NCBI GenBank assembly: GCA_963693365.1 | Contig: CAVNZM010000002.1 | Span: 9,025,059 to 9,089,058 of the forward strand | Length of the DNA: 64,000 nt | Source of the DNA: Amoebidium appalachense | Lineage: Eukaryota > Protista > Ichthyosporea | Direction of reading: 5' to 3' | Shown here: in pieces, positions 1 to 64,000 of the stretch | Layout: each line of letters opens with the position of its first letter | How positions within the stretch are numbered: position 1 is the stretch's first letter | Made by a program: the position numbers and the translations under genes | Notes under the pieces: generated by a model | Told to the model about the DNA's origin: nothing | Database searches by the model: none | What the model saw: only the letters and a program-made list of their open reading frames with translations

Positions 1-57
1 GGTCCACTTGAAGGCGCAATGTCTCCACATTCATGGTTTCTTCCCTCCCCCCCCCCC

Positions 58-88
<31 letters not shown>

Positions 89-105
89 CACACCCCTTCC
101 CTCCC

Positions 106-137
<32 letters not shown>

Positions 138-356
138 CCTTGCCACCTCCATTCCCACCTGCGGGGAGCATAATCTTAAGACATCGACTTAACCGAACTA
201 GACCAAAGGATCATACAATTCGTGCCGAAACCTAATAGGCTGCATCCCCGCCTCCCCCCGCCCCCCCTCCCCCCTCCCCCCTCCTTCCCCCCAAATTATA
301 ACTAGCCCTATATTGCCATAAAAGGAAACTGACACGTGCACCGTTTCTATTTTTAG

Positions 357-1811
357 GCCTTGCTAAGGCCACTCTTGCCGGGGAGGACGTCGACATCTAT
401 CTGATGGCCCAGCCGCCCAACGGTAGGTCACGTGACTTACTTGAGAAACACCAAATGTTTCATCCATTTTCGGTCCTTTTTAAAAGGGGGTTTTGAAGCA
501 ATCTTTGAATGGGTTTTTTGAAGCGTCTTTTAGAGAAACATTCTAATTATGTGTTTGCTATCTAAAAATGCTTATTGGTGTATAGGATCGAACCCAAGCA
601 GGCTGCTTCATCCTCTCTTAATTTAGGGAAGTTAAAGAAGCTTTGCAGAGCATCTATCACTAGGCAGTAATTATCATACTAATTATTTGAACAAGGTCCA
701 ATCAAGCCAGTTTAGCACATTTAAGAGAAATCATAGAAGACCTTACAATAAGCGAATAGGATCCACCGAGGTCACTCCAACCCAATATGGGAAGTTAAAC
801 AAGAACTTATAGTTAAAATAATTTACGAGTAAGGTGCAAATATGTCACTCTTCATTGCCTCAACCCGTCTTTGGTGCAGGGGAATGGGTCAAGGTGGGCA
901 GCACCAAGTCACGTGACAACGGCAAGGTGGAGTTCGAGGTGCCCCAGCAGATGGCCGTGGGCCACGGCATCTACCCCGTCACATTCCTGGTTAAAGGTGA
1001 GCCAATCATATGTGCTAGCTGAAGCTTAAAGTTGTTTTTTTTTTTTTTAGAGGTCGAACGCCCACATGGTCGCCACACAATGTCTGGTTCAAAGATGGAC
1101 AATTGCCATAGGGAGCGTTGATTGGAAAGGCCGGAAAGAGAAGTGTGCGCTTGTGTGTGTTTCTTTGTGCTGTATGTGTGTGTGTGCATATGTCTGATCG
1201 TATTTGGCTCTGTATGCCCCCCCCCCCCCCCCCCCCCCCCCCCTCCCCCTCCCCTCCCCCCCCCCCCCCCCCCCCCTCCCCTTCACCTTACCACCACCAC
1301 CACCACCACTACCACCACAGCAACAACCATCAGCACTATATCCTCAAACCAAGGAAAGAGAAGAAATGAAAAGAAAATAAAAGAAAGAGAAGAAAGGTAA
1401 AGAAAGAAGGAAGGAAAGAGTCTAAGAAGCAAGAATAAAGCCTATCCGACAAGTGCAAGTAAAAGAACTGCACGCAAAGGACTTATCTGCATAGATAAAT
1501 ATCATGAATAATTATGACCCCTCCCCCCCCCTCCCCCTCCCCCCCTCCATTTTTGCTTTCGACTCACTGTGTGCATGCAGGGGATCACAGCACAGCGGAG
1601 AGCCAACTGTTTGTGGTGAGGCCAAAAACCGAGGCTGTGGTGTTCAACATAGACGCTGCATTTGCAGGTGTGTGTGTGTGTGTGTGTGTGTGGGTTTGTT
1701 TGGGAGAGGAGGGGGGTGGGGGGGGGAGAGGGGGGTGCCTGGCAGACTCAATGTCCACATTACATAAACTTACTGTCGCACGTGCACGCACGCACACACA
1801 CACAACACACA

Positions 1812-1850
<39 letters not shown>

Positions 1851-2069
1851 GTACACACGCACGCACACACACGAATACACCCCCCTCCTCCCCCCCCGCC
1901 CCACACACACACACGGGCACACGGGGACACGGACACATGTGTGCAAGGTTATGGAGAGTTTGCTCGCAACCCCACACATGTACCGGAAAGGACCCACACA
2001 CAGGCACTCGTGGAGTTGTACAGTGATGCACATGCGTGGATGCAGATAGATCTGTCGTACACTACTTCC

Positions 2070-2104
<35 letters not shown>

Positions 2105-2381
2105 TGAGGGGCTACTCACCGGCCCTGGAGGTTTCCGTTTTTCTTTCCCTGCCCTCATAACAGCATTTACCCCTTCCCGCGCCCACTCCTCCCCTCCCCC
2201 CCCCCCCCCCCCTTTCGACTATCCCCCTTTTGATCTACCTCACTCACAGCTCAAAAATTTACTTCATCAAGGTGCACGTGCACTCACAGAAGCACACACA
2301 GGCGCACTTACACGCACAAGTACACACACGCATGCACACGCACACCCACATGTACACGGCTACTCACTCAGTCTCTGTCCC

Positions 2382-2412
<31 letters not shown>

Positions 2413-2542
2413 AAGAAAGAAAGAAAGAAAAAGAAAACCTCCCGCACAAACACACACATGCATACATGCACAATACACAGGCACACACACACACAAACAC
2501 AATCACACACACCGGCACGCATACACACACACACACACAAAT

Positions 2543-2604
<62 letters not shown>

Positions 2605-4672
2605 GCGCACACGCACACGCACACGCACACGCACACGCACACGCACACACACACGCACACACACACACACAGCAAGCATGTCCATTACGGGCTCCGACCC
2701 CAAACTTCAAGCACGTGCCGTGGATATTGCCCGTGAGTGGGCCAACAAGGACTATCTACTCGTATATCTCACTGCACGCCCGGATATCCAACAGGGTATC
2801 CCCCCCCCCCCCCCCCCCCCCTTCCTCTTGAAAAAAAAAGAAAAAAGGTGTAAATTTCTGGTAGACGCAATCACCTCGGGAAACTGTTTCCTTACATGTA
2901 TCCAAGTTACCACTCCAGATCTGTTTCGACTTTTTCAGCCAGACACACAAGGCTTGCTTTCCAACCTCTCTATTTTGTTGGTCTAGATTCACGTGCAAGT
3001 GATCTTTTGGCTAACATGCACATTCCAGCCAACATCACGAGGTGGCTAGCCCGGCACAACTTCCCATTGGGATGTCTCCATTTTACCGGCCTAATGGACA
3101 CCAAGAGCGGATATCTCAAGGTGGGTATATCTAAATGACACGCAAATACATTCTATAGGTTTCCTTGTGATTATGTTGGTTGAAACACTTTTTTTTTTTT
3201 TGAATGACTTTATTGATATAATCCTTGAAATATGAGAAACGGAGATATCACATATACCTCATAAGTAAAATAGAACACTGGATATATATCTACTCCCTAT
3301 CCAAATAATTTATGTCTGCAAATGTTTGTGCAGGTGCGTTCACCAACATCAGTGGGGTTGCATACGTGGCACACACAAACTCCTGATGGCACACGCTCGT
3401 GTTGGGTGTGCGGCCGTGTATGTGGTCGTGTATGTGTGCGTGTACATATGTGTGCGTACGTGGATGTGTTCGTGCGTACGTGCGTGTGTGCGAGTGCGCG
3501 TGTGTGTGGGTGTTCGTGTGTGGGTACGTGTCTGTCGCTGGGTGGTGTGAGTGTTTTGCACGTTTCAGTATCCACTCCAGACAGAGGCAAAATGGAATCA
3601 TGATTCTGATCGGCTATTATCTGACCGATCGGTCCCATACACGTCAGGGATTGGTGGAGGAGACCGAAATCGTCGTCAGAGCAGGTGGGCCTTCCCCCCC
3701 CCCCCTCCCCCCCCACCCCCCTCCCGATGATGGGCTATGTTCAGCCTGCACGTTTTTTTATATTATTTTTTATAGTTCGATTTTGGGTTTATTGTTTTCG
3801 TGATGTTTAATGTTTTGTCCTGTGGTGTCTTCTCCATATTTCCAAACCTCTAATGCATCCCCCCCCCCCCCCCCCCCCTCCCCCCTCCCCCCCCAACACA
3901 CACACACACACACAAGCACATACACACACATTCTCTACTTTTCCAGGAACAAAACTTACACATGCACACACAAAAAAGAGCCAAGGTAGTTTGAAGACAG
4001 GATCAAGAAATGAATGTTACGAGAACGTCCCAACGCATTTGACTGATTCATTGCCATTTTTTTCTTGTCAGTTTTCGATATTCTCTCTGTCTTTTATTGT
4101 CGAACTCCTACACACAAACAGACACATAACCAATCACATAACAGACACAACTACACACAAACAGACACATAACCAATCAAATAATACGACCAATCAAACC
4201 CCCCTTCTGACTGAAATTTCCCTCTGAAATTTCCCTCTTTCCTTTTCTCTCTTCCCACCACCTCAGCCTACGGTAGCCCCAAGGACGTTGCCATTTTTGC
4301 ATCTGCCGAAATTTCAGCCGACAACATTTATATTTTAGGCAAGGGGAAGGACGCCGCAAAGTATCTTCCCTCAGGATACACACAGGTTGGTGCTCCCACT
4401 CCCTGCCACCAGCATAAATTGCCAATCTGTGTCATTTCATGTGTTTCATGCCAGCATTATATCCCTTATGTGCTTCCCAGTGTACGTTTCAACAGTCACA
4501 CTTTCCTTCCCCGGTATTTTTCTAGAAATCTTGTTGATTTAATTCTTGATCCTTCTAAAGCATCACCATTAGAGCCTCCTGTAATTTCTTCCTACAGCCG
4601 TCTGTGATGTCATGCTAAAACCTCCTCCCCCCCCCCCCCCCCTCCAACCACACACAAATACACAGACACAAA

Positions 4673-4767
<95 letters not shown>

Positions 4768-6449
4768 TACACACACGCACACACACACACACATACCGGC
4801 CCACCCACCCACCCACCACCACTCACGCACAAACACACATACATGCTCTTATCATCATCATCAAGTTCTCTGTCTGTCTTATCGAAAATCCTGCCCACTT
4901 CCTCACCCCCCCCCCCCCCTCCCCCCCCCCCCCCTCTCCCCCTTCCCCCGTTCGGCATGCCTAACGCGTAGTTGCTGACAAAGGTGTGCCTGTGTTGTGT
5001 CCACAGGAGCATTTGGATGAGATCAAGCAGAAGCCACAGGCAAACATTGGCCTGCCAGCAGTGGTGAGTACTACTTCTCCTCCCTCTCAACCCCCTCCCC
5101 CCCCCCCCCTCCTCCCCCCCTCCCCCCCCCCCCCCCCCCCCCAACACACACCCACAGAGACCTATCACCATCATCCCCCACCACCACGAGGTCCACCACC
5201 ATCCCCCCCCCCCCCCCCCTCCCCCCCCCCCCCCCCCCCACCACCTCCACCCACACACCCACCCGCACACACACCCCTCACTCTCTCCCTCTCCTCCTCT
5301 CTCCTCTCCCCCCCCCCCCCCCCCCTCTCCCCCTCCTCCCCTCCCCTTACCAAAAAGTAATGATCTGCTGACGTGTACGTGCAACACACACAGGACACTG
5401 TTCTGACCAAGCGAACTCTGCGCAACTCACGGAGCAACATAAGCCTCACTGGAAACCGATTAAGCTCCACCAATGTAGAAGTATGCAACCACCTCCCCCC
5501 CCCCCCCCCCCCCCCCTTCCCCCCTCCCTCCCTCTCCCTCCCCCCCCCCCCCCCTCTACACACACACACACACAAACACACACGTACACACACGCACACA
5601 CGCACACACAAACACACACGTACACACACGCACACACGCACATGCACACGCACACGTGCACACAAACACACACACGTCCCTTTGTCGTCCCCCCCCCCTC
5701 CCCCATCTTCCCCCCTCTCTCCCCTGCCACCCCCCTCCCCTCCCCCGGCTCCCTTTAAAAAACCATTCCACGCCCTTACCCTTGCCCTCTTACCTGGTAC
5801 TGATTTAAATGCGCTGGCCACACTTTCTGATTACCATGTTTTTGTAATGCAGTTCGCTTCCACCCCCCCCTTCTCGTGTGAAAAAAGAGCTTCTATATAT
5901 AAATTATTTATTCTCTCTCCCGGTCTTTTCGTAAAAGCCTGGGGGTCATCCAACTTCAAATCGTCCGTGAGAGTGAGACCAAACCCATGCAATGTGCTAC
6001 AAAACACTTACCCGCCCGTTCCCACCCGCACCACAACCTGACTTGCAAATGTGTGTTTGCCCACCATCTACAAATGGGAAGGTTTACTACTCGCATGCGC
6101 TTGGTTGGACTGCTGTTCTGCCCCTTAATAATCATTTTTTTGGTATTTGGTATCGACTCGGTTAAATTCTGTTTATATATACCTAACCAACCCTTCTCCC
6201 TTCCCCCCCCCCCCCCCCCTCTCCCCCCCCCCTCAGGCCCGTCCCTTTTGCCTCCACCTCCGCTTTCCCTCCCCCGGCCCACCACTTCGTGCTCACACAC
6301 ATACGCACACACGTGCACATGCATACAGTCACACGTAAACACACACGCACACACGCACACACACGCACGCACGCACGCGCACACACACACGCACACACAT
6401 GCATACAGTCACACGTAAACACACACGCACACACGCACACACACGCACG

Positions 6450-6497
<48 letters not shown>

Positions 6498-6595
6498 AAA
6501 CCGGAGGGGATAAAGACAAAGAAAAAGAGAAGAACCGCTGGTCTCTATCGTCTTCAATCAAGAGCGTGAAAAAGGCTGTCAGCGGAAGTTCTTAG
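357..6595 (+). CDS. PITPNM: Membrane-associated phosphatidylinositol transfer protein (Nir2/RdgB, PITPNM family), C-terminal LNS2 region; 5' end lies outside the window
   Basis: GT-AG exons with matching phases at 357-422, 880-996, 1581-1667, 2673-2795, 3029-3120, 3648-3684, 4267-4385, 5007-5063, 5394-5480 and 6497-6595 (TAG). They translate to [19 protein letters not shown]...[16 protein letters not shown]...[28 protein letters not shown]...[10 protein letters not shown]...[10 protein letters not shown]...AYGSPKDV, which is colinear with the Nir2/RdgB LNS2 domain. Confidence 0.92.
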
Positions 6596-6878
6596 GCTAT
6601 GTCCTCTATGTTTCCTCAGATTCCTTGGAGGAGGTTTCTTCGCTTTGGAGGGAAGAAGAAAATAGAGCAACTAGTAAATGCACCAGAATGCCTGTTAAGT
6701 ACCACATATGTATTAATCAAGCAGTTTTTTATCGTTATCAATACTCCAATAAGCAGTTCGGAGTTGTATTTTCAGGTTCCCTGCATCTCGAGTAAACACC
6801 GTGAACCCCATTTTTGGTTTCCATTGTCTAGTTCATGTGTGCTCTCGAGTAGTTGGTGGAGTGTAGGCTGTTAATATG

Positions 6879-6953
<75 letters not shown>

Positions 6954-7806
6954 CGGGCACGCACACACGCCCGTGCACACAGACACAAAAGGCACAGTAG
7001 AAGTGCCTTTGATTCAGTAGGACCCCCCCCCCCCCCCCCCCCCACTCCCCCCCTTCTGCCTTATCCAACCCACCTTATATAAAAAAGGTTCTTTTTTAAT
7101 TTTTGATATTCCAGGCTCACCACCACCATCACCACACACATGTCAGTGGGTTGGAGAAATATGATGAATGTTATGCACCCGTTTTTACAGATAACTATGT
7201 TTCTTAAGGCCTGGGATAATTGATTTGAAAAGGGGGAACCGAAAATAACTGGTGTGCTGATTGTAATGCTATGCTAAAATAACGTTAAAAACGTCGTAAT
7301 TTGCGGTCACATGTTTTTAGTAGTTGACATAATCCGGGCAATTTTAGCTTTGATCTCGTCGATACTGACGTTAGTACTGTATGATAGATGGCATATCTCC
7401 GAATTTCTAAATCGAAATTCGGACAGTGTTACCGGTACAATGAAATGGGCAGCAGATTATGTGCTACTGCCTTCAACTGAGTATAATAAATGGGATTGTC
7501 CCCACATTTTCCACAAATCATTTACTGATCTTGCTGTTGATATATCATAGGGCACTGGTGCTCCCCTATAATCCTTGTTTATGTACCAATTGCAACAACC
7601 ATTTTATCATTTTCCTCCCAGTTTTTCTTTTCTTCTCTTTTCTTTTCATTCTCACTAGCTAGCAAAGCTCTCAAGACAAAACAGGAACGTGTGTGTGTAC
7701 GCAGGTGTGCGCGTGCGCATGAAGTGTATGCATACATATCCCTTCCCGATCGAATAAAAAAATGATAAAAAATTCCTGTCTGCGTGTGGGTGTGCGCGGA
7801 ACAACA

Positions 7807-7875
<69 letters not shown>

Positions 7876-7928
7876 TGTGTGTGTGTGTGTGTGTGTGCGC
7901 GCGTACACGTGTGTGAGTGAGTGAGTCG

Positions 7929-7981
<53 letters not shown>

Positions 7982-7999
7982 GGGGGGGGGGGGGGGGGG

Positions 8000-8208
8000 G
8001 GAAAGGGTGGGGGAGTGGGGAGGGGGGATCGAGAGGAGGAGGAGGGGGGGAGGGGGGGGCAAGGGCGGGGGGGGGGGGGGGGAAGGGTGGGGACTGGGCC
8101 CATGGGGAGGGGGGATCGAGAGGGAGGGGGGGGGGGGGGGGGAAGGGGGAAAAGGGTGGGGAGTGGGGAGGGGGGGATCGAGAGGAGGGGACGGGGAGGG
8201 GGGATCGA

Positions 8209-8271
<63 letters not shown>

Positions 8272-8331
8272 AAAGGGTGGGGAGTGGGGAGGGGGGGATC
8301 GAGAGGAGGGGATGGGGAGGGGGGATCGAGA

Positions 8332-8340
<9 letters not shown>
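8000..8340. repeat. G-rich minisatellite (GGGGGATCGAGAGG core, six copies) interleaved with poly(G)
   Basis: The core ggggatcgagag recurs near 8023, 8110, 8173, 8200, 8294 and 8321; ggggagtggggagggggg precedes three of the copies. Confidence 0.8.
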
Positions 8341-8378
<38 letters not shown>

Positions 8379-9204
8379 AGGGGGAACGGGGGAAGGAGGA
8401 TTGTTGTTTGTGTTGTCGTTGTTGAGCTTGTTGTGCCTCCATAAAACAGATTGACACGGAACAATGACACAGTTTAATTAGCATACATCTATAGTGAGAT
8501 TCATCTTGGCTTCGGATTTTCACATACATGTAGCCTACTAGGGCCATTAAGGGCCATCTTGTGAAACTATAACAGCCAGCCAGTATACGTACAGTACCCA
8601 CAACTATAATGTTCACTCGGGCTATTTATGGCATTCAGCCAAGATATGAATTAGACGTAAACATGTTATTCAGATTAGAAGCGTTAATAGGAATACATCC
8701 CGGCTAATTAGTATTTAGTACAACCACTACGGTGAACAATGGTCTTGTACTGTAGTGGGGCCTAAGTACAACTTGTCATCGATGGATATATATCAAGATG
8801 GGACCCAATTTCGGGGCAGAAACTTTCAACCTGCAAATCGATCCGAAGAGCACATACGTGAGTGGCGGAGCGCCACGGAGGAGGGGAAAGGGGATTAGGG
8901 GGAGGGGGTGACAGGAAGGAGGGAGCAAGGAGGGGGAGGGGTGGGAGGAGAGGGGAAGGGATTGGAGGGAGACAGGAAGGGGGGGGGGGGGGGGGGGGGG
9001 AGGGGGGGAGGGAGCCTGGGGGAGGGGAGGGGTGAGCAAGGGAAACAGGAAGGAGGGAGTCTGGGGGAAGCAGGGGAGTGGGAAGGGGGAGGGGAATGGG
9101 GCGAGAGGGGAGGGGGGAGGAGGGAGGGAGGGAGGAAGACAGGAAGGATGGAGCCAAGAGGATGGGGGGGGGGGAGGGAAGGTGGGAGGGGGGGGGGGGG
9201 GTTG

Positions 9205-9690
9205 TTACTGTGGGTCGTTAGCGGCCATGGGCAGTAGACGTGTGTTGCGGATCTTGCCCAGAGCCACGGCCGAGTGAATGAATGTTTGGGTCTGCAGCTC
9301 GGCCCTGCATGCCCCCACCACCGCCTCCACCACATCGGCCAGGCCCTTGCCCACACCTTCCACCCACACCTTCGGCTCAGTAGCACCTGGGTACCCCACC
9401 CCTTGCTGCCAGTCTTGCCCGAGCCGTTCCGTCACCATGGCGATCATGCGCTTGAATTTTTCATCCGAGAGCTTTACAACTGTGGGGACAATAAGTGCTG
9501 CGGCCCTTTTGGTGTCGGCGGGGGAGAGGGGGGTGGCCAGGGTGATGGGCTGTTGAAGGTGCATGGCGGCCGAATTAGGTCGAAGGGGGTTGTATGGAGT
9601 GGCTACACCCGGGAATATGGCAGAGTGGCTGGGGTCCTTGGCAATTTCGTTTGGAGGGGTGGGCTGGTGGAGCCCGGCCTTGAGATTGCA
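9205..9690 (-). other. Isolated non-repetitive open segment, possible exon of a degraded gene, with an RNase III-like motif
   Basis: About 160 open codons between homopolymer tracts. Contains KGLADVVEAVVGAC, resembling the second RNase III signature (K-x-LADxxEAxxGA). No ERLEFLGD motif or clean splice chain was found. Confidence 0.3.
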
Positions 9691-9750
9691 CACTTTTTTT
9701 TTTTTTTTTTTTTTTTTTGGTGGTGGTGGTGGTGGTGGTGGTGGGTGGGT

Positions 9751-9782
<32 letters not shown>

Positions 9783-9991
9783 GGGGGGGGGGGGGGGGGG
9801 GGGGGGGAGGGGGGGGGGGGGGGGGGGGGGTGTTAGGTATCCTATTGCTCATGCAAACGGCAGCGATATCTTCAGAGGCTGGGTTGACATGTCAAATGCA
9901 AATGACTGTTCTGTCACTGCTATCCCAATATCCCTGAAAAATTCTATCAGAAGGTAGGTACAAGGTCAGGACGGACAGGGAGGGACCCCGT

Positions 9992-10029
<38 letters not shown>

Positions 10030-10570
10030 GGGGGGGGGGGGGGGGAGGGGGGGGGGAGGGGGGGGGGGAGGGGGGAGGGGGGAGGGGGCGGAGAGGGGGA
10101 GAGGGGGGGGGGGGGGGGGTAGGATCAAGCGAGGGCCGCAGGAGTGCCATGTTAAGACAGTTGTAGACTGGGGGGAGATGGGAGAGAGGGAGAGGAGGAA
10201 AGGGGGAAGGGTGAAAGGGTCAGAGTTGAGGTCAGAAGGAGAAGGGCTTGAATGAAAGATAAGCCACAGGTGAAATGGAAAGAGGAACGAGGAATGGAGG
10301 TGGCAAGGGAGGCAGCGAGGGGGGGCGCAGGGGGGTGGGGGGGGGGGGGGGGAAGGGAGGGAGGGGGACAGAGGAGGATAAGTAGGAGTGGGGAGGAGGG
10401 GGGGGGGGTGGGGGGGGCGGAGGAAATGAGGGCTAGAGGGGGGTGATGGGGAAGGGGGCGGGGGGGAGAGAGAGAGAGAGGGGGGGAGAGAGAGAGGGAG
10501 GGAGGGAGGGAGGGAGGTAGGGAGGTAGGGAGGGAGGGAGGCGGGGAGGGAGGGAGGGGCGGGGGGGGGG

Positions 10571-10611
<41 letters not shown>

Positions 10612-10970
10612 GAAGAGGCAGTTGGGGGGAGAGGAGAGGGGGAAGGAAAGGAGACACGGGGAGGGGGGGGGGAGGGGAGGGGGGGGGGTGTTGTTTTGTA
10701 CGGGTCTAAGGGAGCAGAGTGCACAGAGGTGTCATGTAAAACACGACCAACACAATAAAGAGAGGGCAATCGGAGTTGTTCACGATACTTGAAAGATTTC
10801 AACAACAACTGACTTTTATTGTGCTCTCGGGTCTTTTTGTACTTGTCACTTATCATCTTATCTCAACTAAAAGAAGAGAACCAATCGGTTCCTTCAGATG
10901 ATAGAAAATACATTCCAACAGAGCATACGCATTCCAATTTCCGACACAACTGAAGCTTATAAACTCTTAC

Positions 10971-12319
10971 TTAACCTATTCATAGATGATTTGGCTGTCA
11001 AGATTTATGCCGAAAATGATGACCCAATTAATAACTTTCCGCCTGCACTTCTCTATACTGATGATCTGTCCCTCCTTGCCCGTACCCCTAGACGCCTGCA
11101 AAGATTGTTCGATATAGTGTCAGAGTGGTGCAAGGCAACCTTATGATCCTTTATCATAGACAAATGTGGTGTTCTTGTACCTGATATAGCTAACAATTTA
11201 CACACATTTACATTATCATCTAAACCTGTACCAATCGTTCCAGAATACAAATATCTTGGTGTTCCGGTCAATTCTGTTGGTGTTATGTTTTCCCATATGG
11301 TTGAAAAGAGGGTAGAGCTGGCTCGTTAGCGGTTAGCTTCTTCTCGGCTAATATTTTTTAAGACACACCCCTCCATCCTTCTATTAGACTTACATTTATT
11401 CGCACTTTTGTCTTCCCGGCATGTGAATATGGTTTACCCCTTCTCGCCGCTTGGATCAAGAAAGAGAGAACTGGAGCGCTTAAACCCTTGGCAAATTTCC
11501 TTGAAGTAGAAGGTGCCTCCTTTCTATCTAACAACTGTCCTGGGCCTGTAACGCTCTCGATATATGGTCTGGTCCCAATAGCTGCTAGAGTATCCCATTT
11601 CGCGCTGAAAATCAATAAGCACATAAGCCGCTTACAGAATTATCTGCCCTCCCACCCTCTCTTCTCTATCCGACCTGTCCCCTCCCCACCTCTCCCCTCT
11701 TTCCTTCCCTCCCTCTCTCCTTCTTCCCGGGGCACAAATACAAATAAACCCAGCAAAAGTGTGCGTGTGAATTTGGACTGCCACTTACTTATTAGACATG
11801 TACATGATCACAAAATAATTACACAATATAACAAATGGAAAAAGATACCACACGACACTAGACCCGATGAAAGCAGACACCCTGAAAAACTAAGCCTTAT
11901 GTCTCGTTTTATATGTAATGACCGCCTTAACCATATTGCCAAATATGGCACTCGCAAATGTATAACACCTAAATACATATTACCTTCCTGTAGAACTGGT
12001 CTTTCTCTAGCTGATGGTATTATTGATCACTTACCACGCTTTTACTGTACAGGAGCTATACAGTGGAGATCTAAGAAGTATAAGGTGGCATCGTTTACAT
12101 GCCCAAACAACACACACGCACCCCAGTTTAAACGATCATGTATCGCCAAATGTAGTTTGATAGACCACATAATACCGCAACACACACACGACACATTCAC
12201 AACAGACACCCAGAAAGATAGCCTACCTGAAAATTACAACATCCTTGATTTTATACTAAACACACGTAATTATGACCTGTTTATTAGATGTATCAGTGAT
12301 TGGCTTGAGAAACACATCA
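10971..12319 (+). mobile_element. Degraded, 5'- and 3'-truncated copy of LINE family A (RT C-terminal part)
   Basis: Near-identical to 47389-48741. Has YTDD instead of YADD, -1 frameshifts near 11138 and 11339, and an aag>tag nonsense change near 11327. It stops just before the ORF stop codon and lacks the 3' UTR. Confidence 0.95.
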
Positions 12320-13261
12320 TGTGTGCATGCAGGGGATCACAGCACAGCGTGGAGCCACCCGGGACAAGTCTTGTATACGAGTGTGTTGGCATGATCATGA
12401 TGCGGCGTGAATAATTATTAACCAGAAGTCTCCTTCATACAGGGGCTAGAAAATCTGTCAATGAACCTGGCACAACGAAAGAGTGCAAGGCGGTGCATGC
12501 GCACGTGCATGACAGATCAGCAAAAACAGAAGTTGAACCGGTTTGGTATTTGATTATGGGGAAAACAGGTCTCATCTGCGTTGATCTACTGTATTTTTTC
12601 GTATATTCATAATCTTAGACTGTTGTAGTTTTTTGTTATCTCGGAAGAGTTGTAATTTTTGATGATTTATGATTCTTATGTAGTCACGTTCTGTCGTTGT
12701 GTTTGCTCAGTAATCATGATTTATTGTAGTGTCTGTGGCCGAATGCCGGGTTTAACATCTATTGTAGCCACGTAGGGTTCGTCTGCTTTATGTATACCTT
12801 GCCCGGGTCTTTGTGGTATTCACCATCTGTATCATACAGTGTGTTTCAAATTTCCCCATTGATGTCCATAATGTTGTGCACGACTTGATCGAGCTGGATC
12901 GGATTCGATTTTGACCGCTGCCCTTGAATATATATCAAACAACTCACCTGCAAGAACCCTGAAGACAAGCAGACAAATGCGTTCAATGGATTACTTTAAA
13001 CAACAATAACGGTATACTACACAAAATAAGGAAACGTGTACACATACTACCCAGCCCTTTAGAATGAGTCTACACACTTCATCCTTTAGTTTTGGACGGG
13101 CATTATAAGGTCACACAGGCCACATGTAAAAAACTCAATTTAAATCAAACATCTACGATATCAGTCACCTAAAAGGAAAACCACTCAAGAACCCCATTCT
13201 CAGTCGCCACTACAGAATAAACTCCTACTTCACGAGGTACACTCGGCCCGTCGACCACCCA

Positions 13262-13521
13262 CCACATAGTGGCTACATGGAAGAAGAGGAGGGCAAATTT
13301 TTCTTACGATCAGTTTCAAGTTTAGATCGGGTCGAAAATTCACATGCAAGAATTGTCATACGCATCCCCTCTACTTCTCCCAACATCCCAAAAAACCAAC
13401 ACACACATGCACGCACATCCCCTCACCCCCTCCCTCACCTCCCTATCTTCCCCACTGCTACATCTTATAAAACCACTAATTTAGAGTTGCATCCCCTTCC
13501 CAACATGTAGCCACTATGGGG
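13262..13521. mobile_element. Putative MITE of about 260 bp
   Basis: Perfect 15-bp inverted repeat catagtggctacatg (13265-13279) / catgtagccactatg (13504-13518) around non-coding DNA; no clear TSD. Confidence 0.55.
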
Positions 13522-14809
13522 CATATGTAAGTACTCGGCGGAGATGTCAAGCGGCTTGGAAATCAAATAAAGAATGTATATCTCGAGATAGCCGTACGAA
13601 ACCCGATTTGTATCCCCCCCCCCCCCCCCCCCCCCCCCGCCCTTCTCTCCCCCCTTTCCCTCCCCCCCCCCCCCCCCCCCCCCCCCCCGGGCGTTGCAAA
13701 TGAGCTCCCTTGTTCTCCGTCATGAATGTGTACTTGGTACTCTGTAACGCATTATACCCCGCCCCCCTCCCCTGCAGGCATCATCCCCCCTCCCCCCCCC
13801 CCCCTCTCCCCGCCCAGCCCCCTCTGTCATCTGCCCCCTTCCTCCCCCCCCCCCCTCCCCACCCCCCCTCCCCCACTACCACCACCACCACCACCACCAT
13901 ACATGATACCCCTAGGCCTGATACCACGTAGATGTCCGATCCAGGCGCTCTCGGAATCAATACGTCTATATTTAGAGGCACAGCACGAGGACACCTACAC
14001 ATAGCACTGCACCTGCACTAATCATAGTCATACATGGGTGGTGTGGGAGTGGGGGGGGTTTGGGATTCGGGCAGTCGTTCTGAGGTTTGGCTAAGTTTAA
14101 AGGACTATCTCCGGGATATACATTTTTGTTTGATTGCTTGCAGTTGACATATCTGCAAATCGATTAATTAAATGTACTTACACATGCCTTATATGGCTAC
14201 ATGTTTTTTTAAGACACACAGGAGTTAAGGGCGTATCTAGAAGCACTATAATCGAAAACAATGTACTAGCTGAATCGTATTACCAACCCCATAAACGAGG
14301 ACGAGCTTAAATAAACACTTAACAGCATATCTACATCAAAATGAAAGTTATCTGGAATATCTCGTCCATTATGCGGCTAGATTTGTGGACGTGTTTGTGT
14401 GAGCGGGTAAATGAATGAGGGAGAGAGAGAGAGAAAAAGAAAGAGAGAAAGTGTGTGCGTGTGTGCAAATGTGTGTGTGTGTAATTGCACACGCCAGCAA
14501 GGAGTCGACAGACTGGGTGTACAGACAGCAGAAATTTGAAAACTGCCGTGAAAACTTGTAAAGTACACAGTTCTGTATGATCTATGTTCAGAATTCACAA
14601 ACCAGGCGGCAAATAATCAAACTATATCAGTACTAGTCCACCCAGGAAGCTAAGCTCATTGTTACTGGAAATCCACCCTTTTAACCTTCACTTTATCAAT
14701 TTCTCATTCTTAGCCGCGATTTTTAAATTCATTATTGGCCCCCTGTTTCCCTATAGTTCCATTCACTTAATTGCGTAAAAATGTCATCCCGTATACTATA
14801 CGGCCACAG

Positions 14810-20905
<6,096 letters not shown>

Positions 20906-21810
20906 GTTTGCACTCATTTGCACCTTTTGCGCTGTTTAGGTGAGGACCGAACCCATACGGCAAACGGGCAAAAAACACGTATGATAGAAAGAAGATGAGA
21001 AGCTGGAAGTAATGGAAGGGTGGCCCTGGGGCAAAACGGAGGGGTTTATGACTGAAAAGAGCCAAGCCCCTGCCGGTGAAACGGCGCTGAGCTGACGTTA
21101 ATGGTTGTGAGAAGTGCCCTGTATGTAGAATGCCTAGGGGAATTGGAATTGCAATACTTTAGTGTGGGGGTAGGTGTTGGGTGTGTCCCAAAAGAACTGC
21201 GAAGGTGTTCTACCCAAAGCCAAACTATGTCCCTGACTTTAACTATTCTGCAGTAATAAATAGTACTACAGTAGGCATGGAATATCGTTCTATGTGGCAT
21301 GGAAAAAACTCACTGTGCTAACAACACGACCGCGAGTGCTAAAACTGAGAGTAGTGTGAATCTTGAATCGAAATAGGCACATGCATCAGTTGAGTAGCCA
21401 CGCCTCCCTTATATATACCAACCGGTCATAAGCCAATTATTATCTTGCAAAGCTGGTGTTGTATATTTCTATTTTTTTATATAGTTTAATAGTAGGATAA
21501 AGCACAAAAACGTTCGACGTTGTTTTACAATAGCTCGCAGATGGGGGTACCATACCACGGATGGCCGTGGTACCATATTTTATACTGGTGGATGACGAAG
21601 GAATGCACACTTATACGAGTAACCAATTACAATAAGGATATTAATAATATTATATCCCTTCAGCCAATAAAATAAGACGCGTAATCTAATTGGTGGAGAC
21701 CCGAAAGCTAAAAATTGCACAACCGGCAAACTCGGTTGTCGGTTGCAACGAAGTGTAGCTTCCTATAGGTACCTAGGCTATACTGGGTAAAAAAAGAAGT
21801 CTCCGTGGCA

Positions 21811-21820
21811 CTATATAAAA
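21811..21820 (+). promoter_or_regulatory. Candidate TATA box of the SDR gene, within a ~930-bp divergent intergenic region shared with the GT92 gene
   Basis: ctatataaaa ends 12 nt upstream of the SDR ATG at 21833, which is unusually close. GT92 starts at 20905 on the opposite strand. Confidence 0.35.
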
Positions 21821-21832
21821 CAAGTGTCGAAC

Positions 21833-26120
<4,288 letters not shown>

Positions 26121-27094
26121 CCCATGGGCGGGATTCGATATTTCCTAGGCATGGGTGTTGTTGGATATATGGTTTCTGTGTTGATGTTCATGTGAATGTA
26201 ACTGTCGTGGGATGATGTTTATATTAGTATCTCTTTTCCAGGGTTATCACAAGTAGACTATGAAATCAACATATGAACACAAGAAAATATCGAGAGTGTA
26301 AGGGCACAAGTTGAATAGATGGACATATACGTGGGTGTCTTCTCGGCTCTTTGCAGATCTTCCCCTTCTTCACAATCGGTTGATAACCAAGAAATGCACA
26401 GCTTGACAGTAAAAAATATCAGAAAACTCTTACTCTGCTGAAAGTTTGTATCTATCTCTTTGTATATTGCTTTGCATTTTAGGTTATACATAACTTTTAT
26501 TTTATGCCACAAGTTATAATGATTACCTGCTGTTCACCCGTGCGTTGATCACTTTCAATATAGGATAATTTTGTCTGCTGTAAACTGTAAATAACACATC
26601 TACGTTGACCTCTTCGTATCTTTTCAATGGTCAATATAGTTTTTATACATCTGCTGACCCACTGCATTACCAACTCCCCTTTATATTAACGGCCGTTGGA
26701 TCAATTTCCATGGCTGGCCAGATCTGAAGCTGATTTTCCGTGTAATCGCACAATCGGTTCGGTGCACGTGAAAGGGTTACTCAGCACACTTGAAAAAAAA
26801 ATACTGGGGAGCATGTTTGTGGTGGTAGCAGACACCACACCTAGATATCATGGCCAGTTGAAAACCGTGGATATACCTCAACTGCAATTAAATAGTCATT
26901 TCTAGTTGGAGAATGGGTATATCCGGCACCTGGCCGCATATCAACTGTACTTCTTCAGCCAAACTCGTTCGTGATGTCAGAATAAATAATGCCGTAATGA
27001 TATCTCACTCACTCCTTAGTTCTATTTTTAGGTGTTTTTGGTCTTTGTTAGAGAGATCTGTGTAAATACGTGTGTTTCTTAGTCACTTGGCTAT

Positions 27095-27351
27095 CTAACA
27101 CCTACCACCTACTGAGGCGGTGTCTCCCTTTTCTTTTCTTTTTCTTTTTTCTTTTTTTTTTTTTTTTTTGCAAAAAAGGATAACACGTACTGACGTGTTG
27201 CCGCACGTGCGACGTTATACATCTACTTGTGGCGGCAACACGCCTAGCACGTGCTGACGTGTTGCCGCACGTGCGACGTTATACATCTACTTCTTTTTGC
27301 AAAAAAAGAAAGAAAAAAAAAAAAGGGAGACACCGCCTCAGTAGGTGGTAG
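27095..27351. mobile_element. Mutator-like (MULE/foldback) non-autonomous MITE with 9-bp TSD
   Basis: Long TIR ctaccacctactgaggcggtgtctccc(T-rich)tgcaaaaa from 27102 is mirrored at 27294-27351. A 9-bp direct repeat cttggctat lies at 27086-27094 and 27352-27360. There are two internal 45-bp direct repeats (27184-27228, 27248-27292). Confidence 0.85.
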
Positions 27352-27561
27352 CTTGGCTATGCGTCCGGCTATCCGGGCTCCGATTATGGCCACTAGGGCT
27401 CGCACCGTTGTTAGCTCCGATTGGCTAGCTACGCACCACAACTTGAGTGGTGCATTTTGATCAAACCAATAGAAGAAGTTCTTTTGAATTGCGTTTAACA
27501 GCCAATGATAATACAGTATATCTAGCTTTATTTGGTTATCTGGCCTCCACCGTTCCTACCC

Positions 27562-27605
<44 letters not shown>

Positions 27606-27664
27606 AAAAAAACAAAACGTTCAACACCGGCACACACACCACGAGTGCACATACACAACCACAT

Positions 27665-27724
<60 letters not shown>

Positions 27725-28177
27725 ACACACACACCCACACACACACCCACCCACACACACACACAGACACACACACGCATTGTGCGGCCTGCACACGTGC
27801 ACGCCACACGTGCACATGTACATGTAAACGCGTTCCAAACCATTCGCGCGTGTGTCGACCACGACAAACACACAACAGACACGTGCACTACGCGTGCATA
27901 TGTATGCATACATACACGCGTACGTGCACACGAACTACGGTATGTATTACGATCACATGTATACGCGCGTCACAGTGCACGCACACCTGCTGTGCTTGAT
28001 CAAGTACATGTGCACCCCCGTGCACACGATGCGCATGCACATCCACACACACATCATGTGACACATATGGGAACATGAACACACACGAACACACACGGAC
28101 GTGCGCGCACACATACACACACGGCACACTACACACACACACACACCGTGGCACATACACCGGTACACGGCACACGT

Positions 28178-28217
<40 letters not shown>

Positions 28218-28312
28218 ACACGCACAGTCACACGTACTTACACCAGCGCAGACACGCACACACACACACACGCATGCACTGCACAAGTTCACATGTACAC
28301 ATACACGTACAA

Positions 28313-28375
<63 letters not shown>

Positions 28376-29932
28376 CAGTCGCGTGCTCCCACACAAACCG
28401 GTATAAAAGCAAGGAGTTTGTGTCAAAGGGTTTTATAAAATATTCGCTGAGCCTTTATTATTGATCTTGCAAAACCTGTGCTCTTATATCTTCCTGTCTT
28501 CTGTGGGCCAGAAGCACAATTGCATCCTCTCGGTGCTTCTTTCCCCAGCCCAGACGTGCCGTGTTTATGATAGCCAAGAATTGAAAGTACCACTGCACGT
28601 TTATTTACGGGGAGCGGATTTTTAAAGATTACGAATGTGGCCTGAGCAAGTGTACCATTGCTACTCGGTACATGTATCAAAAATGCATGTTTTAGATCGA
28701 AACAAATCTTCGGGAACTGTTTGTAAATACCCACTAAAAGAGTGAGCACCAGATATGGTTAAAATTCTACATGTCTCGGACAAATACCTACATAAACAAA
28801 CATAATAATATCAGCTATTTCAATAATAGCGTGCGCACTTGGGTGGCCTACCCTTGTTCATCTGGTGCTGCCTAAGGCTTTGAGGATTAATAAACGTGCG
28901 CCCACAACAATAATACACATCATGATCGGCATTATACAGGTGGTCTTCCAGATCCTCAAACGAACCGAAAACAGCAGGGCAATAGCGGCACTTCCGATTA
29001 TGCAAATCGTTGAAAAATCCATTGGGCAACCGGATTCTCCCTGCCCGTGCGTCTTTCAACACCCCATAAAGATCCAACTCCTGCGAATGGATTGTCATGT
29101 CGGGTTCTGGTGCCGGGGTCCGGGGTGGGGGTTGTTGTTGTGGCATAGGTGGGGGGTGTCTTGGAAAATTTATGTTGTTCTGTTGGGGTGGACGGAATTG
29201 TAGTTGCGGTGCCACGGGCATCTGAAAGTTAAGAATGTTATTGTTCATGGGCGCATTATAGCGGTATTGCATTTGTGGCACGGGTGGACGCGGATTGTAG
29301 AAATTGGGGTTAGCAAGGCCTGCGTTCAAACCGCTCCAGCCGTATTGATATCCTTCCTCGTGATCATTATCATCTTCATCATCTTTATGTCCATAGGCCA
29401 CAGCTGCACCCCGGAACCCCGTGTGAATTCTGTTCCGTTGGTCGTGTGTCCAAGTACGCCACACTACATCGGTAGCAAAACCCCGTGCCGCATTTGCACG
29501 TGACAAACTTGCAACTGTCTGCACTCTTCTCCACCTGCAAACATGTACTCCGTCAGTACTACCGAGTCGAAGATGAATGTGTTTATTGTTAGCCCAGAGT
29601 AGGGATGAGACACCCAACCCTAATTCTGGGATAAGCCAAGGGTGTGGGGCTGGACAGGTTGGCTGCCGAGGAACCTTACACGAGAATGCTCGCGTACATT
29701 TATGCTTGCATGTGTGCATGTGGGGGGAAAGACAAGGATGCGGGGGGATGTGCACGTGTGTGCCGAGGTGGTGGTGGTGGTGGTGGTGGGGGGGGGGGGG
29801 ATCTTGGGATAGGGGGGGTGGAGAGGGAGAGGGGGGGGGGGGGGGGAGGGGGGGGAGGGGGGAGGAAGGGGGAGGAGACGGGGGGCATTTCCGTTTTTGT
29901 CAAAAAGCAGCCTTCGAGTATCTAGAAGACCA

Positions 29933-30084
29933 TGGTCGAACCCAGCTACCTATTGCCGAATGCAGCGGGTATATACGGCCCCCATGGCTACAAATGAGGG
30001 AGCGCCGGTGGTCGAACCCAGCTACCTATTGCCGAATGCAGCGGGTATATACGGTCCCCATGGCTACAAGTGAGGGAGCGCCGG
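29933..30084. repeat. Tandem duplication with a 76-bp period, possibly tRNA-derived
   Basis: 29933-30008 and 30009-30084 differ at 2 positions. The minus strand has a T-arm/B-box-like gctgg-gttcgacca-ccggc across the junction. Confidence 0.8.
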
Positions 30085-30409
30085 AAAAGGAGGGGAGGGA
30101 AGAAGGGAGTGAAGGAGAGAGAGGGATAAGGTAATGCATGCATAGCCAGCGGATGGTGCGGAGGGGGGCTGGGGGGCGAAGGGGGGGGGGGGGGGGACGA
30201 AGGGGCCGGAGTCGACCACGATGAAGAAACATGACATGAGGAAGGCCGGCTACGTAAATGATATAGAGAAGGGAATGTCAGGAGCAAAGATGGGGAATGA
30301 ACCGGAATTTCATTTCTTTCTAATCCTCCCCCCCCCCCGGCATCCCTAAGCCAACAGAAGGAGGTCACGGAGGACAGAGAAAGAGGGGAACATCACAACC
30401 AGAATCATC

Positions 30410-30445
<36 letters not shown>

Positions 30446-30713
30446 GCCAACATACATTTATATGATTATCCCCCTCCCACATTCCCGCTCCTTCATACAA
30501 ACACAAACACACGCTAATACCCATTCCCATGCCCCTCCCCCCCCAAACACAAACATGCTAATACCCATTCCCATGCCCCTCCCCCCCCCCCCCCCCTCCC
30601 CCCCTCCCCCCCCCCCCCCCCCCCTCTCCCCTCCTGCAGGGCCCCCTTCCACACCCACCTACTCACTCACCGACTCATTGACAGCACACAAACGAAGCAC
30701 ACACATGCACACA

Positions 30714-30761
<48 letters not shown>

Positions 30762-30930
30762 CCCACACCCACCCACCCACCCACCCACCCACACAGACAC
30801 AAACCACAGGCACACACACACATGCACACATACATGCACACACACGCACACACACACTCTCGCACTCACACACGCACGCACACACACACACACACACACA
30901 CGAAGGCGCGCGCGCGCGCACTCACACACG

Positions 30931-31015
<85 letters not shown>

Positions 31016-31383
31016 TCACACACACACACCAACACGTACCATTTCAACGCATTTTGCGCATGCCTTCCACTGCTGGTTCCTTGCCAGCCTCAGCAGCGCC
31101 GCATCGGCCGGCTTGAGTCTGATCTCCGGCGGCAGGGCCATAAAGTCGGCACACGTCAGGCCCTTGCCACGGCACCTTGCACTGCACACACGACATGCGC
31201 TTGCACTCAAAACACTCAACCTGCAGGCAGGTAAACAAATTATGTTGCATGTAGATGGCATGGGTGGTCGTGTGAACAGGAATTGGGGAGGGGTGGGGGG
31301 GTGGGGGGAAGGAAAGGGAGGAGGAGAGGAAGGGGGTAGTTGGGGAGGGGGGAGGGGCAGAAAGAAAGCAGAGGCTTTTCTCT

Positions 31384-31416
<33 letters not shown>

Positions 31417-31592
31417 GGGTGGGGTGGGGTGGGGGGAGGGGGGGGGTTGTATTACAGGTGCCAAATCTGGAAACGGTTCCTGTGTATGTGGTTGTGGTAC
31501 TCCTTGTAGCAGCAAAAGGGTTGGAAATGAGTATATCTACCACACCGGGCCAAAGTGGGGAGGGGAGGGGGGGGGGGGGGGGGGGGGGGGGG

Positions 31593-31725
31593 TTTGAATG
31601 CGGAACACGGTACGAAGTACGCATACACGAAGGACACATGCAAAGGCAAACATTCAAGCATGCAACATAGCCATGCGCGCAGTATGCGTCATAAGCAGAG
31701 CCCATCCTCAGGGAGGGCTCAGGGG

Positions 31726-31760
<35 letters not shown>

Positions 31761-32613
31761 ATAGCTGTATTAAATATTCTTTTCCCGTCCAACTATCCTG
31801 TGCCTAATCGTGTGTGCATGCATTCAGCGTGTGCACACCGTTCGATCGTCACTGAGGCAGCCAAATAGTGAAGGTGGAAGGGTCGCAAACCAACTCCCCC
31901 TCCCCCTCCCCCCTCCCTTCCTTCCCACACACACACACACATACAAATACACTCCTACACACACGCGAAACCTACATCTCCCCTTCCCCCCCCCCCCATA
32001 CACACACACACACACCCGAACCAACACCCACACGCTTGATTCGAAGACAATCATCCAGCTCAACACAAAAGGTACAAACGCAGGACGGGAAGAGGGAGGG
32101 GGAGGGGGGGGTTTGAATGCGGAACACAGTACGAAGTACGCATACACGATGAGAAGCATGGTGCAGGACACATGCAAAGGCAAACATTCAAGTATGCAAC
32201 ATCAGCCGTGCGCACAGTATGCGTCATAAGCAGAGCCCATCCTCCGGGGGGGGGGGGGTTGAATGCGGTATACAGTATACAATGACGATGCACAACGAAT
32301 GGAACATAAAACATGGGAAGAGAGCAACATATAGCAGGCAGGCAAAAGCAAAAGGCAGCATAAAGCGAGAATACAACACAAACAGAGGGAAGGGGGTGGG
32401 AGGGGGATGTGACAGAGGGGCAGAGAACACGAAAAACATGCCAGCAAAGTAAGTCGCAGAAGGAAAACAGTCCCAACAACAGATAAGTGAAAGCCAAAAG
32501 CATAGCGCCCGGGGGGAGGGTGGGTGAAGGGTTGGATGTGGTACACAGTATACAGTGACGATACAAACGTATGGAACACAACACATGGAAGAGAGCAACA
32601 TCTAGTTACGCGC

Positions 32614-32706
<93 letters not shown>

Positions 32707-32709
32707 TGC

Positions 32710-32760
<51 letters not shown>

Positions 32761-32808
32761 TGTGTGTTGGTTGGTGTCTGTGTGTGTTTGTGTCTGTGTC
32801 TGTGTGTG

Positions 32809-32866
<58 letters not shown>

Positions 32867-33144
32867 GTGCGTCCGTGTGTGTGTGCATATGAGTGTGTGT
32901 TGTGAGTGTGTGTGTGTATGTGTGTGTCTGTGTTGTGTCCGTGTGTTGTGTCAGTGTATGTCTGTTCAGTAACTGCAAGTGGTTTTTGCATGAACATGTC
33001 TTCTTGTGTGTGCTGTGTGCAGAAGTGAGGAAGAAAGGGGGGGGGGGGGGGGGGGGGGGGTAATGCGGTATACAGTACACAGTGAAGATGCACAACGAAT
33101 GGAACACAACATGGAAGAGCGCAACATATAGCAGGTAGGCAAAA
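31593..33144. repeat. Dispersed intronic duplications in the RBR pseudogene
   Basis: 31593-31709 resembles 32111-32244 (tttgaatgcggaacac...gagcccatcctc). A second unit (aatgcggtatacagta...gcaacatatagcagg) lies at ~32262-32346, ~32540-32603 and ~33062-33144. Confidence 0.8.
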
Positions 33145-33292
33145 GGGGGGGGGGGGGGGTAGCAATAAAACCAGCTCGAACAGATTCCCCTTCAGTCCAC
33201 CTCCTCCCCCCCCCTCTCCCCCCGGCAGGACACAGCAAGAAGTGTGCAAGGGAGAGAGGGGGAGAAGAGGGGGGGGGGGGGGGGGGGAGGGG

Positions 33293-33359
<67 letters not shown>

Positions 33360-33384
33360 GGGGGGGGGGAGGGAGAGGGGGAGG

Positions 33385-33445
<61 letters not shown>

Positions 33446-33476
33446 GGGGGGGGGGGGGGGGGGGGAGGGGAGGGGG

Positions 33477-33510
<34 letters not shown>

Positions 33511-35557
33511 CGGGGAATAGAGGAACAAATGTGTTTTTATGTGCAGTTTACCGCATGGTACTTGCACAGAAGAATACCCCAGGTTTGATAAAAAATGGGG
33601 GTCTCTCCAAAAGATGCATGTGTGGGTGTCTAAATGAGTATATGGGTGCGTGTGTGGCTACCTATAAGGGGGAGGGGGGGGGGGGGGGGGGGGTTTCAAG
33701 GAACCAATAAGGAGACAGTCAGCAGATGAAGTGCGGGGAAGACCATGGGACGAAGAGCAGGGGGAAGGGGGCAGAGGCCGGAGGCAAAGCAAGCGAGGGG
33801 GACAGAAGAGGCCGAGGGAGAAGGAGGTGGGGAAGGGGGGAGGTTGGGGGGGGGGGGGGGGGGGGGGAGGGGGGGGGACAGGTAGGGGCGCGACCCACAT
33901 ACACCATAATGGCATGACCATCCCGCCCACCTTGTATTCGTCTGCAGAGCCAACCCGTCCAGGCTCAAAGTCAAACACGGCCTTACAGTTATCGTACGCA
34001 CAGAAGTGCTGCTGCTGCATAAACCGGCTTTTTGATGTCGAGCTGCTGAAGGAGATTGAAAACATCCCCACAGCCAGCAAGCAGCGAAGAACACTCCTGC
34101 AAGGACAAATTGTCAGAGAAGCATACTACGGAAGGGACTCCGAAACTGCTTTGTATATAATGTCTGTTTTTTTTTTCTCGTGAAATGGTAGGCAACAAGT
34201 GCTATGACTCCCCCCTCCTCCATCCGGCCCTTTTCTATCCCCCTCCCCCCCCCCCCACCCCCTTCCCCCCCCCCCCCCCCACCCCACCCCTCCTGGCTTT
34301 CCTTTCCTCCGTCTCCTTTACTCTCATTCAACCGCTTCTATCCCTTGCCCTCCCCACACCACAGCATGGCCGACTCCGTGTGTTTTCGTCTGTCCAGCCG
34401 ATATAAAGAAGAAGGGACAGGGATTACATGTCGGGGGAAATGGGGGAAGGAGTCAGAGGAAAAGGGGGGGGGGAGGGGGGGGGGGCCACGCTTGAATCAG
34501 AACTAACGGTCTCCTGTCGTTAAAGCTTATGCACACTCACAGCAAATATACATACAGAACAGTCACTCATCTCCCTATCTTTCCCACTCTCTGCCCACAT
34601 CCCTCACTTCGCTGCTGGTGCAGACAGATTTCCTATTATGCCACATCAAGAACCCTTCTCCCTTGGCACGTAGAGTTATAAGCATAACACAGCCACCCGC
34701 AGACAGATTTTTTCATACTCCTCACAACATAATAAAACCGTGATGACAACTGTGTCACACACCCACCTCAAAGGTCATGTTACCCTTGCAGATTGTCGTA
34801 GGTCAACGAATAGGGTACACCCTCGCCTTCACCTTTCCGATGAAATAGTTCCGCAAGCACACAGAACAATAACTGTCTCTACATCCCAACCTCACAAGCT
34901 CAAAGTCGGCGTTTCCCTCGAGACATACGGGGCAATCCTGAGACACTTTATCTTTGCCATGTGCACGTTGCGGTAAAAGCCCCTGTGCTTTCGCATCGTT
35001 TCGCACAAGCTTCTCCAATTCTTGGTTGAGTTGCTCTGTAGTCTTATCTTGGTTTTCTGGTTTTGCCAACAGATTCGCGAGTATTTCATTTTTTCTCTCA
35101 GCCAGAACCCTGGCCTGTTCTCTCGCCGCACTCTCAGAGAAGTGGTAGAGCTTTTGCCTTGGCTAAACATCTCGGGGAATATTTCGCTTTCAAGCCGACC
35201 GCTTACTCCCAGCTCTTGCAGCTGTATGCGTAAGGCCGACGGATACGCCAGATCCGGCTTCGTTGTGAAAAATAACTCCCACAACAAGTAGCTCTCGACC
35301 ACTGCTTGCCACTGTGTGCTAGCTTGGCCTCAAAAGTACCACAGCTGCACAGGTTGACCGATAGCCGGTTCTTTCTCTTATTTTTTTCGCGTGTGTACAT
35401 ATGTAGGCCATGTATAGTGTCGGACGCCGTAGAGTAACCCCCTCTGAGATGCTGGGGCTCAATCGCGCACATACGTGCCACGCGTACGGTGGCTGCGGTA
35501 TCACCAATATGGAGGGGTATGACGTCATCAGCCGCCTTAAAGCCCCGAAAATGACGT

Positions 35558-35597
35558 AATTCTAGCGCACGCGCACACACACACAAACACACACACA

Positions 35598-35640
<43 letters not shown>

Positions 35641-35671
35641 CCAGCTGATACCGAGTGTCCCAGGGGAGCCC

Positions 35672-35720
<49 letters not shown>

Positions 35721-35923
35721 GGGGAACCCCACCTAATTGATTTCTCCTTGTAGTCTTTATGGTGTCTCGTAGAGAAAGTAAACCCTGATATAGCCTATAC
35801 TATAGTCATCACCCGACATCTATGTACGTGATCATGATATACCGCTGAGGGGATATTCCGAGCAAAACCCCCCCCATACCTGAGACTGGTTTCTCTTTGC
35901 CTCGAGTAAACAGCGTAAACCCC
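35558..35923 (+). mobile_element. LINE family A 3' UTR copy; possibly the tail of a 576-bp SINE-like element at 35348-35923
   Basis: Matches ~48748-49112, including the (CA)n tract, the internal poly(A) and the terminal GTAAACCCC. An 8-bp direct repeat cacagctg lies at 35340-35347 and 35924-35931. Confidence 0.9.
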
Positions 35924-35931
35924 CACAGCTG

Positions 35932-36371
35932 TTTATTAATAGAAAATTTGCTTTTGACTGGATTTATTCGACGGAAAGATATTGTGTGGGGGGCGGTTTA
36001 CTCGCGGCTGCATATCTATCAATAAATGCAACCTGTTAGCTAATGTATTAGAACCGGAGGTTGTTGGCGGTTTTATTCTCTTTTCTTCCTCTCTTCCTCA
36101 ATATATCCGTTTTAAGATGACTATCCTAGATCACCTTATTAATGCTGCACAGTATGATATTGTGATCCGGTGCCTTAACTTTCTTTCGGGGCTACCGATG
36201 CTAGCCTCTGCTTACCCATAATATGTAATAGGGGTGTCATATACTACGATGGCGCTCATTGTTGCCTAGCATGTACATATGTCACTGGCTGCATTTGATT
36301 GGCTGTGCTGGAAAACTCGAATGTGGCTGGGCCTCCGGCAGTGTCCACGCAATAAAAAGTGTGTAAACCCC
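35932..36371 (+). mobile_element. 3' fragment of a second, divergent LINE family (B)
   Basis: ORF 35982-36221 (CGGRFTRGCISINKCNLL...TILDHLINAAQYDIVIRCLNFL) aligns by eye with the family A C-terminus (FNRSCIAKCSLI...NILDFILNTRNYDLFIRCIDWL). It is followed by an unrelated 150-nt 3' UTR that ends in GTAAACCCC. Confidence 0.8.
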
Positions 36372-36713
36372 TTTCATATATGGCAAATTTACCATTTTCT
36401 ACAATTTCGAGTTTCTGACCATGATTTTAGATTGTATATTTTTTTTTGGCTCTTGTATATATTTGGCTATCTCATGGGGGGCTCCAGGCCCCGCGCAGTG
36501 TTTGCAGCCTATTGCGTTATCCAGCACGGCCTACTACACAGCAACCCCTACAAGCACAATACATACGTGGGAAATGCTGCAACTATCATCACTCAGGTGA
36601 CCGGACTAGTAGTGTGTGTGTGTGTATGTGTGTGTGTGTGTGTGTGTGTGAGTGTGTGTGCGTGTGTGTGAGTGTGTGTGCGTGTGTGTGTGTGGGTGTG
36701 AGTGAGTGAGTGA

Positions 36714-36751
<38 letters not shown>

Positions 36752-37067
36752 GTACATATGTGTTGACATGTGGGTGCATGTGTGTGTGTGTGGGCGCGCG
36801 CGCGCAGCGCGTAATTGTGTGCCGTGCGTGCGTGCGGGAGAGGGTGTGCATGCATATGCATGTGCATTACCAGTTCTACGAGCCCGAGCGTCTTTTATCG
36901 AACAACTCCTCTTTTCCAGGCTAGCGCTACTCTTGAGGCATAGAACAACGGCCACAAGCATGTATGCTTTGGGTCTACTGGATTATCTAGGTGGCACGGG
37001 TTCGAACCTTGGTGCGCCAACTTTTTTTTTTTTTTTTTTTTACGTTCGCATTTATTTTATTTTATTT

Positions 37068-37109
<42 letters not shown>

Positions 37110-37189
37110 CCGAGCACATCTCCTGCAAGCTCTTGAAGGGATACGTCGATTGCAGTAGATATTATTAAATTTGCATGCGTAGTTTAGGA

Positions 37190-38070
37190 GATACAAGAGG
37201 TACAAAAATGATGACGTCACCAGCCGCCTATTTTGGCCAAAATTTCTATGAGCACATCAATAAAGTCATAATAAATAAATAAAAATTCGCAACGAGAAAA
37301 AAATATTTTTGGCATTTTCGGAAATTTTGAAACGTGCCTTGGTAGCCCTCGATGAGACGCTTCTAAAAATGCAGTTTACGCCCCAGCGTAGCAATTTCCC
37401 GATCCCCCATGATCGTCGATTTGATTCTAAGATCTAAAGTGTCCACGCAATAAAAAAGTGTGTAAACCCCAAGATCTAAACTCTCCCACGGGGTCGATCT
37501 GATCTACGTCGTCCCGGCGGCCACCATAGCTTTAGGCCCAACTGTTTTACTTTCCAAATCCAGTATAGAAAACTTTCTTTTTTTGGGAATGAGCCTTCTC
37601 TACGGATTGGCGAAGACTCAAGCTTGGTCCTTGACCATGAAGGTTACGTAACCTTCAGCCCATTGGCTACGACCCCGTCGGGGCCGGGGGGCCAAATTCC
37701 GATCATTCCTGAGCTATTTGCACACGGGCCACGAAGTGTAATAAAAGTGACGACCGTCGTACTGTGAGCGGGTCCAATTCTCAGTTCCGAACACCGGGTA
37801 GGCCTGAAACACGGCCCTCTGAAAACACCGCTGACTGGCTGACTCGTATGCGCATGTATGGAAAAATATGTCGCTGAAGCCAACTTGTTGACCCCGCCAT
37901 GGCCAACCTAGGTAGATAAAACGTTACCAGGTAAACTACAAAAAAAAAATTTGATCTTGAGGCAGGTGCACACATGAATTTAGTGCCCATACGGAATATG
38001 TACATGCGCACATGATGGATCCATAGAAATTTAGAAAACCAGAAAAACACCTTTCATAACTTATTTGAAC
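37190..38070. mobile_element. Possible degraded DNA-transposon remnant
   Basis: Microsatellite-free non-coding block with an imperfect inverted repeat aaatttctatg-N4-catca (37240-37259 vs 38012-38031) and a central 20-bp palindrome at 37638-37657. Ends are not defined. Confidence 0.35.
37439..37470 (+). mobile_element. 32-bp, extremely 5'-truncated family B insertion with 10-bp TSD
   Basis: gtgtccacgcaataaaaaagtgtgtaaacccc matches 36341-36371 with one extra A. It is flanked by aagatctaaa at 37429-37438 and 37471-37480. Confidence 0.9.
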
Positions 38071-39188
38071 GTAGCCTACTTACAGAACAGTACTTCTACG
38101 TGCAGGTCAACATTCATAGGTTTGTTTGCCAAAGGCGTGCCGCATGCGCATATCGTGCAAGGTGAGGCAAATAGATTTTCCGCTCAGCCATTGGTTGGGA
38201 ACATGCCATGGGATATTCCCAAGAATGCAAAATCTGCACAGCTGTATAGTGTTGAACCTTTGTCTCTTTGATATCAGACTATTATAGGACTTCAGCACAA
38301 TGCAGATCCAAGGAAATAAACGTTTCCCTTAATAATGCCTGTGCAGGCTGCTTTATTATTTCTCAACGCGCCGCAAAATAAGTATGATAACCGCAATCGG
38401 CACAGACATGTCTTGTTTCACTGACGCATACCTAACCGTTATAATTGCATACCAGCGACATACAACAGTGTAACAACACAGGACAATGCATCGTTCTGAT
38501 TGGTGGTCCGTCAACAAGACCCAATCTTCATTTGGTTACTAAATATGTATCCTTACCCTAAAAAAGCCTGTATTGATGGCTTCATGCAAAAATTAGAACA
38601 TGGTTCCGTAATATTCATGTTATTATTAAATAGGTTTATAGACTGCAAGAAAATAGCACGGGGTTTAATATTCTATACATCTTCATAAGGTATGACGCCA
38701 CCACATGTGACGGCTGGAATATATATAAATTGCATAGTTGTCGGTACGCGGTACACATGTATGTACATATAATATTTGGGCTCTGCTCTAGCTTTCGTGT
38801 CATTGCCGCCCGAATATTTTTCTACATATACACTAATTGGGTGTGAAATCATAACGTTGGTTTTCTTCCGCTCTAAGGTAAAGAATTAACCGCAACTATT
38901 CTTGCAGTCTGTGTCATATGAATGATCTTATGCGCGGTGCCGAGCAGAGCTGAAAGAAGTCCGACCGATGTGGCGTGACTGCGCGCACTGCAGGCAAACC
39001 ATTGCAAACTGCGTGACCTCATGCGTTTGGTCATAGGCTTTTGTAGTTTTTATTTGGAAAGGTGCTGTCGCGGAGGTCTGCGCGGCGCTGCATGTGTACC
39101 GCTGCACCGAGCAGGCCTTAAAATAACAATTCGTTCAGGTCATTATCAAGATTGTGCTTGGATTGCACGCAGCCAGGCACGTACCACC

Positions 39189-40295
39189 ATGTTCCTGTTA
39201 CTCACTTTCTTGTTATCCCTTAGTAGTACTGGCGCAGAAGGTGCTGTTGTCACAGTAGCTCCTGGTGTAGGGTCCCTCTCCACGGCAATCCAGGGAGCAG
39301 GGAATGGAGACACGTTGGAACTTGGCGCAGGTGTTTACACGGAAACGGGGCTACTCAGTTTCAACTCCAGCGTGAGTATTGTGGGCAGAAATGACAACAC
39401 AACCTTCTTGAATGTGACGGGTGGATTGGGGCTGCACAATTCAGTTGCTGGCGTAGATGCAGGAGTGTATAACGTTTCGTTTTCGAATCTTACGCTTACA
39501 TCGCCTTTGGCTCCAAGGCCGTGCTTCCCGTCCTACCCTGAGCCCCTCAGAGCCAACTTCTCGGTCGATATTGTGTCTGTTGAGGTCAGAAACAACATGC
39601 TTAACGTTGTTGCAGGTAAGCTACTGTTGAGATACTATTGCCATGGTATACGTTAATACCGGGATAAAATACACAGCTATGATGGTACCGAACGAAAGGA
39701 AGGCTGTCAGTGTCAAGAGTGTAAGTCTGCAACATGTTTAGGGTCGAGTCGAACATTTAAATAGAGGAATAATATAGAACTACTGAGATTTATGGATTAA
39801 TGACTACTCAGTAAAAAATTATATTCACGGTGCCACAATCGTGACATTGCCTATCTATTTTTGGTGGGTTAAATACCCCCCCCCCCTCCCCCCCCCTCCC
39901 TCCTTCTCCTCGCCATCATAACGGCTCACTTTCCCCGTGGCTTCAGGTTGTCACGATCTAATTTTTAGCCTTAACCAGGCGGGAAAAAAAGCTTGCATCA
40001 GCTGCATTGATATTCATGCTTGTTCTATGCTATTGATTAATCAAGGAAACCTTCTTCCTTTATTTTTTTTTTAAACAAAATGAACGTCTTTCAAATGTTT
40101 ACAGAAATCATTTTCAAATACGACACTCCCCCCCCCCCCCCCCCCCCCCCACCCCCCCACCCACCCACCCCTGGCTCGTTTGGGACTCACCCTCTGCCGC
40201 TATGTACTTAACGGTACGCTGCGTGCGTCTCGCTCGGGTAGAAATCCGTTTCAGCGTGAGAGTCGTCTCCGAGGCTCCCAAAGGAGACAGCTCCC

Positions 40296-40326
<31 letters not shown>

Positions 40327-42955
40327 AAAGTTCAAAGGTTAACCAAAAAGATAAGTAACCGTGGCTCTTCTGCATCTTTACGGTTGACTTATTGACTACC
40401 AACACAGACCTCGGGAAGATATTCGGCACGCGTTCGCTGACGGGGTTCACGATGGGTAACTGCACGTACAGTGCCGCGGCCGGCAGCGCCATCCGCACAA
40501 TGGCCACCCACGTGGCCATAGACACGTGCCACACCCTTCTTTCCTTCTCGCTGGAGTTCAGCAGGCTGCGCAACTGCGGCTTCACGAGAGAGACCGGCCC
40601 GCGCTTTGTGTCATATCTCGGCGAGCTCAACGTTAAATTCCACGAAACTGTCTCGATGAGAGGCCCCGTCGGTTCGGTGGCACGCACCGCAAACGCCATT
40701 GCAATCCTACGCATCCAGTTGGATAGACAGCGCGCGGTCTCTGCCACAGTGACGGTCAACTACGGCGGGGCCATCAAGGTGCAGGCAGTGATCACCCGCG
40801 TGGAGTTCAACGAGACAACCACCACGTCGCAGGTGGACGTTGCTGTCGTCATGCCGTACCCCTTCGTCGTGCCCACGGGGGTGGTCGGGGCCATGCAGGC
40901 AGTGAACACCACTCGGCCTGTAAACGTCAGCAGCATATGGACCATGGTCGACCCGTCGTGCCCGGGCAGGGGTGCTGGCCGTGCGTGCGCACAGAAATTC
41001 ACGTTCACGGTGGAGGGGTGTCTGCTTACGGGGGAGTATCTCGCCCAGAGCGTGCCCATAATGTGCCAGACCACCGACCAATACGGCAATCCGACGAGCC
41101 CCGATGACTGTCCCCCTACACCCAACGGCGGCATCGACGTGCGCTTCACGCTGGACTCGAAGGACTTCTGCGCCGTCAACGAAAACAACCTCGGCAGGCC
41201 CTTCAACGCAACCCTCAAGCTGTGGTATGTCAGTCTCGATGGTGTGGCAACAGTTACTGCCGCAACTGATTATCGGAATGTTCCGTGTTTCTCACGAGAC
41301 ACCCTTTTCTGTTGTTTTTTTGTGTGTTAACGTTTGTTCGTTTGTTTGCATTGTTTGTTTGTTTGCCGTTAAACTTTGTTTGGGTGGATGCATTGGTGTT
41401 GCTGCGGCACAGTGTTCTATTGACGTTTTATTTTTCACTTTTCTTTTTTCTTCCCCAACCCCCCCTCCCCCCGGGCCCCCTTCTCCCCCTGAGTCCCTCT
41501 TCTACTCTGTTTTTCTCACATGCTAATGGTGCCGTCAATGGGTGCCCCATGATAGTAGCCTAACTAAGCAGACACAGTACCGAACTCCGTTAATAATACC
41601 CCCCCCTCCCCCCCCACCATTTCTTACCTGCAGGGCCGATGCCAACTTCAGCACGCCACTCACAGCCAGGAGCCTGACTCTCGGCAGCAACATGTACTAC
41701 ACCATCGAGCTGACCCCCAGCTCCCTGGGCCTGTACATCGAAGACGCCCAGATCGTCAATGCCTCCCGGTTGGCACGCGAGGATGGCGGCGAGTACGCCT
41801 GCCCGGCCGGCGAGATCGACATTTCGGGATTCAACCAATCACAGGGCTCCGACGGGGACCTCCCGGGCATTTCTTCGATTGGCAGCTATCTGCCCCTTTC
41901 TCCAAATGTCACCTGTGTGAACGGAACTATCATAAGGGGTATGTAACACACCCGCACCCTCTTCCCCCAGCTCCGTTCACCGGAAAGCATTGCCACTGAG
42001 GTGACTATGGATGTGTACAGTTTATTTTGATTTCTTTTTTCTCCCTTTTTCTGCTTCAGCCTCTAGGTCAATTGCATCCAAAGGGTGGGTCAGCTATACT
42101 TCATCATCACATTTTTTTCAACCCACTTCGTTTCCTGTCTTTTTTTTTTTTTTTTTTGAACCCACAAAGTGCCCTATCAGTGTATTTGTTGTAGGTTCGG
42201 CAAGTCATCAAAAGGAGGGTAGTACCACTGCAGGCCTAGCTGTTTGAAATAGAGATAACCATTACGTGAAATGTATTTAACCAGTACGTGAAATGTATCT
42301 GACTTCCTACCCATTTGCACAGAGGAGGCCAACACAGCAATTTTTTTCACCAACTCAGACGAAACTGGCGAGTTCATCCAACTCAATAGCAAGGAGACAG
42401 TCACAGCACTTTCGTATGTCCTCAGTGCGAATATCTCGTCCATGGTTTTGTGCAATGTGACGGTCTACACGTTCAGCGAGCCCAACTTTCTGGGCACCAG
42501 CTACAACTTCAGCAACGTGGCGCCCGGCCCATGCAGCCACATAGACCTCACAGGTGGGTTTTACTTTTGCACGGAGATACTATGCGAATATGTAATCATT
42601 TTGTGGGAATGGTTTTTGTCGCAGGAGCGGCTTCTTCCCCCACCCCCACCACAAGGTGCCGGGGAAGGGGGAGGGGAGAAAAGTTAGAGAAGGGTTCGAA
42701 TACTCTTTTCTTTTTTTTTTGGGGGGGGGGGGGGGGGGGAGGGTGGGGGGGGGGGAAGGGGGGGATAAGAAGTAGCCTGAGGAATGTAGAGGAATGGCAC
42801 GCGCCGCTTAAGGGGAAGCACAACCCATAGGTTAGGCAATCATGAAAACGGTTTCGTTTGACATCAATTCTTCGCCGTCGTGCAGTTGACAGACCGGCAG
42901 CAAACAACCAAATAAGGTCAATCATGATGGCCGGTGCTCCACCTCCCCCAGGTGG

Positions 42956-42994
<39 letters not shown>

Positions 42995-43173
42995 CAACAC
43001 ACACACACACACACCACCACCACCACCAAGTTAATTTTTTTTTTTTTTGGAAGTTCCTTTGAGGCTCCGAATACATCCTCTGCCCCAACATTTTAATTTA
43101 CATCTGTTGGCACAAACGCCCTCAACCAGGCGGCACTGTCGTTCAGGGGGCGTCATGCATAGGCAGTCACTGC

Positions 43174-43207
<34 letters not shown>

Positions 43208-44140
43208 CTTTCTCCCTTTTTTTCTTTTCCCCTTCTTGACCCATTGCGCGACGACCACGACCTTTGCCTTCCATATAATCGCTTGCATGTGATCTTAAAT
43301 CAGAGTCTTCCTCATGTTTGTTGACTTTGTGTCGAGATCCACCCTGCTTTTGTACACTCCTGTCGCATTCCTCCCTCCTCCCCTGAACCACACACACACG
43401 CCATATAAGGACGAAGGGACCAAACCCCCGATGATCCCACACAAGGTGAACTGCCTTCCATATACGGTTCCTCATCTACCATAAATGGAGCAAGTGGGGC
43501 CATGGTGACCTTAATCGTTAACACCCACCCCCCTGACAGCCTTTAAGGGTGCCGGGTGCTATCGGCCCGGCTACTGGGACTTGTCCAACTACCAGTGGAA
43601 ATACAAGTTTGCCAACGCAACATCAGTTGAGTCATGCTACACGGCATGCAATACTAGGCCCTTCTTTATGATCGGTCTGGGCCGGTCATGCTACTGCGGC
43701 ATGATGTCAAAAATAGAACTCTACGGGGATCTGCACCCGTCTGCGTGGTGTGACCAGCGGTGCCCGGACGACGATATGGCATGCGGCGGCATCAACACTG
43801 GAAACTTATACCTTAAGACAGAGTGGTTAGCAGGTATGACACCCAACCCTCCCCAATCCCCCCCCCCCTCCCCCCCCCCCCTTCCTTCCCGCTCACTCCA
43901 CCCCACCCCGCTCTTCTCCCTATCCACCCACTCTCTTCTCAACCTATGCTTCTTTTCCGTGTTGCTCATGTCCCTTCCACTCCCCGCTCACTTCTTCGAA
44001 AAAATTAGACATCCATGCACAAGACCCAACATCAAAGGGTATGCATATATAATAATGGCCTTTTTTCCCTCTAAAAATGTACCTTCATCTAATCCCTCTC
44101 TCCCTCCCTCCCTTCATCAGCCCCTTCCCTCGCTCCTTCG

Positions 44141-44180
<40 letters not shown>

Positions 44181-44388
44181 ATCCTTCCTTTCCCCAACAT
44201 GCTGCCATTGTCTTTCGGTGCACCTGGGCAGTCACGCTCCCTCACATACTGACTGGTGATAGAACATGTTGTTTATTCTTTAATGTTTATTTTTAGATCA
44301 CACTTGTGAAGTCCCCACTGGTGACCCTTTTGGTGATCATGCTTTCCGGTGTAGAATCCTCTTTCCGAATCTGAAATGACAGTAGCCT

Positions 44389-44423
<35 letters not shown>

Positions 44424-44492
44424 TTCCCCCCCCCCCCCCCCCTCCCCCTCCCCTCCGTGTCCTCGTTCTTTCTGATGCATTCACCCATTCCC

Positions 44493-44524
<32 letters not shown>

Positions 44525-44866
44525 AAAAAAAAGAAAAAACAAAAAAAAGAAAAAAAAACCTCCTGGTTCTCCCCACTAATGCATACATGCCCACTGAGAA
44601 TGGGCCCTGCATATCCTGCGTCCTTGTCTTGTTTTGCCTTTCTGCTTTAGCTTGCATGTTACATGTGCTATCTCCTATTTGTTGTGCTCCACGTACTTCG
44701 TGTCATCACTGTATTCTGTGTAATGCATTCATACCCCCCCCCCCCCCCCCCCCCCCCTTCCCCCCCCCCCAACCCGGCAACTTTACAGAAAATTTAGCCT
44801 GCCTTTCCCCTTCTCCACCACCGCTCATGATGCCGACAATGTGGCACTCACACAAAACCAATACCT

Positions 44867-44937
<71 letters not shown>

Positions 44938-45281
44938 GAAACAGACAAGGTAGTACAGGTTTCAAGCGCGCTAGCGCCCAACCAAGGAGCTACAACAACA
45001 CTGACCACCTTGGATATGCCAACTATCCCGTCCACCGTCTATCCCATCGGCTATATGAGATACTGCAACTTGGCCTTCGAGATATTCGACAAAGAGAACT
45101 ACCAAGGAAACAGCAGCGTGTACTGGGCACCCGCATGTGCAGACATGAATTTGCCCAGCCACTTCCGAAACGGTAACATGAAATCCATGCGCGAAGTGAA
45201 ACTCACGGCCGTCCCAAGTATGTGTCTTCCCCCCCCCTCCCCCCCCCCCCCCCCCCCCCCCACCACCACCACCACCCCACC

Positions 45282-45326
<45 letters not shown>

Positions 45327-45607
45327 AAAAAAAAAAACCAACCCCACCCCCAAGATCAGACACACGCACGGCCTGTCACACCAAAACTTTCTTTGTTGAC
45401 CCTTTCGTGAGCTATCAGGCACCTACCCGGCTTATGGCTGGGCACACGTCTTCCCCTCCTCCCCCCCCCCCCCCCCCCCCCCCCCCTCAAATTGTCCCTG
45501 TTAACCCATGCACACACCGAGACCAACACGTATGCATCAAGGACCCCTCAAGTCTTGCTTCTGTCTCTCGAACACCGCATTCTTAGCAATAACCACTGCA
45601 CCTGCAA

Positions 45608-45653
<46 letters not shown>

Positions 45654-48600
45654 GCTTCCCACCAACCACCTCTCTCTTTCGTCCACCCCCCCCCCCCCCC
45701 CCCCCACCACTACCACCACCACCACCACCACCACCACCGCTCTGGTCTGCATCCTCCTGTTTGGAATTCGGTGTTTCCTGGTGCGTGTGCAAAGCATGTA
45801 GCAGACAAGTAAGCCGCTCTACCGGCCTAAAGAAGTACATTCTCGGTTTCTATAGAGTTTCTTTCTAATGTTTTTACTTTTGTATATTACCCACCATCTA
45901 TGTCGGTTGTCGAATTGACTCACGAGTTGTCACAGTTACCAATGTCCACTGTTATTTTAGGTGATTTTAACACGCGACTCCACCACACAGACACACTGCA
46001 AGTGAGTGTCGGGTACCCATCTAAGCCCCCGGAGCGTGCTATCCCTTTAGCAAGGTATGTCCAAAGTCACACTTTGCGGTTCCCTCAAATATCCCATGCC
46101 CACAACACCGACTGGGGAGTGGCCTTTTGGCCATCAACCATGTCAAAACTCTCTCTCCCTCCTAACCTCTCTAGGTCATCTGACCACTCTCCTATCCTTT
46201 TCCTACCTAAGATCTCCCTTGATCTGCTCCCCCCTCCCCCTCCCACCTTTCGCCTCCGTCTATCCCAGCTTAAGTCACAGTGGGGTAGAGTTGATGTATG
46301 TGTATGCTATGCTACGAAACACCCTATATATATGCGCCTATTAGAATCTGCACAAGCCAGGCCAGATTCACATCTCGTACTAGATACATGCACTAACTTT
46401 ATTGTTGATGATTTGATAGATCTCGGTGATTATGCTGGCGGTGGTAGGAAGGAATATCCCGATGCTCTCTTGTTACCAAACACCACTCCCGCTAGACTAG
46501 GTGAACCCCTGTCTCAAAAGGAAAGCTTGCGCCGGCTTGCTAGTATGAATCGATTTGGCCCCCCTGCTCGTATTATTGGTGATACCACTGGAGACCCCCT
46601 CATAGACTCTGATAAGTATTTCTCGGAACTGTTTAAAGATAGGACCCCCGCTCAGAAACCTATTGTGTGGCCTGTAGACCCATCTATCCCCATAGAATCG
46701 ATCCTCCCCTTTTTCAGTCCCGATGCCATATGGTCTGTGATATCTAGTTATAGCTCTAGTAAGTCTTGTGGACCTGATGGACTCCCTGCTGGGTTTCTTA
46801 AAATCCTTGTTCCCTCCTACCCACAAAAGGAAAGTGATCGTGCTATTAAACCTGATCTTACTATCATGTTAAGCTCTCTCTTTTCTTGGTGTGTTAAATG
46901 TGGACATGTCCCGTCATCTTGGTTAGATACCTTAGTGATCCCCATAGTTAAGAAGGACTCTGAGGGCCCCATATCATCCTTTCGCCCCATTACACTAACC
47001 CAGGTTGTTCGTAGATTCTTTGAAGCTTGCTTACTTAGGTTATTTGCACATCACCCTAGGTTTCAATCTATTCTTCACATACACCCATGCCAATCCGCTT
47101 TTCGTAAAAACAATTCATGTTATGTTCAAATAATGGCACTGCACGATTCTATGCAAGTTGGTGCACAATATGTTGGCTTTATTGATTGGAAAACTGCTTA
47201 CGATTCTGTCTCCCCTGGTCTCCTATGGGAAAAGCTTGCTGCACGGGGTGTACCACACTGCATTGGTGTTCTGTTAGAAGCACTCTTGTCTCAAACCTAT
47301 GGTAGAGCTGTGGTTAATGGGCATCTTTCATATGGTTTTGCTCGTACTAGAGGTCTCTTGCAGGGTTCATTGCTTAGCCCCTTTTTGTTTAACCTATTTA
47401 TAGATGATTTGGCTGTCAAGATTTACGCCGAAAACGATGACCCTATTAATAACTTTCCGCCTGCACTTCTCTATGCTGATGATCTGTCCCTCCTTGCCCG
47501 TACCCCTAGACGCCTGCAAAGATTGTTCGATGTAGTGTCAGAGTGGTGCAAGGCAAACCTTATGATCCTTAACATAGACAAATGTGGTGTTCTTGTACCT
47601 GATATAGCTAACAATTTACACACATTTACATTATCATCTAAACCTGTACCTATAGTTCCAGAATACAAATATCTTGGTGTTCCGGTTGATTCTGTTGGTG
47701 TTATGTTTCCCCATATGGTCGAAAAGAGGGTAGAGTTGGCTCGTAAGCGGTTAGCTTTCTTCTCGGCTAATATTTTTAAAGACACACCCCTCCATCCTTC
47801 TATTAGACTTACATTTATTCGCACTTTTGTCTTCCCGGCATGTGAATATGGTTTACCCCTTCTCGCCGCTTGGATCAAGAAAGAGAGAACTAGAGCGCTT
47901 AAACCCTTGGCAAATTTCCTTGAAGCAGAAGTTGCCTCCTTTCTATCTAACAACTGTTGTAAACCTGGGCCTGTAACGCTCTCGATATATGGTCTGGTCC
48001 CAATAGCTGCTAGAGTATCCTATCTCGCGCTGAAATTCAATAAGCACATAAGCCGCTTAAAGAAGTATTTGCCCTCCCACCCTCTCTTCTCTATCCGACC
48101 TGTCCCCTCCTCACCTCTCCCCTCTTTCCTCCCCTCTCTCTCCCCTTCTCCCCTGGGCACAAATACAAATAAACCCCGCAATAGTGTGTGTGTGACTTTG
48201 GACTGCCACTTACTTATTAAACATGTACACAATCACAAGATAATCACGCAATATAACAAATGGAAAAAGATACCACACGACACTAGACCCGATGAAAGCA
48301 TACACCTTGAAAAACTAAGCCTTATGTCTCGTTTTATATATACTGACCGCCTCAACCATATTGCCAAATATGGCACTCGCAAGTGTATAACACCTAAATA
48401 CATATTACCTTCCTGTAGAACTGGTCTTTCTCTAGCTGATGGTATTATTGATCAATTACCACGCTTTTACTGTACACGTGCTATACAGTGGAGATCTAAT
48501 AAGTATAAGGTGGCATCATTTGCATGCCCAAACAACACACACACACACCAGTTTAACCGGTCATGTATCGCCAAATGTAGTTTGATAGACCACATAATAC

Positions 48601-48759
48601 CGCAACACACACACGTCACATTCACAACAGACACCCAGAAAGATAGCCTACCTGTAAATTACAACATCCTTGATTTTATACTAAACACGCGTAACTACGA
48701 CCTGTTTATTAGATGTATTGATTGGCTTGAGAAACACATCACTACAAAATTATAGCGCA

Positions 48760-48828
<69 letters not shown>

Positions 48829-48860
48829 CCAGCTGATACCGAGTGTCCCGAGGGGAGCCC

Positions 48861-48917
<57 letters not shown>

Positions 48918-49507
48918 GAGGAACCCCAACTAATTGATTTCTCCTTGTAGTCTTTATGGTGTCTCGTAGAGAAAGTAAACCCTGATATATAGTCACCACC
49001 CGACATCTATGTACGTGATCATGATATACCGCTGAGGGGATATTCCGAGCAAAACCCCCCCCCCCATACCTGAGACTGGTTCTCTTTGCCTCGAGTAAAC
49101 AGCGTAAACCCCAGAAGTACATGGCTGCAAATGCATGCCCACCCCCAACCCACCCCACCCTACCGTTCCCTCCCTTTCTTCTTTTCGAACCGCAAGGACT
49201 TGCCTGCATACATTCATATACCGTATTTGCCTCATCACATATAGCAAGCCCATTACCTTTTTTGTTTCAGCAGTCAGATCGCATACCTTCATGGTTCCTA
49301 TCACTGACTTTCGTCCAACACCACAGCGGGTGGATGGTCGTCCACCCAATCAAGCACAGCCAATGCATCCAACCCCACGTCAGTCGTGTATGACGGAGAC
49401 GCCTCAGAGGATCGGTGTTTTTCAACCGCCAGCGAGCTGAATCCGTATATTGAGATTGATTTAGGGGCCCCTACTCGCATTGCTTTTGTAAGTATTGTTT
49501 TGTGCCT

Positions 49508-49540
<33 letters not shown>

Positions 49541-50020
49541 CCCCCACACCCCACCCACCCACCCACCCACCCCCCTCCAGTCTCCTAGAAGTCACAAGTA
49601 AGTCCATTTATTACATTCCCTCAGGGCCAAACAAATTGACATAGACTCTCGATTCTTCCATGTTCCATTCTCTTAAGCCGTGGTATCCATTTTTTTTCGC
49701 GTTTCTGCTGTGCCATTTGATCGAACCAGAACTCTCGAATGTCTTGTTCATACCGCTCTCACTAAGAAAGAAGGGAGAGAAAGGGTGTCCGGGAAACACA
49801 AACACAAACAGTACACACATTCTCGCCTGCCTCTAACCAATTGCCATCCTCTCCACCCCGCACCATTACGAACATCGTTTCCCCTTACCAATGTTCCTCC
49901 ACTTCCCTATTACTCTCTCCGAAAATATCCCCCTCCACCTTCCCCCCCCCCCCTCCCCCCCCCCCCCCCCCCCAACATCCTTCCCCTTCCCACCCCCCTT
50001 CCCCTCCCACCTGCCACGCT

Positions 50021-50083
<63 letters not shown>

Positions 50084-51842
50084 AGCTTGTGCTTTCGTTT
50101 CCCAAAGCAGCAACCGCTGCTATGCTCCCCTCCGGGGCCGGCTACACAGTCACTCTGGATGGCCAGCCTTTCGGTTACCCTGAGGGAGTGAAAGAACTCA
50201 ACAACGTTTACACCACTTTTTGGGACGTTTACTTGCGTCAATACATCCCAGGTACCCAAAACCAGGGTCAAACCACATACACCGGCCGCCGGATCCGGAT
50301 TGGGAGGGCTCCAAGCAGCCAGCAACGAACACTGCAACTGTGTGAGATGGCTGTGTTTACTACCTCCCCGGGCAGCGCCTGTATGCAAACCCCCCCCCCC
50401 CCCCCTCCCCCCCTTCTCGAACACACAGACACACACACACACACACACACTCTCTCTCTCTCTCTGACTCCCCCCCCCCCCCCCCTCCCCCCCCCCCCCC
50501 CCCCCCCCCCAAAACCAAAATCTCTGTGTCTCTCAGGCACAGGCACCGGCACAGGCACAGGCACACATACACCCATTGGAAAACATGGAATCCGATGACG
50601 TGACAATGGATCCCTGCCATACCGTAACACACGCGCACGGAGCCATTCCACCTTTGTTCCTAGGTGTGCACACCTTATTCATGCCATTTCCCTTCACTCC
50701 CTTTCCTCTCCACATCTTACACCTTACCCATAAAGCACCTGCCCCAACCCTTTCCCTCCCCCCCCCCCCCCCCCCCCCCCCCCCCCTTCCCCCTTTCCCC
50801 CACCACCACTGCGGCCTGCCCGGCTGTCCCCTTTGAATTGGTTCAATTATCTCCGTTGTATTGAGAGTTCGTGCACTTATATGACAGATAAGGGATTTTA
50901 CCAAAAAATTTGACCTAAAGTTTTTAAAAGTTTTTTTCATGTTTTTTCGTGATTGCTTAAGCAGATCAAACTGTTTTGCTGGTATCTCAGTGTACGTGTG
51001 CAGGGGGTATAACAACACACTAACTGTGAAAACTTGGTGCATTTTGGTTGAACGGTTCCCAAGTTATTACATTTTTAATTTTTGAAACCGGTGCATAACG
51101 TTATGCTCAAACCTGCATAACTTTATACAATTTACTAAGTAAATGTAAATTTGCCTCAAGAAAATCGTTAAAGTCCCTTAGATGCCCTTTGAGGCATAGT
51201 ATTACACGCATGTAGCCTTTACACCATACAAGCAAGCTCGAATCTGATGAGAAGTTGCACCCCGCAGCCGTCAGAGTCAGTCGCCGCGACATCTCATCGA
51301 GCCAATCGCCCCGAATCGGGTCGGAATACAAAACGGGCCATGTAATGCGGCGCGCCACCTTCGAAAACAATACCGTCACCACACCGGTTAAGTTTGAGTT
51401 CACCGTAGTGGTTGATTATAAGGACGCAACCGCCCGCCGCCGTCGCCGCCGAGCCATCGACCCGACCCTGCTTGGTGAACCGGCCCGTGACAGTGCCACG
51501 GTCGGTACTGAAGTTGGCATTCGGCGCATACCCAATCCCAGACTCCCTGCACAGCCCCAGGCCGATGAAGGGGTGGTAATGGATGATATGGTGGTGTGGG
51601 TGGCCGCGGGGGTGTGCAGTCTGCTGCTGCTTTTGGGGTGTGTGGGATGCACGGGCACGTGGGCTGTGGTGTTTGTGCGGTTGCGCAAAATGGAAAAGAA
51701 GCGCGCCAACGCTAGCTTGAAGGTTAACGCGTTCTCTAACGCCGGCCCACTTTCTTCGGGATCACTGCTGCTCACAAATAACGGGCCATTGAGTTCCTGG
51801 TCACTTACATCATCGAGTCGGGCCAGACTCGTAGCGGGTTGA
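39189..51842 (+). CDS. Large type I transmembrane surface protein: signal peptide, beta-helix-cap motif, ZP-like region, beta/gamma-crystallin-like, WSC, second crystallin-like, F-type lectin-like, polybasic site, TM
   Basis: accaccATG at 39189. Phase-consistent exons 39189-39615, 40408-41224, 41634-41938, 42323-42553, 42886-42951, 43540-43833, 44945-45217, 49327-49487, 50086-50380 and 51268-51842; small extra exons are possible. Motifs: SLSTAIQGAGNGDTLELGAGVYTE; ISSMVLCNVTVYTFSEPNFLG; GCY...SVESCYTAC...CYCG...CDQRCPDDDMACGG; FDKENYQG; TQSST...YDGD...CFST...NPYIEIDLG...GRRIRI...LQLCEMAVF; RRRRRRA; TM at VVWVAAGVCSLLLLLG. Confidence 0.82.
45841..49112 (+). mobile_element. Non-LTR retrotransposon (LINE family A), 5'-truncated, intronic, with 10-bp TSD
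   Basis: TSD agaagtacat at 45831-45840 and 49113-49122. Contains the APE-RT ORF and a ~360-bp 3' UTR ending in GTAAACCCC. It sits between host exons ending at 45217 and starting at 49327. Confidence 0.96.
45900..48755 (+). CDS. LINE ORF2-like protein: partial apurinic-like endonuclease plus reverse transcriptase
   Basis: 951-aa uninterrupted ORF; the frame is open back to the insertion edge (FVYYPPS). APE motifs ILGDFN and SDHSPI. RT motifs KSCGPDG, FRPITL, QSAFRK, FIDWKTAYDSV, GLLQGSLLSPFLFNLFID, LLYADD and YKYLGV. Confidence 0.95.
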   Translation: MSVVELTHELSQLPMSTVILGDFNTRLHHTDTLQVSVGYPSKPPERAIPLARYVQSHTLRFPQISHAHNTDWGVAFWPSTMSKLSLPPNLSRSSDHSPILFLPKISLDLLPPPPPTFRLRLSQLKSQWGRVDVCVCYATKHPIYMRLLESAQARPDSHLVLDTCTNFIVDDLIDLGDYAGGGRKEYPDALLLPNTTPARLGEPLSQKESLRRLASMNRFGPPARIIGDTTGDPLIDSDKYFSELFKDRTPAQKPIVWPVDPSIPIESILPFFSPDAIWSVISSYSSSKSCGPDGLPAGFLKILVPSYPQKESDRAIKPDLTIMLSSLFSWCVKCGHVPSSWLDTLVIPIVKKDSEGPISSFRPITLTQVVRRFFEACLLRLFAHHPRFQSILHIHPCQSAFRKNNSCYVQIMALHDSMQVGAQYVGFIDWKTAYDSVSPGLLWEKLAARGVPHCIGVLLEALLSQTYGRAVVNGHLSYGFARTRGLLQGSLLSPFLFNLFIDDLAVKIYAENDDPINNFPPALLYADDLSLLARTPRRLQRLFDVVSEWCKANLMILNIDKCGVLVPDIANNLHTFTLSSKPVPIVPEYKYLGVPVDSVGVMFPHMVEKRVELARKRLAFFSANIFKDTPLHPSIRLTFIRTFVFPACEYGLPLLAAWIKKERTRALKPLANFLEAEVASFLSNNCCKPGPVTLSIYGLVPIAARVSYLALKFNKHISRLKKYLPSHPLFSIRPVPSSPLPSFLPSLSPSPLGTNTNKPRNSVCVTLDCHLLIKHVHNHKIITQYNKWKKIPHDTRPDESIHLEKLSLMSRFIYTDRLNHIAKYGTRKCITPKYILPSCRTGLSLADGIIDQLPRFYCTRAIQWRSNKYKVASFACPNNTHTHQFNRSCIAKCSLIDHIIPQHTHVTFTTDTQKDSLPVNYNILDFILNTRNYDLFIRCIDWLEKHITTKL
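50891..51178. mobile_element. Putative MITE with TA flanks in the last intron of the surface-protein gene
   Basis: TA|agggattttac ... gttaaagtccct|TA (imperfect 10-12-bp TIR); AT-rich, microsatellite-free interior. Confidence 0.6.
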
Positions 51843-51906
51843 GAGGAGGAGTTTCCTGAGTCACAATAGGACAGTAAAACTAGTATGGCATATAGCAAAT
51901 AGCCCC

Positions 51907-51942
<36 letters not shown>

Positions 51943-52235
51943 TTCTTTTTTTTTTTGAGGAAGTTGTGCGGCAAATAACTAATGAGCGCATGACGTGTCA
52001 GGATCAAGCTTGCTACTGGATAGCATAACAGAATAAAGCAAAACATGTTTTATAGTGGGTTTCTTGGCACGACTGAACAAAAGCAGCCCCCCCCCCCCCC
52101 CCCCCCCCCCCCCTCCTGCAAAAGCGCTTCCTTCTCCTCAACCACACGTCATGAACCCCCCCACCCTCCGTGCTTCTGTAATCACCCACATATGTGCGCT
52201 CTATTCAAATTCCGTGCGTACCGATTTTACAAATT

Positions 52236-52438
52236 ACTTCACTTTTACTTCAATCTCTTAGCTGTCACGTCAACTTTTTTTCCTGATTCTTCACCATGGC
52301 AGGCATCTAGTAAAGGCTTTCGTTTTTTCTTTTTGTGGACTTCACTTTTACTTCGATCTCTTAGCTGTCACGTCAACTTTTTTTCCCGATTCTTCACCAT
52401 GGCAGGTGTATAAAGGCTTTTCTTTTTTCTTTTTGTGG
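52236..52438. repeat. Tandem duplication of about 100 bp
   Basis: 52236-52338 and 52339-52438 (acttcacttttacttc...tttctttttgtgg) match with few differences. Confidence 0.9.
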
Positions 52439-53714
52439 TGGGAAGGGGTCCCGTCCCGCTCAGGGGAACGTGACACTGTGTGTGTGTAGTGCGGCCTTGT
52501 CTATTCCTACTGTTGTGAGAGTGTGGGGACATCTCCCTTGCGCGGAGTTTCTCGCTTGAGGAGTGGTTTCTTCGACATCTGGTGGCCCACTGCAACTTAT
52601 GGTGACTTCTACATGATATCTACGCTTCTACGCGAGTTATTGGCGGTGGGCTGCTGCAACTTCTTCAACTGCTTCTGCGCTGCGTGGGTGGAGGGGTAGC
52701 TACTGGGTCGTCGAGGAGCTTTCCTTGTGGCTGCCGTGTTTTCAGCCTTCAGCAGTATGGCAATGACTGGGTTTGCTTGCATGCATCTGTAGTTGTGTTT
52801 TCCTGTGTGTCCTGCCACAACTAGGCCACCTTATCAAAGAGTTAGAAACAGCTTCTGCGGATTTTCTAGGGGGAGGGCCCGTGGGGATTGTTTTCTCGCT
52901 CGGATTTGGTCTGCATTGCTCTTTAAAGGGCTGACTTGCTTGCTGTGCCCCGGTAGGTTTTGAGGGGGGCCTGTTGGGGAGCAGCAGTAATGATGTCTTC
53001 TTGCGGAGTGTGGCCTGGTCATCATCGCTGCATATGACTAGTTGGAGCAAACTAGTTTCACGCATACACGTGCACTTATACCTTTGCCCGCTGGTGTCCT
53101 TTGGTCACTTGTTGTTTTATTTTCTATTTCATCGCTGTGGATCTTTCGAAGTCGGTTATTTTGGTGGTCATGTAGCCTGTGGCTGCACGTTGCCTTCATA
53201 TCCACTGGACCACTGATCAACAAATCCCAGTCAAGAGAAAAAAATTACCAGCCGACGGGCGGGAAAAGGCTTTGGAACTGGGGGGACTCCCCTGCATGCT
53301 TCTTTTCGACTAGATATACGCTATGGTGTAATTTCTACTGGGGATCTAGAATTGTTAAGATGGGCATACACACACACTTCCACGCGCGGGGCTACGAAAA
53401 TTCGTTCGGGGTTACTTTTGGAAACCCCATGAGACGATGAGCGTTCCACAAAAAATGATGCGTACATACCTTGTGTACTGGTGAATTCAAGGGGAGAGAG
53501 TTAGAGACTAGAAAGGAAGTATATGAGTGGGGAAAGGGAGAGATAGAGACTAGAGAAGAGAGGGGAAAGAGAGAGATAGATGGCGGGAGCCTCGAGACAG
53601 AGATCATAGTAGAAACAGAAAGAGACGTGGAGAGAGAGAGAATATGTGTGTATGGTATTGAGAGGAAGTAAGTGAGTGGGAAAGAGTGAATACGAGGCGG
53701 CAGAACAACAGAAC

Positions 53715-53763
<49 letters not shown>

Positions 53764-53959
53764 AGAGAGAATACGTGTATGCTATGGAGGACGTAAGCGA
53801 TAGGGAAAGAGAGAACACGTGACGACAGAACGACAGAACGACAGAACGGCAGTGGGGGGGGGGGGGGGGGGGGGGGGGAGGGGGGGGGGGGGGGTGAGAG
53901 AGAGAGAAGAGAGTGTGCAGGCTGCCAAGCTCGATGCATCAGAGAGATAGACCAAGCCC

Positions 53960-54169
53960 CACCTACGGGCGCACGCAAACACGCCACACACGCCACACAC
54001 GCCACAGACGCCACAGACGCCACAGACGCCACACACCGACACCGACACCACAGACGCCACACACGACACACACACACACACACACACCGACACAGACGCC
54101 ACACACGCCACACAGGCAACACCACACGCACACACACACCGACACACACACCACACACACCGACACACC

Positions 54170-54260
<91 letters not shown>

Positions 54261-54620
54261 ACACCACACCACACACGCGCACACACGCAACACCACACCA
54301 CACACGCAACACCACACACGCGCACACATGCAACACCACACCACACACGCAACACCACACCACACACGCGCACACACGCAACACCACACCACACACGCAA
54401 CACCACACCACACACGCACACACGCGCACACACGCAACACCACACCACACACGTAACACCACACCACAAACACACACACACGTGCGCGCGCGCGCGCGCA
54501 CGCGCACACACGCAACTCCACACCACACACGCACGCACGCGCACACACACAACACCACGACCCACTATGCCACACACGACCCACTACGCAACACGCACAC
54601 GCACGCGCACACCACCGCGC
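53960..54620. repeat. Compound CA-derived micro/minisatellite
   Basis: Higher-order units cacagacgc and cacacacgcaacaccacac are repeated around a pure (CA)n core. Confidence 0.8.
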
Positions 54621-54985
54621 ACGCACCCCACCCAAGCGTCAAGGGGAAAACAAATCAGATCATATCATCCGGGCTGGATCTGTTTGATTCTGGTGAAGTT
54701 CCCGAGAGCACCAGGACCACAAAAGAGAGCACAAGTGTACTTGCCTTCATATATAAGCAGCTATGTCTGGCCATGGACAGTAGCTCTGGGCTCGACAGTC
54801 ATTAAATACGAGTGTGCACGTCATTTGTAGGTCACCCCCGACACTTGTGATGGTCAGTGTGTGTGTGCCGTCACACACACTTGCAGCATTCCGCACCTTT
54901 GTGGATAAGCTTGATCACCTTAGCTACGTTAGTGTTAGGTTGCAGTCACTAGCTGTCGTACTTGTGTATTGCTGCAGACACGAGA

Positions 54986-55516
54986 CAGCGCGGGATAATA
55001 AGGGTTTGAGTGACGACTCAATAGTGTGAAGACTTTATTAATAGTCTGGGTGCCAACCCCATGTGCCTTAGTTTATAAGTGACACGATAGATAGAGGATA
55101 GCTAGCTTACGGTGCCGCCCTTCTAGCTAATAAGTGGAGTGCCGTCTCCAGAGACAGTATAGTGTGAAGCGTTTTCTGACTAGTTATGTTAGCCCTTGCA
55201 CGCTCCTTTGACAGAGGTGTGTAACCCTGTGCAGACTCTGCCGTTTTCGAAGATGAAGCCACAACAGTCTTCCCCTTTTCCTGCCGTGCTGGGGGATGGT
55301 TCTGGCCAAGGCCAGTAGTTGCGGCCAGAACCAGCGCGGGATAATAAGGGTTTGAGTGACGAGTGTGAAGACTTTATTAATAGTCTGGGTGCCAACCCCA
55401 TGTGCCTTAGTTTAGGGACACGATAGATAGAGGATAGCTAGCTTACGGTGCCGCCCTTCTAGCTATAAGTGGAGTGCCGTCTCCAGAGATAGTATAGTGT
55501 GATGCGTTTTCTGACA
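54986..55516. repeat. Direct repeat of about 190 bp, LTR-like on the minus strand
   Basis: 54986-55180 resembles 55332-55515. The minus strand starts TGTCAG at 55516 and contains AATAAA; no TSD or PBS identified. Confidence 0.7.
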
Positions 55517-56008
55517 CGTGAGAGCCCACATCATGGCAATCACGCCAAGTATATTTATGAGCGGTTATCAAACAAGTGTAAATGTGTTTGCAGATGAACG
55601 CACAAGTACGTTTGAGTGTTTCTTAGTCGCATACAGTATGCATGTTGTCGGAAAGCAACACCAGTTGTGCCCACGAAAAATAGACTCATAATCTCAATCA
55701 GACGGCAAATAGAACTACTCATAAACACAAAACGTGTACGGTTTATTTAAAAGATTCGGTACTGTGTCATGCACAAACACAACCCCCTACAGAGAGGTGG
55801 ACTAAACTTAGTCCCACCATATTTCATAATCTGCTCCCACCCACCCCCATCCCTCACCCTACCCTCTATGACTTGAACTGGAGCTCAAGTTCTCCATCAC
55901 CACATCCATTGTGATATATGCTAATAGCGGGCACCAAAACTTCACGATGTCTATGCATAACGTGTTGCACACAGTACACTGCGCCCATACGCACACAGTA
56001 CTTTGCGC

Positions 56009-56297
56009 CTATACGACAATGTCGTCGTCATCATCGGCTGCATCCCCTTCGCCGCCCATTCCAAGATTGGCAACACCACTTGCAACCGCTGGAAAAAAAG
56101 CACATGTTAGTGGTCACTTTACAGAATAATATAAAACTACGTGCACGTGCGCACACACGCATGCAGGCACCCACATACATGCACCGCAGATGCATCAAAG
56201 ACACACTCACACATGAGCTCGCACATACACAAAAGCATGCAAACCCATACAGTTTTCATCAAGGTCACACGCTCACACCCCATTCAAGCACCGTGCC

Positions 56298-56355
<58 letters not shown>

Positions 56356-56499
56356 AAAAAAACACCACCGCCACCACCACTACACACACATCCACAGATT
56401 CCACACCCACCCACCCACCGACTCTCCCACCCACACTCTCCACTCTCCCATCCATCCACCCACCCTTAAAACACCAACAAACACCCACCCACCCACCCA

Positions 56500-56550
<51 letters not shown>

Positions 56551-56565
56551 CCCCGTCGCACCCCC

Positions 56566-56609
<44 letters not shown>

Positions 56610-57579
56610 ACCCACCCACCCACACCCATACACACACACGTACCCTCATCCATCTTCGCCCTGGCAGCCTCCTCCTCCTCCTTCAGGGCCTTGTCCTTCT
56701 TCTTCTTGTTCTGCACCTTCTTCAACCTACAACAAACACATGTTAAGACTCTTTTCAAGTTCTAGCTTTAGAATCATTGACACGAACGTGACCTGCTCCC
56801 TACACGTTTTACCAATACAACACATTCCTGTTATACTCATTCAAAAAAAAAAAAACTCACTCATCTGCGTTTCTCAGAAACACGTTACACCCCCTAGAGC
56901 AAACCTGCGCCTTCTTCAACTTATAAGACATACACACCTGTATGATGTTTTTGGACAATGTTTGTATGCGTCTATCAAGAGTTCACCACTAGTCCCTTCC
57001 CCAGCACTCTCCATTCGCTTGTACCAAATCACCACGCGCACCAATACCTGCACCCACCCGAACATCATCTATTCATTTCAGGTCTTTATGAACAAACGGC
57101 CCAATTCACACATCACTTATTATACACTCGAATCCATACCATCCCCCCCCCCCCCCCCCCCAACTCAGCATCCTCCCCCTCCAAAAATGCATGCACACAA
57201 CTCGAACCCCCCCCCCCCCCCCCCCCTCCTCCTCCCCACCCACAGACACCAGCCCTTTTCCCACACATCCCAGTGCTATGCTACCAAAGCACATAACCCC
57301 CCCCCCCCCCCCCCCCCCCCCCAAACACATACACACAACACACTCAACCACACCCGCACACCGGTCCCTTTCCCACACATTCCATTGCTAAGCTACCCTG
57401 GTGCAAAACAGTCCTCGGACCCACCTGAAGAATTCCTCTCTCTCGGACTCATCAAGCTCACTGTTAACATACGCCACTGTCCTCTGCAGGGTTAAAAGAG
57501 GCAGGGGAAATATGTTAATATGGATTAACAATGTTATGTTGCGGTTGCGAAGCGTAACTTTCTTTCAGAAAATGTCTAG

Positions 57580-57619
<40 letters not shown>

Positions 57620-57899
57620 CCCTTCTCCAACTTTCTATGGCCAATGAGATCGCATGCTCAATCCAAAACGTCAGAAGTAAAAACTCTGGAGAATAGACAA
57701 GCTCCCCCCCCCCTCCCCCCCCCCACCAAAAAAAAAAAAAAAAAAAAGAAAAGAAAAAAAAAAGACAAGAAAAAAAAATGGGGACACACAAAACAATATG
57801 ATTTACACACCCACCTCTATGCGGGGAATGATGACGTATTCGATGGCGTTGACACGGCGGTTGGTGGCCTTGATCACCTCGTCCAGGGTCACAAACGAC

Positions 57900-57981
<82 letters not shown>

Positions 57982-58347
57982 ATGTGTGTTGGCGCATCCC
58001 AGAGTGGCTGTGGGCACGTGCGTGCTTGCGTGTGTATGGGGGGTAGGGAGGGGAGGGGGGGGGGGAGGGAGGGGTTGAGGGTGTGTGTGTGTGTGGGTGG
58101 GTGGTGGTGGTGGCGGTGGCGGTGGCGGCGGCGGCGGCGGCGGTGGTGGTGGGGGGGGGGGGGGGGGAGGGGAGGGGAGGGAGAGAGAGGGGGGGGGGGG
58201 GGGGGGGGGGGCATGCTTGAGATGATTGGAAACAAGGCACAAGGGCATCAAGAGCCACAGCACAGAAGCGCTTCTCAGAACCATGACGTATTGTTATGTC
58301 GAGCAGACAAGAAATTCAGGACCCAGCAACCCCCTTCCCCCCCCCCC

Positions 58348-58390
<43 letters not shown>

Positions 58391-59092
58391 AGGACACACT
58401 CACACACACTACCACTACCACACAGATAAACGCCAAATCCCCAGCTTTCCACACCACCCCTGCCCAAATTGTAGCTACGTTTTTATCATCCGACAAGCAC
58501 AACACATACTCATCTGAGCATCACCGTATCAGTTTTTTAACATTAAATCAAACCAACAAGTTAAATGGCATTATCGCCGTATCAGTAATTCATTATCGAT
58601 TCTAAACTTAAAGATCATAATGGCATAAATGGGGTTTACCTGCAGGGAGGCCAGCTCCACGAGCAGCTCGCAAGCCTTCTGGAAGCGCTCCTTGCACTGC
58701 TGGATCTGCTTGCCGCCCTTGCCCAGACCCGTCATCTGGTACACTGCACAAGAACATAAACAAATAGCCAGTTTACCAGAAATCCCTTGATATGGTTATG
58801 CACTATTTCCAATTTAGGAGCTTGCACCATATATAGTCAAAGCATCTGGTACCCTGAACAAAACATTAACAAATAGCCATATTCCCAAAGTAGGAGCTTG
58901 CACCATATTAACACAAAGCATCTGGTACACAGCAACCATGGCGGCAAGGACACAAACATGCCTAGCGTGCACGTATGCATCGTGTAGGGTGCAGGGGTCG
59001 AAAAGGGGAAATGTTGCTAGTGTGTGGGCTTCACTGCATGCTAGCGCATCAGCCAAATTACACAATGGCATGCACACTTTAACGGGTACGTA

Positions 59093-59155
<63 letters not shown>

Positions 59156-59806
59156 AGACACCCCCCTCCCCCTCCCCCTCATGCCCACACAATCGCGCAT
59201 ACGAGTACAGCTATAGCAACCAATAGCCACCCACAAGTTCGCAAGAGATATTTCAAACTCCCCCCCCCCCCCCCCCCCCCCCCCTCCCTCCCCTCTCCCC
59301 TCCCCCCACACCACCCCTCTTCTTCCCCCTAAAATAATCACAGTAAAACTAAAACCCCTACCAACACGACGAAAACAGGAAAGCAGACAACATAATACCC
59401 ACCGTTCTCGCCGTCATTGTGGTATTCGAACACGGGCAGCTTGACACCAGCCACGTTATCTGTTTTCGCCTTGACCTTGATAGATGCTGTCTTCACGTTC
59501 TCCATAACAGTTTTGCTGTGTAAGTGAAGGAGGTGTCAGCATGCAAAAATATAACGTGAAGGAGGTTTTAGCATGAAAACATAAAATTAGAGCCGCAGAA
59601 ATGTATCGTGCAACACCTATACCTAAAGACATCGCAAGCTCAAAAATCACTTGGTATTTCCATTGACCAAACATGGTCATCCCTGCAAACCACATCACCT
59701 TTTCCAAATCTTAGAACCGAAACACTCCCCCCCCCCCCCCCCCCCCCCCCCCACCTCCTTTCTTTCTTTCTTTTTTTTTTTCTTTTCTTTTTTTTTCTTT
59801 TTTTTT

Positions 59807-59849
<43 letters not shown>

Positions 59850-59907
59850 AGAGAGAGAGAGACAAGCACACAAAGACAGAGGGGGCGGCTAATGTGTGTG
59901 TGTGTGT

Positions 59908-59964
<57 letters not shown>

Positions 59965-60135
59965 GGTGGTTGTGAGGGGAGGGAAGGAGGGGGATTACAG
60001 GTAGAAACCCACCGAAACACTATTACGTACGATAAGGACACAAGATTCCTGACAGACACATGCAGGATCCCCAACCACCCACAACATAGCACGAGACTTA
60101 CAGATGTGGCTGCTGCAACAGCCAATACGAACAAG

Positions 60136-60197
<62 letters not shown>

Positions 60198-60947
60198 GTG
60201 TACTTGCAACCTTGGGGAGAGGGGGGGAGAACAGAGAGAAAGAGAGATGGGGGGGGGGGGGTGGATAGGTATGAATTAGGGATGGAGGGAATCACAACCC
60301 CCCCCCCCCCCCCCCCCCCCCCACACACAAAAAAAAAAAAAAAAGACAGACAGAAAGAAAGGAAGGAAGAAAAAAGCCGAAAGCATATCCAAGCACACCA
60401 ATTCAACACTCGATCATGGACTGTAGCCGCCTTTCCAATCTCAACCCACTCAATGTATTATCATCATTATATTGTTATGTGTAACATTATTATTAGTTTC
60501 AGTATGTTCATTATTATTATCATTTTATGCAATATAATCAGCAAATATTAATTCTCAATAATAACAATATTATTGTTATTATTTACCTGAAGTCACCAGC
60601 CGTGAAGTTAGCCTGCGCCATAGAGAAGAATGCCTCTTTCATCACCTCACCCATCAACTCCTTGTTCTGTGGGGAATGTGTCAGCCAACGGAAGGAGTCG
60701 AAACCCCCCTCCCCCCCCTCTGTCTCTCTCCCCCCTCCCCCCCCCGCCCCCCTTCCTTCCCAGTCGGCCGACACATATTTCCGGCCGCCCCTCTGACACT
60801 TGTCCCCCCCCCCCCCCCCCCCTCCCTCCCTCCCTCCCTCCACATCACACACACCCCAACCACCCAAACACACACGCGCTAATAGATAAGAGCAACACGA
60901 TTCCCCTCATACACCTCGCAGATGAAACAGCAGCTTGCTTTTCTACA

Positions 60948-60985
<38 letters not shown>

Positions 60986-61391
60986 CCGGTCCCTCAAAAC
61001 GATGACCCCAAATACATGTAGAAGCGCATAAATACCCCACTACCCTTACCCCCACCCCACCCCATCTCCAGTCCCTGTATTTTGCCCCTGCACCAACCCG
61101 TTACACATACTCAAACAAGCTCACAAACACTGCAATACGCCCACCCGAGTAAAAGAAAGAGGCTGAGAAAGAGAGGGAGAGGCAGAGAGAGGGAGAGCAT
61201 GTGTATGCGGGTGCTTTAGAGAAAGAGAGCGAGAGAGATGCAGTGTGTGCGTATGTGTGTGTTATAGAGTGAGAGAGAAACTGAGTGAATGAGTGTATAA
61301 TTGTAAAGGCAAAACAGTGTGAGTGTCAGTGTGTGTATGAGCAGGCATGTAAGCGTGTACAGATGTGGGTGCGAGTATGTGTGTGTAAGGG

Positions 61392-61439
<48 letters not shown>

Positions 61440-61578
61440 GACCTCTACGATTTTCTTAAGTAGGGCTCTGAACCGGTGTGTGAGGGCATCAGCCTTCTTC
61501 TTCAGCAAGCTGTGGCCCTTTTGTGCTCCCTTGAGACGATTCTTCATCGTCGTAAGAGCCCTGCAAGTGATGGCATGT

Positions 61579-61650
<72 letters not shown>

Positions 61651-62250
61651 TGGTGGTGGTGCGGGTGGTGGCGGATGCCATGGCGTTGAGATCCCTAGTG
61701 CATAAGATTGCTCCCTGTCGTTCTCCTCCCCTCCCCCCTCCCCCCTTCCCCCCCTCCCGGGCCGCCACGGCTTCTTCCTCCCTCCTTCAACTATTATTTA
61801 TCGCAACAGGGACTTAATTTGAAACGAATACAAGAGGATGATCCAAACCAACTTCATTCTTGTAATCGGTCCTAGGTTCTAAATTACGAGTCTAAAATGG
61901 TGGCATGCACAAAGGAAATCGTTTCACACAGAGACTGAAATACATGCCGGCAGTGTAGACAGTACAACGGCAAGCAATCTTTCCCCCAGAGCCTACCACA
62001 GTTGCTGCACACATGTGGTTTTGAATTGTTGATTGCACTGACATGGATTGCACGGACCAAACCATGTGCTGGAGGCAAAGCCGTTGCCATGCTGGCCTAT
62101 TCAAAGTTGTGGATGTCATATGAGGTGTAAGGTTGATGTTGCTTTACGGTTGTGAAAAAATGGTATGCGCATGGCCAGGCCCACAGCCAGAATGCCTTTC
62201 ACTTACATTCGTGTTGGAAACACGTTGATTCTGTCTCCCTGCCCAGACAT
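56009..62250 (-). CDS. ATP6V1D: V-type proton ATPase subunit D
   Basis: Nine GT-AG exons: 62250-62207, 61560-61443, 60666-60587, 59515-59403, 58743-58640, 57901-57815, 57483-57425, 56726-56644 and 56088-56009 (TAG). Translation: [41 protein letters not shown]...DNVAGVKLPVF...TGLGKGG...LVELASLQTSFVTLDEVIKATNRRVNAIEYVIIPRIE...ELDESEREEFFRLKKVQ. Confidence 0.97.
58816..58929. repeat. Short intronic direct repeat
   Basis: taggagcttgcaccatat...caaagcatctggtac at 58816-58852 and 58891-58929. Confidence 0.75.
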
Positions 62251-64000
62251 GATGAACTATGCCCTCTGTCCCTGGGGGGACCCGACAGTTAGAAAATATG
62301 GAATGCTGAGAATAATGCCTTTCCTTTCTCCTATCTGTAAAAGTGATGCATGGTATAATTCGAGCTAAGAAATTCCCGTTTAGCAAGATGTCTTTCCAGA
62401 GAAAAGATCGTGGCTGGTGTTATAAGGGAGCACATGTGGAATGAGTAGCTCCAGCAAACAAGCATTCGTAAGGGTATATAGAGCAGGTGTATGGAAGTAC
62501 CATACTTTCCACTTATTCAGGCCGGCCCAACACAGCAGGTAACATGGAAGCTCAAAAAGCGAGTGGTAATCGTTCGCTAGATCGGGTAGATAACAGAGGT
62601 TCCACATATGAAGGGAAGCAAGTCACACCTCAAAAAGTAGATTTGGAATATAGGACACTGTCAGAAGACAAGGGCAAGCTGATGCCTATATAAATCTAGA
62701 CGACAATGCTCTCCCTCCTATGAAAAAATCTCTCTGGACTTTGAAGCTTCGTTTTTCTTGACTCCAAAACTTCGTTTTTTCAGTGCAACAAGCTTCGCAC
62801 AAAAGCCTTCTCCTGATCTGACTGGCGATCCAGAGGAACTGCCTTTTATGGTAAATTTCCATTGACCAGCCGGCGCGGGCCGGCGCCAACATCCGCCGGC
62901 ACCAGGTTCGGAGCCAGAAAAATGCAGCAAAAATGCCGAAAAGTCCTGTATTATCTATATGCTCATCATAATTGACAATATGATGATATAATAATACTCA
63001 TATATGTAGATACTGCATATTATTCTGATAATGACAGAGGGCTAAAACTGGTACTGTTGGCAGCCTCCGGAGGCTGGGGTGCCGTTTAAGCCAATAGCAC
63101 AGCCGTGGCATTAACCATAAAATGTTTTTACTATTTATAGTGTATTGATTCCTATAAATAGGTATGTCATCTATTTTTCAGGCCCGTTTGCGCAAACTCG
63201 AGTCCTGGATACGGAACCTTATAAGGCTAATCAGCGTTTGATCAGATAGGCTCTGCCCAGCGCGAGCCGCTCAACTCGGCGGGACAGATAAACGAACGGC
63301 CTCAGGCCACGGTGTGTTGCAAATGCACACAAAAAAAGAGCATGTTGCCTATACGTAGATGTTAGAGAGAAGCCCTCGGCTTTGTTTTAGGGTGTTGACT
63401 ATCTCGTCTGTCTGTATTTTATTTTTCTGTTTCCCCCCTTTTCGCCGCAGTTGCGTGTCTCAGCAGTCCTACTGCTTGAAGGGCGAGGTCTAGGGGTAGA
63501 CAATCATGGGATGACAAGCATTCCGGGTTACAGCAGTTCACACATGACAACAATAGAACAGTCAGACGCCATTTCAACTGCAGGGCACTCTGCTCGTTAT
63601 AATCTTGACGCATGAAAGTAAAGCCACTCGGGAAATCTTGTTCTCGTTTTTGGCCTTGTTAGAGTACTTGTGGTCTCGGTGGAACCTGCAAGACTACAGT
63701 GGATGTGTGCCAGGACGGTGCACATCTGGCGATGGCAAAGAAAACAGGTTTGTGTGGCTGAGTTACACACACATAGAGCCATATACGGGGTTTTTTGAGC
63801 TGAGATTCTTTGTTACGTCTAAATCTTTGTGCTTCTGGGAGGGACATGGTGTTGGATCCGCTTGAAGATCTACGCTATCAACGGGAAAATTTTTTGACAT
63901 ACAGGCACGACGCGTCACGAGCTTATGCGCAGGAAGACATAAAACGCGCATGCACACGTGCGGCTGTTTTTTTTTTTGTTTTTTTTTTCTCCCTTACAGA

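Follow-up and report, generated by a model that had tools for sequence, protein, structure and literature searches.

How does a retrotransposon that leaves no tail choose the first base of its own RNA to copy? First-base choice by LINEs is understood mainly for the poly(A)-primed L1, the repeat-tailed L2/CR1/I and the site-specific R1 and R2 elements. The question is raised by a window of 64,000 nucleotides (the whole stretch of Amoebidium appalachense DNA that was analysed), in which a first-pass annotation had proposed that four insertions of two divergent families, A and B, terminate at the same nine nucleotides, GTAAACCCC. This was confirmed: the + strand matches start at 35915, 36363, 37462 and 49104, and the real evidence is that all four of them terminate homologous repeats, the bare count of GTAAACCCC being mildly above chance (five seen against a shuffle mean of 1.5, with five or more in 4 of 100 shuffles). 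As had been stated for poly(A), neither a 3' poly(A) nor a short-repeat tail is present in any of the four window copies. The features are collected in Table 1.

Table 1. Features of the family A and family B insertions in the window (TSD, target-site duplication).
Feature	Position	Strand	Remarks
Family A copy, 5' end truncated within the APE domain, with open APE-RT-zinc-finger ORF and tail-less end	45841..49112	+	ORF P0001; RVT_1; P0002 match
Left TSD of this copy, AGAAGTACAT	45831..45840	+	
Right TSD of this copy	49113..49122	+	directly after the last C
ORF remnant with APE C-terminal motifs (GDFN, SDH), RT and C-terminal Cys/His domain	45841..48755	+	
Internal A52 run, family A 3' UTR	48865..48916	+	196 nt before the terminus
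AGTAAA hexamer and terminal GTAAACCCC	49094..49112	+	hexamer 49094-49099; 9-mer 49104-49112
Family A 3'-UTR-only copy ending GTAAACCCC	35563..35923	+	left border known to within a few nt; no TSD seen
Family B copy	35947..36371	+	36-nt putative 5' end 35947-35982; ORF C-terminus to 36221; no TSD seen
Family B 32-nt 3' stub ending GTAAACCCC	37439..37470	+	
Left TSD of the stub, AAGATCTAAA	37429..37438	+	right copy 37471-37480
Third family A copy, degraded, both ends truncated	10971..12319	+	94.5% identical; 3' end lost; outside 35915..49122

The two perfect 10-bp TSDs that had been claimed are both present, and their right copies abut the last C of the terminus; by background, 10-mers recur at 2.7% within 3.3 kb and at 0.65% within 50 nt (15,596 positions). 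Both TSDs start with A (AG and AA) after the four Cs, and the bases 5' of the left TSDs are not C, so the Cs are supplied by the element. GTAAACCCC does not precede the left TSDs, which is why a target-site origin of the 9-mer was rejected, and a splice-donor reading of the terminus was rejected because the element retains the GT. No TSD was found bordering the copies that end at 35923 and 36371, which leaves TSDs in 2/4 copies, and in these two the base after the terminus is C or T, not A. The 8-mer CACAGCTG at 35340, a candidate TSD for the copy ending at 35923, was discarded as a probable chance match: it sits some 220 nt away from the element border, in apparently continuous other sequence.

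The truncated copies measure 3272, about 360 and 32 nt. The left TSD of the longest coincides with the start of similarity to the full-length protein of a named Amoebidium transcript (P0002), to which its ORF is 98% identical. The 3'-UTR-only copy is 92% identical to 48748-49112 and carries an A45 run at 35675-35719; the internal poly(A) that had been placed about 195 nt inside the A UTR is found at nearly that distance for A52, but A45 ends 204 nt before the terminus. The larger family B copy is likely internally deleted, and its 150-nt 3' UTR holds the AATAAA that had been noticed shortly before the B terminus (36351-36356, within the loop that a 5-bp stem closes). A polyadenylation-like hexamer is present in family A as well, namely AGTAAA, which precedes the end by 13 nt; across A and B such hexamers lie 13-16 nt before the end. 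The clean TSD of the 32-nt stub suggests that the end position is set even if copying aborts early.

The C-termini of the A and B ORFs are homologous (32-35% identity) and the 3' UTRs are unrelated (local score 13 against a shuffled mean of 15.5), both as annotated; conservation between the UTRs is restricted to the last 9 nt and a hexamer. RNA folding near the termini gave no significant signal (all 15 z-scores between -0.71 and +1.08), no structure shared by the A and B termini was found, and Rfam, searched with the A UTRs and most of the B copy, returned no family near threshold (CrcZ only, at 12-14 bits against 95). On these sub-threshold matches and null z-scores, a ribozyme or structured RNA at the termini was rejected.

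The insertions are genuine APE-RT LINE copies that share an end without a tail. A non-LTR reverse transcriptase (RT) is encoded by family A (RVT_1, E=5e-28), with L1 ORF2p (148 bits) and R2 (142 bits) as its best PDB matches. The APE assignment rests on catalytic-type motifs that align with the PF03372-carrying relatives P0005 and P0015, because a Pfam APE search of P0002 and P0003 gave no match. The window copies display the 5' truncation and variable TSDs of an APE-type LINE, and an R1-type sequence-specific target was not recognized among the four unrelated window flanks and 24 low-agreement flanks of assembly run X2. In an RT tree of 36 rows, made without curated references and with outgroup labels assigned from C-terminal motifs, the RT falls in a broad lineage (SH-aLRT 94-95) that includes a fungal (Smittium) member and has Rhizopus in its sister group. 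The core lineage does not group with L1-type RTs (L1/Tx1 clade) and separates from P0095 and P0113, which we take to be of L1 type, P0095 carrying zf-RVT; the branches of these two are long. Inkcap and Deceiver, credited to Novikova et al. (2009), are little-described fungal LINE clades, and given the positions of Smittium and Rhizopus the present lineage may be one of them. Its C-terminal domain is matched by 658 clusters at 50% identity. Viral contigs yielded no protein relatives, and five DNA-pattern matches in them were rejected as chance; none of 36 loci in prokaryote genome contigs matched the C-terminal profile, and the ESM Atlas returned only generic RT/APE or unnamed clusters.

In public assemblies, 24 contigs of run X2 pass from family A, at the last C or close to it, into mutually unrelated flanks, which indicates that the terminus is common to many copies; for family A, the tail-less end is thus borne out well beyond the window. 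The consensus of these flanks begins with A (agreement 0.4). Ten contigs among the listed loose ends of run X19 exit at 35923 (four), 35924 (four) or 35925 (two); in this run, whose RNA status is guessed, the contigs continue into flanks that look genomic, and those listed give no poly(A) consensus. A multi-copy contig of run X6 seems to end precisely at 35923, its orientation being our reading, and one X14 contig at the family A end was set aside, as it looks like a fold-back artefact. No 3' poly(A) or short-repeat tail was found among the listed loose ends of assembly contigs. One listed contig piece exits family A after two Cs, and at least four of the listed family B junction contigs carry only two; of the fixed terminus that had been claimed, the shared tail-less end stands, but the length of the C-run is not strictly fixed. 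Head-to-tail family B junctions are also present. Runs X6 and X14, whose coverage excludes the family B end, are hence uninformative on it; that end is supported by the two window copies and by a fall in depth from 39,650 to 1,178 to 0 in run X2, and is less well tested than that of family A.

How far is such an end exceptional? R1 is an APE-encoding clade without a tail, and the premise that APE-type LINEs normally end in tails was overstated. Drosophila R1 has precise 3' junctions, at non-rDNA sites too, together with TSDs and tandem arrays (PMC2718515). Our insertions resemble R1 in their precise junctions and TSDs; R1, however, has 28S rDNA as its target and retains 4-9 bp of target identity where it lands elsewhere (PMC2718515), whereas here the flanks are mutually unrelated and the conserved part lies inside the element. 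For many LINEs, specific recognition of the 3' end is established, and in the stringent type (eel UnaL2, I factor, SART1) a specific 3' sequence directs the RT start, much as would be the case here (PMC3747384). Variable tandem-repeat or poly(A) ends are described for these elements (TGTAA repeats in UnaL2, TAA repeats in the I factor), often with a clear stem-loop, unlike the one non-repeated unit without significant fold found here. SART/TRAS, MoTeR1, Zepp, GilM/GilT and HeT-A/TART have telomere-like 3' junctions and head-to-tail arrays (PMC10088271), and such features of telomere-associated retrotransposons are also seen in some metagenomic relatives (L001, L002, L013). No title listed by the literature searches (in one of them, 20 of the 150 papers containing the string) describes a GTAAACCCC-type terminus.

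The best reading, one of the two that the first-pass annotation had offered and to which we give about even weight, is that the copying enzyme is positioned on GTAAACCCC and starts target-primed reverse transcription (TPRT) at this motif. The protein probably holds on to the final ~35 nt of the element RNA; the endonuclease would nick the bottom strand at a stagger of 10 nt, as in known TPRT, and reverse transcription would begin at the final C, leaving the RNA beyond it uncopied. Cleavage and polyadenylation of this RNA probably take place directly 3' of CCCC, as the position of the hexamers in both families suggests; at most one or two tail As may pair with a T-ending primer, so that no tail would appear in the insertion, and read-through RNA would work equally as template. 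The RT and APE motifs, the 5' truncation, the TSDs abutting the last C, the diverse flanks and the motif common to A and B support this reading, and by analogy the 3'-end recognition of other LINEs would count for motif-positioned initiation. The variable C-run, the missing fold and the two TSD-less copies with no A after the terminus count against it, as do the genomic-looking flanks of X19, the one run that may be RNA.

The 9-mer did not hold as a motif of the clade, since it follows the RT ORF in 0/80 metagenome loci, and the relatives point in part to telomeres. In the core relative L001, from another organism, which has the end TAAACCCC, about four degenerate units of CCCTAA come after AATAAACCCC; of the three homologous 3' ends in L013, two run into repeats of the CCCTAA type; L002 is a unit in head-to-tail arrangement whose junction contains TAACCCTAA; L006 adjoins a terminal TTAGGG array. 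An AATAAA-like hexamer lies shortly 5' of CCC in L013, L001 and L002. TAACCC or TAAACCC, i.e. TA(2-3)CCC, occurs within 400 nt of the stop in 3/8 core loci against 3/54 others (p=0.024, post hoc, the motif having been partly chosen once the data were known), and 37/2000 shuffles reach three; the strict TAAACCC gives 1/8 against 0/54 (p=0.13). GTAAACCCC may be a relic of telomere-repeat priming, and it is conceivable, if doubtful, that a large undescribed fungal and ichthyosporean APE-LINE lineage primes on telomere-repeat-like RNA ends, this branch having moved away from the telomere with one unit frozen as a 9-nt start signal that writes exact tail-less 3' junctions at dispersed sites. As an origin this is compatible with positioning on the motif, and it is a rival only on present priming: the terminus would still be a telomere-repeat-like anchor; in its ancestors a CCC(TAA) RNA end would have annealed to the G-rich DNA of telomeres, and the one unit now frozen perhaps pairs its Cs with non-templated Gs at the nick. 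The repeats, the varying C numbers and the head-to-tail B junctions favour such priming, which we nevertheless consider unlikely: TA(2-3)CCC is absent from five of the eight core loci, the telomeric signal in the relatives is partial (3/8), L006 is oriented opposite to G-strand priming, non-telomeric DNA lies beyond the tails in L001 and L013, the window holds no telomeric repeats, its copies not being telomeric insertions, and the two TSD targets offer no pairing G.

R2 RT can start at a free RNA end without pairing, and the simplest account of a fixed tail-less end is an RNA cut to end at CCCC, by a ribozyme or a host nuclease, from whose free end the RT starts likewise; flanks that begin with different bases suit it. 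It is distinctly unlikely in view of the Rfam and folding results, of A and B having no structure in common and of a polyadenylation-like hexamer at the usual distance. That the shared 9-mer is left over from a common ancestor, or from a tail swap, rather than functionally conserved, with A and B priming independently, seems very improbable: no similarity is detectable elsewhere in the UTRs, yet the last 9 nt are identical, and L001, in another organism, has its comparable end, even if the last ~200 nt of family A after the internal A-run could be a captured module and the terminus is known in two families only, those of P0003 and P0004 ending outside the data.

What is new is the combination of a tail-less precise end, dispersed insertion and a 9-mer common to two families: a compact, apparently single-ORF LINE uses many sites with a near-exact tail-less 3' junction, and keeps the 9-mer at about 32% ORF-end identity. 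The positioning rule would become testable with few point changes and might find use in defined-end gene insertion; if the telomere link is true, the element would be a documented case in which priming of the telomere type gave way to dispersed insertion.

The fifth match to GTAAACCCC in the window, on the - strand at 58631, is unrelated to the insertions and looks like a host exon/GT splice junction.

The 9-mer GTAAACCCC has four plus-strand matches and one minus-strand match in the window, the latter looking like a host splice donor. A count of five is reached by 4/100 shuffles and the bare count, taken alone, is weak evidence. Each of the four plus-strand matches is the end of a repeat, in agreement with the first-pass annotation, which had described four insertions ending at this motif: in family A the segments 48748-49112 and 35558-35923 are 92% identical and in family B the segments 37438-37470 and 36340-36371 97%. 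The perfect 10-bp target-site duplications (TSDs) claimed for two insertions were also found (see table below), and the other two window copies, ending at 35923 and 36371, have no TSD at the element borders. The bases preceding the left TSDs are not C, therefore the four terminal Cs are the element's own. The shared tail-less LINE terminus is a real feature and a variant on known LINE ends.

Contigs of 4 of the 24 sequencing runs listed were aligned to window positions 35722-36440. Family A is left at 35923 by 24 contigs of run X2, whose flank agreement is only 0.4, and by one contig of X14, and a multi-copy contig of X6 appears to end there; among the rows listed for X19, four contigs exit at 35923, four at 35924 and two at 35925, and one piece exits after two Cs. 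Part of the exits beyond 35923 are due to chance, because the window's own flank after the family A end starts with CA, and C runs longer than four probably exist at some family A ends. No poly(A) was present among the listed loose ends of the aligned contigs. The family A end is common to many insertions and its mode is four Cs, so that the terminus formerly called fixed holds as a mode and not as a single invariable position. X2 depth over the family B terminus falls from 39,650 to 1,178 and then to 0, and the family B end is proposed from this drop and from two window copies. In three X2 contigs this end, with two Cs only, is linked to the putative family B start; one more contig links it to an internal UTR position. 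These joins suggest head-to-tail copies or re-initiation.

Features of the two LINE families, a metagenome relative and the neighbouring ORF piece
Feature	Sequence	Positions	Strand	Remarks
Family A long copy	window	45841-49112	+	perfect 10-bp duplication on both sides
Family B 32-nt stub	window	37439-37470	+	perfect 10-bp duplication on both sides
Third family A copy	window	10971-12319		degraded; 3' end missing
ORF piece	window	34803-35162	-	weak RING-finger match, E=0.0045, below cut-off
Two-ORF unit of the lineage	L002	1-5583		complete, head-to-tail

The proposed homology of the A and B ORF C-termini is supported: 35985-36218 reads as a C-terminal domain like that of family A, a profile built without this segment matches it (E=2e-4), and out of 309 stored sequences it best matches P0003-family proteins (35%, 2e-6) and P0001, the window family A ORF (32%, 8e-5). 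The 3' UTRs are otherwise unrelated, as had been noticed, their similarity not being above shuffles apart from the 9-mer and the preceding hexamer. The latter is AGTAAA, 13 nt upstream of the end, in family A and, as already recorded, AATAAA in family B, 15-16 nt upstream and placed in a 5-bp hairpin; none of the segments folded showed a significant signal. In X2, 25 contigs carry 35947-35982 on into a sequence different from the window, and in other assemblies a different sequence, by eye completing a CxxC motif, lies upstream of 35983. As both have other neighbours elsewhere, the window family B copy is probably a short 5' end fused to a 3' end.

The family A long copy has an open ORF composed of the end of an AP endonuclease, the RT and a Cys/His C-terminal domain; no ORF1 was seen in family A. 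The EukProt proteins P0002 and P0140 are 98% and 100% identical to this ORF and derive from Amoebidium parasiticum transcripts, therefore the host is this species or one closely related to it, and family A is transcribed. P0002 has an N-terminus absent from the window ORF, and its similarity to the window starts at the left TSD. In the 3' UTR a CA run is followed by 45-52 nt of A and then by another ~200 nt, which places the poly(A) well inside the UTR, as first described. At 48840-48916 a short G/C hairpin lies directly 5' of this A run; this may be an older 3' end, the last ~200 nt being a later addition. Homopolymers of at least 15 nt are frequent in the window (68 C, 42 G and 9 A runs), the long C and G ones mostly in apparent introns. 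A 38-nt repeat (95%), at 12320-12357 and 1568-1605, starts at the exact break point of the third family A copy.

Relatives are 24-48% identical and have a common C-terminus, W-R...CxxC..F.R.H..C...LD.LLN. A tree was built from 84 RT domains (quick search, SH-aLRT, no bootstrap), its outgroups bearing presumptive clade names. The 36 rows chosen as core group together (SH-aLRT 94-95), P0001 clusters with the related proteins P0003 and P0004 (support 99), and the sister group of 16 rows includes Rhizopus proteins. An earlier FastTree of 192 rows contains the same core group (0.983). One core member alone bears the name of a different host, the fungus Smittium; a Daphnia-labelled fragment, by eye nearly identical to P0003, is probably contamination. 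The C-terminal profile matched 658 clusters at 50% identity, a figure that does not imply lineage membership of each.

The window families would work like stringent LINEs (PMC3747384) and, as Drosophila R1 does (PMC2718515), have precise 3' junctions, but they are dispersed; the telomeric elements listed in PMC10088271 belong to other clades than the window families. No Inkcap or Deceiver termini are described in the available portions of PMC4427930, PMC3411680, PMC9674265 and PMC6136362. The main text of the Amoebidium genome paper, in its available portion, has a RepeatModeler2 annotation only and no telomere terms (PMC11244446); its supplements may hold family consensuses.

GTAAACCCC follows the RT ORF in 0/80 metagenome stretches, examined out of 404 confirmed. 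Nine belong to the core group and eight have DNA past the ORF, L004 being left out for having none; three ends had to be set manually because the frames were broken. L001 carries AATAAACCCC 300 nt past the stop and then degenerate CCCTAA repeats. In L013 there are three 3' ends, homologous to one another and bearing AATAAA, of which two run into CCCTAA-type units. L002, a circular two-ORF unit, has TAACCCTAA in the stretch that separates ORF2 from the following ORF1. No telomere-like motif lies within 400 nt past the stop in L003, L005, L006, L009 or L008, which looks tandem. The motif occurs in 3/8 core loci vs 1/50 controls (p=0.007), or vs 3/54 with more controls (p=0.024), and strict TAAACCC in 1/8 vs 0/54 (p=0.13); because the choice of motif was in part post hoc and the controls had shorter tails than the core loci, this excess is a lead, not a result. 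ORF1 of L002 bears a Cys/His motif at its N-terminus, and Pfam gave nothing above cut-off for it; an ORF1 lies upstream in L001 and L004 as well. At 3628-5374 of L006 a series of ~420-nt repeat units with TTAGGG caps interrupts a lineage member and ends in a terminal TTAGGG array. Eukaryote-type LINE sequences within prokaryotic genome bins (L081-L101) are probably contamination.

The TSDs, taken with established LINE biology, imply target-primed reverse transcription with a 10-nt stagger. For the 3' end to be fixed, either the end of the RNA or the positioning must be fixed. We favour positioning on the terminal motif, to which we give an even chance; the site would probably be a poly(A) junction set by the hexamer, because both TSDs begin with A and nothing beyond hexamer and 9-mer is conserved. 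Precise initiation at the motif, suggested earlier, is to this extent retained; however, two window copies lack a following A, and the RNA end was unseen in this analysis. Anchoring of telomere type on C/G is unlikely, an end set by RNA processing is quite unlikely, and a non-functional sharing of the 9-mer is improbable.

Two 19-nt motifs within 35500-35562 and 37205-37230, 18/19 identical with a TGACGTCA core and one of them adjoining TTAA, look like ends of TTAA-type, Kolobok-like DNA transposons. Three of the four LINE copies lie within or beside them, and the ORF piece with the RING-finger match is possibly part of the adjacent DNA transposon or of a host gene.
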